From the NCBI GenBank assembly GCA_934692675.1, contig CAKUUD010000002.1, positions 173,036 through 237,035 of the forward strand: DNA of 64,000 nt, written 5' to 3'. The position numbers and the translations under genes are program-made. A model generated the notes under the pieces. That model had not been told where the DNA came from and ran no database searches. It was given only the letters and a program-made list of their open reading frames with translations. Source of the DNA: an uncultured Eubacteriales bacterium. Lineage in GTDB: Bacteria > Bacillota > Clostridia > Oscillospirales > Acutalibacteraceae. This document shows positions 1-64,000 of this stretch, in pieces; the stretch's first letter is position 1; every line of letters begins with the position of its first letter.

Positions 1-17
1 ATTGTCGGAGTGAATTT

Positions 18-1613
18 ATGAGAACAAAGAATTCTTTGATGAATATATCTATAAGCATTATGTCATATGGCATAATTATGCTTGGTGGGTTTATTACTCG
101 AGGTAAAATTACTAAAATCTTAGGAATGGATTTTGTAGGACTTAACACTTATTTTGAAATGGTGGTGTCCATTCTTGCCATTGCGGAATTGGGTTTAGGC
201 GTCGGAATTGTTTATAAACTTTACAAGCCGATTGCTGAAAAGCAATGGGACAAGGTATCGGTGATTCTTTGTTTTTTGCGTCGTTGCTATGTTTTTATAG
301 CTGTTATTATTTCATCGCTGGCTTTGGTATCCTCTTATTCAGTTATTACTTCTGTCGGAGAAGATTTTTCAAAGATATGGCTTTTGAAAATTTATGTACT
401 TTATATTGTTGATTTACTTTCGTCGTACTTGTATTCTCATAAAAGATCCATGTTTATTGCTGACCAAAAAAGCTATGTTAACAATGCAATTCATATATTT
501 GCGCAGCTTGGAATGTTCGTATCTCAGATTTTAGTGCTGAATTTATTTCATTCTTTTGAACTTTACTTAATTTGCAGAATAATTTCCAGATTGGCAGAAA
601 ATATTTTTATTTCCTATAAGTTTAATAAAAAATACAATTTTATAAATTTAAAAACCAAAGAAAATATTTCAGGAGTGGAAAAAAAGGATCTTTTCAAAAA
701 CATAAAAGCTTTGCTTTTTCACAAAATTTCTGGGTTTGGCACTAATAGCATTTCGGTGTTTATAATAATGAAAGTCGAAAAGCTGCGTGGAGCCGGTATA
801 TTTAGTAACTATAATTTAATATCTACCGCTTTAACTACTGTTACAGGCGAAATTTTTAATGGCATACTGGCTAGTTTTGGTAGCCTTTTGGGTACTTCGG
901 ACAGAAATAAAGTATACAAAAGTTTTAAAATGCTATACTTTTTAAATTTCCTGATGTATTCGTTCATTACTCCTACTTTTATTTGTCTTATCACTCCTTT
1001 TGTTGTTTTGTGGACGGGTAGTAATTCTATTTTCCCGATAAGCACCGCAATTTCAATCGCTGCCTATCTGTACATATATGGAATGAGGCAATCAATAGGA
1101 ATGGTAAAAGTAAGTGCCGGGATATACGATCAGGATAAATACTTATCTTTGGTGGGACTTTTTATAACTTGTTTTTCTTCGTATATTTTAGCTCCTTATT
1201 TAGGCGTAGCAGGAGTTATGTTAGGAAATATTTTAGGTATGTTGCTAGTTCCTTATTGGGTGCAACCTTACCTTGTGTATAGTGAGATTTTTAGGAAAAA
1301 ATCAATACTGTATCATTTAAAATTCGTGTTATACACTGCTTTGACGGCCGCGTATTGTTTTATTTGCTATGAGGTTTGTAATTTTATAGGTAACTTTGAG
1401 ATTGTAAATCAAGTTTCTTCATTTATAAAAAATTTGCTGGGGTATATGCATGTCGGAACGAACGTGAATACATCGTTTATTGCCCAAATAGTTATAAATT
1501 TGGCGGTGTGCAGTTTGGTACCAAATATTTTGAATATAATTATTTTCTTTAAAACTTCCGAATTCAAGGATTTATATGCGGTTGCAAAAAGTTTTACAAG
1601 AAGAAAAAAATAA
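18..1613 (+). CDS. MOP-superfamily oligosaccharide/lipid-II flippase (Polysacc_synt; SpoVB/Wzx/MurJ-like), about 14 TM helices
   Basis: 531-aa ORF that is hydrophobic throughout; N-terminal pattern resembles SpoVB/Wzx-type polysaccharide biosynthesis proteins; lies immediately upstream of the SEDS + bPBP pair. Confidence 0.6.
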   Translation: MRTKNSLMNISISIMSYGIIMLGGFITRGKITKILGMDFVGLNTYFEMVVSILAIAELGLGVGIVYKLYKPIAEKQWDKVSVILCFLRRCYVFIAVIISSLALVSSYSVITSVGEDFSKIWLLKIYVLYIVDLLSSYLYSHKRSMFIADQKSYVNNAIHIFAQLGMFVSQILVLNLFHSFELYLICRIISRLAENIFISYKFNKKYNFINLKTKENISGVEKKDLFKNIKALLFHKISGFGTNSISVFIIMKVEKLRGAGIFSNYNLISTALTTVTGEIFNGILASFGSLLGTSDRNKVYKSFKMLYFLNFLMYSFITPTFICLITPFVVLWTGSNSIFPISTAISIAAYLYIYGMRQSIGMVKVSAGIYDQDKYLSLVGLFITCFSSYILAPYLGVAGVMLGNILGMLLVPYWVQPYLVYSEIFRKKSILYHLKFVLYTALTAAYCFICYEVCNFIGNFEIVNQVSSFIKNLLGYMHVGTNVNTSFIAQIVINLAVCSLVPNILNIIIFFKTSEFKDLYAVAKSFTRRKK

Positions 1614-1628
1614 AGGAGTGATAATCGT

Positions 1629-3278
1629 ATGGATGCGATGCTTCCACTGATTATTTACTTTGTTCAAATAACTCTTCCTTTTTTAGGTTTGTTAATAGTT
1701 TGTTGTTCTTTTAGATCTCTTTTTTCAAATCTTAGCTCGAAACACCCTTTAATTGCTCTTGTAAACAAATCAACGGGTGAAAAAATTCCGATAGTGTATT
1801 GGGAGAATTCTATAGGAAGGGACAGGCATTGTGATGTGGTGGTAAATAATCCTACTGTTTCGCGAGATCACGCTGTGCTTTACAGGCGAGATGAAGGCTG
1901 GATTATTTCGGATACAAACTCTAAGGGTGGAATTTATTTAAATGGAAAACTTTTAAAAAATGATGAAAAAGTTTACATAGATGATGTTATAAAAATAGGA
2001 GGAATAGAATACGAGTTAAGAAAAGCCGATGTTTTTAGTAAAAATCGCAGATTAAGTTCAAATAAAGAAAAATTTTCAGCAAATTTTTCTTTGGTAATTT
2101 TGATAACTATTTTTAATATTTTATCAAGTGGCATTCTTTGCTTTGCTGGTGGAACCTTTAATCCTTCTGCTTTATATATCTTGGCAGCACTGTCTTTGAT
2201 TTTGTGGGGAACATTTGCAGCTAATAGATATATTTTTAGAAGGAAAAATTTCGAACTGGAAGCTCTTGGAATATTTTTAAGTGGAGTAGGTATTCTAACC
2301 GCCGGGGGAGCGGGGAATACAGATGTACATATTCAGATCATATCTCTAGTGGCGGGGATTGTGTTTTTTGAATTTATTTTGATGTTTATCAAAGATCCTG
2401 ATTTAGCTATGAAATTTCGTCCATACATTGCAGTGGCGGCAATTTTACTTTTAGCTGTTAATTTGGTATTTGGTAAAGTGAAAAACGGTTCTCAAAACTG
2501 GATTATGTTGGGAGGACTCTCGTTTCAGCCTTCTGAACTTGTAAAAGTTGCCTTTGTATTTTTTGGCTCATCAACTTTGAAAGGCATACAGACTACTAAG
2601 AACTTAACGGGGTTTATTTTGTTTTCTGCTCTATGCATGGGTGCGTTATTTTTGATGGGAGATTTTGGAACTGCTTGCATATTTTTTGTGACTTTTATTC
2701 TTATTTCTTTTATGAGATCCGGAAGCATAAGGACAGTTATCTTAACATGTTCGGCCGCTGCGCTTGGTGTTGGATTTATTCTTAAATTTAAGCCTTATAT
2801 AGTTTCCAGATTTTCCGCTTGGAGACATGTTTGGGAGCACGTAAACGATACTGGATATCAACAGACAAGAGTTTTGACATATGCCGCAAGCGGAGGTATG
2901 CTGGGGCTTGGATTAGGAAAAGGATGCTTAAAAAATGTGTTTGCTTCTACCAGTGATTTGATGTTTGGAATGATTTGTGAAGAATGGGGCTTGATAATGG
3001 CTATACTGGTGCTGATGACCATAGCCTTCATAGGATTGTACGCGAGGAGCGCAAGTATAAGAAGTAGATCTGCATTTTATTCGATTGCTTCTTGTTGTGG
3101 AGCAGGAATGCTTGTTTTTCAAATGATGCTTAATGTTTTTGGAGTGGTGGATATTTTCCCTCTCACGGGCGTTACTCTTCCTTTTATAAGTTTAGGAGGC
3201 TCTAGTTTGATTTCCGTCTGGGGATTGCTCGCATTTATAAAAGCTTCTGATGAAAGAACATACGCTCTGAAAAGATAA
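1629..3278 (+). CDS. FtsW/RodA/SpoVE (SEDS) peptidoglycan polymerase with N-terminal TM helix + FHA domain
   Basis: Residues about 55-130 carry FHA signature (GRDRHCDVVV...SRDHAVL...GWIISDTNSKGGIYLNG); remainder is a polytopic FtsW/RodA domain (GGLSFQPSELVK, multiple TM segments). Confidence 0.8.
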   Translation: MDAMLPLIIYFVQITLPFLGLLIVCCSFRSLFSNLSSKHPLIALVNKSTGEKIPIVYWENSIGRDRHCDVVVNNPTVSRDHAVLYRRDEGWIISDTNSKGGIYLNGKLLKNDEKVYIDDVIKIGGIEYELRKADVFSKNRRLSSNKEKFSANFSLVILITIFNILSSGILCFAGGTFNPSALYILAALSLILWGTFAANRYIFRRKNFELEALGIFLSGVGILTAGGAGNTDVHIQIISLVAGIVFFEFILMFIKDPDLAMKFRPYIAVAAILLLAVNLVFGKVKNGSQNWIMLGGLSFQPSELVKVAFVFFGSSTLKGIQTTKNLTGFILFSALCMGALFLMGDFGTACIFFVTFILISFMRSGSIRTVILTCSAAALGVGFILKFKPYIVSRFSAWRHVWEHVNDTGYQQTRVLTYAASGGMLGLGLGKGCLKNVFASTSDLMFGMICEEWGLIMAILVLMTIAFIGLYARSASIRSRSAFYSIASCCGAGMLVFQMMLNVFGVVDIFPLTGVTLPFISLGGSSLISVWGLLAFIKASDERTYALKR

Positions 3279-3302
3279 AGTAATTAAAAGAGGCGATTAG
3301 AG

Positions 3303-4685
3303 TTGAGAAATACAAAAGTTAGATCTATACTGCTTTACATGCTCATATTTATATTTTTTGCAGGGATGTCTTTTTTTATATATGAATTTTCTACAGAAGC
3401 CGAGGAATGGGCCTTTTCTCCTATTAATAAGCATATTTCTGAAGGTGGAATGACGGGAGGAAAAATTGTAGATGTGAATGGTGTTATACTTGCTGAAACC
3501 GTAAATGGTAAAAGAATGTATAATGAAAACGAAGGAATTCGAAGAGCGATGCTCCATACTGTTGGTGATGGTTCAGTTTTGATACCTACTTCCGTGCAGA
3601 GTAGATACAGTGATGAATTATTTGGGTATAATTTTATAACCGGATTCGGTGCTCCGCATGTACTTAATAATAATAAAAATTTAAAGCTTACTTTGGATAG
3701 CAATATTTGTTCCAACGTGGCAAAAAGTTTCAAAAATCAAAAGGGAGCGGCGCTGGCCTACAATTATTTGACTGGAAAAGTAATATGCATGGTGAGTTTG
3801 CCTAATTACGACATAAATAACAGGCCGGATTTGAGTTTGGATAATGATGAAAAATACGAAGGAGTTTACATTAATCGTGCGATTTCTTCCATCTACACTC
3901 CTGGTTCTGTTTTTAAAATTTTTACAACTGCGGCTGCAATAGATTTGATAGATAATGTGGAAAAAAGAACTTTCGAGTGCAAAAAAGTAAAAATTATAGA
4001 CGGAGAAAAAATAACTTGTATGTCAAGTCACGGAAAAATAAATCTTAGAGATGCGCTCGCGAAGTCATGCGATATTGTTTTTGGAGATTTGGCAATAGAA
4101 CTTGGAAAAAATAATATGAAAGAAAAAATGAAGGAATTCGGCTTTAATAAGCCACAATATTTCGAATCGGTAAAAGTTGCACAAAGTAAATATGAGATAG
4201 ATGACGCAACTAGAGGAGATTTGGGATGGTCAGGGATAGGACAGTATAGGGATCAGGTTAGTCCATTGCACATGCTTAGGGTGATGGGAGCGATTGCCAA
4301 TAAAGGTATGTCTGTTGAGCCATTTGTTGTGGATTCTACATTTTTTGATGGTTCCAATGAGGAGTCATATAATTTTTCTAAAGGGCAATCAACTTCGTTA
4401 ATGAAAAGTGAAACAGCCGAAAAACTTAAAGAAATGATGCGTTATACTATGAAAAATCAGTATAAGGATTCTATGTTTGGTGGAATTGAAATGTGTGCCA
4501 AAACAGGTACGGCTGAAGTTGGCGAAGGGAAAAAACCTCATGGATGGATGGTTGGTTTTTCATATGACAAAACATTTCCCGTGGCATTTTCCGTAATAGT
4601 TGAAAACGGAGATTTTGGGATACGTTCTGCCGGGCCGATTGCTTCAAATATGATTAAAGACATAAAGAAAAATTATAGAATGTAA
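3303..4685 (+). CDS. Class B penicillin-binding protein (PbpA-like transpeptidase)
   Basis: N-terminal TM anchor, SVFK (SxxK) and KTGTA (KTG) transpeptidase motifs; 460 aa, PbpA-size; adjacent to SEDS gene. Confidence 0.8.
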   Translation: MRNTKVRSILLYMLIFIFFAGMSFFIYEFSTEAEEWAFSPINKHISEGGMTGGKIVDVNGVILAETVNGKRMYNENEGIRRAMLHTVGDGSVLIPTSVQSRYSDELFGYNFITGFGAPHVLNNNKNLKLTLDSNICSNVAKSFKNQKGAALAYNYLTGKVICMVSLPNYDINNRPDLSLDNDEKYEGVYINRAISSIYTPGSVFKIFTTAAAIDLIDNVEKRTFECKKVKIIDGEKITCMSSHGKINLRDALAKSCDIVFGDLAIELGKNNMKEKMKEFGFNKPQYFESVKVAQSKYEIDDATRGDLGWSGIGQYRDQVSPLHMLRVMGAIANKGMSVEPFVVDSTFFDGSNEESYNFSKGQSTSLMKSETAEKLKEMMRYTMKNQYKDSMFGGIEMCAKTGTAEVGEGKKPHGWMVGFSYDKTFPVAFSVIVENGDFGIRSAGPIASNMIKDIKKNYRM

Positions 4686-4720
4686 AATTTATTTTTTAAA
4701 AATATTGTTTTTAAATATTC

Positions 4721-4748
4721 TTGACTTTTTAAAAGCTTTGATATAACA
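4721..4748 (+). promoter_or_regulatory. Sigma-A-like promoter TTGACT-16-TATAAC upstream of ABC transporter operon
   Basis: Sequence match to -35/-10 consensus about 45 nt upstream of the ATG at 4796, which is preceded by AAGGAGG. Confidence 0.45.
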
Positions 4749-4795
4749 TGGCTATGTATGGTAGATAAAATAAAGTACAAATAAGGAGGAATATT

Positions 4796-5779
4796 ATGGA
4801 GCAAAATATTGTTAATGTGGACAATGACGCAGAAATTCAAAAAAATGATGAAGTTTCTGAAATGTCGGAAGAATATGTACTTGAAACTAAAAATTTAACC
4901 AAAACATATTCTCGCAAAAATGTGGTTAATAACCTAAATATGAGAATAAGAAAAGGTGATATATACGGTTTCATAGGAAAAAATGGTGCCGGAAAAACCA
5001 CTACTATAAAGATGATATCAGGTATGATTTCGCCTTCTTCAGGCAGCATCAAACTCTTTGGCAAAGAAAATTTATCTGAACCCAGGAAAAAAATAGGCTG
5101 TATAATTGAGAATCCCGCGTTTTATCCTTATATGAGTGCTCATGATAATATTGAGGCTCAGCGCATTTTAAAAGGAGTTAAAGATAAGTCCGTAACTAAC
5201 GAACTTTTGGAAATTGTAGGTCTTGGAAATGCTGGCAAAAAGAAGTTGAAAAATTTCTCACTTGGAATGAAACAAAGGCTTGCTATAGCTTTGGCATTGG
5301 TTGGCGACCCTGAAATATTGTTATTGGATGAACCTATAAATGGTTTGGATCCTTCCGGAATCAAAGAAATCAGAGAATTGGTTTTGAAATTGAGCAGAGA
5401 AGCCGGAATTACTGTTTTGATTTCCAGTCACATACTTAGCGAACTCACTAAAATATCTTCAGCTTACGGAGTTATTAAAGACGGAAATTTGATTGCGCAA
5501 TTTACCAAAGAAGAATTGGCTCAAAGAGTAAGACCAAGCCTTAAAGTTAAAGTTAATGACCTAGAAAAATCTATAAAAGTTTTAAAAGAAAAATTCTCGG
5601 AAATAGAGCTAGATGTCATTGATGATGAAATTTTGATTTATAATATGACTGAGGATTTTAGAGCTATTACAAATGTTTTGGAAGAATTCGAAATAATTAT
5701 ACAATCTTTGTCCAAGAGCGAAGGAGATTATGAAAATTATTTCATAAATCTTATGGAAGGAGAAATTAAAGATGAGTAA
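4796..5779 (+). CDS. ABC transporter ATP-binding protein (ABC-2/bacitracin-lantibiotic export type) with acidic N-terminal extension
   Basis: Walker A GKNGAGKTT, signature LSLGMKQRL, Walker B ILLLDEP, H-loop SSHIL. Confidence 0.85.
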   Translation: MEQNIVNVDNDAEIQKNDEVSEMSEEYVLETKNLTKTYSRKNVVNNLNMRIRKGDIYGFIGKNGAGKTTTIKMISGMISPSSGSIKLFGKENLSEPRKKIGCIIENPAFYPYMSAHDNIEAQRILKGVKDKSVTNELLEIVGLGNAGKKKLKNFSLGMKQRLAIALALVGDPEILLLDEPINGLDPSGIKEIRELVLKLSREAGITVLISSHILSELTKISSAYGVIKDGNLIAQFTKEELAQRVRPSLKVKVNDLEKSIKVLKEKFSEIELDVIDDEILIYNMTEDFRAITNVLEEFEIIIQSLSKSEGDYENYFINLMEGEIKDE

Positions 5780-6548
5780 TTTACTTAAGTATGATTTTTA
5801 TAAGTTAATTCGTAGCAAATCTTTTTACATTTGTACAATATTATCACTTTTTATTTCTGTTCTAACTGTTTATTTATCTGGGTATTTCTATAATGGAACA
5901 GGGTATAATTTGTTTAAGCCATATGACAGTCTCATGGGCATTTCTGATGGTTTAGTATCTTCTGTTTTACTAATTATTATAGCTATTGTTATTTTTATTC
6001 CTTCGGACTTCAGTTTTGGAACTATAAAAAATATGATTTCTTCAGGGGCAAGTAGAGTAAATATTTATCTTTCAAAATTGATAGTTTCTTGTGCAATGGT
6101 TTTTTCTTATTTGCTTGTGAATATGATATTTTGCGGTATAGCCGGAGCAATCATGGGCGAAGTTGGGGAATACACTCGTGATACATACCTGACACTGTTA
6201 AAAACATTTGGGTACACATTTTTAGTTGTAATGGCACTGGTTTCTATATGCGTTATGATTAGCTTTTTGATTAAAAAGAAAAGTATTGTTATTACTGTAG
6301 CGATTTTGGTAAACACAGTAGCAGTGAGCTTTATAGCGCCTCTCATAGATTTTTGCGTTAAACTCATTCCTTCAGTAGAAGAATTTTCATCAATGAAATA
6401 TTTCCCGGGTTCGTACCTTGGCGTGGGGATGAGTATAGATTCAATGCCTCAAAAAGATTTAATAACCTCGCTTATAGTGTGTGGAGTTTATATCGTTGCT
6501 TGCACGGTTGTAGGAATACTCGTTTTCAGAAAAGTAGATATAGAATAA
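5772..6548 (+). CDS. ABC-2 family transporter permease (6 TM)
   Basis: 258-aa hydrophobic ORF translationally coupled (overlap) with the ATPase gene. Confidence 0.6.
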   Translation: MSNLLKYDFYKLIRSKSFYICTILSLFISVLTVYLSGYFYNGTGYNLFKPYDSLMGISDGLVSSVLLIIIAIVIFIPSDFSFGTIKNMISSGASRVNIYLSKLIVSCAMVFSYLLVNMIFCGIAGAIMGEVGEYTRDTYLTLLKTFGYTFLVVMALVSICVMISFLIKKKSIVITVAILVNTVAVSFIAPLIDFCVKLIPSVEEFSSMKYFPGSYLGVGMSIDSMPQKDLITSLIVCGVYIVACTVVGILVFRKVDIE

Positions 6549-6572
6549 GTTTAATAGTTGTTTCTGATTACA

Positions 6573-6610
6573 AAAGGCCTAACCTTGAATATTTGGTTAG
6601 GCCTTTTTGC
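6573..6610. terminator. Bidirectional intrinsic terminator between convergent ABC permease and lgt
   Basis: AGGCCTAACC...GGTTAGGCCT perfect stem flanked by A-run/T-run. Confidence 0.7.
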
Positions 6611-6659
6611 TGGGTATAATATAAAAAGTTTTTTGAACAAAAATTTTAGCACTGCATTT

Positions 6660-7472
6660 TTATAGAGCAGTGCTTTTTAGTTTTTTTATTAAGATGTACG
6701 ATAAAGAGGATGCTGATAGTAATAAACTCAAAACAAAAGATACTTTTAAAGAAGTGCCCGGTATCAATAAACTATCGGTTCTAAAAAATTCTATTATTGC
6801 TCTTAATAGGCTGTAAAGAAGTAGGTAAAGAGCAAATATATTTCCTTTGGATAAATCTTTTTTCTTGCTGATAAAATGCAATATCAAAAAACAAACCAAA
6901 CATCCCAAGGATTCATATAAAAAGCACGGATGAACTGTTTTGAATCCTGTGTTTTCGCTGCACATTCCCCATGGGAGTGATGTTTCTGACCCAAACGCTT
7001 CTTGATTTACAAAATTTCCCCATCTTCCTATACATTGACCTATTATAACCCCGAGTGACATTAAATCCAGCACAGAAAGAATATTTTTCTTTTTAATCTT
7101 TGAGATAATTACCAAACTTAAAATTCCGCCGATTATCGCGCCATAAATCGCTATTCCCCCATGAGAGATTTTGAATATCTCGGAAGGATTTTTAAGATAA
7201 AAATCTCCCGGATAAAAAATTATATAATAAATTCTTGCACATATTATGGCAATAAAAGAGGGAATAATGGTGAAATTAGATATATCATTTGAATTAAACC
7301 CAAAATCTTTTTTTCGAGATTCTATGTAGCTATATGCTAGTAAAAAGCCAATTGAAATTATAATTCCATACCAGTATATTTTAATTCCGGGGCACTGAAA
7401 CGCAATGGGATTAATTTTTAAATCAATCCCTAACCCCGGAAAAGAAACATTATAAGTAACGTTATTCATCAT
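6660..7472 (-). CDS. lgt: Prolipoprotein diacylglyceryl transferase
   Basis: 270 aa polytopic; Lgt-like motifs (GIAIYGAIIGG, GQCIGRWGNFVNQEAFG). Confidence 0.85.
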   Translation of the reverse strand: MMNNVTYNVSFPGLGIDLKINPIAFQCPGIKIYWYGIIISIGFLLAYSYIESRKKDFGFNSNDISNFTIIPSFIAIICARIYYIIFYPGDFYLKNPSEIFKISHGGIAIYGAIIGGILSLVIISKIKKKNILSVLDLMSLGVIIGQCIGRWGNFVNQEAFGSETSLPWGMCSENTGFKTVHPCFLYESLGCLVCFLILHFISKKKDLSKGNIFALYLLLYSLLRAIIEFFRTDSLLIPGTSLKVSFVLSLLLSASSLSYILIKKLKSTAL

Positions 7473-8764
7473 TTTGGTGAAACTACAGATAAAGTAGAAT
7501 GATTTGGATTCAATTTATTTTCCAAATCTTTATTCACTTCGTCAATGCTGATATTTTGCAAAGTTTCCAAGTAATCAAAAAGCTCTTTCCCCGCTATCGC
7601 AAAGTTAAACTGAGCTCTGGCTATTGATGATACACTGTTGAATATTTCAAGGCTTTGACCGTAAATTGCATTTTTTACTCTGTTGAAAGTTTTTTCGTCG
7701 AGACCTGTTTTATGAATTTTTTCTATATGTTTTTTTATGACTTCCGATGCTTTCTCAGGATTGCTGGATTCTCCCGAAAAGATTACGGAGGCATAGCCTG
7801 GGCCTTCCAGGTACTCATCCGAAAAAGAGGCCATGCTTATTAAATCTTTTTTAACAAGTTCTTCGTACATCTCTGAAGACGAAGAAGAAAGGCAACTTAA
7901 AATTAAATCATTGCACACCGATTTAGCTATCGATATTCTTTTTCCTGGGTCAACGCTTTCCTTAAATCCAAGGCTAAACATAGAATTTTCTATATCGAAT
8001 TTTTGTACAATTTTGGGCGCTCTTACTTCATTAGGTTCTTCTGGGAAAAATCTTTCTACTTCTATTTTTGGTAAATATTTAACTTTTTTGTCTACAAGCT
8101 CCAATATATCATCGCAATTTACATCTCCAACAACGCATAAGCACATGTTATTTAGATTGTAAAAAGTGTTGTAGCAATTATATAAAATTTCGGGAGTTAT
8201 TTTTGCTATAGTTTCCACTGTGCCTGCAGTATCGATTCTAACGGGATTGTTTTGGTAAAGATTTTGAAGCAAATTTATGAAAACTTTCCAGTCAGGACTA
8301 TCTTCATACATTTTTATTTCCTGAGCTATTATTCCGCGCTCTTTATCTACATTTTCTTGTGTGAAATAGGGAGTTTGAACAAAATCCAAGAGTATTTCGA
8401 GAGGCTTTTCAATATTTCCGGCACAGGAAAATAGATAGGCAGTTTTGTCAAAAGTCGTGAACGCATTGGCAGAAGCACCTGTTTTTGAAAAAAGCTCAAA
8501 CGCGTCTCCTTCTTCTCCGGCAAAAAGTTTATGCTCAAGGTAATGCGCTATTCCATCTGGTACCTCGGTGTAAGAAGAGTGCCCTTTTATTCTAAATTTG
8601 TTGTTTATTGAACCAAAATTTGTTCCGAAAATTGCATAATTTGAGCAGTAACCTTTTTTGGGATAAACATATACATCTAGCCCTGAAGGGTGCTTGAGGT
8701 AAAAATATTCTTCTTTTAGTAAATTGTTCGTTATTCTTTTAGGATTCATGTTTTTCACCTTCAT
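7469..8764 (-). CDS. M16 family zinc peptidase, catalytically competent subunit (HxxEH present)
   Basis: HYLEHKLF...E inverzincin motif; 431 aa; overlaps upstream partner gene. Confidence 0.8.
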   Translation of the reverse strand: MKVKNMNPKRITNNLLKEEYFYLKHPSGLDVYVYPKKGYCSNYAIFGTNFGSINNKFRIKGHSSYTEVPDGIAHYLEHKLFAGEEGDAFELFSKTGASANAFTTFDKTAYLFSCAGNIEKPLEILLDFVQTPYFTQENVDKERGIIAQEIKMYEDSPDWKVFINLLQNLYQNNPVRIDTAGTVETIAKITPEILYNCYNTFYNLNNMCLCVVGDVNCDDILELVDKKVKYLPKIEVERFFPEEPNEVRAPKIVQKFDIENSMFSLGFKESVDPGKRISIAKSVCNDLILSCLSSSSSEMYEELVKKDLISMASFSDEYLEGPGYASVIFSGESSNPEKASEVIKKHIEKIHKTGLDEKTFNRVKNAIYGQSLEIFNSVSSIARAQFNFAIAGKELFDYLETLQNISIDEVNKDLENKLNPNHSTLSVVSPK

Positions 8765-10028
8765 TTCCCGATAAAATATATATAGTGTCTAAAGTTATGT
8801 TTGATGATAATTCTATCACTTTTTCGCGCGTAACTTCAGAAATTTCCTCTATCAGATCTTCAAAATTCTTCTTTTTTTCATCAAATGCCTGAGAGAGATA
8901 ATATTGACCCAAAGCGCTAAGTTTGTCGTTGGAACGCCTTAAAGTTTGAGTTAGAAATAATTTGGTTTCTTCAAGTTCTGTGTCAGAAAAATTCCCTAAG
9001 GTTATGTCTTTGAGCTGTTCAAGTATTTCGTTTTTTGCTTTTTCGATATTGTGATTTTCTACTCCGCTTTCTACCAACATAATTCCTTTATGAGAATTGT
9101 ACCTCGAAGAACAATAATAACAAAGGCTGAGCTTTTCGCGGACGTTCATGAAAAGCTTCGACTGAGGCGTTCCGCCAAATAAAGCATTTAAAACTTTAAA
9201 AGCCGAAATATCCTTGCTGGGATTTGCAATTTTCGTTCTGAATCCCATAACGAGTTTCCCTTGAACTAGGTTTTGATTTTCCTTTACAGTTGAGACTTCA
9301 CTGGCAGTTTCTATTATTTTTGTGGGAGGCCCAGGAATATAATTTCTTTTAATTGTTTCGAATTTCTCTTTTACTTTCTTGACTAAAGGTTCGTATGCTC
9401 CGGCGCCGGTCATTATTATTTCGATGTGTGATTCTGAAAGCAAATTTTTCCACGCAGAGTACACGGCATCTGCAGTGAGCTTTTGAGCGCTTTCTATCGT
9501 GCCGAGCTCATTGAGACCGTATAATTCATTCTTACACATTATTTCTTCGCAGCGCTGACGTGCATAAAATCTTTTGTCGCTTTTTTCTGATTTTATTTCT
9601 TCTATTAATTGATATTTTTCTCTTTCCAAATCTTTTTCATCAAACGATTTTTCGTTTAAATTAGGTTCAAATATCATCATACATAATAAATCAAAAAGGT
9701 TTCGAATATTATTTGAAGCATTGGGGACAAAATTATCGTCGGGTCCTATTGCTGACAGCGTCATCACTTGATAATCTCCAAGTTTCGAAATACTTGAAGA
9801 AATTTTGGAACCATATAATTCTTCCAGCCTTTGATTAATCATGCGCAGCGAGGGATACGATTTACATCCATGAGAAAGCAAATCCGGAAGCACTGCATTT
9901 GCGGAGATGTTTTCTTTTTTTAATGGAGAAAAAAATGATATTGAAATCCTTGTATCTTTAAATTTAGTTTCGGGAATATGAGTAAAATAAATACCTTCTT
10001 GGATTTTAAATGTTTGTATATTTTTCAT
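8739..10028 (-). CDS. M16 family peptidase-like protein, non-catalytic partner subunit (no HxxEH)
   Basis: 429 aa, M16 size and paired arrangement, but zinc-binding HxxEH motif not found. Confidence 0.7.
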   Translation of the reverse strand: MKNIQTFKIQEGIYFTHIPETKFKDTRISISFFSPLKKENISANAVLPDLLSHGCKSYPSLRMINQRLEELYGSKISSSISKLGDYQVMTLSAIGPDDNFVPNASNNIRNLFDLLCMMIFEPNLNEKSFDEKDLEREKYQLIEEIKSEKSDKRFYARQRCEEIMCKNELYGLNELGTIESAQKLTADAVYSAWKNLLSESHIEIIMTGAGAYEPLVKKVKEKFETIKRNYIPGPPTKIIETASEVSTVKENQNLVQGKLVMGFRTKIANPSKDISAFKVLNALFGGTPQSKLFMNVREKLSLCYYCSSRYNSHKGIMLVESGVENHNIEKAKNEILEQLKDITLGNFSDTELEETKLFLTQTLRRSNDKLSALGQYYLSQAFDEKKKNFEDLIEEISEVTREKVIELSSNITLDTIYILSGNEGEKHES

Positions 10029-10057
10029 ATTTTATTTACCTCCGGTTCGTATTTATA

Positions 10058-10459
10058 TTATTTTTCAGGCGGCCTTTTTTGAACTTTCTTTTTTCGTTTT
10101 TTCTTTTTGAAAATCGTTGAAATAAGTCCTATTACAGAAATACATATTAACAATATGCCTCCATAAAGAAGTAAAGAGCCGTCATAAATGAAATCGTGAG
10201 CGTATTTTGATGACTTAATAAAATTGAAATTATCTCCTTTTGAGTTGGATGACGACAAGAACTTAGTGCTAAAATCTGCAGCGTAGGAATTTATCTTATT
10301 AAAGGACAGTATAATCGCCGTGCTTACCGCAGTATTAAATATTTTTTTAAGTGCTTTATTCAATGTTATAACCTCCGAAATTTTGCATATAAATTTGTAT
10401 GTTATACTATAATTTTGATTACTATATAAGAGTTTATACAATAATTGAAAAATTTTCAA
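10058..10459 (-). CDS. Hypothetical small membrane protein with C-terminal TM and poly-Lys/Arg tail
   Basis: ORF only; hydrophobic segment followed by KKKKRKKKVQKRPPEK; start uncertain. Confidence 0.3.
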   Translation of the reverse strand: MKIFQLLYKLLYSNQNYSITYKFICKISEVITLNKALKKIFNTAVSTAIILSFNKINSYAADFSTKFLSSSNSKGDNFNFIKSSKYAHDFIYDGSLLLYGGILLICISVIGLISTIFKKKKRKKKVQKRPPEK

Positions 10460-10545
10460 TTATAATTATTTTTGAAATTTATTTCATATTGTATTATACT
10501 ATAAGAATTGAGATTATAAACAAATTCGGAAGGAGATTTTTTGAA

Positions 10546-10959
10546 TTGGAATATACAGAGTTGTTAATACGCAAAGCTTTGGAATCACGTGAAAACGCTT
10601 ATACACCCTATTCGCATTTTAAAGTAGGTGCAGCACTTATTACAGATGATGATAAAATTTATGGGGGTTTTAATATAGAGTGTGCGGCCTATTCCGTGTG
10701 TAATTGCGCGGAAAGAACTGCTTTATTTAGAGCTGTATACGATGGTTACAAAAACTTCAAAGCCATTGCAGTAGTCGGAGGGAAAGAAGGTCAAGATATA
10801 GATTCTTACGCTCCTCCGTGCGGAATGTGCCGACAAGCGCTAAGAGAATTTGTAGATCCCAAAGAATTTAATGTTATACTAGCAAAAAATGAAAATGATT
10901 TTGAAATTTATACACTCGAAGATTTGCTGCCAGTTAGTTTTGGTCCGAGCAATCTGTAG
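10546..10959 (+). CDS. cdd: Cytidine deaminase
   Basis: CAERTALF and PCGMCRQ zinc-binding motifs; probable TTG start at 10546 preceded by AGGAG (ORF-track start 10399 is an upstream extension). Confidence 0.85.
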   Translation: MEYTELLIRKALESRENAYTPYSHFKVGAALITDDDKIYGGFNIECAAYSVCNCAERTALFRAVYDGYKNFKAIAVVGGKEGQDIDSYAPPCGMCRQALREFVDPKEFNVILAKNENDFEIYTLEDLLPVSFGPSNL

Positions 10960-10986
10960 TATAGATGTAAATTGGAGGAAATACTG

Positions 10987-11799
10987 TTGAATTTAAAAGA
11001 AAAATGCATTGAAATAAGAAAGAGCATCTTGACAGAGATAGGTACTTTAGGTGTAGGACACTTGGGTGGCTCTCTTTCTATAGTTGAATTGCTCGTGACT
11101 TTATATAATAATCACATGAATATAGACCCTAAAGACCCTAAAAAAGAAGGAAGAGACAGATTAGTAGTATCGAAAGGCCATAGTGGTCCTGCGATTTACG
11201 CTGTTCTTGCTGATTTAGGCTATTTTCCTAAAGATTGGTTATTAACTCTTAATAAGCCCGGAACTAATTTACCCAGTCACTGTGATATGAATCGTACCCC
11301 CGGAATTGACATGACCACCGGATCTTTAGGTCAAGGCTTTTCTTGTGCCGTTGGAATAGCTCTTGCTTCAAAATTAAAATCCGATGGCGCTAAAATTTAC
11401 ACCATCATAGGCGACGGAGAAACTCAAGAAGGTCAAATTTGGGAAGCTGCTATGTTTGCTTCTCATAAAAATTTGAATAATTTAATTGCTTTTACAGATT
11501 ATAATAAGCTCCAGTTAGATGGAGAGGTAAAGGATATCTGCGGAATAGAACCACTCGATAAAAAATGGGAAGCTTTTGGATGGAACGTTTGGACAGTAGA
11601 TGACGGAAACGATTGCGAAAAGATAAACGAGGCTATCTTGGAATCGAAAAATTCCGATAAGCCCGTAATGATAATACTTAATACAGTGAAAGGCTCCGGA
11701 ATCAAATTTGCAGAAGATGCTGGGGTTTCGAATCATAGCATGAACGTAAGTAAAGAAATGTTTGAAAAGGGCATGCAGGAATTGGGAGGCAAATGTTAA
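10987..11799 (+). CDS. Transketolase, N-terminal (TPP-binding) subunit
   Basis: GHLGGSLS, GDGE...EG motifs; split transketolase typical of anaerobes; probable TTG start at 10987 after GGAGGAA. Confidence 0.9.
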   Translation: MNLKEKCIEIRKSILTEIGTLGVGHLGGSLSIVELLVTLYNNHMNIDPKDPKKEGRDRLVVSKGHSGPAIYAVLADLGYFPKDWLLTLNKPGTNLPSHCDMNRTPGIDMTTGSLGQGFSCAVGIALASKLKSDGAKIYTIIGDGETQEGQIWEAAMFASHKNLNNLIAFTDYNKLQLDGEVKDICGIEPLDKKWEAFGWNVWTVDDGNDCEKINEAILESKNSDKPVMIILNTVKGSGIKFAEDAGVSNHSMNVSKEMFEKGMQELGGKC

Positions 11800-12728
11800 T
11801 GGAAATGAGAGAGCTTTTTTCAAATGAAATTGAAAAAATAATGAACGAAAATGATAATATAGTAATTTTAAATGCAGACTTAGCTAAACCAAATGGATTT
11901 GGAAATTTACAAAAAAAATACCCCGAGAAAGTTATTAATGTCGGAATAGCAGAACAAAATATGGCATGTATTGCCGCCGGCATGAGTAGCTATGGTTATA
12001 TTCCATTTATTTGCACTTTCACGCCTTTTGCTTCAAGGAGAATATGCGATCAAATCGCAATATCCATTTGTTATGCAAAACAAAACGTGAAAATAATAGG
12101 AACAGATCCTGGAATAAGTGCCGAATACAACGGTGGAACTCACATGAGTATGGAAGATATAGGGGTGCTCAGAAGTATACCTAATATGGTAATATTTGAG
12201 CCTGTTGATAATAATCAGCTGAAGAATTTATTGCCTCAAATTATTGATTATAAGGGTCCAGTATATATTAGAATGTTTAGAAAAACTACTCCGGATATAT
12301 TCAATGAAGATGAAAAATTCAATTTATTTAAATCTAAAGTTATTAAGTCGGGCGAAGATGTAAGTATTTTTTGCTCTGGCATTATGGTATCGGAAGTACT
12401 GGAAGCAAATAAAGAACTTGAAAAATTGGGCATAAATGCAGAAATAATTAACGTTCATACGATTAAGCCTCTTGACGAAGAAACTGTTATAAATTCTGCC
12501 AAAAAGACAAAAGCGGTAGTTACTGCCGAAAACCATAACATAATAGGCGGTCTGAGATCTGCTGTTGCTGAAACTCTTAGTGAAAATTGTCCTGTTCCTT
12601 TGAGGAGCATCGGTGTACGTGATACGTTTGGTCAAGTTGGAAAGATGCCGTTTTTGAAAGAAACTTATAATATGACTTCTGGAGATATTGTGAATGCAGT
12701 TTTATCAGTTTTGAAGATGAAAAAATAA
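11799..12728 (+). CDS. Transketolase, C-terminal (pyrimidine-binding) subunit
   Basis: 311 aa, follows the N-terminal subunit with start/stop overlap. Confidence 0.9.
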   Translation: MEMRELFSNEIEKIMNENDNIVILNADLAKPNGFGNLQKKYPEKVINVGIAEQNMACIAAGMSSYGYIPFICTFTPFASRRICDQIAISICYAKQNVKIIGTDPGISAEYNGGTHMSMEDIGVLRSIPNMVIFEPVDNNQLKNLLPQIIDYKGPVYIRMFRKTTPDIFNEDEKFNLFKSKVIKSGEDVSIFCSGIMVSEVLEANKELEKLGINAEIINVHTIKPLDEETVINSAKKTKAVVTAENHNIIGGLRSAVAETLSENCPVPLRSIGVRDTFGQVGKMPFLKETYNMTSGDIVNAVLSVLKMKK

Positions 12729-12814
12729 TCTTTATATATTGAAATATTTATAAGAAAGTTGTAAAATAATTATCGTTATTTTGTTTTACGTATAACGGAT
12801 TTCCGGATATAGGA

Positions 12815-13849
12815 GTGAATTTCTTGGATAATGTTTGTTGCGTTATTTTAGCAGCCGGAGAAGGAAAAAGGATGAAATCCAATATTCCTAAGGTTCTGTC
12901 TTCGGTGCTTTTTGAGCCCATGGTAGGTTGGGTAGTTAATGCAGTAGTAAAAAGTAATATAAGTAATATCTGCGTGGTTACAGGGTATAAGCACGAACTG
13001 GTTCAAAAGTATCTTGAAGGCTTAGAACACAATTTAGAAAGTGTCATACAGGAAGAAAGAAAAGGTACTGCTCATGCCGTTATGACTGCGGGAGATTTTT
13101 TGAAAAAGCATATAGATGGTGACGTTTTGATTTTGGGAGGCGATGCTCCGTTCATCGACAAAGCCACCATAATAAAAGCTTATAAAATTCATAAAAATTC
13201 AAATAATTCTGCTACCATTATTTCTTCCAGGATAGAGAATCCCACGGGCTACGGTAGAATTATAAGAGAACAAAAAGATTATAATGTCGAGGCGATAGTT
13301 GAAGAAAAAGATGCCACATTTAGCCAGAAATCAATAAAAGAAATAAATTCAGGAGCATATTGGTTTAAAGTAAGGGATTTGTTGGAATTTATTTACAGCG
13401 TGACTGATAATACTTCGCAGAATGAATTTTATTTGACTTCTGTTATAGAGCTTCTAATTAAGGGTGGAAAAAGAGTTGACGCATTTGAAGCTTCTTCTCC
13501 CGATGTGGCTTTAGGAGCAAATGACACGTGCCAACTTCAAAAATTAAATGAAATCGCGCGCAAAAAAGTTTTGGATGGCCTAATTGAAAATGGAGTTAAA
13601 ATTCCATGCACAGACGGTATAATTGTTGGAAGGTGGGTTCAAGTAGGTTCAGGAACCACGATTTTACCCAGCACAATACTTACCGGCAAAACTATAATTG
13701 GTAGAGAATGCATTATAGGTCCTTGCACTCAGATTATTGATTCTTCAATAGGTGATAACACAGTGGTTAATAACAGTTATTGTAAGAGCAGCGTTATTAA
13801 AGATAATCAGAAAATCGGACCGTTTGCATCTTTTTATAAAATTAAGTAA
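12815..13849 (+). CDS. glmU: GlmU-like UDP-GlcNAc pyrophosphorylase, C-terminally short (344 aa; only about 80 aa of left-handed beta-helix)
   Basis: N-terminal ILAAGEGKRM...PKVL and GTAHAV motifs; conserved glmU-prs-pth synteny; stop codon about 110 aa earlier than canonical GlmU. Confidence 0.7.
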   Translation: MNFLDNVCCVILAAGEGKRMKSNIPKVLSSVLFEPMVGWVVNAVVKSNISNICVVTGYKHELVQKYLEGLEHNLESVIQEERKGTAHAVMTAGDFLKKHIDGDVLILGGDAPFIDKATIIKAYKIHKNSNNSATIISSRIENPTGYGRIIREQKDYNVEAIVEEKDATFSQKSIKEINSGAYWFKVRDLLEFIYSVTDNTSQNEFYLTSVIELLIKGGKRVDAFEASSPDVALGANDTCQLQKLNEIARKKVLDGLIENGVKIPCTDGIIVGRWVQVGSGTTILPSTILTGKTIIGRECIIGPCTQIIDSSIGDNTVVNNSYCKSSVIKDNQKIGPFASFYKIK

Positions 13850-13899
13850 AGCGTAAATTTGCTTTGCAGATGTTAAAAATAATAAAGGAGAGATAAAAT

Positions 13900-14862
13900 A
13901 TGGAATGTCAGGGGCGAGATTTAAGAATTTTTTCAGCCAATTCAAATCCAAATTTAGCTAAGGATATAGCAAAAGAACTAGGGTGTGAACTAGGAAAATC
14001 AGAAGTTAAACGTTTTAGCGATGGTGAAATTTCTGTTTCTATTCATGAATCCGTAAGAGGTGCGGATTGCTTTATAGTTCAATCTACTTGTGACCCGGTA
14101 AATGATAATCTTATGGAACTTCTTTTGATGATTGATGCAGTTAAGAGAGCGTCGGCTGCAAGAATTACTGCGGTTATACCTTATTTTGGATACGCTCGTC
14201 AAGACCGTAAAGCCAAACCCCGTGATCCTATTTCGGCCAAATTGGTTGCTGATTTAATTACGACTGCAGGTGCAGACAGAATACTCACCATGGAGCTACA
14301 CACTTTGCAAATTCAAGGATTTTTCGACATTCCGGTAGACCACATAATTGCGGCTCCTATTTTTGCTTCATTTATAAAAGAAGTTGATGGATTTAATCCG
14401 GAAGAATTCACTGTTTTGGCTCCAGATTTAGGTTCGATTTCCAGAGCAAGACAATTTGCCACAAGGCTCGGGTGCCCATTGGCTCTCATAGATAAGCGCA
14501 GACCTAAGGCAAATGTAAGCCAAGTAATGAACATCATCGGTGATGTAAAAGGAAAGAAAATTATCCTTGTAGATGATATTATGGACACTGCGGGCACAAT
14601 TTGTAATGCAGCAAATGCAGTTGTTGAAAAAGGCGGCGCAAAAGAGGTATATGCCTATGTTGCTCACGCTGTGCTTTCCGGTAAGGCAAAAGAAAATTTG
14701 AAAAACAGCTATATAAAGAAGCTCATAGCACTAAACACAATAGATATTCCTGAAGAAAAAATGCTTGATAAATTTACAGTTCTCAATGTTGCTCCGATAC
14801 TTTCAGAAGCAATTAAGAGGGTAAACAGCGATAGACCTATTTCTACAATGATTTTAGAATAA
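13900..14862 (+). CDS. prs: Ribose-phosphate pyrophosphokinase
   Basis: 320 aa; PRPP synthetase motifs (DLHTLQIQGFFDIPVDH, VDDIMDTAGT). Confidence 0.9.
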   Translation: MECQGRDLRIFSANSNPNLAKDIAKELGCELGKSEVKRFSDGEISVSIHESVRGADCFIVQSTCDPVNDNLMELLLMIDAVKRASAARITAVIPYFGYARQDRKAKPRDPISAKLVADLITTAGADRILTMELHTLQIQGFFDIPVDHIIAAPIFASFIKEVDGFNPEEFTVLAPDLGSISRARQFATRLGCPLALIDKRRPKANVSQVMNIIGDVKGKKIILVDDIMDTAGTICNAANAVVEKGGAKEVYAYVAHAVLSGKAKENLKNSYIKKLIALNTIDIPEEKMLDKFTVLNVAPILSEAIKRVNSDRPISTMILE

Positions 14863-14875
14863 TTGCGGTAATATT

Positions 14876-15448
14876 ATGAATTCGATCGATTATATTGTAG
14901 TGGGACTTGGAAATCCGGATAAAAAGTATGAAAGTACTAGGCACAACACCGGGTTTATGGTCGTAGATTATATAGCAAAAAAATTGAACGCAAAAATGAC
15001 CACTGATAAATTCAGTGGTCTGTGTTCGTCAGTTATTTGGAATGGCAAGAAAATTTTATTGTTGAAACCTCAAACATATATGAATCTCAGTGGAAAATCA
15101 GTTTTATCAGCAATGTCTTTTTATAAAGTCAAGCCGGATAATATTATTCTTATTTTTGATGACATATCATTGCCCGTCGGAAAAATGAGAATAAGAAAAA
15201 AAGGCTCGCATGGTGGACAAAATGGAGTGAAGAATATAATTGCTCTTTGCGGGTCTGATAAGTTTCCGCGGATAAAAATCGGAATCGGGAGCAAACCTAA
15301 TGAAAACTGGGATTTGGCAGATTGGGTGTTGTCAAAATTTTCAAAAACTGAAGTGGACTCTATAAATGAAATGTCTGAATGCGCATATGAAGCGTTGGAA
15401 ATGATAATTTCGGATAAGATCGATGAAGCAATGAATAAATTTAATTAA
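14876..15448 (+). CDS. pth: Peptidyl-tRNA hydrolase
   Basis: IVGLGNPDKKYESTRHNTGF N-terminal signature; synteny after prs. Confidence 0.9.
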   Translation: MNSIDYIVVGLGNPDKKYESTRHNTGFMVVDYIAKKLNAKMTTDKFSGLCSSVIWNGKKILLLKPQTYMNLSGKSVLSAMSFYKVKPDNIILIFDDISLPVGKMRIRKKGSHGGQNGVKNIIALCGSDKFPRIKIGIGSKPNENWDLADWVLSKFSKTEVDSINEMSECAYEALEMIISDKIDEAMNKFN

Positions 15449-15497
15449 TGGTGGTGATTAAAAGAGTAACAGTGAGCAGTTTTAGCTCATTATCTCT

Positions 15498-16298
15498 TTG
15501 ATGAAAAAGCGAATAGATGTTATGTTATTTGAAAAAAATTTCGCAAGCAGCCGGGAAAAGGCAAGGAGCTTAATTACCGATAGGCTTGTTTTTGTAAATG
15601 GTAAAGAAGTAAAAAAGTTTAGTGAAAAATATGATGAGGACGAAGCGATTGAAATCAAGCCCGGGGGACTTCCTTATGTTAGCCGTGGCGGATTGAAATT
15701 AGAAAAAGCTCTTAAAAATTTCAATATAGACTTATCGGGAAAAATCTCTATGGACGTAGGAGCGTCTACAGGCGGATTTACGGATTGTATGCTCATGAAT
15801 GGATGCGATAAAGTCTATAGCGTGGATGTTGGGCATGATCAGCTTAATAAAAAATTACTTAATGATGCAAGAGTTGTAAATTTAGAAAAAACTAACATAA
15901 GAAACATAGAGCCTTCTTTAGTAAAAGATAGGATTACATTTTTTACTGTGGACGTTTCGTTTATTTCATTAACATTGGTTATGGAGCCAATAAGAAATAT
16001 TATCGAAACCGGCGCAATCGGCGTTTGTCTGATTAAACCTCAGTTTGAAGTCGGTAAAGAAAACATAGGTAAAAATGGGATTGTTAAAGATAAAAAACTT
16101 CATATTTTCGCTATAAATAAAGTATGCGATTTTTGCGTTGAAAATGGTTTTGCTGTTTTGGCGCTTGATTATTCTCCGATAAAAGGTCCGGAAGGAAACA
16201 TTGAATATCTTGTTCTTGTAAAAAAATCTGAAACTCCTTATATTGATGAATTTGTTGATATTGAAAATGTGGTTGAGGATTCTCATGAGAAATTATGA
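15498..16298 (+). CDS. tlyA: TlyA-family rRNA 2'-O-methyltransferase (S4 + FtsJ domains)
   Basis: S4-like N-terminus, SAM motif DVGASTGGFTD. Confidence 0.8.
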   Translation: MMKKRIDVMLFEKNFASSREKARSLITDRLVFVNGKEVKKFSEKYDEDEAIEIKPGGLPYVSRGGLKLEKALKNFNIDLSGKISMDVGASTGGFTDCMLMNGCDKVYSVDVGHDQLNKKLLNDARVVNLEKTNIRNIEPSLVKDRITFFTVDVSFISLTLVMEPIRNIIETGAIGVCLIKPQFEVGKENIGKNGIVKDKKLHIFAINKVCDFCVENGFAVLALDYSPIKGPEGNIEYLVLVKKSETPYIDEFVDIENVVEDSHEKL

Positions 16299-16304
16299 TT
16301 TTAG

Positions 16305-17159
16305 GTGTGTTTCATGAAAAAAATAGCTATTGTTTATAGTTCGCATAAAGAACAAATTTCAGAATATTTAATTAAAGTTATAAGGGAACTTCTGAAATAC
16401 AATTTAGAAGTAAGCGTTTTGCGTAATGGACTAATAGATTTAATTGACTTGAAATTAAATTATGAGAATAATTTGGATGACCTTATGAAAAATTGTGATT
16501 TGGTTCTTATTTTAGGTGGGGACGGAACTATCATGCACTTTGCTAAATTAGCTGCAAGGTATAATAAATACATACTGGGAGTAAATGCAGGAAGGATAGG
16601 ATTTCTTTCGTCCATTGAAATAAATCAAATAGATAAAATTTTTAATATTGTTAATGGCAATTTTAATGTAGACAGACGAACAATGTTTGAAGTGAGTTAT
16701 GGCGACAAGTCCAAAATTATTTTGAATGAAGTATCTTTGAATAGAAATCTTCAGTCCAGAATTTCGGATTACGAAATATATGAAAAAGAAAAGTTGGTGT
16801 GTAATTATCGTTCCGATGGGGTGATTATTTCTACTCCCACAGGCTCTACAGCGTATTCTTTTTCTGCCGGAGGGCCCATTGTCCATCCAAATATGAATTG
16901 TGCGATAATAACTCCTGTGTGTCCTTATTCTATTTTTTCTAGGAGCTTAATTCTTCCTGGGGATGAAAAAATAATTTTAAAATATCGTTCAATTAATGCG
17001 GGAGATATTGTAATATCGTTTGATGGTGTAAGCGAAAGTTTAAATTCAAAAAGTGGGGAAATTTGTATCAAAAGAGCCCCGATTGATGCTAATTTTATAA
17101 ATTTTGAAAATCATAACTTTTATAGCATAGACAGAAAAATATTAGATAAAATGGTTTGA
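16305..17159 (+). CDS. nadK: NAD+ kinase
   Basis: GGDGT motif, NEVSLNR, DGVIISTPTGSTAYSFSAGGPIV; ATG at 16314 may be the true start. Confidence 0.85.
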   Translation: MCFMKKIAIVYSSHKEQISEYLIKVIRELLKYNLEVSVLRNGLIDLIDLKLNYENNLDDLMKNCDLVLILGGDGTIMHFAKLAARYNKYILGVNAGRIGFLSSIEINQIDKIFNIVNGNFNVDRRTMFEVSYGDKSKIILNEVSLNRNLQSRISDYEIYEKEKLVCNYRSDGVIISTPTGSTAYSFSAGGPIVHPNMNCAIITPVCPYSIFSRSLILPGDEKIILKYRSINAGDIVISFDGVSESLNSKSGEICIKRAPIDANFINFENHNFYSIDRKILDKMV

Positions 17160-17198
17160 CTTTGGAGGGAGGAAGCTTAAATTTTTTAAGCGCTTATT

Positions 17199-17768
17199 AT
17201 GAAATTTATTCCTGTGGAAGTTTCAGCAAGACATATTCACCTGTCAAAAGACGTAAGTGATGCAATATTCGGTGAAAATTATGAATTTAATAAGAAAAAA
17301 GATTTATCTCAGCCGGGACAGTTTGCTTGTTTTGAAAAGGTAACTATTAAGAGTGAAAAAAGTGAAATTAAAAATGTAACTGTTCTTGGCCCTTTTAGAA
17401 AAAAGACTCAGATTGAAATATCCTTAACTGATGCACGAAAATTGGGAGTATTTCCTCCAATAAGAGAATCCGGCGACTTGGAAAATTCTTCCGGATGCAA
17501 AATTATAGGACCAAATGGTGAGTTTTTGATATCCGAAGGACTTATAATTGCTAAAAGGCACATTCATATGTCCCCTGAAGATGCAAAGAATTTTTATGTA
17601 AAAGATAACCAAATTGTTAAAGTTCTGATGGAAAGCAATGAAAGAAAAACCATTTATGATGATGTAGTGATTAGGGTGAGCGAAAAATTTTCGTTAGCTA
17701 TGCACATTGATACGGATGAAGGAAACGCAATTAACTTTTCTCCTGACATTAAAGCTTCAATAATTTAA
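17199..17768 (+). CDS. pduL: PduL-family phosphate acyltransferase (orphan, not in a microcompartment locus)
   Basis: Two repeats of the ARHIHxS motif (SARHIHLS, AKRHIHMS); 189 aa. Confidence 0.7.
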   Translation: MKFIPVEVSARHIHLSKDVSDAIFGENYEFNKKKDLSQPGQFACFEKVTIKSEKSEIKNVTVLGPFRKKTQIEISLTDARKLGVFPPIRESGDLENSSGCKIIGPNGEFLISEGLIIAKRHIHMSPEDAKNFYVKDNQIVKVLMESNERKTIYDDVVIRVSEKFSLAMHIDTDEGNAINFSPDIKASII

Positions 17769-17940
17769 GTCAAAATTAATCATAAAATAGTGTAAAATTC
17801 AAAAAAATATATTAAAACTTACAAAAAATGTCGAATAATAATTTTTGGTATTGATTTACATATTAAACAGTAGTAATCTACTGAGATGTAGCGATTAAAA
17901 TTGACAGATTTGTTGTCACTGTAGAAAGAGGAGTATAATT

Positions 17941-18870
17941 TTGGAATTTAGCCACAAGACTGTTTTATTAAATGAAACCGTTAAAGTCTTAGATATAAAA
18001 CCCGATGGTGTATATGTAGATGGTACGGCAGGCGGTGGAGGGCTATCTTACGAAATTGCTTCGAAATTATCTGACAATGGAAAGCTCATATGCATAGACC
18101 AAGACCCTGATGCTATTGAAGTTTGTAAAAAGCGTTTGGGAAGTTTTAAAAATGTCGCCGTTGTAAAAGGAAATTTTTCTGAAATGGCTGACATAGTACA
18201 TAGTTTAGGATATGATTTTGTTGACGGTGTAGTCTTGGATATAGGCGTATCTTCTTATCAATTGGATGCTGCAGATAGAGGCTTTTCTTACAACAAAGAA
18301 GCGGTACTAGATATGAGGATGAGCAAATCCGGGGAATCCGCCTATGACGTGGTGAATTTTTGCGACTATGAAACCCTTAGAAATATCATAAAAGATTATG
18401 GCGAAGAAAAATTTGCCTCTAAAATAGCAAATGCCATAATAAAAGCCAGGTGCAAAAGTTTGATTAAAACCACTACGGAGCTTGCTGAGATAGTAAAAAA
18501 TGCTATCCCTGCATTTTCTAGAAGGAGCGGTGGGCATCCAGCAAAAAGAACTTTTCAAGCACTTAGAATTTACGTTAACAATGAGCTTGAAAATTTATCC
18601 TTGGGACTTGACGGAGCTTTTGAGATTTTAAATAGTGGCGGAAAATTGATTGTTATTACTTTTCATTCTTTGGAAGATAAAATAGTGAAATCCAAGATGA
18701 AAACTTGGTCACAGGGTTGTACATGCCCTTCTGACTTTCCTATATGCGTGTGCGGTAAAAAGCCGCTTTCAAAGATTATTTGTAAGAAAGCTATTAAGCC
18801 CTCAGAAAAAGAAGTAGACGCAAATTTTAGGAGCAGAAGTGCGAAATTGAGAGCCTGTGAAAAATTATAA
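17941..18870 (+). CDS. rsmH: 16S rRNA (cytosine1402-N4)-methyltransferase
   Basis: GVYVDGTAGGGG, DPDA, LDIGVSS motifs; TTG start after AGAGGAG. Confidence 0.9.
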   Translation: MEFSHKTVLLNETVKVLDIKPDGVYVDGTAGGGGLSYEIASKLSDNGKLICIDQDPDAIEVCKKRLGSFKNVAVVKGNFSEMADIVHSLGYDFVDGVVLDIGVSSYQLDAADRGFSYNKEAVLDMRMSKSGESAYDVVNFCDYETLRNIIKDYGEEKFASKIANAIIKARCKSLIKTTTELAEIVKNAIPAFSRRSGGHPAKRTFQALRIYVNNELENLSLGLDGAFEILNSGGKLIVITFHSLEDKIVKSKMKTWSQGCTCPSDFPICVCGKKPLSKIICKKAIKPSEKEVDANFRSRSAKLRACEKL

Positions 18871-18892
18871 AATGTATGGAGATGTTTGCTAA

Positions 18893-19279
18893 ATGTATAA
18901 TAAGAACGCGGCATTTGATGTAATTCCTTCAAAACATGAGAGATATGGTCAGGTAATAAAATTACCGAAAACCTTAGATAGAAAAGCTGAAAAAAGAAAG
19001 TCTATAAGAGCGATGATTTGTTCCGGATTTTCTACATTTTTGGTAGCAGCAATTGGTGTTTCGGTCTATATTTTTGGACAAGCTCAACTTACTGAATATA
19101 CCGATAAAGTTTGTAAAGCTTCAAAACAATTAGAGGAATGTCAGAGCGAAAACATAGCTCTTAGTATGAAATATAAAACTCCTGAATCTCTTGGCGAAAG
19201 TAGTGCGGTGTATGCGGGCGATAATGCAAGTGTTGAGATAATTAGAGTTTCGAGCGAGGATGCCGCTTTGGTTAAATAA
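18893..19279 (+). CDS. ftsL: FtsL/DivIC-like bitopic cell-division protein
   Basis: 128 aa, single TM then coiled coil; position after rsmH. Confidence 0.55.
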   Translation: MYNKNAAFDVIPSKHERYGQVIKLPKTLDRKAEKRKSIRAMICSGFSTFLVAAIGVSVYIFGQAQLTEYTDKVCKASKQLEECQSENIALSMKYKTPESLGESSAVYAGDNASVEIIRVSSEDAALVK

Positions 19280-19555
19280 TTGACATAATTTTATAATATT
19301 TACATAAATAGGGAAGTGCTTTCAAAATTGAAAGTGCTTTTTTGTTGTAAAAAATAGTGCAATTTTTACATAAAAAATTCATATTTACTCAATAAGTGTG
19401 TAAAACGTAATTTTTTGTTTTACTTTCTTTAATTATCTTTAAATAAGGTTGCAAAAAATTAATTAATTGTATATAATTGATAAAAGAATCGGTGATTTAT
19501 CTACATTCTGACAAAAAATTAAATACTAACTTAAAAGAAAGCGAGAGATTGATTA

Positions 19556-20641
19556 ATGTCTAACAGAATATTTCAAAATATAATACGTCAAACTTCTGAT
19601 GTTATGAAGGGAATGGTGGGCGTTATTGATGATTCTTCTGTAATCATTGCTTGCAACGACCCTTCTAAAATAGGCGAAAGTATGAGCTCTGTTAATTCCG
19701 AATTATTTTTGTCTAATGACGCTTTTATATCCGGAAATTACTATTTTAAATCATTCGGAAGCCCTTCTAGCCCAGAATTTGCTGTATTTGTTACTGGAAC
19801 CGATGAATCTGCAGCGAGAGAAGCTGCTATCTTAGCTGTGGCAATGAATAGCGTAAAGCAACATCATGATGAAAAATATGATAAGGTTAATTTTGTAAAG
19901 AATGTACTTTTAGATAATGTTTTGCCGGGTGATATATACTTAAAAGCAAGAGAAATGAAATTCAATGGTGACGTGAATCGTGTTTGTATGATAGTAAAAG
20001 TAATTTCCAAATCCGATGTGTCTCCTTTCGAAGTTATTCAGGGATTGTTCCCGGACAAATCCAAAGATTTTGTTATAAGCATTAATGAAACCGACATTGC
20101 TTTGGTAAAAGAAATCAAAAAAGATACTGATCCGAAGTCACTTGAAAAACTTGCTGCTTCCATAGTAGATACTTTGTCAGGAGAGTATTATACTCATGTT
20201 GTTGTGGGAGTTGGAACTGCTGTTAGTGGAATAAGAGATTTGGCAAGGTCTTTCAAAGAAGCCCAAATTTCAATTGAAGTAGGTAAGGTATTTGATACAG
20301 AAAAGAATGTTATCACATATGACCACTTGGGAATTGCCAGATTGGTTTATCAGTTGCCTACAACTCTTTGTGAAACTTTCTTGAAAGAAGTTTTCAAAAA
20401 AGGCTCTGTTGAAACAATGGATCAAGAAACTTTGTTTACTATTCAGAAATTTTTTGAAAATAGTTTGAACGTTTCCGAAACTTCCAGAAAACTTTTTGTA
20501 CATAGAAATACCCTTGTATACAGATTGGAAAAAATCAAAAAAATTACTGGATTGGATTTGAGAGAATTTGAAGATGCTATAGTATTTAAGGTTGCTCTTA
20601 TGGTTAAAAAGTATTTAATGTCCAACCCTGTTAAATTTTAA
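19556..20641 (+). CDS. PucR/CdaR-family transcriptional regulator (C-terminal HTH)
   Basis: C-terminal ...SETSRKLFVHRNTLVYRLEKIKKITGLDL helix-turn-helix typical of PucR C-terminal domain. Confidence 0.55.
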   Translation: MSNRIFQNIIRQTSDVMKGMVGVIDDSSVIIACNDPSKIGESMSSVNSELFLSNDAFISGNYYFKSFGSPSSPEFAVFVTGTDESAAREAAILAVAMNSVKQHHDEKYDKVNFVKNVLLDNVLPGDIYLKAREMKFNGDVNRVCMIVKVISKSDVSPFEVIQGLFPDKSKDFVISINETDIALVKEIKKDTDPKSLEKLAASIVDTLSGEYYTHVVVGVGTAVSGIRDLARSFKEAQISIEVGKVFDTEKNVITYDHLGIARLVYQLPTTLCETFLKEVFKKGSVETMDQETLFTIQKFFENSLNVSETSRKLFVHRNTLVYRLEKIKKITGLDLREFEDAIVFKVALMVKKYLMSNPVKF

Positions 20642-20779
20642 TAAAAATTTATAAGATAAATTGGGTATTTGTAGAGCAAGATATTTGATTTTATTTATAA
20701 GTTTAAATTTAAATAATTTTTTATTATATGTGTTGCTTCAAGTATTTTACGGCAACACATATTTTAGATAGGAGACATT

Positions 20780-21457
20780 ATGATTGAATTTAGAAATGTG
20801 ACCAAAGAGTACAGCCCCGAGGTAAAGGCTCTTGACAACATAAGCATAAAAATTCCCGAGGGAGAATTTGTTTTTGTTGTTGGTCCTTCAGGCTCAGGAA
20901 AAAGTACTTTTCTGAAGTTACTCACAAAAGAAGAAGAAATTACAAGCGGGGATATATTGATAAACAATGAGTCTCTAAAGAAGATGAAAAGAAGGAAAAT
21001 CCCTTATCTTAGAAGAACGATGGGAATAGTTTTTCAGGATTTTAGAGTAATTGAAAAAATGACAGTTTTTGACAATGTGGCATTTGCCATGCATGTAGTG
21101 GGAGCCAAATCAAGAGATATAAGAAAAAGGGTTCCGTATGTTTTGAATCTTGTAGGTTTGAATGACAAAGCCAGGAGAAAAGTTTCGGAATTGTCCGGAG
21201 GAGAAAAGCAGAGAGTGGGTCTTGCGAGAGCTCTTGTTAACAACCCCGGAATGATTATTGCGGACGAGCCCACGGGAAATATCGACCCCTCTTTGTCGTA
21301 TGAATTGGTTGAACTTTTGAGCGAAATCAATAGGTGTGGAACTACGATTATAATGGTTACGCATGATATTTCTATAGTTAAAAAATTTAATTTCAGAGTT
21401 GTTGAAATTTTAAATGGAAAAATTCATAACGACGTGCCAAAAAGAGGTGAAAATTAA
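20780..21457 (+). CDS. ftsE: Cell division ABC ATPase FtsE
   Basis: Walker A GPSGSGKST, LSGGEKQR, Walker B IIADEPTGNIDP; followed by ftsX. Confidence 0.9.
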   Translation: MIEFRNVTKEYSPEVKALDNISIKIPEGEFVFVVGPSGSGKSTFLKLLTKEEEITSGDILINNESLKKMKRRKIPYLRRTMGIVFQDFRVIEKMTVFDNVAFAMHVVGAKSRDIRKRVPYVLNLVGLNDKARRKVSELSGGEKQRVGLARALVNNPGMIIADEPTGNIDPSLSYELVELLSEINRCGTTIIMVTHDISIVKKFNFRVVEILNGKIHNDVPKRGEN

Positions 21458-22359
21458 TGAATATACATAACTTTAAGTATTTTTTGAAAGAGGGATTCAA
21501 GAATCTTTGGATTAATAGGGTTATGTCGGCGGCTTCGATGCTCGTTATGACTTGTTGCATGATACTTACCGGTGGTGCGGTTTTGCTGTCGTACAACGTA
21601 AATGCTGCGCTTAAATCAGTTGAAAATAAAAATAGTATAACAGTGTTTTTGAACAGTGACATAAAATCTTCTAATGTTAAAAGCGTAGGAGAAAAAATTT
21701 CTAGTATAGATAATGTTGTAGCTTGCGATTATTATTCAAGTCAGCAAGCAGCAGAAAAATACGAAGAAGTCCTAGGAACTTTATATGATGTGGTATGTGA
21801 AAAGGAAAATCCTTTTCCTGAAGCGTTCCACGTTACTATGGAAGATTTATCTTTATATAATGATACGGTTTCGGAGATAAAAAATATTCCGGAAGTAGAT
21901 TCAGTAAGTGATAGAAGTGAAACAGCTCAAAAGCTTACAAATCTGAGCCATCTTATTGCTCATGCCGGCGTTTGGATTGTTTGTTCGCTGGGAGTGGTTT
22001 CTCTCTTTATAATTTCTAACACGATTCGTATATCTATGCATAGTAGAAGATTTGAAATAAGCATAATGAAATCCGTTGGCGCTACAAACTCTTTTATTAG
22101 GGCTCCTTTTATAGTGGAGGGAATTATAATCGGGTTTGTATCAGCTGCATTATCAACGGTAATACTGGATTTGATTTATGATGTATTCTGGGCTGTAATT
22201 TCGGAAATTATGCCGTTTAGCGGGGTATATTGCGAAGATATGTTCTGGAAATTATTTGGAGCATTTTTGATTTCAGGTGTAGTGTTCGGAATAATCGGAA
22301 GTTATATATCTATAAGAAAATATCTTATAAAAGAGGGTGGAGAAGTTGTTGCTTGGTAA
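21457..22359 (+). CDS. ftsX: Cell division permease FtsX
   Basis: 300 aa, 4 TM with large extracellular loop; coupled to ftsE. Confidence 0.85.
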   Translation: MNIHNFKYFLKEGFKNLWINRVMSAASMLVMTCCMILTGGAVLLSYNVNAALKSVENKNSITVFLNSDIKSSNVKSVGEKISSIDNVVACDYYSSQQAAEKYEEVLGTLYDVVCEKENPFPEAFHVTMEDLSLYNDTVSEIKNIPEVDSVSDRSETAQKLTNLSHLIAHAGVWIVCSLGVVSLFIISNTIRISMHSRRFEISIMKSVGATNSFIRAPFIVEGIIIGFVSAALSTVILDLIYDVFWAVISEIMPFSGVYCEDMFWKLFGAFLISGVVFGIIGSYISIRKYLIKEGGEVVAW

Positions 22360-23578
22360 GAAATCAGTGAAATCCGTTTGTTCAATTTTGGCTTCCGGAT
22401 TGCTACTTTTCGGGTATTCTTCAGCCCCAATGGTGTTCGCTGGTAGTTTTGAAGAAAATACTCGTTCTAAATCAGAACTTCAAAAAAGAAAGAAACAATT
22501 ATCCGAAGAATTAAAAAAGGCAAGTTCTGAGGTTACCAAAGAAGCTAAGAATAAAGATTCGTTGGACAAGCAGATAAAAGTTGTTCAGGAACAAATTGAT
22601 GTTATAAATGCTTACATAAACAGCTTGGATAGAAATATTATTACTTTAAGGGAACAAATAAACGAACTAAATCATCAAATTGAAGAAAAAGTTGAAGCTC
22701 TAAAGAAAAGTTTGGTATTGATATACAAAGCAGGAGACACTTCCACTTTGGATATAGTTCTAGGGGCGAAGGATTTTGAGGATTTTCTCGACAAGGCGGA
22801 TATAGTAAGGTCTTTTAGCAGGAGCATCAATAATGCGATAGATGATTTGAAAAATGACCTAAAAAATGTTGAGTCAAAAGAAAATGAAATAGTTCAGATA
22901 AAAAAAGACCAGGAATCCGAAAGGGTAAATTTGGAAAAAAGCCGTGAAATGTTGCAAAATCTTTTGGATGAAAGCGAAAAACTTCTTAATAATTTGCAAG
23001 ATTCCGAAAAAGAAGTGAAAAAAGCAATAGACCAAAATGATGCGCAATTAAAAGTAATAGACGCCGAAATTCAAAAATATTACGAGGATCAGAGAAAGGC
23101 AGCTCAGCAATCTGCAAATAATAATACCAATAACGCTCCATCTAATGCGAATGTTCCGGTACAAATTAAAAAAGGTGGATTCATATGGCCGGTGCCAGGA
23201 TATAAAACGATAAGTTCGGGATTCAGCGATACTCAAAATCGTTCTCACGCTCACGGCGCTATTGATATAGCGGGCAGAGGAATATATGGTGCTAATATAG
23301 TGGCTTCTTCTGCAGGCAAAGTTATAATGGTCAATACCGTTGTTAATTCCCAGGGTCAAGGTGGCGGCGGATATGGAAAATTTGTCGTAATTGACCACGG
23401 CAATGGAATCTCTACTCTTTATGGACATATGAGTAACGTGGCTGTATCGAAAGGTCAATCTGTTTCTCAGGGACAAGTTATAGGAAATGTAGGTAACACA
23501 GGATTTTCTACGGGTCCGCACTTGCATTTTGAATATCGTGTAAATGGCGTTAGAAGAAATCCCTTGGAAATAGTATAA
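22337..23578 (+). CDS. M23 peptidase with N-terminal coiled coil (EnvC/PcsB-like FtsEX-associated murein hydrolase activator)
   Basis: Signal/TM, long coiled coil, C-terminal LytM motifs (HAHGAIDIA, GNTGFSTGPHLHFE). Confidence 0.8.
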   Translation: MEKLLLGKKSVKSVCSILASGLLLFGYSSAPMVFAGSFEENTRSKSELQKRKKQLSEELKKASSEVTKEAKNKDSLDKQIKVVQEQIDVINAYINSLDRNIITLREQINELNHQIEEKVEALKKSLVLIYKAGDTSTLDIVLGAKDFEDFLDKADIVRSFSRSINNAIDDLKNDLKNVESKENEIVQIKKDQESERVNLEKSREMLQNLLDESEKLLNNLQDSEKEVKKAIDQNDAQLKVIDAEIQKYYEDQRKAAQQSANNNTNNAPSNANVPVQIKKGGFIWPVPGYKTISSGFSDTQNRSHAHGAIDIAGRGIYGANIVASSAGKVIMVNTVVNSQGQGGGGYGKFVVIDHGNGISTLYGHMSNVAVSKGQSVSQGQVIGNVGNTGFSTGPHLHFEYRVNGVRRNPLEIV

Positions 23579-23604
23579 AAATGCTTTACAGGAGTGATTT
23601 TTAA

Positions 23605-24540
23605 ATGAAAATTATGAATAAAAAAATTTCTCTTCTGGCAGTGATAGTTCTTATGTTTGTGGTAGGGGCGGTTGTGTATTCCTTGGGATATAGAATGGCT
23701 ATGAATAAATTTAACAATGTGATTTCTTATAATCAAGAAAAACAGAAAATGTATTCCACATTGAGCGACGTTGATTATAATGTTAGGAATTTATGCATAG
23801 AAAACATAGACGAGGACAAGCTTATTACAGGAATTTGCAAAGGATACGTTTCTGGAGTCAGTGAAAATTGCAAGTTTTTTACCGATAATGAATATGAACA
23901 ATTTGTAAATGAAAATAAAAATGCGCCGATAGATATTTCTGATAAAGTTATTAATTCAAAAATAGGATACATAAGAATAGGAAATTTGGCTGCCGGTTCA
24001 GGAAAAGTTTTTGAAAATAAATTGAAAGATTATACTTCTAATAATATTTCGAATTTTATTATCGATTTGAGAAATTGCAACAAAGGCGAGGATGAGGAAG
24101 CCTTTGGGATTATTAAGAGCATCACTTCTGGCGAAAATATAGTCAGTGCCATTGATAAAAAGGGGCAAAGAGAGGTCGTTTGTTCTTCGAATATAGTTTT
24201 GCCGGAAATAAAAGTGGTTTGCTTGATTAATAAATATACTTCAGGTCCGTCGGAATTAATAGCTTCTTGTATAAAAGATGAGAATAGGTTTTATGTAATT
24301 GGCGATAAGACTTCTGGAAATGCTGTAAGAAGAAAAGCGGTCACATTTATAAATGGAAATGTTATGTTGTTTCCGGATGCATATTATGTGACAAAATCTA
24401 ACAGCAATATCTATCAAACGGGCGTGGCTCCTTCTATGGAATCATCGATGAGCGAGGAAAAGATAGATTTATTAAGTAAAAAAATGCTTGACTTTAATGA
24501 AGATGAACAATTAATAGATGCGGTGAATTATTTTGAATAG
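23605..24540 (+). CDS. S41 (C-terminal processing peptidase)-like protein, short and possibly catalytically degenerate
   Basis: N-terminal TM, region resembling the S41 catalytic core (INKYTSGPSELIAS...GDKTSGNAV) but canonical GSASASE and TFGKG Ser/Lys context altered; no PDZ recognised. Confidence 0.4.
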   Translation: MKIMNKKISLLAVIVLMFVVGAVVYSLGYRMAMNKFNNVISYNQEKQKMYSTLSDVDYNVRNLCIENIDEDKLITGICKGYVSGVSENCKFFTDNEYEQFVNENKNAPIDISDKVINSKIGYIRIGNLAAGSGKVFENKLKDYTSNNISNFIIDLRNCNKGEDEEAFGIIKSITSGENIVSAIDKKGQREVVCSSNIVLPEIKVVCLINKYTSGPSELIASCIKDENRFYVIGDKTSGNAVRRKAVTFINGNVMLFPDAYYVTKSNSNIYQTGVAPSMESSMSEEKIDLLSKKMLDFNEDEQLIDAVNYFE

Positions 24541-25201
24541 TGTTTTTTCAAATTTTGCAAATATTGTTTATAATCTGATTTTTCCTCATCGTTGTGCGCT
24601 TTGCGATAATATAATCAGTAAAAATCTTTTAATTTGTCCGTCTTGTAACAAAAATTTAAAGCTTGAATTTTACAAAAGAAAAATATGCACGATAAATAAC
24701 AAAGAAATTAACTGCATTGCTCCGTTTACTTATTCCGGTAAAGTTCGAGAGGCAATTATAAGATTTAAATTTCACAGCAAAGTAGGCAATTGTAAGTTCT
24801 TGTCTTCTGCGATGGTAAAGGCTTTGGAAAATTATAAAGAAAAATTTGATATAATTGTTCCAGTTCCGATTTCTTTAAATAGAAAAATGCAAAGAAAATA
24901 CAATCAATGTGAAGTTTTAGCCGAAGAAATTAGTAAAAATGTTGCTATTCCGTGTAAAAATATTCTGGTTAAAATTGTAGATAATCCAGCTCAACATGAT
25001 ATTTCATCGGTTTATAAAAGTGAAAATGTCAAGAATGCTTATAAAGTTAATTCGGATTTTGAAATTCGTGGTAAAAGAATTTTGTTGGTTGATGATGTGT
25101 GTACTACTGGCAATACACTGAAAGAGTGCGCGAAGACGCTGTTAAACAGCGGGGCTGATAGCGTAATTTGTTTAGTTATTGCTCTTGCGAACCCCAAATA
25201 G
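24533..25201 (+). CDS. comFC: ComF family protein (ComFC-like phosphoribosyltransferase)
   Basis: N-terminal Cys4 cluster (CALC...CPSC) plus PRTase motif LLVDDVCTTGNT. Confidence 0.8.
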   Translation: MNSVFSNFANIVYNLIFPHRCALCDNIISKNLLICPSCNKNLKLEFYKRKICTINNKEINCIAPFTYSGKVREAIIRFKFHSKVGNCKFLSSAMVKALENYKEKFDIIVPVPISLNRKMQRKYNQCEVLAEEISKNVAIPCKNILVKIVDNPAQHDISSVYKSENVKNAYKVNSDFEIRGKRILLVDDVCTTGNTLKECAKTLLNSGADSVICLVIALANPK

Positions 25202-25323
25202 TAATTTTATAAAAAAGAAGTACAAATATATTTTGTACTTCTTTAAAAATGTTTAAAAAAACGTTGCATTTTAATTTTAAATATGTTATAAAAGTATCAT
25301 AAAGAAACGATAGGAGAAATTAG

Positions 25324-26127
25324 ATGAAAAAGATAATTGCTACTATTATGGCTTTGTTAACAATAGGTGGTTCTCAAGCATCGGCTCTAAGTAAGAACAC
25401 AATAAAAAAAGCAGTTTCTAGCGTTAGCACTAAAATTCTTCCAGCCGCAGCTGTTACCTTAGGAGTTGGAGTTTTGGCAAAGAAATTTATGCAAACTCAC
25501 AATAATTCCAATTCTGAATTTATAAAAGCTTGCAATAAGACCAATCCTGAAAGGGAAGCTTATGAGGACGGAATCAGATACATAAAATGGCATAGTTCTA
25601 TGTGCTGGTTCAATGCTTCTATATTAAATTTGTATTATGATGATTATTATAGAGATTATCTTTACAATTTGAAAGAGGATACTTACAAAGAAGATGATAA
25701 GGTTTGCAAAAAAGTTACTATAGAATTATCCAGATTGATTAAGAAAATTAAAAACTCTCCTACATGTATGTGCGAATTGACCAAAGAAGATTACAATAGA
25801 GTTTTGTCTTCGTACGACGATCCGAATTACAGGTTTGCTAGATGTGGCGGAGATATTAGTATGTTGTTTATTAACTCAATAACGTACTATGATTTACAAC
25901 GCTCACCTTCGAGGAATCAGATTGCAAGCAGAACTGTGTCGTCAGTTTATAGAAATGGTCATTATTATAACTTATATTATAGCAAAAAAAGCAATCGTCT
26001 CTATTCTATCGGCCGAATTGTATACGAAGGTTTTGGAAATTCTGTGGAGGTTATTTCCTCTGAAACTGATAAAAATAATTGGTTGGACCAGATTAAAAGT
26101 AATCGAGTAATTTATATTGTTAAGTAA
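25324..26127 (+). CDS. Hypothetical secreted Cys/Tyr-rich protein
   Basis: Sec-type signal peptide (MKKIIATIMALLTIGGSQASA); no recognisable domain; RBS GGAG upstream. Confidence 0.45.
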   Translation: MKKIIATIMALLTIGGSQASALSKNTIKKAVSSVSTKILPAAAVTLGVGVLAKKFMQTHNNSNSEFIKACNKTNPEREAYEDGIRYIKWHSSMCWFNASILNLYYDDYYRDYLYNLKEDTYKEDDKVCKKVTIELSRLIKKIKNSPTCMCELTKEDYNRVLSSYDDPNYRFARCGGDISMLFINSITYYDLQRSPSRNQIASRTVSSVYRNGHYYNLYYSKKSNRLYSIGRIVYEGFGNSVEVISSETDKNNWLDQIKSNRVIYIVK

Positions 26128-26132
26128 AATTG

Positions 26133-26774
26133 TTAGTTTGTAGATTTGGAATTTCCGAATTTGCAAATTTTTTTTAGGCAGCATAACTCGCATTTAGGGT
26201 TTATGGCAGTGCAAACCTTCCTTCCGTGTGCGACTAATCTATGACAAAAGTTTGTTGATTCATCTTTGGGCAATAAATCTTTCATAAAAAATTCAATTTT
26301 TACGGGGTCTTTCATGTTGTGAAATCCCAATCGATTTGTTATTCGCGTGAAATGTGTGTCCACTATTACAACATCTTTTTTATAAATTTCACCTAATAAA
26401 ACGTTAGCTGTTTTTCGTCCTATTCCTGGCAATGATGTTAAATTTTCTATGTTATCCGGAACTTTTCCGTTGAAATCGCTCATAATTTTTTTGCAAATTT
26501 CTATTATATCCGATGATTTCACTTTATAAAATCCACAGGATTTTATTATGTTTTGTACGTCTTCTGGTTTTGCTTCCGAAAAATCTTTTGCATTTTTATA
26601 TTTTTCAAAAAGCTTTGGAGTAACCATGTTCACTCTTGCGTCTGTGCATTGTGCCGCCAGTCTCGTGGCAATAAGAAGCTGCAAATCATTTTCATAATTT
26701 AATGTACACTTGCAGACTGGATATTCCTTTTTTAGTAATTCGACAGCCAACTCAGCTTTTTTATGAATGTCCAT
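26133..26774 (-). CDS. nth: Endonuclease III
   Basis: HhH-GPD (LPGIGRKTANVVL) and C-terminal CX6CX2CX5C 4Fe-4S cluster. Confidence 0.9.
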   Translation of the reverse strand: MDIHKKAELAVELLKKEYPVCKCTLNYENDLQLLIATRLAAQCTDARVNMVTPKLFEKYKNAKDFSEAKPEDVQNIIKSCGFYKVKSSDIIEICKKIMSDFNGKVPDNIENLTSLPGIGRKTANVLLGEIYKKDVVIVDTHFTRITNRLGFHNMKDPVKIEFFMKDLLPKDESTNFCHRLVAHGRKVCTAINPKCELCCLKKICKFGNSKSTN

Positions 26775-26870
26775 TTATTTATCATTCCTTTGCAGTATTT
26801 TATTGTATGTTTTATTGAAAAACAAAAAGGCCACTCAATATTTGAGCGACCCCTCAATATTAACTAATAA

Positions 26871-27110
26871 TTATTGTTTGGAAACTGCTGGTTCCGTTTT
26901 CACTTCACTTTTTTGACTATTTTTGTTAAAGACTTTTGATACTTTGTTCATTGCACCTTTTCCAAAATTTTGCACTCCGGTCACTGCGCTATCAAACTTA
27001 TTATTAATTGGTTCATGATTTTTAGCACCCACTACAGCTGCTCCTGCTAATGTTGTTGAAACGGCTACTGCTGCCATAGTGGCTACTACTACTTTTTTTA
27101 CAATACTCAT
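26871..27110 (-). CDS. Hypothetical small secreted/membrane protein
   Basis: 79 aa; N-terminal hydrophobic Ala/Val-rich segment; ORF only. Confidence 0.3.
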   Translation of the reverse strand: MSIVKKVVVATMAAVAVSTTLAGAAVVGAKNHEPINNKFDSAVTGVQNFGKGAMNKVSKVFNKNSQKSEVKTEPAVSKQ

Positions 27111-27241
27111 AATTTTATTCTCCTTAAATTAAAATTTTGTTCCACATTACATATTATATCATTAAAATTTATATAAATCAATAGAGTTTTTAAAATTCAT
27201 TACAATTTATAAAAAAATTACACGAATGTTTAAAAAATATA

Positions 27242-27844
27242 TCAAACTTCACTTCGGCCTTTTAGAGCGCGGGACAAAGTTACTTCATCGGCATACTCAA
27301 GCGTCGCTCCTACGGGTATGCCGTACGCCAGGCGAGTAACTACCACGCCCAATGGTTTTAACAATTTCGAAATGTACATCGACGTCGCTTCGCCCTCAAC
27401 GGTAGGGTTAGTGGCGACAATAACCTCTTTTATTTCGTTTTTTTGAACTCTATCCAGCAACTCCTTAATATGAATCTGATCCGGTCCCACGCCATTTAAA
27501 GGCGATATAGTTCCGTGCAAAACTTGATAAAGCGCGTGAAACTCTTGCGTTCTTTCGATCGCGTTAACATCGCGAGGATCCTCCACAACACATATCGTGG
27601 AAGTGTCTCTCGATTTATCGGTGCAGATGTCGCATATTTCTTTATCGGTGAAATTGCAACAATTTTTACAATAATGGATATTATTTTTGGCTTCTACAAT
27701 GGCTTCGGCAAATTCATCTGCCTTCTCTTTTGGCATTTTTAAAACAGAATACGCTAAGCGCATAGCCGTTTTGTTGCCTATTCCCGGTAGCCTTTCAAAA
27801 TTTTCAGCGAGCTTTTCAAGAGGAGTAATAAAATGCTTGCTCAT
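27242..27844 (-). CDS. recR: Recombination protein RecR
   Basis: HhH N-terminus, C4 zinc finger (CKNCCNFTDKEICDIC), Toprim; synteny dnaX-ybaB-recR. Confidence 0.9.
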   Translation of the reverse strand: MSKHFITPLEKLAENFERLPGIGNKTAMRLAYSVLKMPKEKADEFAEAIVEAKNNIHYCKNCCNFTDKEICDICTDKSRDTSTICVVEDPRDVNAIERTQEFHALYQVLHGTISPLNGVGPDQIHIKELLDRVQKNEIKEVIVATNPTVEGEATSMYISKLLKPLGVVVTRLAYGIPVGATLEYADEVTLSRALKGRSEV

Positions 27845-27845
27845 T

Positions 27846-28190
27846 TTAGAACAACCCCGGAATATGCATTTGTCCGGAAATACTTTGCATCATATCTTCT
27901 TTTTCTTGAGTGGCTGTTCTTAACGCCTCATTTATAGCTGCTATTATCAAGTCTGAGAGCATGCTTACGTCCTCGGGATCAACCACTTCCGGTTTTATAT
28001 CTATATTTTTGACTTCTAATTTGCCGGATATAGTAACTTTTACTGCCTCGCCGCCTGAACTTGCGCTGTACTCTTTTTCTTCAAGTTCCTTAGAAGCTTT
28101 TTCCATTTGTTCTTGTGCCTCTTGAGCTTGTTTTGCGAGCGCTTGGATATTATTCATTCCGGATCCATTTTTGGGTAATCTGACTTTCAT
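27846..28190 (-). CDS. ybaB: Nucleoid-associated protein YbaB/EbfC
   Basis: 114 aa, conserved position between dnaX and recR. Confidence 0.9.
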   Translation of the reverse strand: MKVRLPKNGSGMNNIQALAKQAQEAQEQMEKASKELEEKEYSASSGGEAVKVTISGKLEVKNIDIKPEVVDPEDVSMLSDLIIAAINEALRTATQEKEDMMQSISGQMHIPGLF

Positions 28191-29683
28191 ATGTTTTCCT
28201 CCAACTTTATATTGTTTTTTTGTGCTTTTTCTACTATTTTATTCAATGGGTCATTTCCCTCATCAGCGGGTGGGGTGTAGGGGCCTAAATTATAATATTT
28301 TCCTGTAATTTCCCTTACAATGTTTTTTATTGAGTTTCTGTAATTCGCATTCCGCAAGAGTTCAAAAGCCACCGCTCTTTTGGACTCAATCAATATATAA
28401 TTTTTATTTTCGTGCGCTTTGGAATCTTTTAGCGCGATATAAAGAGATTTCAGTTCGGGTTTTTCTTTTAAATTTTCTAAAATTCTATTCCATGGTTCAA
28501 ATTCGTTTTCTTGGACTGGGGCATTTAAAATTCCTAGAGATATTTTATCTTTTGGCGGATTGGGTTCGTTTTCTACTTCGGCTTTTTTCGGAATTTTTAT
28601 TTTAGGTTTAGCATCGTTCGAAATATTTTCTCCCTGTACGCAAAGTTTTACCAAAGCTAATTCAAGCTCTATTTTATTATTTGCTCCGTTGCTCATATTT
28701 TTGAGAGATTCCTGAAGTATGTCCATAGAATTTAAAATATCCTGCATGTTTAATTTAGATGCCGAATCTTTAATTTTTTCTGAGCCTGAATTCGTGACTT
28801 TATACACCATTATATCTCTATAATAATTTAGAAGTTCTTCGCAAAGTTTACTGAAGTTTTTCGATTGGATATAGAGGTCGTTCACAAGATTTAGGCAAGA
28901 TTTGCCATCTTTATTACATATAAAATCAATAAATTCCGTGATGTATTCATTTCCTGATATTCCTAAAATTTTTTTAACCGACGCCGCGGTAATGTCATCT
29001 TTAGACAAATTACAGCACTGGTCAAGAATAGAAAGAGCGTCGCGCATGGCTCCATCTGCGGAATAAGAAATTAATTTTAGCGCTTCGTCTTCAATGGAGA
29101 TTTTTTCTTCATTACATATATATTTCAACCTTTTGAATATATCGTCAGAAGAAATCCTGTAAAAGTCGAATCGTTGACATCTAGAAAGTATAGTGGCTGG
29201 GATTTTTTGAACTTCCGTCGTGGCTAAAATAAAAATAACGTGTGGAGGAGGCTCTTCTAATATTTTTAGAAATGCATTGAACGCGCCGGTCGAAAGCATA
29301 TGAACTTCATCTACGATATAGACTCTATACTTGCATTTCACCGGAGAGAACACAAGCTCTTCCTTCATAGTTCTTATATTTTCTACGCTATTATTGCTTG
29401 CCGCATCTATTTCAACTATGTCCAGCAGACTTTCAGATTCTGCTTCTTTGCAAATTTCACACTGCCTACAAGCTTCACCCGAAACAACATTTTTGCAGTT
29501 TACAGATTTAGCAAATATTTTCGCACAAGTTGTCTTACCGGTTCCTCGTGACCCTGTGAAAAGATAAGCATGAGAAATTCTACCGGAATCGATTTCTCTT
29601 TTCAATGTTTCGGTTATGTGATTTTGCCCGACTACATCACTAAAACTTTTTGGACGCCATTTTCGATAAAGTGCTTGATACAT
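28187..29683 (-). CDS. dnaX: DNA polymerase III subunit gamma/tau
   Basis: Walker A GSRGTGKTT, zinc module CRQCEIC, Walker B IVDEVHML. Confidence 0.9.
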   Translation of the reverse strand: MYQALYRKWRPKSFSDVVGQNHITETLKREIDSGRISHAYLFTGSRGTGKTTCAKIFAKSVNCKNVVSGEACRQCEICKEAESESLLDIVEIDAASNNSVENIRTMKEELVFSPVKCKYRVYIVDEVHMLSTGAFNAFLKILEEPPPHVIFILATTEVQKIPATILSRCQRFDFYRISSDDIFKRLKYICNEEKISIEDEALKLISYSADGAMRDALSILDQCCNLSKDDITAASVKKILGISGNEYITEFIDFICNKDGKSCLNLVNDLYIQSKNFSKLCEELLNYYRDIMVYKVTNSGSEKIKDSASKLNMQDILNSMDILQESLKNMSNGANNKIELELALVKLCVQGENISNDAKPKIKIPKKAEVENEPNPPKDKISLGILNAPVQENEFEPWNRILENLKEKPELKSLYIALKDSKAHENKNYILIESKRAVAFELLRNANYRNSIKNIVREITGKYYNLGPYTPPADEGNDPLNKIVEKAQKNNIKLEENI

Positions 29684-29707
29684 CCTTTAATACCTCGCTT
29701 GCAAAAT

Positions 29708-29850
29708 CGATTTTTGCTTTATGTAATTTAACATGCAGTCACAGAATTAACTACATCGCACGAAACATACTGCTTAATGCTGCTCGGTTCCCCGCCTGAC
29801 ATGGTTCACAGTCATTCGCCGTATAGCACCCAGATGACTGCATGTTAAAT
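29708..29850 (-). ncRNA. ffs: Signal recognition particle RNA (small 4.5S-type)
   Basis: Minus-strand RNA shows 20-bp terminal helix (29711-29730 pairs 29826-29845) and the conserved SRP domain IV elements GGUGCU...GUCAGG...GGAA..GAGCAGC..AAGCAG...CGUGCGAUGUAG; located immediately upstream of dnaX as in Bacillus. Confidence 0.75.
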
Positions 29851-29973
29851 TACATGCATCTTGATTATTAATTGCATAAGACTTAAAATTAGTATACACC
29901 ATAATTATGTTAAATACAAGAAAAATATTTTATTTTTTTAAATAAATATATTTCCGAAAGGAATGAAATTAAT

Positions 29974-31101
29974 TTGGAGATTAAAATTGCTCACTGTTCA
30001 GATATACATATTGGGGCTTCGATATCGTCGCTTGAGAATAAATGTTATGAACGGAGAAATGAAATTAAAAATTCATTTTTCAAAATAATAAAAAAATGCG
30101 AACTTGAAAAAGTGCAGGTTTTATGCGTGGCAGGAGATTTGTTTGATGATACTACTGTAACTCAATCAGATATTGAAGAAGTAAAAAATATTTGTAAAAA
30201 CGCTCCTTTTAAAATTGTAATTTCTCCTGGGAATCACGATCCATTTACTGCAGATTCGCCTTATAATTCAAATTGGCCCGAAAATGTAAGCATATTTAAA
30301 AATAATAATTTGGAAAGTATAGAGTTTCCGGAACTTAATTTAAGAGTATGGGGTGCGGCTTTTGTAAGTAGGTATGAGAGGAAGAGCTTTTTAAAAAATA
30401 TTGATTTTTTTAAAGATGGCTTTATAAATTTATGCGTACTGCACGCTGATATATTAGGTAACCAAAAAGTATATAACCCGGTTACAGTTGCGGAAATAGA
30501 AAAAAGTAAAATGGATTATATAGCTTTTGGACATATACATAAGAGAAGCAGAATACTAAAAGCAGGTGAAACATTTTATTCGTACAGCGGTTCACCAGAA
30601 AGTTTAGGTTTTGATGAGCCTGGAGAAAAAGGATTTTATCTAGGATGTATCGGTAAAAATTTTTGTGATATGAAATTTGAAAAAATTTCTTCAAGGAGCT
30701 ACGTAACGATCGAAATTGATATATCAAATTGCAGTAACGAAAAAGAAGTTAGAGATATTGTTTTAAATTACCTGGCAGATAAATATGGGGATGATTATCC
30801 TAAAAATATTTATAAAATTATACTCACAGGGGAAATAAAAGAAAATTTATATATTAATATAAAAAATTTAGAAGCATCTTTGAGGGAATCCGTTTTTCAT
30901 TGTATTTTAGAAGATGATACTTTCGAGAAAATAGACATCGAAAAATTAAAATACAGAACGGATTTTAAATCTTTATTTATTAAAGATATTCTCAATAAAA
31001 TTGAAAGTGAACCCGACGAAAACGAAGTTAAATTGCTTAGAAATGCCTTAAAATTAGGGCTAAGAGCTTTTGAAAGTGACGTGAAATATAGTGAAAATTA
31101 A
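29974..31101 (+). CDS. SbcD/Mre11-like calcineurin-type phosphoesterase (YhaO-like)
   Basis: Metallophosphatase motifs HCSDIHIG, GDLFD, GNHD, GHIH. Confidence 0.75.
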   Translation: MEIKIAHCSDIHIGASISSLENKCYERRNEIKNSFFKIIKKCELEKVQVLCVAGDLFDDTTVTQSDIEEVKNICKNAPFKIVISPGNHDPFTADSPYNSNWPENVSIFKNNNLESIEFPELNLRVWGAAFVSRYERKSFLKNIDFFKDGFINLCVLHADILGNQKVYNPVTVAEIEKSKMDYIAFGHIHKRSRILKAGETFYSYSGSPESLGFDEPGEKGFYLGCIGKNFCDMKFEKISSRSYVTIEIDISNCSNEKEVRDIVLNYLADKYGDDYPKNIYKIILTGEIKENLYINIKNLEASLRESVFHCILEDDTFEKIDIEKLKYRTDFKSLFIKDILNKIESEPDENEVKLLRNALKLGLRAFESDVKYSEN

Positions 31102-33475
31102 AAGTATTCATATAGTAGGATTTGGAAAATTTAATGATTTTTCTATGGATTTTAAAGATGGATTACAGATAATCTGTCGCCCGAATGAATATGGAAAATC
31201 AACGATAATGGAATTTATAAAAATGATGTTTTACAGCAAAAGAGCGGGAGAAAAAGCTACATCTAAAAATCGCTCTTTAAGAAAGAAATATTTTCCGTGG
31301 TCAAAAAATCAAATGGGCGGTAAAATAATATTCGAATATTCTGGAAATGAATATGAAATTCAAAAAAAATTGGATTCTTCTTCTCCTTCAAAGGATGAGG
31401 TGCTGTTTCAAAATATATCAACGGGAGAAAAAATTATTTTAGATAAAAGTCAGGAGATAGGGGAGTACCTTTTTGGAATAGACGTGAGAAGCTTTGAAAG
31501 AAGCAGTTTCATGGGAAATATAGGAAAAAGCGATTTTGAGATACATAAAAAGGAAGAAGATAAAACCGCAGAAAAAATCATGGCTAATTTTTCGGAAAAT
31601 AGCAATTTTACTGCATCAAAAAGGTTATCTGAAGCAATAAATGATTTGGAAAGTGTAACAAAACGTTCGGGCAAAATTCCAAAATTAAAGTGCAAAATTG
31701 ATGAGTTAAAAATAAAAATACATAACCTAAAAGAAAAAGAAAATACACAACAACAGATTCAAGAAAAAATAGAAAAATTTAATGAATTAAAAGAAGAAAA
31801 ATTAAATATACAAAAACATTTGAAAGCGGTGGAAGACTCAAATTATCTATCTAAAATAAAAAGCTTGGTATCAGAAGCTGAAAATTATGAAAATTTGAAA
31901 TCTGAAATGAAAAAAATGTTATGCAGCAGCGAACTTCCGAAGGATTATGTATATAATTTGAAAATGAGAATAGGGGAAATAGAGGACTCATGCCGGAGGC
32001 TGCGAGATTTGAATTTTTCGAAGCCGAAATGTAAAAATTATAAAAATTTTCAGAAAGAATATGAAAATATAAAATATTTATCGTCAAAAAAATCAGACTC
32101 GGAAATAAATTTGAATAAATTAAATCGCTTTCAAGACTCTTATCATTCAAATAAAAATTGTTGTGATAATGAAAATTTAAATAATTTAGTTAATGATTAT
32201 CATAATTTAAAATCGAACATATTTTGCAAAAAATCAAAAAATATTTCTTTGGCTTTATATATTTTGAATATAATTTTTCTTGTTGCTTCATTATTTACAT
32301 TTGCCAGAATAGGTTCAAATAATTTTATATTTTGTATATTTTTATTTTTGGCGGTCTTGACTGGTTGCGTGAATTTGTTTAAATATATTAAAAAATCTCA
32401 AAATTTAAAATCATTAAAAAAATTGGATAGCGAAATAAATAAATCAATAATCTCCGAAAAAATTTTTTTGGAAGAAAATTTAAAAAAGTATCAGAGCGAA
32501 ATTGACAAGATTTTGAATGATTTTGGATTGAATTCCGTTGAGGAATTTTATTTAAACTATATGGCGACCCAATCCGCCGGAAAAATTAGTGAAAAATGCG
32601 AAATTATAAAAAATGAAATAAAAATTTCCGTTGATTATTTAGTTAAGGAAGTTTCAAAGGTTAGATCAGTGGAATCATATCAGCAGTGCAAAAATTTTAT
32701 CGAGTATTTAGAAAAATTAAAAAATGATATGCTAAACTTGGAAGAAAAAATAAAAATAAAAGCAAATATTTTAAATATAGATGATTACTCTTTAAAAAAT
32801 TTGAAATCAATTGAAAAAGAACTGAGTTCTAAGATTGATGTTGCCCATGCGGATAAATTAGATTTGCCGCAAAAAATAGCAAGATTAGCATATTTAAACA
32901 GTCTGAATTTGGAAGAAAAAATTTCAAATTTTCAAAAAAGTATAGTGGTGTTTGATACCGATTCCAATGAACTCGAAGCCCAATTAATAAGCGAAGAAAA
33001 GCGTTTGAACCGTATGAATAACTACTTAAAAAGCCTGAAAATTGCCCATAGTACAATTGAAAATATTTCGGACAATTTAAGAAAAAATTTTAGCCCTAAG
33101 CTTAATCAAAGAGCATCGGAGATTTTTTGCGATATTACAAAAAATAAGTATAAAGAAATCCATGTTCAAAAGGATTATAGTATTTTAATAAATAATGATG
33201 GATTTGATATTGATTACGACAAATTCAGTAACGGCACAATTGATCAGGCGTATTTTTCGTTGAGAGTAGCCATTTCAGAACTTATATCTGAAAGCAGCAG
33301 TAATGTTCCATTGATTTTGGATGATATTTTTATGCAATATGATGATGCTCGTTTGCTAAGTCTTCTAAAATTTTTGAAAAATTATTCCAATTTGTCAGAA
33401 AGGCAAATAATATTATTCACTTGTCATAGTAACGTTGAAGATTTAGCTCTGAAAAATTCAATAATTGATTGTTAA
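31091..33475 (+). CDS. SbcC/Rad50-like AAA ATPase with central TM hairpin (YhaN-like)
   Basis: N-terminal Walker A (NEYGKST), long coiled coils, two central TM helices, C-terminal Walker B/D-loop (LILDDIFMQYDD). Confidence 0.7.
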   Translation: MKIKSIHIVGFGKFNDFSMDFKDGLQIICRPNEYGKSTIMEFIKMMFYSKRAGEKATSKNRSLRKKYFPWSKNQMGGKIIFEYSGNEYEIQKKLDSSSPSKDEVLFQNISTGEKIILDKSQEIGEYLFGIDVRSFERSSFMGNIGKSDFEIHKKEEDKTAEKIMANFSENSNFTASKRLSEAINDLESVTKRSGKIPKLKCKIDELKIKIHNLKEKENTQQQIQEKIEKFNELKEEKLNIQKHLKAVEDSNYLSKIKSLVSEAENYENLKSEMKKMLCSSELPKDYVYNLKMRIGEIEDSCRRLRDLNFSKPKCKNYKNFQKEYENIKYLSSKKSDSEINLNKLNRFQDSYHSNKNCCDNENLNNLVNDYHNLKSNIFCKKSKNISLALYILNIIFLVASLFTFARIGSNNFIFCIFLFLAVLTGCVNLFKYIKKSQNLKSLKKLDSEINKSIISEKIFLEENLKKYQSEIDKILNDFGLNSVEEFYLNYMATQSAGKISEKCEIIKNEIKISVDYLVKEVSKVRSVESYQQCKNFIEYLEKLKNDMLNLEEKIKIKANILNIDDYSLKNLKSIEKELSSKIDVAHADKLDLPQKIARLAYLNSLNLEEKISNFQKSIVVFDTDSNELEAQLISEEKRLNRMNNYLKSLKIAHSTIENISDNLRKNFSPKLNQRASEIFCDITKNKYKEIHVQKDYSILINNDGFDIDYDKFSNGTIDQAYFSLRVAISELISESSSNVPLILDDIFMQYDDARLLSLLKFLKNYSNLSERQIILFTCHSNVEDLALKNSIIDC

Positions 33476-33488
33476 TTGTAACAATCAA

Positions 33489-34700
33489 TTATTTTTTGTT
33501 TAGATTTATTTTTATTTTATCAATTGTAGCTCCTCGCAGAGTATACATATTTGAATTGGGCAAAAGCACGACTTTTTTCAAATGGTGCTTAACGGGCATA
33601 GTCCCTTCGAGTTTGCCCGAAATATTGTAAGAATAAAGTTTATCTGAACTTATCCCTATAATTCTATTTTTTCTTTGAGAAACACTATAAAGGCTGGACT
33701 CGGAGTTAAGCTTTGTAATTTCATTTCCGGTGATGTCAATTGATATTATCTCATCATTTTCGTTATCGTTAACAGAGGGCGTCAAACAGCAGCATATTCC
33801 ATAATCTTTGTTAAAGTCGTAAGATTTTAATATTTTATCTTCGTATCCAACGTTTTTACAGTTATAATTTTTGGTATTTATGAAAGACATATATTTGTCG
33901 CCGATCGCAAGTAGATTTTCGTTTGCTAAAATATTTAAAGTAGTGCAAGTGTTATTGCTTAGTTTTATTTTATGTTCCGGGGTTTCGGACGAAAAATCAA
34001 GGACATAGATTTCTGATGCTATTTCTCCGTTTTCTGTTGAAATTCCACTAACAAAAGCTTTAGTTGCAAAAGAATTTATACAAATATCTGTTACGTAAAT
34101 ATCTGAAAAGTAATAATGATATTTTTCTACGTGAGATTTATTGTATACAGTTAATTCGGATAAGTGGTTTACAGATTCGGTGATTATCGCGCAGGAACCA
34201 GTTTCGGATACCGCGCCAGCTATAATTTTTTTCTCTGTTTTTCCTTCAAATAATGTTTTTGAAAGGCTTTCTAGCTTATAATTTTTACCGCCAATATCAT
34301 ATATAATTTGTCTTATGCCACTGATTTTTAAACACGGATTGCTAAAATTATGTTTGGATTTTCGAATAATCTTTCCTTTTGAATTTAATATATTTAGCGA
34401 GGTATCACTTAGAGCAAAGATATTTTTGTCATAGATTTGAAAATTTTTACTTAAAACCTTTTCGCCATCAAGTCCGGACGGAAAGGAGTCCATAAATCCT
34501 ACGCTAAAAACTTTCCCTTGTGCCCACAAAATAATATTTTCAGGCAGAAAATTTATCCTATTGACCCATAAAATCATGAACACAAAGCTGCCTACAAGGA
34601 CTAAAATTATATTTTTTATATCTTTGATAAGTCTTTTATTTTCTGTTTTTATTTTTTTGAAAAATTCGTAAAATTTATTAAAAATATTTTTAAAAATCAT
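33489..34700 (-). CDS. Hypothetical membrane-anchored protein with large extracytoplasmic domain
   Basis: N-terminal TM; rest predicted extracellular, beta-rich; no recognised motif. Confidence 0.35.
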   Translation of the reverse strand: MIFKNIFNKFYEFFKKIKTENKRLIKDIKNIILVLVGSFVFMILWVNRINFLPENIILWAQGKVFSVGFMDSFPSGLDGEKVLSKNFQIYDKNIFALSDTSLNILNSKGKIIRKSKHNFSNPCLKISGIRQIIYDIGGKNYKLESLSKTLFEGKTEKKIIAGAVSETGSCAIITESVNHLSELTVYNKSHVEKYHYYFSDIYVTDICINSFATKAFVSGISTENGEIASEIYVLDFSSETPEHKIKLSNNTCTTLNILANENLLAIGDKYMSFINTKNYNCKNVGYEDKILKSYDFNKDYGICCCLTPSVNDNENDEIISIDITGNEITKLNSESSLYSVSQRKNRIIGISSDKLYSYNISGKLEGTMPVKHHLKKVVLLPNSNMYTLRGATIDKIKINLNKK

Positions 34701-34749
34701 TTTTTGAGTTACTCAAAGTAACTTTTCACCATCCTTGAGATTTTTAATT

Positions 34750-35520
34750 TCAGTAGAAAATTTTATTAAGATATAACCCATGAGCCGGCGCTGTTGGCCC
34801 TGCTAAAGCCCTGTTCTTTTCGCTTATAATTTTGGGAATATCTTCAGGATTTATTTTTCCTTGTGCTACTCTTAAAAGTGTTCCTACGATTATTCTCACC
34901 ATGTTATACAAAAATCCATCTGCTTTTATTTTTATAATTATTAAATCTCCATCTTTTTTTATACTCAAATCCTGAATTGTCCTTACCATGTTTGAAGCCT
35001 CTCGGGATTTGTCTATGGTCGCGAAGGAAGTAAAATCGTGCGTGCCGATAAGCATACTTGCAGCTGCATTCAATTTGTTTATATCTACAGGATACCAATA
35101 GTGAAATGCATATTTATCCAAAAACGGATTTCTTATTTTTGAGTTTAATATTTTGTAAATGTACTCTTTGGCCACACATGAATATCTTGCATGGAAATTT
35201 TCATCCACATCCCTACATGAATTAACCGCTATATCTCCGGGAAGATATCTGTTAAGAGCAAAAATCAAATTCTCACACTTAATTTTACTGTCGGTTTTAA
35301 AAGAAATTCCGTACATATTGGCATGAACTCCCGAATCTGTGCGACTGCATCCTTTTATTTCAGAGGTGCATTTCAGGACATTTTTTAGTGCATTTTGAAA
35401 AATTTCTTGAATAGTAACAGCGTTTTTTTGGATTTGAAAACCATGATAATTTGTTCCATCATAAGAAAGGGTCAAAAAAATATTTCTGTCTTTTTTTATA
35501 TTATTATGTATTTGTTGCAT
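34750..35520 (-). CDS. truA: tRNA pseudouridine(38-40) synthase
   Basis: TruA motifs (LSYDGTNYHGFQ, catalytic RTDSGVHA); synteny after ecf genes. Confidence 0.9.
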   Translation of the reverse strand: MQQIHNNIKKDRNIFLTLSYDGTNYHGFQIQKNAVTIQEIFQNALKNVLKCTSEIKGCSRTDSGVHANMYGISFKTDSKIKCENLIFALNRYLPGDIAVNSCRDVDENFHARYSCVAKEYIYKILNSKIRNPFLDKYAFHYWYPVDINKLNAAASMLIGTHDFTSFATIDKSREASNMVRTIQDLSIKKDGDLIIIKIKADGFLYNMVRIIVGTLLRVAQGKINPEDIPKIISEKNRALAGPTAPAHGLYLNKIFY

Positions 35521-36302
35521 GCATAAGCTCCCAAAACTAAAATTAAAATATACATCGATGCTATTAAATCTCGGTAACTGAATTGCAAAGTTTTAAAGTT
35601 GGAACGTTTTTTTGAGCTGTCGTAACTCCTTGATTCCATCGATATTGCTAGGTCGTTGGCTTTTTTTAGTGATGATATGAAAAGAGGGGCAATCACAGCC
35701 AAATAGGCTTTGAGTTTAACAATAAGATTTTTATCATGGAATTTTGCGCCTCTTACCAATTGTGCGTTATATATATTTTCGGCTTCTTCAAATAGTACGG
35801 GCAAAAATCTTAGTGAAATCGTTATAGTTACGGCCACTTCCTGAACATTAATTTTAAATATTTTAAGAGGGCTGAGTATACTTTCCAAAGCCTTTGATAT
35901 TTGGTTGGGTGAGGTGGTGTACATATTTACAGAGCTTATTAAAATTACAGAAATTAACCGGATAAATACCACAATACTGCTTTTTGCAACCTTGGGATTT
36001 ACGTGAAAAGAATTTTCTTTCATAAAATGAAAATTGTATTCGCAAATGAAATTTATCACACAAGTAATAACTGACATTATAATGACAGGTTTTAGACTTT
36101 TTAAATAATTTTTAGGAGAAACCGAAGAAAAAAACGTAATAATAAGCGCACCACAAAAAATAGTCAAAAGTGAAATAATATGGTTAGTTGTAAAAACGAC
36201 ATAAAAAATAACAAATAAAGATAATATTTTTATTCTCGGGTCGAGCTTATGTAAAAATGAATCTCCTGCAATAAATTTACCAAAATATATTTTTTTAATC
36301 AA
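35496..36302 (-). CDS. ecfT: ECF transporter transmembrane (T) component
   Basis: 268 aa polytopic; conserved ecfA1-ecfA2-ecfT-truA arrangement. Confidence 0.85.
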   Translation of the reverse strand: MIKKIYFGKFIAGDSFLHKLDPRIKILSLFVIFYVVFTTNHIISLLTIFCGALIITFFSSVSPKNYLKSLKPVIIMSVITCVINFICEYNFHFMKENSFHVNPKVAKSSIVVFIRLISVILISSVNMYTTSPNQISKALESILSPLKIFKINVQEVAVTITISLRFLPVLFEEAENIYNAQLVRGAKFHDKNLIVKLKAYLAVIAPLFISSLKKANDLAISMESRSYDSSKKRSNFKTLQFSYRDLIASMYILILVLGAYACNKYIII

Positions 36303-37140
36303 TTTTTTGCACCTCAGTATTTTTTAAGTATTCAAGTATTTGAATTTTTGCTCTTTCTAACTGAATTTCAAAAGGAATATGATAACCATTTTCATTTATT
36401 TTATTTATAATTTTCGATGCGTCGGGAATATCAAGCCCTAGCTCTAAGAGTTTTTTACTTTGCTTGAAAATTTCTTTTGAATCTCCAAAAGCAACCTGTT
36501 TTCCCAAATGCATAATTAAAATTTTATCAGAAAGGTAAGCAGCTTCCTCCATAACGTGAGAAACAAAAATTATCGTGGCATTTTTTTGCGATTTGTAATT
36601 TTTTATATATTCTATCAATTTAATTGCCGATGCAGCATCGAGCCCGGCTGTGAATTCATCTAAAATCAATACTTGTGGGTGAGTTACGAGTATTCCTGCA
36701 AGGGCACACTTTCGCTTTTCTCCTCCTGATAAACTCAGGTGAGATTTACTTAGTAAACTTTCATCTATATTTAAAAAATCGATAGTTTCTGATATTCTTT
36801 TTTTAATCGTATTTTCATCTGTATCTCTGTTTCTTAGGCCGAACGCGATATCATCGTAAATAGTCTTGCTGAACAACTGTTTTTCCGGATACTGAAAAAG
36901 TATTCCTATTTTGGAATATAGTTCATTTTTTAAATCAGATATATTTTTATTATCCAAGAGAATGCTACCTTCGGAAGGCTCCAAAAGCCCGCTGAGTAAA
37001 TTAATTATTGTGGACTTTCCGGAGCCGGTTTTCCCGAGTATTCCCAGAATTTCTCCTTTATTTATATCAAAATTTATGTTTGAAAGAGAAAAATCATCAG
37101 ATTTATCGTATGTGTAATAAACATTTTTAAATGAAATCAT
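36295..37140 (-). CDS. ecfA2: ECF transporter ATPase component A2
   Basis: Walker A GKTGSGKST, LSGGEKRK, ILDEFTAGLD. Confidence 0.85.
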   Translation of the reverse strand: MISFKNVYYTYDKSDDFSLSNINFDINKGEILGILGKTGSGKSTIINLLSGLLEPSEGSILLDNKNISDLKNELYSKIGILFQYPEKQLFSKTIYDDIAFGLRNRDTDENTIKKRISETIDFLNIDESLLSKSHLSLSGGEKRKCALAGILVTHPQVLILDEFTAGLDAASAIKLIEYIKNYKSQKNATIIFVSHVMEEAAYLSDKILIMHLGKQVAFGDSKEIFKQSKKLLELGLDIPDASKIINKINENGYHIPFEIQLERAKIQILEYLKNTEVQKID

Positions 37141-37985
37141 TTTATTTTCTCCAGTATTTTTATTATTTCGTCAGCACATTCAGAATTACAAAATTTGTTT
37201 GTATCGACGCTGTATCCGTTAATTTTCAAAAAGTGAAGTATGTCCGTAGATGCAAGTGGTAAAATATCGCTTTTTTGGATGAGTTCAACATCAGAAAACA
37301 ACTTCTTAGGAGGCTTTATATCTATTATTTTAGCCTTGTCCATGAGAACCACTCTATCGGAGTACAGGGCTTCATTTATGTAATGAGTTATTAGTATAAC
37401 AGTTATTTTGTGGATATTTTTTAGTTTTAATATAGTGTTTAAAATATTTTTTTTAGAATCAGGATCAAGCATAGAAGTAGGTTCGTCAAATACCATGATA
37501 TCGGGTTTCATAGCCAGAACTCCGGCAATGATTAATTTTTGTTTTTGACCTCCGGATAGCGAATTTATGCTCTTTTTTTCGAATCCGTCAAGCCCGACTT
37601 CGTGGAGTGTATTTTTTATTATAGAGCCTATTTCTTTGGCGGGAACACATAAATTTTCTAAACCAAACGCTATTTCCTCTTCGACAGTCGAAGAAATAAT
37701 TTGATTATCTGGATTTTGAAATACCATTCCTACTTTTTTCTTAACTTCCGAGATATTGTTTTTCGTGTTTAAACCATCTATATACACCTCTCCGGAAGTA
37801 GGAATCAAAGTTCCATTTAAAAGCTTTGCCAAAGTAGATTTTCCGCACCCGTTTGGTCCCATTATCGATATGAATTCACCTTGATTTACAAAAAAATTTA
37901 TGTTTTCAAGCAAAGTAGCCGAATTGTTACTGTATATGTCTGTGCTTTTATAAGTAACATTCTCTAAACTTATAAATTTTTTCAT
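37137..37985 (-). CDS. ecfA1: ECF transporter ATPase component A1
   Basis: Walker A GPNGCGKST, LSGGQKQK, MVFDEPTSMLD. Confidence 0.85.
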   Translation of the reverse strand: MKKFISLENVTYKSTDIYSNNSATLLENINFFVNQGEFISIMGPNGCGKSTLAKLLNGTLIPTSGEVYIDGLNTKNNISEVKKKVGMVFQNPDNQIISSTVEEEIAFGLENLCVPAKEIGSIIKNTLHEVGLDGFEKKSINSLSGGQKQKLIIAGVLAMKPDIMVFDEPTSMLDPDSKKNILNTILKLKNIHKITVILITHYINEALYSDRVVLMDKAKIIDIKPPKKLFSDVELIQKSDILPLASTDILHFLKINGYSVDTNKFCNSECADEIIKILEKIK

Positions 37986-37996
37986 AAAATCACTTC

Positions 37997-38869
37997 CTAA
38001 AATATTTTATTTTTGCTCCATATAGCTGTTGCTCCGGCGGGCATAACTAGCTCTGATGATGAAACAGGTATGCCTATTTCATCTGAATATACATATCCTC
38101 CTAATTCTTTTTGGAGCACTTCAGACAACATATATCCCATAACAGATGGCGAAAGCCCCGTGGAATATGAATTTATAACAAAAAATTCGGCGTCTTCTGA
38201 TAAAACGTTTTTACACAATTTTATAAATTCATATATGTTATCTTCAATTCTCCAAATTTCTCCCCGAGGTCCTCTTCCGTAAGATGGCGGGTCCATTATA
38301 AGGCCATCATATTTGTTGTTTCTTTTTATTTCTCTCAGGACGAATTTTTCGCAATCGTCAACAATCCATCTGATAGGAGCGGTTTTTAGATTAGAAAGTT
38401 CTGCGTTTTCTCTTGCCCATGTTACCATGCCTTTCGAAGCATCAACGTGACAGACTTTAGCTCCGGCGTTTGCGCATGCCAAAGTTGCGCCTCCTGTGTA
38501 TGCAAATAAATTCAATACGTTTGTAGGCGCTTTTCTCTTTTTTATAATTGTTTCAAACATATCCCAGTTTACTGCCTGTTCCGGGAATATGCCCGTGTGC
38601 TTGAAATTCATCATTTTTACATTGAAATTTAAATTTTTGTACGATATTTTCCAAGATTCCGGAACGTGTTTTTTTGTTTCCCAAGCACCGCCGCCTTTGG
38701 ATGACCTATGATAAACAGCGCTGTAATTATTCCATTGAGGCAATAATTTAGGCGTTTTCCAAATTACCTGAGGATCGGGTCTAACCAAAATTATATCGCC
38801 CCAGCGTTCTAACCTGTCTCCATCCGAGGTGTCCAAAAGTTCGTAATCTTTCCATTTTGTGTATCTCAT
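37997..38869 (-). CDS. Class I SAM-dependent methyltransferase (RlmI-like catalytic domain, no PUA)
   Basis: LNLFAYTGGATLA and GLIMDPPSYGRG motifs. Confidence 0.65.
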   Translation of the reverse strand: MRYTKWKDYELLDTSDGDRLERWGDIILVRPDPQVIWKTPKLLPQWNNYSAVYHRSSKGGGAWETKKHVPESWKISYKNLNFNVKMMNFKHTGIFPEQAVNWDMFETIIKKRKAPTNVLNLFAYTGGATLACANAGAKVCHVDASKGMVTWARENAELSNLKTAPIRWIVDDCEKFVLREIKRNNKYDGLIMDPPSYGRGPRGEIWRIEDNIYEFIKLCKNVLSEDAEFFVINSYSTGLSPSVMGYMLSEVLQKELGGYVYSDEIGIPVSSSELVMPAGATAIWSKNKIF

Positions 38870-38903
38870 TTTTTATTTTCATTCCTTATTGTGTAACAAC
38901 TTT

Positions 38904-40250
38904 TTATTTTAAATTTTCTGAAACTACAATTCGTGCTTCTTCTATCAAAGAATCTAATTTCTTTTCATCAAGACATTCGACCATAATGCGAATTTTGGGT
39001 TCTGTTCCGGATTCACGGATTAAAATTCTTCCGGATGAACCAAGCTTTGCAGTGGCATTTTTTATATATTCTTGAATTTTTTCGTTATTTTTCAGTAGAC
39101 CTTTTTGTGACAATTCTATTTTCACTTCGGATTGCTTTTGAGGATATTTTACAAATTGAGATGAAAGCTCGGATATAGATTTTCCGGTCTTTGAGAGTAT
39201 GTTTAAAATTTGTAGAGCTGTTAATTGGCCATCTCCTGTGGATGATAAATCCCCGAATATTACATGCCCGGATTGTTCTCCTCCGATGCTGTAATTTTTT
39301 TCAAGCATTCTTTCTAAAACATATCTGTCACCGACTTTTGTTTCTGATAAATTTATGTCATTTTTTTTGCAAAATTCTTTAAGCCCCATGTTAGACATAA
39401 TCGTAGCGACAAGGGTATTGTTGGTTAGTTTGCCGTTATCTTTTAAATACTTGGCGCAAAGAGCCAGGATAATGTCTCCGTCCACTATTTTACCGTTATT
39501 ATCTATTAATAAGCAACGATCGGCATCTCCGTCAAACGCAATTCCTATATCACATTTGTTTTTAACGACGTATTCAGATAATTTTCCTAAATGAGTAGAA
39601 CCGCAATTTTCGTTGATGTTTATTCCGTCAGGATTATCGAAAAGAATGGTTGCATTTGAATTTATTTCAGAAAAAATTTTACCCGCAGTTGCACTGGCAG
39701 AGCCGTTCGCACAGTCTACAGCTATTTTTAAATTTTCTATATTTCCTTCAAAAGTTTCGCATAAATAATTTGTATAATCATCTATTGCTGATTCACATTT
39801 TAAAATCTTTCCTAATTTTTCTCCTATCGGTAAGCTCAGTTCTTCATTGCCTTCCACTAATTTTTCAATGGAATCTTCTATTTCATCGGTGAGTTTGTAG
39901 CCATCCTTATTAAAAAATTTTATTCCGTTGAATTCAAACGAATTGTGAGAGGCGGATATCATTATTCCCGCGTCTGCGTTATATTTTTTCACAAGATAGG
40001 ATACAGCAGGAGTGGGGACGACCCCGAGCGAAATTCCTTTTGCTCCTACGGAAGCTATCCCTGCTAAAAGAGCGTTCTCAAGCATATCCGATGATATTCT
40101 CGTGTCTTTTCCTATCAATATTTTTGCGCTATGCCCACAATTGCCGGTCAGTACTTTTGCCGCTGCGCGACCTAATTTTATAGCAAGTTCACAGGTGAGT
40201 TCTCTGTTTGCAACTCCTCTGACTCCGTCTGTTCCAAAAAATTTTCCCAT
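38904..40250 (-). CDS. glmM: Phosphoglucosamine mutase
   Basis: GTDGVRG N-terminus, active-site SASHN, 448 aa. Confidence 0.9.
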   Translation of the reverse strand: MGKFFGTDGVRGVANRELTCELAIKLGRAAAKVLTGNCGHSAKILIGKDTRISSDMLENALLAGIASVGAKGISLGVVPTPAVSYLVKKYNADAGIMISASHNSFEFNGIKFFNKDGYKLTDEIEDSIEKLVEGNEELSLPIGEKLGKILKCESAIDDYTNYLCETFEGNIENLKIAVDCANGSASATAGKIFSEINSNATILFDNPDGININENCGSTHLGKLSEYVVKNKCDIGIAFDGDADRCLLIDNNGKIVDGDIILALCAKYLKDNGKLTNNTLVATIMSNMGLKEFCKKNDINLSETKVGDRYVLERMLEKNYSIGGEQSGHVIFGDLSSTGDGQLTALQILNILSKTGKSISELSSQFVKYPQKQSEVKIELSQKGLLKNNEKIQEYIKNATAKLGSSGRILIRESGTEPKIRIMVECLDEKKLDSLIEEARIVVSENLK

Positions 40251-40281
40251 AAAAATCCTCCTAAAGTGTTAAACTGAAGTA

Positions 40282-41313
40282 TTAAAATTTGCATTGTTCG
40301 TTTTCGAAATCGTGTTCGTGTGGATTTTTGTAACCCATGTGGCTGTAAGCTGCCGCGGTTACGCATCTTCCGCGAGGAGTTCTGCTGATAAATCCAATTT
40401 GCATCAAAAATGGCTCATAAACATCTTCTATGGTGATAGCTTCTTCTCCGATTGCCGAGGCCAAAGTTTCAAGCCCGACAGGCCCTCCTCCATAGTATGA
40501 AATTATAGTATCTATTATTCTACGGTCGTTTGTGTCGAGACCTAATTCATCCACTCCCAAGCGGTCCAAAGCATCTTTTGCTATTTTATATGTTATTTCT
40601 CCTGAATTTAGCACCTGTGCGAAATCGCGGACACGTTTCAATAATCTGTTTGCGATACGGGGCGTACCTCTGGAGCGCGAAGCTATTTCTAAACTTCCAT
40701 CATTGCTGATTTCTATTCCTAGTATGTTTGCGCTTCTTTTTATTATTTTTGAAAGTTCCTCAGGAGTGTACATTTCGAGCCTTAATACAACTCCAAATCT
40801 GTCCCTAAGAGGCGCCGTGAGTTGGCCAGCTCTAGTTGTGGCTCCTATGAGAGTGAATTTAGAAAGAGGAAGATGATAAGAAGTTGCCATTTGTCCTTTT
40901 CCGGTTACTATATCTATTGCAAAGTCTTCCATAGCGGGGTAAAGTATTTCTTCTACGCTTCGGGAAAGTCTGTGAATTTCATCTATGAACAAAACATCTC
41001 CTGGGGATAGATTTGTAAGTAGCGCAGCCAAATCCCCGGGCTTTTCGATTGCAGGGCCCGAAGTTATTCGTATATTTACTCCCATCTCTTTCGCTATAAT
41101 CATTGATAAAGTGGTTTTTCCAAGTCCTGGAGGGCCATATAAAAGCACATGATCTAAAGGCTCTTTGCGGATTTTTGCTGCCTCTATAAATATTTTTAGA
41201 TTTTCTTTTACCTTTTCTTGACCTATATATTCATTTAAATTTTGAGGTCTTAGAGGGTTATCATTATCGAAATCTTCGGGTATTTCCGAAGGATTTATAA
41301 TTCTGTCATCCAT
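40282..41313 (-). CDS. ruvB: Holliday junction branch-migration ATPase RuvB
   Basis: Walker [10 protein letters not shown], Walker [10 protein letters not shown], sensor motifs. Confidence 0.9.
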
Positions 41314-41315
41314 TT

Positions 41316-41918
41316 TTATACTCCTTTAGCCATACTTTTTAACGTCATTTTTATCATGTCTTCAGTAGATAAATTACTGTCTAAACTTGAAATAAAAGGC
41401 ATTACATCTTGATATGAATATCCTAGCGACATCAAAGCATTTGCTGCATTTTGAGCATTGGAACTTGAAGGTAATATATTTTTAAATTTAGAATTGCTAG
41501 TCGAAGAATTTTTTGAAAATAATTTATCTTTAAGTTCTAGAACGATTCTTTTGGCGGTTTTTGCTCCTATACCACTCACAGCTGTTAAGCTTTTGCTATC
41601 ATCGGATGTGACTATAGAAGCCACTTTTTCTGAAGAAAATTGAGATAAAATAGCAAGAGCTGCCTTAGGCCCTACTCCTGAAACAGAAGTAAGCAGTTTA
41701 AAGCAAGAAAGCTCATCTTTTTCGGAAAATCCGAATAAATCTATGGCATCTTGCCTGACGTTCATGTATGTGTATACAAGTATAGTAGTGTCTAAATTGC
41801 TTTTAAAAGCTTCTTGAGTGCACGCCGAAGTAAGGCATTTATAGCCGACTCCGCCGCATTCCACGACTATATAATTATCTTCTATGCATAATAATGTACC
41901 TTTTAAGCTATATATCAT
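41316..41918 (-). CDS. ruvA: Holliday junction DNA helicase subunit RuvA
   Basis: 200 aa; HhH motifs ([26 protein letters not shown]). Confidence 0.85.
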
Positions 41919-41933
41919 ATTTACTCCTATTAA

Positions 41934-42437
41934 TTAAAAATTTCCTGTCTTTTTTACTATATACTGATATCCCAAAGAATTTGCATGGCATATCGCAATA
42001 GCCAATGCGTCGGCAGTGTCATCAGGCTTGGGAATTTCTTTTAATCTTAATAATCTTTGAGTCATTAGCATTATTTGGGGCTTTTGAGCTTTGCCGTAAC
42101 CTGTTACTGCGGTTTTTACTTGCAGGGGAGTATACTCGTATATAGGAATTTTATATTTTTGTAGTGACAGCAGAATTATTCCGCGGGCTTGAGCTACATC
42201 AATTGCGGTTTTGTGATTATTTTGAAAATATAATTTTTCAATCGAAGCAACATCGGGTTTATATAATTTTATTATTTTTTCCAGTTCATCAAAGATTATT
42301 TCAAGCCTTTCAGAAAATGTATTTTTCGGGCTCGTTATTATGGCTCCGTAGTGCACAGGAGCATATTTTGCGTTTTTAAATTCTATAATACCATACCCAA
42401 GAGTAGCATACCCCGGGTCTATTCCCAAAATTACCAT
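41934..42437 (-). CDS. ruvC: Crossover junction endodeoxyribonuclease RuvC
   Basis: ILGIDPG N-terminus, RNase H-like acidic residues, 167 aa; ruvC-ruvA-ruvB order. Confidence 0.85.
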   Translation of the reverse strand: MVILGIDPGYATLGYGIIEFKNAKYAPVHYGAIITSPKNTFSERLEIIFDELEKIIKLYKPDVASIEKLYFQNNHKTAIDVAQARGIILLSLQKYKIPIYEYTPLQVKTAVTGYGKAQKPQIMLMTQRLLRLKEIPKPDDTADALAIAICHANSLGYQYIVKKTGNF

Positions 42438-42496
42438 TTAATCCACCTCTAACCAATAGATTATATCATGCTTAAAAAAATAAATAAATAATAATT

Positions 42497-44650
42497 TTAA
42501 AAGGTTTGAAATTGCTGTTTTAAGCGCTTTGAAAACGTGGTATATCTTAATTTAGACTTGTTAGTTTTCACAGCACTAATTACACATTCTTTGCGTCCTA
42601 TTAAAATACAAACCTTTTTTGCTCTGGTTATGGCGGTGTAAAGCAAATTTCTTTCCAGCATTATATGGTGGCTCTTGTCCATGGGAATGATTATTATAGG
42701 ATATTCTCCTCCTTGAGATTTATGAATTGTACAAGCGTATGCAAGTGCAAGTTCGTTAAGTTCGGAAATATTATATTTTACAATTTTTGAATCAAAATCC
42801 ACTTCCAGAAAATTTGCGGTTTTATTTATAGAAGATATTATACCCATATCTCCGTTAAAAATATCTTTATCATAATTATTCTTTATTTGCATTACTTTGT
42901 CTTTGAGTTTGTATTCTACAGCATTGTACGTAAGGCTTAGGCTGTTTTTATTAACAGATTCCTGCAAAATTCGATTTAAATTGTCAGTGCCTAAAATTCC
43001 TTTTTTCATGGGACTGAGGACTTGAATATCGGTAACTGGATTGACTTTGTAATAATTTGGGAGTCTTTTTGTGTACAATTCTATAATTGTGTCAGCGCAC
43101 TTTTGACTGTTATTATTTTCAATGAAAAAGAAATCAGAATCAGTTTTTATTTTTAAGTCCGGAATTTCTCCTTGATTTATTTTATGTGAATTTATTATAA
43201 TATCGCTGATTTTTGACTGCCTATATATTTTATTTAATTTTATAATTGGCACAGTTTGAGAATCTATGATATCATGCAAAATATTTCCGGGTCCGACCGA
43301 TGGCAATTGGTTGGCATCTCCTATTAATATTACTGTCATACTATCTGGAACTGCCTTAAAAAGATTGCACATTAATTTTATGTCTATCATCGATGCTTCG
43401 TCGACGATCAAAGCACTTCCTGCCAATTTGTTTAGACTGTTTTTACCAAATCTGCCGCCTTCTTGCGCTTCTAATAGTCTGTGAATGGTTTTGGCTTCTG
43501 ACTTTGAAATTTCTGATAATCTTTTAGCGGCCCTGCCTGTGGGAGCGGTTAGTATGATGCTTTTACCTCGATTTTTAAGTATGTTTATAATAGCTTCGGT
43601 GATGGTTGTTTTTCCGACGCCTGCTCCGCCCGTAATTACCGAGAAATTGGAAGATAAAACTGTATTTATAGCTTCTTTTTGAGAATCGTCGTAATTTATC
43701 CCTATATCTCTTTCGGTTTTATCGATTTCAGCTTCGTTTTCGTCTTTGCTGTACTTGAGAAAAACAGGGAAATCTATTATTGATTTGATTTTCTTGGCTA
43801 AAAAAATTTCGGAATTATAAAAAACGGGCAAATATATTTTGTCTTCTTCACGGATTATAATTTTTTCTTTTATAAGATTTTCGCAAACATCTTTAATTTT
43901 CTCGGCATCTACTTCCAAGATTTTCGAACATTTTTCAGCTAATTCTTCCGACGGAATGTAACAATGTCCTTCTGTAGCGGATAAAGATTCCAAAATATAG
44001 ATAATGCCTGCTTCACATCGTTTGTAAAAATCATTATCAAAATTTAAACTTTTTGCGATGCTGTCCGCGATTTTGAAATTAATTCCTTTTATGTCATAAA
44101 TAAGGTCATAGGGGTTATTTTTTATTTTGGAGATACTTTCTTCGCCATAGACTTTAAAAATTTTTTGAGCAATAGCTGTTCCTAATCCAGCTTTTTGCAA
44201 AAAAATCAATAAGTCCTTGGTGCCTTTTTGTTCGTTCCAGCTTTTTATTATTAGCTCTAGCTTTTTAGGGCCTATTTTTGGAACCGATAAAAGCTTTCTG
44301 GGTTCGTTTTCTATTACTTCAAAAATTCTATCGCCAAAAAATTTTACCATGGATTTTGCAAGACTCGGTCCCACACCTTTAAGCGTTCCACTTCCTAGAT
44401 ATATTTCCATTTCACGCTCAGTGGATGGTAAACCTATTTCACATTCAGTAACATTAAATTCCATTCCAAATTCTTTATTTAATTTCCAGTTTCCCGTGAG
44501 ATTCACAGTGCTCCCGATATTTATCTCAGGGAGGTAGCCAGAAATTGTTATGGCTTTTTTGTTTTCGCTAGAATATATTTTAGCTACCTTGAAATCATTG
44601 GTTTTGCTGGTGTAAATTACGCTTTCTATGATTCCGCTTATTTTTTCCAT
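42497..44650 (-). CDS. recD2: RecD2-like SF1B ATP-dependent DNA helicase
   Basis: 717 aa; HhH region, Walker A (GGAGVGKTT), helicase motifs (DEASMID, QLPSVGPGN, YACTIHKSQG). Confidence 0.85.
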   Translation of the reverse strand: MEKISGIIESVIYTSKTNDFKVAKIYSSENKKAITISGYLPEINIGSTVNLTGNWKLNKEFGMEFNVTECEIGLPSTEREMEIYLGSGTLKGVGPSLAKSMVKFFGDRIFEVIENEPRKLLSVPKIGPKKLELIIKSWNEQKGTKDLLIFLQKAGLGTAIAQKIFKVYGEESISKIKNNPYDLIYDIKGINFKIADSIAKSLNFDNDFYKRCEAGIIYILESLSATEGHCYIPSEELAEKCSKILEVDAEKIKDVCENLIKEKIIIREEDKIYLPVFYNSEIFLAKKIKSIIDFPVFLKYSKDENEAEIDKTERDIGINYDDSQKEAINTVLSSNFSVITGGAGVGKTTITEAIINILKNRGKSIILTAPTGRAAKRLSEISKSEAKTIHRLLEAQEGGRFGKNSLNKLAGSALIVDEASMIDIKLMCNLFKAVPDSMTVILIGDANQLPSVGPGNILHDIIDSQTVPIIKLNKIYRQSKISDIIINSHKINQGEIPDLKIKTDSDFFFIENNNSQKCADTIIELYTKRLPNYYKVNPVTDIQVLSPMKKGILGTDNLNRILQESVNKNSLSLTYNAVEYKLKDKVMQIKNNYDKDIFNGDMGIISSINKTANFLEVDFDSKIVKYNISELNELALAYACTIHKSQGGEYPIIIIPMDKSHHIMLERNLLYTAITRAKKVCILIGRKECVISAVKTNKSKLRYTTFSKRLKQQFQTF

Positions 44651-44830
44651 GAATAAACCGCCCTATAATATGTTTTTTCCAAATTATTTTATCACTGATT
44701 AATATAAATACCAACATTTTAATTACGTGATAAATAGCACTATCAATATGGTAATTGGAAGTTACTGTTGATTTTCTAATAAAATTGTGTTAAAATATAG
44801 CTTATGTTACTAATAAAAGGAGGAGTAAAA

Positions 44831-45514
44831 TTGCACGATGGACACAGAGATAGGTTAAGGAAGAAATTTGTTTTGGGCGGAATCGATGGCTGGCCACATC
44901 ATGAAGTGCTTGAATTGTTATTATTTTACGCAATCGCACGAAGAAATACGAATGACATAGCTCATCGATTAATCGAAAAGTTCGGAAGTTTTAACGGAGT
45001 ATTTGAAGCGCCACTTGCCGTCTTAAAAGATGTTGATGGAATAGGAGAATCCACTGCTATATTTTTGAAACTCATTTCAGCAGTTGCCAGGATTTATGCC
45101 GAGAGCCGTAACTCTTGCAACGATTCTACATCTTTGGAAAATCTTTACAATAGTATTGCATTAAAATTTATAGGCAGAACTGAAGAAGTGGTGGTTTTAA
45201 CGCTCCTGGACGCAAAAAGTAAAGTTCTTTTTAGCGATGTTATAAATAAAGGAAGTGTTAATTCTGTTGACCTTTATGTAAGGAAAATAATAGAACTCGT
45301 TGCCATGTATAATGCTTCTTCGGTAGTGTTAGCACATAATCATCCGAGTGGTGTGGCTGTGCCTTCTAAAGAAGATTTAATTTCGACGGAACATATCAAG
45401 AATCTTCTTCGCAATATGCATGTTAATTTGCTTGACCATTTAATTATTGCCGATAAGGATTATATTTCTATTCGTGAATCGCTTATGGCGTTTGATGAGG
45501 AACTCGAAGATTAA
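44831..45514 (+). CDS. radC: RadC-family JAB-domain protein
   Basis: JAMM motif HNHPSG; probable TTG start at 44831 after AAGGAGGAG (ORF-track ATG 44804 lacks an RBS). Confidence 0.8.
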   Translation: MHDGHRDRLRKKFVLGGIDGWPHHEVLELLLFYAIARRNTNDIAHRLIEKFGSFNGVFEAPLAVLKDVDGIGESTAIFLKLISAVARIYAESRNSCNDSTSLENLYNSIALKFIGRTEEVVVLTLLDAKSKVLFSDVINKGSVNSVDLYVRKIIELVAMYNASSVVLAHNHPSGVAVPSKEDLISTEHIKNLLRNMHVNLLDHLIIADKDYISIRESLMAFDEELED

Positions 45515-45580
45515 TTTATATACGGTATATAACGGGTTTATAAAAATTTTATAAAATATTTGTTATATTTGAAAATATGC

Positions 45581-45609
45581 TTGACTTTTTTGTACATAAT
45601 TGATAAAAT
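45581..45609 (+). promoter_or_regulatory. Sigma-A-like promoter TTGACT-17-TAAAAT (TG-extended) for TM2-domain gene
   Basis: Consensus-like hexamers about 40 nt upstream of the ATG at 45650, which is preceded by GGAGG. Confidence 0.45.
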
Positions 45610-45649
45610 TTTAACTGTAAAATATTATTTATGTGACGGAGGTATAATT

Positions 45650-45988
45650 ATGGATAATCAAAAGGTTGAGCAATTCTTGGCTGCTAACGGAAAATTTTTC
45701 CCAGCAGAAAAAATCCCTGCTATAAAACAAAGATTACTTGATGCTGATGAAAGCAAAGCTGCTGTTGTTGAATGTATAGGCTTTAAAGACCCAACGATGT
45801 TGCTTGTAATTTCGATTTTAGTGGGCGCTTTGGGCGTAGACAGATTTATGCTCGGAGATATCGGACTTGGAGTTGCAAAATTGTTAACAGCTGGGGGATG
45901 CGGAATTTGGAGCATCGTAGACTGGTGTATAATTACTAATAAAACCAAAGAATACAATTACAATGAACTAATGAAAAATCTCATATAG
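45650..45988 (+). CDS. TM2-domain membrane protein
   Basis: Two TM helices with LGxxGxDRF motif (GALGVDRFMLGD) characteristic of the TM2 domain; ORF-track start 45560 is an upstream extension across the promoter. Confidence 0.6.
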   Translation: MDNQKVEQFLAANGKFFPAEKIPAIKQRLLDADESKAAVVECIGFKDPTMLLVISILVGALGVDRFMLGDIGLGVAKLLTAGGCGIWSIVDWCIITNKTKEYNYNELMKNLI

Positions 45989-46087
45989 GATGTTGCACTC
46001 TTGTGAGTGTCAAATATTAAGTAAAATTTGCCAACTGTAAATTCAGGGGGCAAATTTTGTGTTTGTGCATAATTTACAAAAAGTCAC

Positions 46088-46114
46088 TTGACAATATATA
46101 TATATATATATAAT
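46088..46114 (+). promoter_or_regulatory. Promoter with (TA)9-10 dinucleotide repeat as -35/-10 spacer (TTGACA-(AT)n-TATAAT); candidate phase-variable switch
   Basis: TTGACA at 46088-46093, uninterrupted alternating AT tract 46094-46112, TATAAT readable at 46109-46114 giving a sub-optimal 15-nt spacer; one extra TA unit gives the 17-nt optimum; AGGAGG RBS and the ATG at 46172 follow. Confidence 0.5.
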
Positions 46115-46171
46115 GGATAGTGTAGTGGTCAAAGAATATAAAAATTTAACATAAATAGGAGGAATGATGAT

Positions 46172-48394
46172 ATGCCTGAGAAAATTAATTTTACAATGGA
46201 TCTTGAAGAATACGGTGATGTATTTGAAGCCAGTGTACCGTGGAAACATGATGATGGATATTATCTATGTATAGATAATTCAAATACATTTACCGCAAAC
46301 CAGTTGATAGCTAGTGTAAATAATAAAAAGTTACGTATTAGAAAGATAAAACCCAATGCTGCAAAAAATGAAAATTTCGAACCGACAAAATTTGATGGTG
46401 GCATTGACTGCAAAATCGTTTTAGGTACTGGATGGGGGATTTGTGATGTAGGTACTGTAAAGTTTAATGAAAATGGTGAGTCTATTGGTTTAGATGGAAA
46501 AGTGACAATGACCGTTTATGAAGATTATTTAAAAAATGTTGAGAAAGGTGAAATTGTAGCTTTTTTTGCTAACCCAAAATGGGTTTTTGTAGATACTACC
46601 ACCAGAATAGTGATTGGTGAAATTCTTCAAGGAAAAAAAGCTTTTAGTGGAGCTTGGCCAACGCCGGAAGTATTTTGTAAGAAATTAGTGGCAAAAAAAT
46701 TTAATGGAGATGCAGTCGAAGGTCAAATAAAATTTTATACAGATAATGGATTATATGTGGGGGATATTAAATTTTCTGAAAACGGCCAAGGCGTACAGCC
46801 AATAACTCCTGAAAACCTTGAATTAAATGAAGAAACGTTGAATGTTATAAATTTCAAAAAGGCGTTTTTAAGCGAATCATCAAAAAGCAAAAACAGTGAG
46901 TGGAATACCCTAACCAGCGTAAGTGCTATTTGTGAAAAAATACTTAAGGAACCAGATTTTACAACTAGATTGAAGAATCACTTAGGCTTGTATAACAAAT
47001 TTTTAAATGAGGATGGACTAAGTTATTTAAAAGATACTATGAAAATTGCTTTGCCTGAGGAGTACGAAGGAGAGGCGGCTTGCTTAGTATATTTGAATTT
47101 CTTGAATAATAATAAGAGCGATACTAATGAGAATGACGATCCGAATACTGTTTCCTTTGAAAGAGCATTTGACAATGTTTGGAGCGCATTTGATAATGGT
47201 GGTAATGGATACACTATAAGAATTAAAGGGGGAGACAGTGAGGTTGCTGCTTTTGATTATGTAATATATAAAATGATTCAAGATAAACTTATAAAAGTGT
47301 ATAAAATAAATGATCAAGGCGCTTTAATTAATCCAGGTGCCGGTAGTCATAAGTTCGAATTTGTTGAAACAGGTAAAGCCAAGTGTGGATTAACAATAGA
47401 AATTAATGACGAAGGTGAAGTAACTAAGTCAACTTGTACATCCGATAATGATGATGCGGGTTATAAAGCATTCTACGATAAAGCTAAATTAGTACTTGGA
47501 GAAGAAGAATTCAAAAAGCAAATAATAGATAGTTCTGGTAGTATGAACCCCATTGCTTCGGTCGATAAAATTGCAGAAATTCTAAAAAAGAAAGGATTGA
47601 ATCCTGAATCACGCAAATATGGCGATTTTGCAAATGCAATAGAAGAGTATATCAAAGATAAAGATAAAGAAACATTAGAAAATGCGAAAAACGAGGCTTT
47701 AAAAGATTTATACACTAGACTTGGCCAACAATTACCTAAAGGAATGACTATCGAAAAGTTTGATGCAACAGATTTCGCTAAAAAACTACTCGGTTCAAAA
47801 TTTATAACTCTATCCAAGGTTAAAAAGAAATTGAACAAATTAAACGGAGATAAAGAGAAACAGATTGAGTTACTTACCAGATTGCTAATGCGCATGAAAA
47901 GGAAAAAAGACTTTGAAAAGGAACACAAATTTGGTAAAATTCGCTATGCTCTTGGGGAAAGAGAAAAAACCGATCCCAAAATAAAAAAATGTTTTGAGGC
48001 CGCAGGCAAATATATTGTGAAAAATTATGATAAAATGACAGAAAGTACTTTAAGCAGTACATGCACAAATTTGCAAAATATTTTTAAAGATTTGGATAAA
48101 AAAGAACCATGGGCAGATAATCTGTGTGGAAATTTAAAAATGGAAATAGTAAGAAAATGTTGGATAGCACGTAATTATGAAGGCCCACGCAAAGCAATAA
48201 TGGGCATTATATTTGCAAGTATGGCGGGTATAAATGACCCTAAAGATCTTATTTGCGCGTGCGATGCTCTTAAAAAAGGTGGAATAAAGAATTCAGACCA
48301 AAAAACATTTCTTGGTCAGGCTTCTCAAATCCGTAAATCAATCAAAGCTTTATGCGGCCGTGATGGTACAACTATGCCACTCGAAAAGCTGTGA
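46172..48394 (+). CDS. Hypothetical 740-aa Lys/Glu-rich protein, no signal peptide, no recognised domain
   Basis: Long uninterrupted ORF with strong RBS; no Walker, nuclease or other motif recognised by eye. Confidence 0.5.
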   Translation: MPEKINFTMDLEEYGDVFEASVPWKHDDGYYLCIDNSNTFTANQLIASVNNKKLRIRKIKPNAAKNENFEPTKFDGGIDCKIVLGTGWGICDVGTVKFNENGESIGLDGKVTMTVYEDYLKNVEKGEIVAFFANPKWVFVDTTTRIVIGEILQGKKAFSGAWPTPEVFCKKLVAKKFNGDAVEGQIKFYTDNGLYVGDIKFSENGQGVQPITPENLELNEETLNVINFKKAFLSESSKSKNSEWNTLTSVSAICEKILKEPDFTTRLKNHLGLYNKFLNEDGLSYLKDTMKIALPEEYEGEAACLVYLNFLNNNKSDTNENDDPNTVSFERAFDNVWSAFDNGGNGYTIRIKGGDSEVAAFDYVIYKMIQDKLIKVYKINDQGALINPGAGSHKFEFVETGKAKCGLTIEINDEGEVTKSTCTSDNDDAGYKAFYDKAKLVLGEEEFKKQIIDSSGSMNPIASVDKIAEILKKKGLNPESRKYGDFANAIEEYIKDKDKETLENAKNEALKDLYTRLGQQLPKGMTIEKFDATDFAKKLLGSKFITLSKVKKKLNKLNGDKEKQIELLTRLLMRMKRKKDFEKEHKFGKIRYALGEREKTDPKIKKCFEAAGKYIVKNYDKMTESTLSSTCTNLQNIFKDLDKKEPWADNLCGNLKMEIVRKCWIARNYEGPRKAIMGIIFASMAGINDPKDLICACDALKKGGIKNSDQKTFLGQASQIRKSIKALCGRDGTTMPLEKL

Positions 48395-48503
48395 TAAAAA
48401 AATTACTTGTTAATGATTATAATTTTATAGACAGGTCTTATTGCAATGAGTTATTCCCACCAGAACCAAAAACCAGTAAATAAAGTTTTGATATGACACA
48501 ATA

Positions 48504-48538
48504 AAAATGCACCTCTATTGAGGTGCATTATGTTTTTG
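48504..48538. terminator. Bidirectional intrinsic terminator between convergent genes
   Basis: AATGCACCTC-TATTG-AGGTGCATT stem-loop flanked by A-run/T-run. Confidence 0.7.
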
Positions 48539-48546
48539 GTTTATTT

Positions 48547-50286
48547 TTAATTAAGGGTCTTCTTTGATTTTTTCTTTACCGCTAAAAGTACAGTCAACGC
48601 AGCAAATCCCAAAGCAATCGGAAGAATATATCTTGCAATGTTATCTCCGGTTTTCGGAATGGATACTTGGTTTTTTCCGCCTATTTCTGCGCTGTTTGAG
48701 AGCTTGGTCGCTATGGCGTAGTTTGAAAAGCTTGATGTTTTAAATGTGAGCGTGTTTGTAGAAGCGTCATAAGTTGTAGGAATTACTTCATAGGTTCCGT
48801 CATGTTTTTCATGAACTAGCATTAGTTCATCGCCGACTATTCCTTTTTCGAGCTGTAAAGTTACAGTTGCTAGATCATTTAAATTATTTAGTGGATTTGA
48901 CCAAAAATCATCAGCTGTTCCTTTGTATAAAATTTGATCCAGATTAATTCCCAAATAGGATGAAATTTCGTATCCCGTTGAAATTTCTTTGAAATTAGCA
49001 ATTTGCTTTTCGGTTAAATCTGCATCTTTTACGGAAAGGAGCATCGAACCTGAATCAATTTCCGAGCCACTTAGTTTTATTGTTCCGGATTTTACTTTGT
49101 CGGATTCGGTTTTCACTTGGTCATCTACTTTTTCAAAAATTCCGCTTAAATGAACGTTTGTATCAGGCATTGTATATTCAAAAGTAGATTCATCTTTTCT
49201 TGCTACCAAGATTTCATCATTTATTTTTATGGAGATTAGTTGGTATCCGTAATGAGGCCTTAATTTAAAAATCACCTTTGAACCTGGTTTTACATCTGCC
49301 CAGCCATTATTTTTTTCAATGTCTTGACGTACATTTTTAAGTCCGATTGAATTTCCATCTGGGTCTTTAATATCCAGAATTTCGGCAGTACCGTTTTTTA
49401 ACAGTTCATTATCTTTAAGGCTTGTGTTATTATTTTTGTCCGATTCCCAGATTATGGTGCGAGAATTATTTTCGCTAGAAGGATCTTGGTTTTTTGTTAC
49501 AACTATTGTGTAACTTTCCGCAGGCTTTACCGAAAATTCAAGTATATCTTTAGTGCCTTCAGGGACGTTTATTTTCTGACCATTTACTGTTATGCTACCA
49601 ATGTAACCGTCGCCGAATGCTATTTGAATACTTATCAAATTGTAAATGTCGCCGCTGGCGTAGCCTTTTCCGGTCCCAGATATTTCCTTGGACTCATTCC
49701 CGACTCTTTCTCCGTTAAGACGTACCGTCATGCCAAAGCCATCGTAAGTTGCATTTATGGAAATATCGTCAGGGTATTCATGCGCCGGATTAGTGGGCTC
49801 TTTTACGAGTTCGATTTCTAAATTTTCACTGAATTGAGCCGGATCTAATTCAACATAAGGGTTTACACTTACGTCAAATTTAGTTTCACCTATATACAGA
49901 GTGTTATATGAAAGGTCTTCCACTCCCCAAATGTCATCGGGATCTTCTACAATAGTAGAACTTGTTGCCTTTAAATAATAATTTTCACTTTCTAGGTCAA
50001 TTTCCATGAATTGTTTTGTTATGTCTACATGTTTGTAATCTTCTGTCGGAGAATCAATTTTCTTAACAAGTTCTATGGTACCTTTTTGTGAACCTCCAGA
50101 ATAAACAATTTTTCCGTCGACTAATTCATTTTGCCCCTTGAAAAATAGTGTAGTTTTAGGTTCTGTCGCGCATACGTTTACTCTTAACATCGGTAGTACC
50201 AAATTTAATAATAAGCACAGTGCGCATAAAATAGTTTTAATTTTTTTCTTCTGCATTTTATCCCTTCTTTCTGCAACTTCTTGCAA
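48547..50286 (-). CDS. Sortase-anchored cell-surface protein (IPKTG sorting motif + TM + basic tail)
   Basis: N-terminal signal peptide; C-terminal SIPKTGDN...hydrophobic helix...KKKSKKTLN cell-wall sorting signal of the (S/P/I)PxTG Clostridial type. Confidence 0.7.
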   Translation of the reverse strand: MQEVAERRDKMQKKKIKTILCALCLLLNLVLPMLRVNVCATEPKTTLFFKGQNELVDGKIVYSGGSQKGTIELVKKIDSPTEDYKHVDITKQFMEIDLESENYYLKATSSTIVEDPDDIWGVEDLSYNTLYIGETKFDVSVNPYVELDPAQFSENLEIELVKEPTNPAHEYPDDISINATYDGFGMTVRLNGERVGNESKEISGTGKGYASGDIYNLISIQIAFGDGYIGSITVNGQKINVPEGTKDILEFSVKPAESYTIVVTKNQDPSSENNSRTIIWESDKNNNTSLKDNELLKNGTAEILDIKDPDGNSIGLKNVRQDIEKNNGWADVKPGSKVIFKLRPHYGYQLISIKINDEILVARKDESTFEYTMPDTNVHLSGIFEKVDDQVKTESDKVKSGTIKLSGSEIDSGSMLLSVKDADLTEKQIANFKEISTGYEISSYLGINLDQILYKGTADDFWSNPLNNLNDLATVTLQLEKGIVGDELMLVHEKHDGTYEVIPTTYDASTNTLTFKTSSFSNYAIATKLSNSAEIGGKNQVSIPKTGDNIARYILPIALGFAALTVLLAVKKKSKKTLN

Positions 50287-50484
50287 TCAAATTTTATCAC
50301 AATATGAAATGTTTTTGTGATATTTTATAATTTTTTAAAAAAAATTAGGATGATATTAATAAATAGCTATAAAATTTGTATGGTTAAAGCTTGGTTTACA
50401 ATAAAAAATTTAATTTAGAAATTACTTATAAATTTCTTTTTTGGTTCATATGATTGTACTATTAAGAATTAAAAGGAGCGATTT

Positions 50485-51852
50485 TTGATGATTAGTAAAA
50501 AAACAATTGGGTTACTTTCAGTCGCTTTAGCTATTCCTGCTTTTTCGAATGTGAATTTAAGTGCGATAGAGCTTGATTCTGATATGGGATACTATGAATC
50601 AGTAAAAAACGTATTGGAAGTAAATCAAAACTTGGAGGATTTGGAAAATAGTTTAAAACCTATTTTAAAAAATTTTTTTGATTCAAAAATAGAAGAATAT
50701 ATTAATTTTCTGGGCAGCAACCACGAAGACATCCAAGAGAATAAAAACTCTTTGATTGAGTGCATTGATTTTTATATAAAAAATTTTTCTCTCAGAGAAA
50801 GACATTTTGGGTACCCTGCAAATATGTGCAAAAGAACTGCATTGGTTAACATTTTCAGCTCCATTGAAAAGGAAGGATTTTTGGCTAATAACTGCGGAGA
50901 TGTAAACGAATCAGGAAATTATCGTATGGACTCAAAAGAAATTGAAAGAGATATTTTAAAGCTCTTTGCTGAGAAATTTGGAATACAGGATAATTATTGG
51001 GGATATATAACCTCAGGAGGCTCCGAAAGCAATGAATGGGGGATTAATGCTTCTTTTAAGAAAAATCCCGATGGAATACTTTATTTTTGCGAATCTGCTC
51101 ATTACAGTATATATAAAAATTCCGAATCACATAAAAGAAGAATTATCCCACAGACTTCTGAAGAGGATGAATCCATAAATTGCGAAGCTCTTTTTAAGCA
51201 AATAGAAAAAGATTACAGCCAGACAAAATCTCCGGCTAATATAATTCTTACTTGGGGCACTACCAAATATGGTTCTTGCGATGATGTTAAAAGAATAACA
51301 GATTTTCTTATAGAGAAGCACATTCCATATTATGTGCACGTAGACGCAGCACTATTCGGAGGCATTCCTAATAACCAAGTAGACGCTCCTGTTATTTCTG
51401 AGATTAAAAATCTTAATATAGATTCCATATCAACCAGCTTACATAAATATATTGGTGTTCCTACGGTTAAAAGCATTCTTTTGAGCACCAAAAAAGCATC
51501 CGGAGAACATATCGATTATATCGGTCAAACTGATAATACTACTTCAGGTTCAAGGGATATAATGCCGTTTTCTACAAGGCAACAAGTAATTGATATTTTA
51601 AATCATTCGGCTTCCGATGAATACAAGAAAAATATAGAATTTTTTGAAAAATGCCTTAAAGATAAAAGCGTTAATTTTGTAAGGAATGGAAAATCTAATA
51701 TTTTTGTTGTTGATGCACCTTCTGATGAAATCTGCAAAAAGTATCAACTATCTTGCTTTACCGATAAAGCAGGACATCAAAAATCTCATATAATAATTTT
51801 CCCGTATCAAAATCAGAATATAATAAAAGAATTAGCTGAAGAATTAAGTTAA
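50485..51852 (+). CDS. PLP-dependent group II decarboxylase of the histidine-decarboxylase family with N-terminal Sec signal peptide and about 100-aa extension
   Basis: Colinear similarity to Morganella-type HdcA blocks: HFGYP, WGYITSGGSESNEWG, LYFCESAHYS, HVDAALFG, catalytic S-x-HK (ISTSLHKYIG), TTSGSR; signal peptide MMISKKTIGLLSVALAIPAFSNVNLSA; strong RBS AAAGGAG. Confidence 0.75.
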   Translation: MMISKKTIGLLSVALAIPAFSNVNLSAIELDSDMGYYESVKNVLEVNQNLEDLENSLKPILKNFFDSKIEEYINFLGSNHEDIQENKNSLIECIDFYIKNFSLRERHFGYPANMCKRTALVNIFSSIEKEGFLANNCGDVNESGNYRMDSKEIERDILKLFAEKFGIQDNYWGYITSGGSESNEWGINASFKKNPDGILYFCESAHYSIYKNSESHKRRIIPQTSEEDESINCEALFKQIEKDYSQTKSPANIILTWGTTKYGSCDDVKRITDFLIEKHIPYYVHVDAALFGGIPNNQVDAPVISEIKNLNIDSISTSLHKYIGVPTVKSILLSTKKASGEHIDYIGQTDNTTSGSRDIMPFSTRQQVIDILNHSASDEYKKNIEFFEKCLKDKSVNFVRNGKSNIFVVDAPSDEICKKYQLSCFTDKAGHQKSHIIIFPYQNQNIIKELAEELS

Positions 51853-51876
51853 AAAATATATGAAGGAGAATATTAA

Positions 51877-53247
51877 ATGTTTAAAAAAATAGCTATGTGT
51901 TTGTGCTTTTCACTATTACTATCAGGAAAAATTTGCGCTACGGCTCCCGGCGAAGAAAATCCTAAAGATATTCCGGAAGGTTCATTTAAAATAACCCCTT
52001 GGCAAGTTGAAGGAAAAGTTGATTATGACGCTGTGCTTGACCAATTCGGAGTAGAACCTCTTACAAAAGATATAATTAATCGCTGGGAAAGCTTAATGAA
52101 AAGATCAGGGAAAAATATAAAATTGCATCCATGGGTAACACGAGGAATATTTTTTTCGCATAGGCATTTTAATGAGATTTTGGATGCTTATGAAAGTTAT
52201 TTAAACGAGAAAGAGAAAGATCCGAACGCCCAATGCCCTATATTTGTGTATACAGGCCGCGGTCCCAGCTCAGATGCCATGCATTTGGGGCATTTAGTTC
52301 CATTTATGTTTGCCAAATATTTGCAAGATGCATTTGATTGTAATGTAGTGATACAAATGTCCGATGATGAAAAATTTTATTTTAAAGATATGACGTTTAA
52401 AACAGTTTACGATTTGGGAAGAAAAAATTCAAAGGACATAATAGCTGTTGGATTTGACCCGAAGAAAACTTTTATATTTTCTAACCATGATTACCGGCTT
52501 TCATGCAGAGATTACGAAGAGCTTGTCACCGAGATGAGAAAATGCGTTACATTTCATACATTGCAAAAAGTTTTTGGATTTGATGACCAAGCAAACCCCG
52601 GAATGATAGATTGGCCGGTATATCAGTGCGCTGCGGCTTTTTATCAATCGTATCCGCATCTTTTTAAAAAACCTGCATTATGTCTTGTTGCTTATGCGAT
52701 AGATCAGGATCCGTACTTCAGACTTTCATCGCAGCTTTCAAATACTCTTAACAAGAGAATACGAAGTAAGTCGGTGTCTGCTCCGGTTAAACATACATTC
52801 AGCCCGTGCTCAATAATCGGGAAATTTATTCCTCCGCTTACTTTTAATAAAAACGGCGAAGCTAAAGAGAGAAATACAGGAAAAATGAGTTCCAGTGTGT
52901 CTGCTGAGTCTACGATATTTTTAACTGACACTCCTGCACAAATAAAGAAGAAAGTTAATAAATATGCTTTTTCCGGCTCTAGAGGCGACGGCACTTTGGA
53001 AGATCATAGACGAGTGGGCGGGGATATAACGCTGGATGTTGCGTGCCAATATTTGAACTTTTTTGAGACAGATGACGAAACGTTAAATAGCATTTACTCA
53101 GATTTTACTGCTGGTAGAATCACTTGCGGAGATACTAAAAGATTACTTATAGATAGGCTTGTTAAAATTGTAGGGGAGCATCAAAGAAGAATTTCACAAA
53201 TTACCCAAGAAGATATTGATGAATTTTATTCACAAAATAAGAAGTAA
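51877..53247 (+). CDS. Eukaryote/archaeal-type tryptophanyl-tRNA synthetase homologue carrying an N-terminal Sec signal peptide
   Basis: Extended near-identity blocks to human WARS1: RGIFFSHR, YTGRGPSSDAMHLGHLVPF (HIGH), VIQMSDDEKF, KTFIFS, HVTF, AIDQDPYFR, KMSSS (KMSAS class), IFLTDT, KKVNKYAFSG; preceded by cleavable-looking signal peptide MFKKIAMCLCFSLLLSGKICA and RBS GAAGGAG. Confidence 0.8.
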   Translation: MFKKIAMCLCFSLLLSGKICATAPGEENPKDIPEGSFKITPWQVEGKVDYDAVLDQFGVEPLTKDIINRWESLMKRSGKNIKLHPWVTRGIFFSHRHFNEILDAYESYLNEKEKDPNAQCPIFVYTGRGPSSDAMHLGHLVPFMFAKYLQDAFDCNVVIQMSDDEKFYFKDMTFKTVYDLGRKNSKDIIAVGFDPKKTFIFSNHDYRLSCRDYEELVTEMRKCVTFHTLQKVFGFDDQANPGMIDWPVYQCAAAFYQSYPHLFKKPALCLVAYAIDQDPYFRLSSQLSNTLNKRIRSKSVSAPVKHTFSPCSIIGKFIPPLTFNKNGEAKERNTGKMSSSVSAESTIFLTDTPAQIKKKVNKYAFSGSRGDGTLEDHRRVGGDITLDVACQYLNFFETDDETLNSIYSDFTAGRITCGDTKRLLIDRLVKIVGEHQRRISQITQEDIDEFYSQNKK

Positions 53248-53376
53248 ATATTAAATTTTAAATTTGTATTGAAAAACATATTTTCATGTGGTAATATTTT
53301 CCCGAATTTACAAAGAAAGGAAATTTGCCATGCAATTGTTAATTTGTGACGTAAAATTTAATAGCTGGCAAAGCTG

Positions 53377-53505
53377 CTACAAATAAGATATTTGTAGTGG
53401 ACCTTTTGACTGCGCCGCTTACAGGTATCTTAAAAATATCTGTAGCGGCTTTTATATTTTAAGAAAGCCGAAACGTATAAAATCGTTTGGGCTTTTTATT
53501 TTTTT
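53377..53505 (+). promoter_or_regulatory. Structured leader with a perfect hairpin and two tandem intrinsic-terminator-like hairpins upstream of the TrpXYZ-like ABC operon (candidate attenuator/riboregulator)
   Basis: Hairpin CTACAAAT-aagat-ATTTGTAG (53377-53397); terminator GCCGCTTACAG...CTGTAGCGGC + U-tract (53414-53460); second GCCGAAACG...CGTTTGGGC + U-tract (53467-53505); hairpin 3' arm and terminator share ATxTGTAGxGG, suggesting alternative pairing. Confidence 0.4.
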
Positions 53506-53607
53506 GGAGGTAGATAAAGTATTTATAGGTTACGCCTTACAATAGTTTGGGGATATAATAAAAAATTTTGATTAGTGAAAGTTATAAATTAAGAGGTGTA
53601 AATTAAA

Positions 53608-54567
53608 ATGAAGAAACTTTTTAAATTGATATTTTTATTACCAATTTTGTCTTCGATATTTTTTATAAGCTGCAAAAAAGATGATTCCAAAATTAAAATA
53701 GGTATAATGCAAATCGTAGAGCATGAATCTCTTGACAGCGCCAGGCAAGGATTTATAGATGAGCTTGAAAATTTGGGGTATGAACAGGGTAAAAACGTAG
53801 AATTTGACATTCAAATTGCATCGGGGGACATTTCAAACTGCGTTACTATAGCCGAAAAATTTGTGAATGACAAAAAAGATATTGTTTTAGCTATTTCAAC
53901 CCCTTGTGCACAAACGATGGCAAATGCCACAAAAGATATCCCTATTTTAGTGGCGGCTGTAACAGATTTTGAGGGGCTCGGGATTATAAATTCCGAAGAA
54001 AAGCCCGGAAAAAATGTAACAGGAGTATCGGACCTTGCGCCTACGGATAAAATAATTTCTTTGATTAAAAAATTAAAGCCGGATTCTAAAAAAGTTGGAG
54101 TTTTATACTCCGTAACGGATTCCAGTCCTCAGTATCAAGCAAAGATCGCACAGCAAGAAATAAAAAAACTTGGTATGCAGTGCAAATCCGCAAGTGTTTC
54201 TCAAATTAATGAGGTTGAACAAGTGGCCGAAAATCTGGCAAAAGATGTCGATGCTCTCTATGCGCCGGTAGACAAAATTACTTTCTCCACGATGCCAAAA
54301 ATTTCACAAATATTTTTAAAAAATAAAAAATTTGTTGTTTGTGCGGAAGACAATATGCTCTCCAAAGGTGCAATTGCAACATACGGGATTGATTACTATG
54401 AATTAGGAAAAATTGTGGCTTCTCAGGCGTCAAAAATTTTGAAAGGGGAAGAAAAAATAGAAAACATTCCGATTGAACATATACGAAATGCGAAACTTAA
54501 TTTAAATTATGATATTGCCGAAAAACTTGGTATAGATGTTACAAAAATTTTGAAAGGAGAAAGCTGA
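53608..54567 (+). CDS. ABC transporter substrate-binding lipoprotein, PF04392 (ABC_sub_bind / TrpX-like) family
   Basis: Lipobox (FFISC); IGIMQIVEHESLDSARQGFIDEL N-terminal block typical of PF04392 binding proteins. Confidence 0.7.
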   Translation: MKKLFKLIFLLPILSSIFFISCKKDDSKIKIGIMQIVEHESLDSARQGFIDELENLGYEQGKNVEFDIQIASGDISNCVTIAEKFVNDKKDIVLAISTPCAQTMANATKDIPILVAAVTDFEGLGIINSEEKPGKNVTGVSDLAPTDKIISLIKKLKPDSKKVGVLYSVTDSSPQYQAKIAQQEIKKLGMQCKSASVSQINEVEQVAENLAKDVDALYAPVDKITFSTMPKISQIFLKNKKFVVCAEDNMLSKGAIATYGIDYYELGKIVASQASKILKGEEKIENIPIEHIRNAKLNLNYDIAEKLGIDVTKILKGES

Positions 54568-55442
54568 TGGATATTATAATTTCAACTATATTTCAGGGGT
54601 TAATTTATTCCGTTTTGGGCATGGGTGTGTTCATAGCGTTTAGGATTTTAAATTTTGCTGATATGACCGCTGAAGGGAGCTTTACTCTCGGTGGAAGCAT
54701 TTGCGCAGTTATGATTTTGCACGGAGTGCATCCTGCAATCAGTATAGTTGTTGCCGGGCTTTTTGGAACTTTAGCCGGATTTTTTACCGGATTCTTAAAT
54801 ACTAAACTTAAAATTCAAGGTATACTCTCGGGAATTTTAGTAATGATTTCACTTTATTCCGTTAACCTGAGAATTATGAGGAAAGCTAATTTATCAATTT
54901 TAGGGAAAGAAACTATTTTTAAATTTAATGGAAGTTCGAATATTACTAATTTTATTTTCGGAATATGCATATGCGGATTTTTGATATTAATTTTGTGGCT
55001 GTTTTTTAAAACAAGACTTGGGCTTACAATAAAAGCTACTGGCGATAATGAACAAATGGCTAAATCTTTGGAAGTAAATACGGATTTTAGTAAAATTTTT
55101 GCACTTATGATAAGTAGTTTTTTATGCGCCTTATCAGGTGCTCTGGTGGTAGAAAATCAGGGCTATTCCGACGTTAACATGGGCGTGGGAGTGATTGTAA
55201 TTGCACTTTCGTCAATTGTTATAGGCGAAGCCATTGTAAAAAAGGATTCAATAATATCCAAATTAATAGGCGTGGTTTTGGGTACGATTTGTTATAAATT
55301 TATGATTTATTTTGTTCTGAGGATGGGTATGAACCCTGGCGATTTAAAATTTTTCACTGCACTTATTGCCGCTGTTCTATTGGGCCTGCCGAACATTCAA
55401 AAAAATTTTAAAGGAGTGAAGAATAAAAATGTTGAAGCTTAA
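54567..55442 (+). CDS. ABC transporter permease (TrpY-like)
   Basis: 291 aa polytopic; coupled to binding-protein and ATPase genes. Confidence 0.7.
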   Translation: MDIIISTIFQGLIYSVLGMGVFIAFRILNFADMTAEGSFTLGGSICAVMILHGVHPAISIVVAGLFGTLAGFFTGFLNTKLKIQGILSGILVMISLYSVNLRIMRKANLSILGKETIFKFNGSSNITNFIFGICICGFLILILWLFFKTRLGLTIKATGDNEQMAKSLEVNTDFSKIFALMISSFLCALSGALVVENQGYSDVNMGVGVIVIALSSIVIGEAIVKKDSIISKLIGVVLGTICYKFMIYFVLRMGMNPGDLKFFTALIAAVLLGLPNIQKNFKGVKNKNVEA

Positions 55443-56190
55443 AGAAATACACAAAAGTTTTGGAGAAGACTCTTCAAATAAAAAAGTTATTTTTGAAGAA
55501 TTTAATCTAGATATAAAAAGAGGAGAATTCGTTACGGTAATTGGAGGTAATGGGTGTGGCAAATCCACTCTTATGAATTTGATTTCAGGATCTGTTTTTC
55601 CTAAAAAAGGTCGAATATTTATAGATGGAAAAGATGTTACTTATATGCCCGAACACGAAAGAGCCAAGATGATAGGGCGGGTGTTCCAAGATCCTCTGAG
55701 AGGCACTGCGCCTAATCTTACTGTTGAAGAAAATTTATCTTTGGCGTTTTTAAAAGGCGAAAAAAAAGGATTGAAATTCAGCATAAACAAAAATAGAAGA
55801 GAAATTTTAAAAGAAAAACTAAAATCACTTAATTTAGGCCTGGAGAATCGTCTGGATGCAAAAATGGGGCTCCTTTCCGGAGGACAGAGGCAAGCAATTA
55901 CACTTCTCATGGCTACTTTAAAGAAACCTAAAATTCTTCTTTTGGATGAGCATACAGCAGCTTTGGATCCTAAGTCTTCGGAAAAAATACTTGAAATAAC
56001 AGAAAGGATAGCGTCTGATCCTGAAATTACAACTCTAATGATCACACATAATATAAGAGATTCGCTTAAAATAGGTACACGTACCATTATGCTTAATTTG
56101 GGGAAGGTGGTAATAGATTTGAACGGAGAATACAGAAAAATTATGAGCTCCGAAAAGTTGCAAAAATTATTTGATGATATCAATTATTAG
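55429..56190 (+). CDS. ABC transporter ATP-binding protein (TrpZ-like)
   Basis: Walker A GGNGCGKST, LSGGQRQ, Walker B LLLDEHTAALD. Confidence 0.85.
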   Translation: MLKLKEIHKSFGEDSSNKKVIFEEFNLDIKRGEFVTVIGGNGCGKSTLMNLISGSVFPKKGRIFIDGKDVTYMPEHERAKMIGRVFQDPLRGTAPNLTVEENLSLAFLKGEKKGLKFSINKNRREILKEKLKSLNLGLENRLDAKMGLLSGGQRQAITLLMATLKKPKILLLDEHTAALDPKSSEKILEITERIASDPEITTLMITHNIRDSLKIGTRTIMLNLGKVVIDLNGEYRKIMSSEKLQKLFDDINY

Positions 56191-56271
56191 AATAAAAATT
56201 TTATATTATTGATTTATTCACCTAAAACGCTTAACTAAAATTCCTCTGCAGTTTAGACCTACTAATTGTAA

Positions 56272-56317
56272 ATAAAAACCCCCTACAGCTTATTTGGGCT
56301 GTAGGGGAAAATTTTTG
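56272..56317. terminator. Bidirectional intrinsic terminator
   Basis: CCCCCTACAGC-ttatttgg-GCTGTAGGGG flanked by A-run and T-run. Confidence 0.7.
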
Positions 56318-56323
56318 ATTAAT

Positions 56324-57511
56324 TTAAATTTTCTTGCATATCTCTTCAAATTCTTTGTAATAATTATTGGAGCGACTGCTTGTACATCTTGGAGCAAATT
56401 TAATGTCTTCGTTATAGATATTAAGTATAGCTTCGGGCTTTACCCAAGGTTTATTTTGAATTTTGCTGGTTTCTTCGTGTGTCAAATATCCCTCATATGA
56501 AACTAATCCTCGTCTTAAATACTCATCTTTTTTGCAAGCTTCAGTTACACCATTTTTTAGAATATTTTCAAAATGAGAAACTAAACAAGCAGAATTTGCA
56601 ACAGATGTCGAACCCGCTATGACAGAAGGAATGTTGGGCACGCAATAGTGCACGACGCCTTCCTCTATGTACGTAGGGTCATTATGATTGGTTTCGTGGA
56701 AAGTTTCTATAACGCCATAATCGTTGCTTATGTCAACTATAACAGAACCCTTGTGCATAGATTTAACCATTTCACGAGTTATTAAAAATTCTTTGTTATC
56801 TTTCGGCCAGCGGACACAGTTAACAATCAAATCTATTTCTGGTAATAATTTTTCTATATTGCACCTATTTGAAAAAAACGTATTAACTTTCCCGTGATAT
56901 TTGCTTTCTATATTCAGAAGTTGCTGATAATTAACATCACCTACAGTAACCCATGCTCCTAATTGATGTAAAAAATCTACTGCAGCAGAACCTACAAGTC
57001 CATATCCAAGCACCATCGCTTTTATATTTGGAGCTCCTGCGAGACCTGATACAAATTTCCCGCACCCGCCATTGATACTTAACATAGAATAAAGCCCCAT
57101 AAACGCCCCGGCTTTTCCTGCTGCTTCGCAGTTTGGGGAACCGTATCTGTAAGTATCTTCAGCAGTAAATGAAATAACTTTTTTATTTAAAAGTGCTTCT
57201 ACTTCTTCAGGATGAGCTGCAGGGTGTATACATGAAAAGACAATTTGCCCTTCTCTTAATAAATCATATTCCGAGGGTTCTATTTCTTTTATTTTTGCAA
57301 CCATGTCGCAAGTTTTATATATTTCTTCTTTGGTATTTAATATTGTTCCTCCGGCATCAATGTATTCTGTGTCTTCGAATCCTGCCAATTTTCCTGCATC
57401 GTGTTCTACAAAAACTTCTGCGCCTTGATTTGTCAGAGTTTTAACTTCGCACGGGGTAGCTACTACTCTGCACTCACCGATTTTTATGTCTTTTAATACA
57501 CCGAATTTCAT
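56324..57511 (-). CDS. Alanine dehydrogenase / AlaDH-PNT family NAD-dependent dehydrogenase
   Basis: Colinear with Ald: N-terminal KDIKIGECRVVATP, Rossmann GYGLVGSAAV, DPTYIEEGVVHYCVPNIPS; 395 aa (C-terminal extension). Confidence 0.65.
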   Translation of the reverse strand: MKFGVLKDIKIGECRVVATPCEVKTLTNQGAEVFVEHDAGKLAGFEDTEYIDAGGTILNTKEEIYKTCDMVAKIKEIEPSEYDLLREGQIVFSCIHPAAHPEEVEALLNKKVISFTAEDTYRYGSPNCEAAGKAGAFMGLYSMLSINGGCGKFVSGLAGAPNIKAMVLGYGLVGSAAVDFLHQLGAWVTVGDVNYQQLLNIESKYHGKVNTFFSNRCNIEKLLPEIDLIVNCVRWPKDNKEFLITREMVKSMHKGSVIVDISNDYGVIETFHETNHNDPTYIEEGVVHYCVPNIPSVIAGSTSVANSACLVSHFENILKNGVTEACKKDEYLRRGLVSYEGYLTHEETSKIQNKPWVKPEAILNIYNEDIKFAPRCTSSRSNNYYKEFEEICKKI

Positions 57512-57741
57512 ACTTAAACACCTTCATTTTAATATATTTTATATATAGTATATAAAAATTTTTATAAATTTACAAATTAAAAGTAATTTATTAATTTTTT
57601 ACATATTAATGAAGCAAATAAGAAATATATAGATATTTTGACAGGGGATGAACGCGAGATAATGTGATGGGTGTTAGTGTTTGTCTAAAAAGCAACAATA
57701 AATCAATAATTTTGGGCATTTATTGAAAGGGGAAATTTAAA

Positions 57742-58404
57742 ATGAGTAAAAAAGTATATTTAAGTCCAAGTTGCCAAATAAATAACGTTTATGCAATTGG
57801 CAACACAAATGAACAAGAACAATGCAATAGAATTGCAGAATTTGCGAAAACAGCTCTTGAAAGGTGTGGGTTTGAAGTTAAAAAGGCTCCCAAGGGGCAA
57901 AGCTTGACAAAAAATATCAGCGAGAGCAACAATTGGAGTGCGGATTTGCATATTCCAATTCATACGAATGCATCTAACGGACAAACTTTAGGCGGAACGC
58001 TCGTCATGATTTACAGTAACGATACTGAAAACAAAAAGGCAGGGAGTGCAATTTTGAATGCTGTTGCACCCATCTCTCCTGGTTCAGATTACAATTTGAG
58101 AGTAAATCCAAGCCTTGCAGAATTAAATTCGACTAAAGCTATTGCGGTTTACGTTGAGTGTGAATTCCACGATACAAAAGAAGGTGCAGATTGGATAATA
58201 AACAACGTCAAATCCCTCGGGGAAGCAATTTGTAAAGGCGTGTGCAATTATTATGGTGCTACATACAAAGAGGATCTTTCCGACAATTCAGACAAACTTT
58301 ACAGAGTGCAAATTGGAGCATTTAGAGAAAAATCAAATGCAGAAAACTGCCTACAAAAAACGAAAAACGCCGGATTTACCGACGCTTTTATAAAAGAGGA
58401 ATAA
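57742..58404 (+). CDS. N-acetylmuramoyl-L-alanine amidase (Amidase_3, CD27L/CwlC-like) with C-terminal SPOR domain
   Basis: LHIPIHTNASNGQ block matches Amidase_3 zinc site; C-terminal LYRVQIGAFREKSNAE...AGFTDAFI matches CwlC SPOR repeat. Confidence 0.65.
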   Translation: MSKKVYLSPSCQINNVYAIGNTNEQEQCNRIAEFAKTALERCGFEVKKAPKGQSLTKNISESNNWSADLHIPIHTNASNGQTLGGTLVMIYSNDTENKKAGSAILNAVAPISPGSDYNLRVNPSLAELNSTKAIAVYVECEFHDTKEGADWIINNVKSLGEAICKGVCNYYGATYKEDLSDNSDKLYRVQIGAFREKSNAENCLQKTKNAGFTDAFIKEE

Positions 58405-58406
58405 AT

Positions 58407-58685
58407 ATGAATCAATATGTATCAAAAATGATTATGGTTGCAATACTAATTGAAGGAATCGTTACATATTTTAATGAGTTTTTTGTTTCGGGAAATATGC
58501 CGTGGCAGATGATTTGTAGTTTAGTATTGGGAATAATTATGTCTGTGTCTTACGAACTCGATTTACCCAAACATCTGGGTCTTAAGTCAACGATCCCGCA
58601 TATTGGCAGTGTTTTAACGGGAGTTTTGATTTCCCGCGGTTCGAACTACTTATATGATTTAATCAATAAACTAACTAAAATATAG
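58407..58685 (+). CDS. Small two-TM membrane protein (holin-like?)
   Basis: 92 aa, two hydrophobic helices, 3-nt gap after amidase gene. Confidence 0.35.
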   Translation: MNQYVSKMIMVAILIEGIVTYFNEFFVSGNMPWQMICSLVLGIIMSVSYELDLPKHLGLKSTIPHIGSVLTGVLISRGSNYLYDLINKLTKI

Positions 58686-58744
58686 GAATTAATTTTGCAC
58701 ATAAAAAGCGTAAGAAAAAATCCCCCAACTGGGGGATTTTTATT

Positions 58745-58835
58745 TGGCGGAGAAGGAGGGATTTGAACCCTCGCGCCGATCGCTCGACCTACACCCTTAG
58801 CAGGGGCGCCTCTTCAGCCACTTGAGTACTTCTCC
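58745..58835 (-). tRNA. tRNA-Ser (anticodon GCU)
   Basis: Minus-strand cloverleaf GGAGAAGUACUCAAGUGGCUGAAGAGG...CCUGCUAAGGG...long variable arm...GGUUCAAAUCCCUCCUUCUCCGCCA. Confidence 0.85.
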
Positions 58836-58869
58836 AAATGTGAAAGTATGAACAAATATTTAATTTCGA

Positions 58870-58958
58870 TGGCGGAGGGAGTGGGATTCGAACCCACGGT
58901 CCCTTGCGGGATCACCAGTTTTCAAGACTGGCTCCTTAAACCACTCGGACACCCCTCC
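58870..58958 (-). tRNA. tRNA-Ser (anticodon UGA)
   Basis: Minus-strand cloverleaf GGAGGGGUGUCCGAGUGGUUUAAGGAG...CUUGAAA anticodon loop...long variable arm...GGUUCGAAUCCCACUCCCUCCGCCA. Confidence 0.85.
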
Positions 58959-59146
58959 AACTGTTTTACATTCACGATTCTATCATAACATAAAATTTAA
59001 GTCAACTATTATTTTGAACTTTTTCAAAATTTTTATAAACACATATTTACGAACCTAAAACAGATTTTTGAATATTATGTTAATGAGAATACTTTTATCA
59101 TCAAAGTTCTTCTCAAAAGAAAAACAATATTTAAGGAGGTCACAAA

Positions 59147-59524
59147 ATGTCTTGTCCATACGAAAAACCATATAAACCTGAACATGAGGTATGCCCTGCG
59201 CTTGGATTTCAAGATGTAGTGGTAGGTGTTCCTGTGGAAATTAAACCTTTTGCTCAAATCGGCAAAGTAAAAACTGAATGTGTCGGCAAACCTATAATCA
59301 AAAGAGGAAGCACAATGTGTGAAGGAAAATCAAAAGAAACTTGCAAATTTACTATAAGTCAAAAAGTAAGAGTTGAAGTTCCGGTACTGTTCGGCGCTAA
59401 AACAGAAATAGGGGAAGCTCGTATAGATTGCAAACACCATGGATTCCCATGCGGCGCTGAAAAAGAAGAAAAAAATTTTGAAGCACCCCAAGAAAGAGAA
59501 TTTTTTTCAGGAATGATAGGATAA
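59147..59524 (+). CDS. Hypothetical Cys-containing small protein (possibly spore-associated)
   Basis: 125 aa, 7 Cys, strong RBS AAGGAGG; followed by terminator hairpin at 59580-59625; adjacent to ger operon. Confidence 0.35.
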   Translation: MSCPYEKPYKPEHEVCPALGFQDVVVGVPVEIKPFAQIGKVKTECVGKPIIKRGSTMCEGKSKETCKFTISQKVRVEVPVLFGAKTEIGEARIDCKHHGFPCGAEKEEKNFEAPQEREFFSGMIG

Positions 59525-59579
59525 AATCTTTTATGATTTACATATAAAATTCGGCTCTCTATAAAACGTTTATATATGT

Positions 59580-59625
59580 CCTCTGTGCGTAATTTTTTAA
59601 AATGCACAGAGGGTTATTTTTTTAT
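59580..59625 (+). terminator. Intrinsic terminator
   Basis: CCTCTGTGCG...TGCACAGAGG stem followed by GTTATTTTTTT. Confidence 0.65.
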
Positions 59626-59668
59626 GAGTGCGTATATTTAAAAATTTTAAGTAAAAATTATTATAGAG

Positions 59669-61204
59669 GTGATAAATATTAACAAGATAGATTATTTCAA
59701 AGAAACCTATATTCATAATGAAAACAAGCTAAGCAAAGAAAAAATAAAATTTTTTTCAAAATCACTAGTTGAAAATATAGAATATTTTAAAAGAAAATTT
59801 CACGATAGCGCCGACCTTTGCATTAAGTATTTAAATGTAGACAATACTCAAAGTGCAATTATAACCATTTCTGGAATGGTAAATAAAGACACTCTAACGC
59901 AGAGTGTGGTTTACCCGATTATTACGAAGGAAATTAAGGGAACGAGTCCTCTGGAAAAATTTGAGTATATAAGAGACAAAATAATAATAGCTTCTGACCA
60001 AGTTCAAGTTTCCAACTATATTGATGCTTTTGACAAAATAATGTCCGGACATGCTCTTTTTGCCATGGAAGGCTGCGATTCTATGATTGCTATAGGAGTG
60101 CAGGGATTCTCTTTCAGAGCAGTATCAGAGCCGTCATCGGAACTAATGCAACGTGGTTCCAGGGAAGGCTTTGTGGAGGCAATAGCAGTAAATATGACAC
60201 TTATACGAAGAAGGCTAAAGAGTCCGGATTTAAAATTTGAAATGTCAAAACTAGGAACAGTCAGTAAAACATCAATTTGCCTTTGCTATATGGAAAATAA
60301 GGTTTCTCCGGAAATACTAAAAAAGATAAAAGATAAATTAAAAAATATAAATTTAGAAATGGTAATAGAATCCGGGTATGTGATTCCATATTTGGAAGAT
60401 CAAGGAGATTTTTCATTATTCAGCGGAATAGGAATGACCGAACGCCCTGATACGGTTTGCGGAAAAATCTCGGAAGGCAGGGTAGCAATATTAATAGATG
60501 GAACTCCTAACGCATTGCTTGTACCATATATTTTCGTAGAATATTTCCAGCATTTGGACGATTATTCCATGCACACGTATTTTGCAACTTTTACAAGGTG
60601 GCTCAAATATTTGGCTTTTTTTATGTCTACTCTTCTTCCGGGACTATATGTTGGGATAAGTACGTTTAATCCGGAGATATTACCCGGACCCATACTAAAT
60701 AAAATAGCATTGGCTGTAGGAACAACCCCTTTTTCACTTATGACAGAAACAATATTTATACATCTTATATATGAAATAATGCGTGAAGCCGGACTAAGAA
60801 TTCCAAGACCTCTTGGACATGCAGTGAGTATAGTCGGAGCTCTTGTTATAGGCGAAACAGCGGTAAGTTCCGGGCTTATAGGTGCTCCGACGCTTATGGT
60901 GGTTGCTCTAACGGCTATTTCGTCATATGTAATACCCAATCTATACGAACCTATTTCTATTCTGAAATTTATATTTATAATAACGGGAGGATTACTTGGA
61001 ATATGGGGAATCATGATTGTATTTACGGCAATTTTAATAAATATATGTTCGAAAAATTCCTACGGAGTACCGTTTACTTCTCCAATAGCTCCGTTTAATA
61101 TTTTTGCCATGAGAGATGTTTTAATCAGAAGCGGATGGAGCTTTTTAAGTAAAAAAAATATAAGAGTACAAAATTTACCCGGTTCTGAAGTTAAAGATAA
61201 ATAA
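59669..61204 (+). CDS. Spore germination receptor A subunit (GerA/GerKA family)
   Basis: 511 aa with conserved GerA-family core and C-terminal TM segments; first gene of A-B-C operon. Confidence 0.85.
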   Translation: MININKIDYFKETYIHNENKLSKEKIKFFSKSLVENIEYFKRKFHDSADLCIKYLNVDNTQSAIITISGMVNKDTLTQSVVYPIITKEIKGTSPLEKFEYIRDKIIIASDQVQVSNYIDAFDKIMSGHALFAMEGCDSMIAIGVQGFSFRAVSEPSSELMQRGSREGFVEAIAVNMTLIRRRLKSPDLKFEMSKLGTVSKTSICLCYMENKVSPEILKKIKDKLKNINLEMVIESGYVIPYLEDQGDFSLFSGIGMTERPDTVCGKISEGRVAILIDGTPNALLVPYIFVEYFQHLDDYSMHTYFATFTRWLKYLAFFMSTLLPGLYVGISTFNPEILPGPILNKIALAVGTTPFSLMTETIFIHLIYEIMREAGLRIPRPLGHAVSIVGALVIGETAVSSGLIGAPTLMVVALTAISSYVIPNLYEPISILKFIFIITGGLLGIWGIMIVFTAILINICSKNSYGVPFTSPIAPFNIFAMRDVLIRSGWSFLSKKNIRVQNLPGSEVKDK

Positions 61205-61224
61205 TTATATGGGAGAAAAAATTT

Positions 61225-62307
61225 ATGGAAAAACGACCTTCTATATCTGTAGGACAAATATTTTCCATGCTGTTTATAAGCAGAATGGTAGTGAGTATGA
61301 CGTACGGCACACTCCTTATAGGAGATTCTGACATTTGGGATCATTTGATTTCCGCTCCTATTTCATTTTTATTAACATTTTTGCTGGTTTATCCTGTATA
61401 TAGATTATTTTTGATGGATAAAAAAATGAATGTCATGGATAACGCATATTCCCTGATGGGAAAATGGGGGATGTGTATAATTTTAATATACGTAATATAT
61501 TACTTGGTGATAAGCGTCCATACTTTATCGGTTTTTAATAATTTTATATCCAATGCTGTAAACCCGCCTATTTCGCTTTCGCTCCTTTCAATAGTTTTAT
61601 TAATATCATGTTGTTATGCGGCATATAAGGGATTGGAATCGCTAGCACGTACATCAAGTTTTATACTTTGTGCTACGATAATATCTATATTTTTTCTTAC
61701 AATATCTTTGCTTTCCAGCATAGAAAAAATAAACTTTACACCTTTTATGTACAACGGGAAAGAATCTGTCAAAGAAGGAATATTTTATATGATTTCACAA
61801 AGTTCCTGCATCCCTGCAATGGCAATGCTTCTTCCGATGGGTAGAGGAACCAAATGGAAAGGAATTTTAATATGGAATTCTTGTATATACGTTGTGTTTT
61901 CGCTGATAATAATTCTGATTATAGGAAGCATGGGTGATTTCACCTATACACAATTATTCCCGGTATATACCGCCGCGGGGACGGGTAAGTTTGGATCTTT
62001 TAGGCATCTGGACGCAATGTATTTGGGCGTTTGGATCTTAGGAATATTTTTAAAATTATCATTATTTATAGTGTTAGCTTCAGAGGGAATTAAAAAAATT
62101 TTGGGAGAAAGAGCTAGCAAATACTCAGTTATAATATTTGGAATTCTTTTAATGCTTCCGACATTTTTTCCGAATCTTTTTGGCATTTTAAAAAGTAGCG
62201 CTACAACAACATTTCTTTTTTACTTTGTAATTTTAACTTCTGTTATATTGCCGATAATTTTAATAATTTTAAAAAAATTAGGAATTCGAAAGGAACACGT
62301 AATTTGA
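61225..62307 (+). CDS. Spore germination receptor B subunit (GerAB/APC-type permease)
   Basis: 360 aa, about 10 TM; operon position. Confidence 0.8.
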   Translation: MEKRPSISVGQIFSMLFISRMVVSMTYGTLLIGDSDIWDHLISAPISFLLTFLLVYPVYRLFLMDKKMNVMDNAYSLMGKWGMCIILIYVIYYLVISVHTLSVFNNFISNAVNPPISLSLLSIVLLISCCYAAYKGLESLARTSSFILCATIISIFFLTISLLSSIEKINFTPFMYNGKESVKEGIFYMISQSSCIPAMAMLLPMGRGTKWKGILIWNSCIYVVFSLIIILIIGSMGDFTYTQLFPVYTAAGTGKFGSFRHLDAMYLGVWILGIFLKLSLFIVLASEGIKKILGERASKYSVIIFGILLMLPTFFPNLFGILKSSATTTFLFYFVILTSVILPIILIILKKLGIRKEHVI

Positions 62308-63410
62308 AAACGAAAAATATATTTATGGGATTAATAGTATGTTTAAGCTTTTTATTACTGACGGGGTGCTCCGAAGGCCAACAATTACACCAAAAATTAA
62401 TTATCCAAGGGATAGGTATAGATAATTCAGAAAATGGCTATTTGCTAACTGTACAAGCGTTGGATTTTAAAAACCCAGCCAACGAAGATGAACCCAATAT
62501 AAAAAATATAGAAGTTGAAGGGACTTCTCTCGTTAGTGCGCTAGAGAATATATCCAAAAAGACCAGTTTGACTCCTGTTTATTCCCAGAACATGATAATA
62601 ATTATAGGAGAAAGCATAGCAAAAAATGGAGTAGATAAATTCATGGATTTTTTTGTAAGGCACTGCGAGGCAAGACCCAAGGTTAAGTTATGCGTAGTTG
62701 AAGACAAAGCCTCGGAGTATTTTAAAATTAAGCACAATAACAAACTAATAAAAGCTAAAGATATACACGATTTGATTCCGGATGCTCTTAACTCAGATAT
62801 ACTACATTTTGTGTCAAGTTTAAAAAATAAAATAAGCGATCCGTATCTTGCGTGTTTGGGTACAGAAAAATCCGAATCGGAAAAAAATATAATTCTAAGA
62901 GGAGTAGCAGTTTTTTCAAATGAAATTTTCAAAAGTTATCTTCATGATAATGATTTTTTAGGATTCATGATTCTTAAAGGAGTACCTGAATGCGGTACAT
63001 GCAAAATTCATGATGAAACTTTGGGTCAAATTACATGCTCGGTAAATAAAGTTGAGTCTCAAACTCGTGTTATAAATGATAATTCTGATTCTCCTTCATT
63101 TGATATAAATTTAAAAGTAAAAGCATCCGCTTTTTCGATAGACAATAAATTTGATACATGTTTTGATGAAAATTTAAAGAATTCTATAGCAGAAAAATTG
63201 TCAAAAAAAATAACCGACATATGTTATGCGGTTATTCATAAAACTACCGATATGGAAACGGATATTTTAAATTTGGGAAGAACTTTAAAAAATTCAAATC
63301 CCGAAGTATTTAAGAAAATAGAAAAGGAATGGTCTCGAAATCTTTCTAAATGTCAATATAATTTGTCTGCAAATACAGAAGTAATTATAACAGGAAAAGA
63401 GCCTATTTAA
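62304..63410 (+). CDS. Spore germination receptor C subunit lipoprotein (Ger(x)C)
   Basis: Lipobox LLTGCSEG; operon position; overlaps B-subunit stop. Confidence 0.8.
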   Translation: MKTKNIFMGLIVCLSFLLLTGCSEGQQLHQKLIIQGIGIDNSENGYLLTVQALDFKNPANEDEPNIKNIEVEGTSLVSALENISKKTSLTPVYSQNMIIIIGESIAKNGVDKFMDFFVRHCEARPKVKLCVVEDKASEYFKIKHNNKLIKAKDIHDLIPDALNSDILHFVSSLKNKISDPYLACLGTEKSESEKNIILRGVAVFSNEIFKSYLHDNDFLGFMILKGVPECGTCKIHDETLGQITCSVNKVESQTRVINDNSDSPSFDINLKVKASAFSIDNKFDTCFDENLKNSIAEKLSKKITDICYAVIHKTTDMETDILNLGRTLKNSNPEVFKKIEKEWSRNLSKCQYNLSANTEVIITGKEPI

Positions 63411-64000
63411 ATAAGAGAATCCTCTTCAAAAATTTTGCTGTGAATCATATTAAGAGCTTGATGTCCGGCGCTGGAAGGAATTATTACAGATACTCTTTTT
63501 TCTGTGCATGCAACCATTTCGTAATTAATATTTGCTTCAGACAATACTTCAAACATGATGGACGCGATATTTATATTAAAGCTTTCCGAAACGTTTACGA
63601 CTGAAATTTGTGATTTATCTTTTTCATAAAATATTTTAGAATCTTCTACCCCTAAATTATTTTTCAATATTTTTAAAGTATCAGATAAATTTTCCTCTTT
63701 TACTACAAATATTATTTTATTTTTATCCGTTTTACCTATAGGCATCAAATTCATGTCTATTGATATATTATTGGATTTAAGCTCCGAATTAATAGTACTG
63801 AACGATAAATTTATGTTGGCAATATCTGTGAGTATAATCTTTACCATATCGTTTAAAATTGCAACTCCACTTGCCGAATGTGTGTTTTTCCTCGGAATGT
63901 TTTCAACTATGGTTCCTTTGGAATTTTCTGAAAGGCTGGAGAGAACTTCCACTTTTACATTATTATTTTTAGCAATCTCTATGGATCGGTCATTAAGGAC
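63407..64000 (-). CDS. Aspartate kinase, C-terminal ACT-domain portion (gene continues beyond window end)
   Basis: ACT-domain blocks (IASIMFEVLSEANINYEMVACTEKRVSVIIPSSAGHQALNMIHSKIF); open reading frame still open at 64000 on minus strand. Confidence 0.7.
   Translation of the reverse strand, partial: VLNDRSIEIAKNNNVKVEVLSSLSENSKGTIVENIPRKNTHSASGVAILNDMVKIILTDIANINLSFSTINSELKSNNISIDMNLMPIGKTDKNKIIFVVKEENLSDTLKILKNNLGVEDSKIFYEKDKSQISVVNVSESFNINIASIMFEVLSEANINYEMVACTEKRVSVIIPSSAGHQALNMIHSKIFEEDSLI

Follow-up and report, generated by a model that had tools for sequence, protein, structure and literature searches.

The window, i.e., the whole stretch of 64,000 nucleotides of DNA that was analysed, raises the question of which function can be devoted, in a member of the gut Clostridia, to a eukaryote-type tryptophanyl-tRNA synthetase (TrpRS) that is encoded next to an amino-acid decarboxylase, both proteins displaying a signal-peptide-like N-terminus. 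The two open reading frames were verified; they share the same orientation and are separated by a gap of 24 nt, the decarboxylase coming before the TrpRS:

50304-50331, + strand: promoter-like site 5' of the pair, ATGAAA-16-TATAAT, 10 of 12 consensus matches
50473-50478, + strand: Shine-Dalgarno AAGGAG of the decarboxylase gene, 9 nt 5' of ATG 50488 and 6 nt 5' of TTG 50485
50485-51852, + strand: group II PLP decarboxylase, HDC/Ser/Ala-decarboxylase-like, 455 aa, likely start ATG 50488
51863-51868, + strand: Shine-Dalgarno AAGGAG of the TrpRS gene, 8 nt 5' of ATG 51877
51877-53247, + strand: eukaryote-type TrpRS, 456 aa

The spacing of 9 nt after AAGGAG makes ATG 50488 the likelier start of the decarboxylase. 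ATG 51877 is the sole in-frame start of the TrpRS provided with a Shine-Dalgarno sequence, in agreement with the strong ribosome-binding site noted in a preliminary description of the locus. The promoter-like site, a consensus match only, is weak evidence because shuffled sequence is expected to yield just as many such sites as the region contains. Of 12 related species of gut Clostridia known as MAGs, 10 keep both genes adjacent, and the carriers of the pair are uncultured, spore-forming Clostridia of the human gut. Both are real genes under strong purifying selection, with dN/dS values of 0.033-0.047 for the mature part of the decarboxylase and 0.016-0.053 for the mature part of the TrpRS; the copies found in L012 and L006 are decaying or rearranged.

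The assignment of the TrpRS to the eukaryotic rather than the bacterial type, already made in the preliminary description, is supported by the alignment of residues 38-454 with residues 84-464 of the human cytoplasmic TrpRS (WARS1) at 305 bits, by the lack of any bacterial-type TrpRS matching at E<=1e-10 among the PDB sequences, and by the neighbor-joining (NJ) tree discussed below. In profile searches, the protein scores 58 bits against PF00579, 223 bits against the trpS model TIGR00233 (over the cutoff of 176.75) and 304 bits against the archaeal/eukaryotic PRK12285 models, under their cutoffs. The predicted model superposes on human TrpRS structures with a TM of 0.92-0.93, an rmsd of ~2.1 Å and 40% identity. 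The two signature motifs announced earlier were recovered:

52282-52293, + strand: HIGH motif H-L-G-H, residues 136-139, with H136, G138 and H139 invariant
52882-52896, + strand: KMSKS-class motif K-M-S-S-S, residues 336-340, with a ~9-aa clade-specific insertion just before it

The latter insertion (pLDDT ~56 in the predicted structure) is one of three that are specific to the clade, the others occurring after AYE and before the 'PCSIIGKF' strand. The human Trp/ATP-site residues Y159, Q194, E199, Q284 and Q313, and the anticodon contacts F377, S378, R381, H387, G428 and K431, as listed in PMC1538984, are all kept; G380 is changed to Ser, K102 to Ala and R106 to Gln, most tRNA contacts being intact. 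The mature enzyme begins at the equivalent of human residue ~84 and is thus mini/T2-TrpRS-like, devoid of the WHEP domain.

With regard to origin, this TrpRS is closest to proteins of gut trichostome ciliates in which a TrpRS is fused to a decarboxylase; they share 52-55% identity with it, as compared with 40% for the animal (human) enzyme. The fusion-bearing contigs exhibit a (GGGGATT)n contig end together with eukaryotic neighbour genes, (CCCCAAT)n being the trichostome telomere repeat, and the fusion genes sit on chromosomes with such telomeres. In the NJ tree, bootstrap values reach 94% for the clade of the bacterial TrpRSs and 57% for this clade plus the ciliate fusions. Since their closest kin are ciliate fusions, an inter-kingdom transfer is implied. 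A transfer from a eukaryote had been envisaged in the preliminary description; judging from sequence kinship, the most likely donor is a gut ciliate rather than an animal host, and the label 'human WARS1-like' merely mirrors which structures exist.

The decarboxylase retains its catalytic Lys, as had been predicted:

51445-51447, + strand: codon of the PLP-binding Lys, K321, motif S-L-H-K-Y, aligned with the HDC Lys and invariant in the family alignment (A2)

In profile searches, it scores 43 bits against PF00282, over the cutoff of 27, and 198 bits against the HDC model NF002748, under the cutoff of 305. Its earlier designation as 'Morganella-HdcA-like' was overstated, the protein falling below the HDC equivalog cutoff and resembling plant Ser/Ala decarboxylases as closely as HDC. 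The nearest characterised relatives act on His, Ser or Ala, and a known gut Trp decarboxylase shares only 17-18% identity with it. An N-terminal extension of ~100 aa had also been described; an extra N-terminus does precede the main fold, but it really consists of a leader of ~26-35 aa followed by ~55-70 aa of helices.

The tryptophan theme attributed to the locus appears firmer now, by gene neighbourhood, because relatives of the decarboxylase that lack a leader are found, time and again, in clusters with genes for bacterial-type TrpRS and tRNA-Trp(CCA). Examples are L050 (two tRNA-Trp, trpS, the decarboxylase, a methyltransferase and YbaK), L052, L053, L054 and L063 (M20, GNAT, the decarboxylase, a TrpRS-like gene, tRNA-Trp and trpS), as well as L064 and L060. 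In the decarboxylase tree, the Trp-linked members come from several deep branches, and such neighbours occur in 0 of ~70 loci of distant decarboxylases; within the close family, no Trp-related neighbours were found at L051, L055-L059, L061-L062 and the Weissella locus L147. Besides the tRNA-Trp dedicated to them, the leaderless clusters contain a radical-SAM/SPASM gene accompanied by a 36-aa ORF, and a TrpRS paralog that is degenerate. At L050 and L052, the TrpRS next to the decarboxylase reaches the equivalog level of an ordinary trpS, and the GNATs are generic acetyltransferase-family matches, with no Fem-type evidence. Neither tRNA-Trp nor these accessory genes (GNAT, M20, TrpRS paralog, radical-SAM/SPASM) occur at the window locus. 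In L012, trpB is located between the decarboxylase and the TrpRS. In three sister species (L004, L005 and L007), an ordinary bacterial trpS of the usual Oscillospirales type, ubiquitous in related Clostridia, adjoins the pair, so that the eukaryote-type gene is not the sole kind of trpS in the lineage; inside the 64-kb window there is no bacterial trpS, and a second trpS could not be shown for the window's own genome. Eukaryotic and bacterial TrpRSs cross-charge tRNATrp inefficiently (PMC12135181; PMC1538984).

The N-terminal regions of both proteins comprise the following segments:

50488-50565, + strand: predicted Sec-type leader of the decarboxylase, MISKKTIGLLSVALAIPAFSNVNLSA / IELD (heuristic; pLDDT <50 at residues 1-35)
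51877-51939, + strand: predicted Sec-type leader of the TrpRS, MFKKIAMCLCFSLLLSGKICA / TAP (heuristic; pLDDT <50)
51940-51984, + strand: variable Pro/Glu-rich linker between the TrpRS leader and the fold, residues 22-36, disordered in the model

Both N-termini pass a heuristic (K/R, hydrophobic segment, small-x-small) that was used along with comparative evidence. According to this heuristic, leaders occur in 27 of 30 TrpRSs of the clade versus 1 of 90 other TrpRS matches, and in the TrpRS-linked decarboxylase orthologs P0122-P0131 versus 0 of 106 outgroup decarboxylases. Both leaders fall outside the predicted folds and change rapidly in sequence (N-terminal dN/dS of 0.18-0.73 for the TrpRS), their n/h/c shape being kept through saturating divergence; the TrpRS linker differs in sequence and length between orthologs. 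These comparisons support the view, put forward in the preliminary description, of signal-peptide-like N-termini on both proteins, which are conserved and clade-specific. In the window gene, no in-frame TrpRS start occurs between codon 9 and the invariant TPW (residue 40), so that translation in this species must include the leader; an in-frame start bypassing the leader is similarly absent from L001 and L004. Most orthologs possess a Met directly after the predicted cleavage site (A/MDP), where the window TrpRS has a Thr. The most divergent members of the clade, P0027, P0029 and P0030, and the rearranged L006 copy are devoid of a leader. An adjacent LPXTG-type protein has a comparable leader, ending in '...NVCATEP'.

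Downstream of the pair, two further elements were delineated:

53418-53504, + strand: leader of two hairpins with an intrinsic terminator at its end, matching the Rfam trpB motif below threshold
53608-56190, + strand: TrpX-like ABC importer, made of a lipoprotein binding protein (53608-54567), a permease (54567-55442) and an ATPase (55429-56190)

The trpB motif match amounts to 34.4 bits versus a gathering score of 59, and to 40.8 bits at the equivalent position in L010. In Firmicutes, this motif mostly lies 5' of uncharacterised amino-acid ABC transporters (PMC11109978). The leader RNA previously reported near the pair corresponds to this element, which resembles the trpB motif weakly and goes with the ABC operon. 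The PF04392 TrpX-like transporter was also recovered, with a binding protein scoring 248 bits against PF04392 and 289 bits against the TrpX model, under the cutoff of 390; the importer sits 3' of the pair in 7 of 12 orthologous loci. A precursor/product antiporter and a T-box, both canonical in biogenic-amine loci, are absent at the window locus. As a whole, the initial observation is confirmed and its interpretation partly supported.

The explanation that we tentatively prefer, with a probability of roughly 0.45, is that the locus represents a tryptophan-specific form of the known pairing of an amino-acid decarboxylase with its cognate aminoacyl-tRNA synthetase, in which both proteins would be exported and the TrpRS may be the partner of the decarboxylase. 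The substrate would be L-tryptophan or a close analogue, and the product tryptamine. Both proteins would be translocated by Sec, cleaved after AxA (ICA/TAP; LSA/IEL) and released from the monoderm cell, so that decarboxylation would occur outside, on luminal tryptophan, while the neighbouring TrpX-type importer, under riboswitch-like control, would secure the cell's own tryptophan. An exported TrpRS is presumably not the housekeeping enzyme; its function outside the cell might be to assist or regulate the decarboxylase, or to mimic a host protein. We propose that it may act as a tryptophan-binding partner, physically coupled to the decarboxylase as in the ciliate fusion, which would tune or gate decarboxylation by tryptophan availability. 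This role, suggested by analogy, is the least-supported step of the exported-module reading. It does not explain the strong constraint on the whole TrpRS, anticodon-binding residues included. An extracellular TrpRS encounters no tRNA and little ATP, and an extracellular PLP enzyme must obtain its cofactor there. Moreover, a secreted Trp decarboxylase beside a Trp importer looks self-defeating unless their affinities differ greatly.

The conserved leaders and the human gut habitat would also suit a mimicry directed at the host or other eukaryotes, in which the secreted TrpRS signals like mini/T2-TrpRS or the secreted Akkermansia ThrRS, tryptamine serves as a second host-active signal, and TrpRS catalysis is irrelevant outside. 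The mini/T2-like start, the superposition of the model on 1r6u, an 'active fragment with cytokine activity' (TM 0.92), and the presence of the alpha11 insertion, on which angiostatic activity is reported to depend crucially (PMC1538984; also the title of 1ulh), are in line with this idea, for which a gut-bacterial synthetase secreted and acting on the host offers a precedent, according to a passage of PMC10998920 citing Kim 2023. We nevertheless consider it unlikely: the ciliate rather than animal kinship of the TrpRS offers no hint of a convergence toward the host protein, the pairing is older than export since it is also met in ciliate fusions and in clusters without leaders that are plainly intracellular, and the constraint extends beyond surfaces to active-site and anticodon residues. 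Human TrpRS region 1-83, WHEP included, which is required for TLR4-MD2 signalling, is absent from the window TrpRS. Nor is mimicry needed to explain a pairing known from tyramine/histamine loci (PMC3315439). Improbable, too, is a purely cytoplasmic biogenic-amine locus with inefficient, non-functional or bypassed N-termini, in which the decarboxylase consumes Trp and yields tryptamine, a competitive TrpRS inhibitor (PMC12607914), and the extra TrpRS keeps Trp-tRNA charging going. The ATP, tRNA and PLP needed are indeed cytoplasmic, a constraint on the whole protein, down to the anticodon contacts, is what one expects of a functional synthetase, the additional tRNA-Trp genes of the leaderless clusters fit a 'boost charging' logic, and both the possible internal start at A/MDP and the leaderless members of the clade point the same way. 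However, no leader-skipping start occurs in the window, L001 or L004, the +1 Met being a Thr in the window; leaders gained on both proteins in the clade of the pair only, with their shape kept, are hard to explain without function; a K/R-rich N-terminus places the catalytic domain outside by the positive-inside rule; and a eukaryote-type TrpRS is unlikely to charge a bacterial G73 tRNA-Trp efficiently.

The accessory genes of the leaderless clusters, M20 peptidase included, and the channelling between both activities implied by the ciliate fusion could also suggest a two-enzyme biosynthesis, in which Trp activated by the TrpRS (Trp-AMP or Trp-tRNA) is passed on to an acceptor, either the amine product of the decarboxylase or some other molecule, yielding a tryptophanyl-amide or a similar natural product, cf. 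the synthetase-like ligase MshC and tRNA-dependent GNAT/Fem-type transferases. With no such genes and no tRNA-Trp at the window locus, generic GNATs and ordinary partner trpS (L050, L052) in the clusters, and the lack of tRNA and scarcity of ATP outside the cell, we regard this as quite doubtful. That the window TrpRS is the organism's only one, gained through a replacement of the kind seen in Chlamydiae or CPR bacteria, with an incidental leader, is extremely improbable, even though the enzyme looks fully competent from its residues and modelled fold, certain bacteria rely on an archaeal/eukaryote-type TrpRS alone (loci L013-L027; PMC5370408), and the window contains no bacterial trpS. The standard trpS beside the pair in sister species is of a type ubiquitous in related Clostridia, a sole cytoplasmic synthetase is incompatible with an obligatory secretion leader, and the decay or rearrangement of the L012 and L006 copies is unexpected for an essential gene.

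The preferred reading, that of an exported decarboxylase-TrpRS pair, finds its counterpart in the tyramine and histamine clusters, where a synthetase gene beside the decarboxylase, distinct from the housekeeping copy, is 'a general feature' (PMC3315439). As in these loci of lactic acid bacteria (tyrS-tdcA-tyrP-nhaC; hdcA with hisS/hisRS), the decarboxylase adjoins its cognate synthetase, with the substrate amino acid common to both, and a separate ordinary synthetase exists, here trpS in sister species. In contrast, the window pair involves tryptophan, a horizontally acquired eukaryote-type synthetase and secretion leaders on both proteins; its decarboxylase is group II HDC/SDC-like, not TdcA or pyruvoyl HdcA; and an ABC importer with a trpB-motif-like leader occurs instead of a T-box before the synthetase and a precursor/amine antiporter. 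A partner role such as that considered for the TrpRS has long been proposed for the cluster-encoded TyrS of tyramine loci.

Human WARS1 and its secreted mini/T2 fragments share with the window TrpRS the fold, the Trp/ATP-site residues and most tRNA contacts, but the window enzyme differs by the absence of WHEP, a predicted cleavable Sec-type leader and the three clade-specific insertions. Human TrpRS is not known to have a signal peptide and exits the cell by an unconventional route. The trichostome fusions (e.g., P0038, 796 aa; contig L048) similarly join a TrpRS to a group II decarboxylase in a gut habitat, but as a single leaderless polypeptide, TrpRS first, in a eukaryotic host; their decarboxylase half shares ~31% identity with that of the window and branches outside the bacterial family. 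The Akkermansia ThrRS is another gut-bacterial synthetase, reported in a passage of PMC10998920 citing Kim et al. 2023 as secreted and active outside the cell. It belongs to another synthetase class, with another amino acid, and is a bacterial enzyme native to its organism, not a eukaryote-type xenolog. We know of no decarboxylase paired with it, nor of any TrpRS linked to the Trp decarboxylases of Ruminococcus gnavus and Clostridium sporogenes (RUMGNA_01526 type). The latter enzymes (~490 aa) come only 16th in the fold search, at 17-18% identity, and represent a different subfamily from the window decarboxylase; as group II PLP enzymes of gut Firmicutes producing tryptamine, they would nonetheless be its functional analogues, provided that the substrate proposed here is right.

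Both open reading frames announced in the preliminary description exist, and with the neighbouring operon they make up the following features:

50485-51852, + strand: group II PLP decarboxylase gene, likely starting at ATG 50488
51877-53247, + strand: tryptophanyl-tRNA synthetase (TrpRS) gene
53418-53504, + strand: trpB-motif-like element of the 5' UTR of the PF04392 ABC operon, with two hairpins and a final intrinsic terminator
53608-56190, + strand: TrpX-like ABC transporter operon

The 456-aa product of 51877-53247 matches PF00579 and, at 223 bits, scores above the 176.75 cutoff of TIGR00233, the general equivalog model for trpS; the models it resembles best are those of the archaeal/eukaryotic PRK12285 (304 bits), where it stays under the sub-model cutoffs of 478 and 644, as do the ciliate fusions of TrpRS and decarboxylase. 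Among solved structures it hits eukaryotic and archaeal-type TrpRS only: human cytoplasmic TrpRS ranks first at 305 bits, its residues 84-464 aligning with 38-454 of the window protein, and no bacterial enzyme reaches E<=1e-10. The AlphaFold (AF2) model (mean pLDDT 84.8, pTM 0.85) superposes on human TrpRS with a TM of 0.92-0.93 at about 2.1 Å and on the human and yeast enzymes taken together with a TM of 0.86-0.93, the first bacterial-type TrpRS occurring at rank 50. The HLGH (136-139) and KMSSS (336-340) motifs, aligned with human HVGH and KMSAS, are unchanged across 31 sequences. Structural matches and fold ranking bear out the earlier assignment of the enzyme to the eukaryotic rather than the bacterial type. 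The human tryptophan-pocket residues Y159, Q194, E199, Q284 and Q313 are all identical in the alignment (YTGRG, VIQMSDDEK, WPVYQ, AIDQD). The N-terminal hairpin/helix α1' and the α11 insertion of the anticodon domain, both features of eukaryotic TrpRS (PMC1538984), are also found. With respect to tRNA recognition, the anticodon contacts described are F377, S378, G380, R381, H387, G428 and the universally conserved K431, and the A73 contacts D99, K102 and R106 (PMC1538984); F377, S378, R381, H387, G428 and K431 are kept and invariant clade-wide, substitutions are seen at G380 (to Ser) and, among the three A73 contacts, at K102 (to Ala) and R106 (to Gln).

The clade of eukaryote-type TrpRS to which this protein belongs is confined to 12 species-level MAGs from uncultured gut Clostridia (Eubacteriales, Acutalibacteraceae, Ruminococcaceae, Oscillospiraceae), from Hadza and other human-gut projects and on contigs of up to 486 kb. 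Its next prokaryotic relatives, from Chlamydiae, Verrucomicrobia and archaea, share 33-39% identity. A higher identity, 52-55%, is reached by proteins about 790 aa long, in which an N-terminal TrpRS is linked to a C-terminal group II decarboxylase; at least 15 clusters of these occur (P0033-P0060). One fusion contig ends in (GGGGATT)n and another carries genes for Arf/Ras, Longin and RRM proteins; gut trichostome ciliates have small macronuclear chromosomes with (CCCCAAT)n telomeres (PMC10978948; bioRxiv 10.1101/2022.01.05.474053). Fusions of this kind, among them P0038 (locus L048, 169-2559) and P0035 (locus L049, 10001-11833), are encoded by gut trichostome ciliates on small, (CCCCAAT)n-capped chromosomes. 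The separation from bacterial-type TrpRS expected earlier is also found in a rough neighbour-joining tree, poorly rooted on the long bacterial-type branch and used alongside bit-score ranking only, which gives the clostridial clade 94% bootstrap and the clade plus fusions 57%, apart from archaeal, chlamydial and bacterial-type enzymes. Since the enzyme type is eukaryotic, a transfer of the TrpRS from a gut ciliate-like eukaryote to gut Clostridia, in a direction that we infer, is the parsimonious explanation. Contamination or chimeric assembly was rejected on account of the 139-486 kb bacterial contigs, the many samples, the Shine-Dalgarno sequences, the lack of introns and the neighbour-like composition.

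The N-termini of both proteins comply with a Sec-type (SPase I) signal peptide as called by a simple n/h/c heuristic with comparative evidence, rather than a trained predictor: a positive n-region, an h-region of at least 10 residues, small residues at -3/-1 and a location outside the folded domain. Across orthologs, the K/R residues, the hydrophobic core, an AxA-like site and a subsequent variable Pro/Glu/Asp/Ser linker are preserved, and the AlphaFold models place TrpRS residues 1-34 and decarboxylase residues 1-35 outside the fold at pLDDT <50. The signal-peptide-like character noticed at first reading is thus upheld for both proteins. In the close TrpRS clade, 27 of 30 members score as leader-bearing; of 90 other TrpRS homologs a single one does, itself a truncated clade member; among decarboxylase homologs, leaders occur in nearly all the TrpRS-linked ones (P0122-P0131) and in none of 106 others. 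Leader sequences diverge strongly between species (N-terminal dN/dS 0.18-0.73), and the mature domains are under tight constraint (0.016-0.053 for TrpRS, 0.033-0.047 for the decarboxylase). In the window and in the related loci L001 and L004, the stretch from the leader to the invariant TPW motif of TrpRS contains no in-frame start, and a Shine-Dalgarno sequence is located at codon 1 only, so that the TrpRS leader must be translated. The leader of the adjacent LPXTG-type surface protein ends in NVCA/TEP (the slash marking the cleavage site), which resembles KICA/TAP of TrpRS. An LPXTG protein, a GerA/B/C operon and an amidase with a SPOR domain mark the organism as a monoderm spore-former, for which Sec export would mean release outside the cell. 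From this body of evidence we infer that both proteins are probably exported. A Tat signal and a lipoprotein signal were rejected for both by inspection, the twin-arginine consensus and the lipobox being absent.

The three most divergent clade members of TrpRS are devoid of a leader, which suggests that the synthetase may have been acquired first and the leader gained later. A Met immediately follows the cleavage site (A/MDP) in most TrpRS orthologs, a Thr occupying this position in the window; AxA followed by Met-Asp/Gln-Pro occurs in most orthologs of both proteins (TrpRS P0002-P0028, decarboxylases P0130-P0132), and near-identical post-cleavage strings are sometimes shared by the two, e.g., SSAFAMDPDEK and SEAFAMDPNSGDKK. 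The Met is probably a vestige of the ancestral start; it could also be an alternative start for dual localisation, or the trace of a leader copied between the genes. In L006 (2700-2900; a single Hadza MAG), a rearrangement has taken away the decarboxylase gene together with the 5' half of the TrpRS leader; the TrpRS keeps LIVTPVKA/MDPNE after stop codons and an intact ORF, with GTG or the +1 Met as possible start, and this copy is either a revertant that lost its leader naturally or the product of misassembly.

The product of 50485-51852 is a group II PLP decarboxylase according to PF00282 (43 bits, cutoff 27), and its model fold is close to Ala, Ser and His decarboxylases (TM 0.69-0.83). The preliminary description had seen in it an HdcA-like enzyme with a retained catalytic Lys. 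The lysine stands, the PLP lysine K321 being invariant in the family alignment together with D287 and H206; the histidine decarboxylase (HDC) label was rejected, the protein scoring 198 bits against the 305-bit cutoff of NF002748 (Gram-negative HdcA-type HDC) and being as distant from Photobacterium HDC as from plant Ser/Ala decarboxylases. His, Ser or Ala are the substrates of its relatives of solved structure, it shares 17-18% identity with the known gut Trp decarboxylase, and the structure search on its model confirmed the fold without assigning a substrate. Tryptophan remains a candidate substrate proposed from gene context, the link to TrpRS or tRNA-Trp not being universal in the family. 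The family is large, consisting mostly of proteins of about 390 aa in Clostridia, with the ciliate decarboxylase halves as nearest outgroup of its tree, and the window decarboxylase is of bacterial origin. Its descent from a ciliate fusion was rejected, the identity being 31% and the fusion half branching outside the bacterial family.

The pairing of decarboxylase and TrpRS is no accident. The decarboxylase lies directly 5' of TrpRS in 10 of the 12 loci, the TrpX-like ABC operon coming next in 7. Leaderless close relatives of the decarboxylase are also tied to tryptophan charging. In L050 (2047-5945), two tandem tRNA-Trp(CCA) genes, a bacterial-type trpS, the decarboxylase, a class I SAM methyltransferase and a free-standing YbaK-like deacylase are co-oriented; many protist TrpRSs bear a fused PF04073 (YbaK-like) domain, and L050 and the protist fusions together hint at a recurring three-way link of TrpRS, editing domain and decarboxylase. 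In L052 (4189-10998), and likewise in L053, L054 and L063, an M20 peptidase, a GNAT protein, the decarboxylase, a degenerate 307-aa TrpRS-like paralog, tRNA-Trp(CCA) and an equivalog-grade trpS are grouped; a 36-aa ORF and a radical-SAM/SPASM enzyme follow. Similar genes occur in L064 (decarboxylase, tRNA-Trp, M20, GNAT, trpS) and L060 (decarboxylase, GNAT, tRNA-Trp, M20), and the clusters of L052, L064 and L060 could represent a tRNA-Trp-dependent or tryptamine-derived natural-product pathway. Tryptamine is a competitive inhibitor of TrpRS (PMC12607914), which gives such intracellular clusters a logic of protecting tRNA charging. In the decarboxylase tree, which is also rough and was read together with bit-score ranking, the tryptophan-linked members are found on several deep branches as well as in the sister group of the window clade, and no TrpRS occurs nearby in about 70 loci with distant (24-30% identical) decarboxylases. 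A tryptophan linkage of the whole family was rejected, the Weissella locus L147 and loci L051, L055-59 and L061-62 being devoid of TrpRS or tRNA-Trp neighbours. In L012 (9686-14717), a conjugative element with a VirD4-like protein, a relaxase and a recombinase carries a decaying copy of the pair: TrpRS is truncated 5' beside a transposase fragment, the decarboxylase is broken into two ORFs, and trpB, intact, lies between the two genes. This suggests that the module has moved between gut Clostridia.

Downstream of the pair, the binding protein of the ABC operon matches PF04392 above cutoff (248 bits) and reaches 289 bits with the TrpX model NF041285, below its cutoff of 390. The element preceding the operon matches the Rfam trpB motif (RF04312) at 34.4 bits in the window and 40.8 bits in L010 (2362-2442), for a gathering score of 59, and its architecture and gene context in the window agree with the published description of this orphan riboswitch candidate, found mostly before uncharacterised amino-acid ABC transporters in Firmicutes (PMC11109978). 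The TrpX-like nature of the transporter would indicate tryptophan or a relative as the ligand of the motif. No T-box or other known leader was found 5' of the pair, at gathering threshold over the window and at E<=1 over 50200-53700; the trpB-motif-like element was rejected as the leader of the pair, being the sole weak match and belonging to the ABC operon. Nor does any precursor/amine antiporter occur within the window, the neighbour being an ABC importer. In L004 (6688-8508), as in L005 and L007, an AEC ('auxin efflux carrier') transporter and the ordinary bacterial trpS precede the pair, and the carrier might supply the exporter or antiporter otherwise lacking in an indole-amine locus. Directly upstream of the pair, the window codes for a 740-aa protein devoid of any Pfam match (46172-48394, +) and a 579-aa surface protein (48547-50286, -) with an LPXTG-like IPKTGD anchor and a weak InlB B-repeat match only; the latter is 73% identical between the window and L001, for 93-98% in the pair, and thus evolves much faster.

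Taken together, these data are best accommodated by a four-step scheme, to which we give a probability of roughly 0.45, and which, for export, substrate, activity and interaction, draws on sequence, structure prediction and gene context. Both proteins would be exported and cleaved; the decarboxylase would form an amine from tryptophan of the lumen or from a close analogue; the TrpX-like importer, preceded by its trpB-motif-like leader, would supply the tryptophan needed by the cell itself; and TrpRS would act as a tryptophan-binding partner of the decarboxylase, on the model of the ciliate fusions. This last step is the weakest: a partner role explains neither the strong conservation of the whole TrpRS, anticodon contacts included, nor the supply of ATP and PLP outside the cell. 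That the synthetase might instead be the sole housekeeping TrpRS of the cell is very improbable. The preliminary description had proposed to look for a separate bacterial trpS, which is absent from the 64-kb window and from the ±10 kb around L001-3 and L008-10, and present in the sister species L004, L005 and L007, where an ordinary leaderless copy (TIGR00233, 276 bits) lies directly upstream of the leader-bearing pair. This trpS type is common in related Clostridia, the protein search having returned many ordinary copies, two of which, once looked up, belong to other MAGs in a sortase-def-trpS-mur context. Eukaryotic and bacterial TrpRS cross-charge tRNA-Trp inefficiently, owing to A73/G1:C72 versus G73/A1:U72 (PMC12135181, PMC1538984), and the readable cluster tRNA-Trp genes carry G73. 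The sister trpS, poor cross-charging, G73 and the obligatory leader together argue that the eukaryote-type TrpRS is not the housekeeping synthetase.

A function in the cytoplasm, with leaders that are inefficient or bypassed, would suit the conserved tRNA-binding residues and sits uneasily with a leader shape preserved across orthologs; it seems unlikely. Even less likely is an amide biosynthesis dependent on Trp-AMP or Trp-tRNA. A secreted, mini-TrpRS-like mimic of host or other eukaryotic proteins has a precedent in the Akkermansia ThrRS, which is reported to be secreted, and is about as doubtful as the cytoplasmic function. It may be extended, with a similarly low likelihood, to a TrpRS captured from a gut ciliate by a lineage of human-gut Clostridia, which would have given it and its partner secretion signals; secreted to the lumen, the two would form a tryptophan-themed secretome aimed at the host or other eukaryotes, in which TrpRS would be a mini-TrpRS-like ligand, or act on protist or host tRNA-Trp and tryptophan pools, and the decarboxylase would yield tryptamine; a bacterial aaRS would then have been selected for an extracellular function.

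Tryptamine of microbial origin acts as a signal on the host and, to our knowledge, a single decarboxylase family accounts for its production in the gut. The locus points to a second candidate family, genomically marked by linked TrpRS and tRNA-Trp genes, and represents a rare, well-supported candidate for the transfer of an aaRS from a eukaryote to a bacterium inside the gut ecosystem. If export is real, a bacterial aaRS with a classical signal peptide would have been kept by long-term purifying selection, and hence for a role other than translation. The pairing of a decarboxylase with its cognate aaRS is already known; the tryptophan version, the ciliate-type xenolog, the dual secretion leaders, the ciliate fusions and the tRNA-Trp clusters appear undescribed in the open-access full text. 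The unexplained rule associating the two enzymes would be extended from Tyr and His to Trp and, through the ciliate fusions, across domains, and the tryptophan loci offer a new handle on the function of cluster aaRS.

Tyramine and histamine clusters of lactic acid bacteria have, as a 'general feature', an aaRS gene next to the decarboxylase; tyrS-1, the cluster copy, differs from the housekeeping tyrS-2 and has been proposed, as yet unproven, to act as a sensor of the tyrosine pool (PMC3315439). By analogy, the window locus can be regarded as the tryptophan counterpart of these systems. The tyrS-tdcA and hisS-hdcA loci possess a T-box and an antiporter, whereas the window pair occurs with neither; the adjacency of decarboxylase and aaRS is common to both, and the separate ordinary aaRS of the tyramine loci is matched by the trpS of the sister species.
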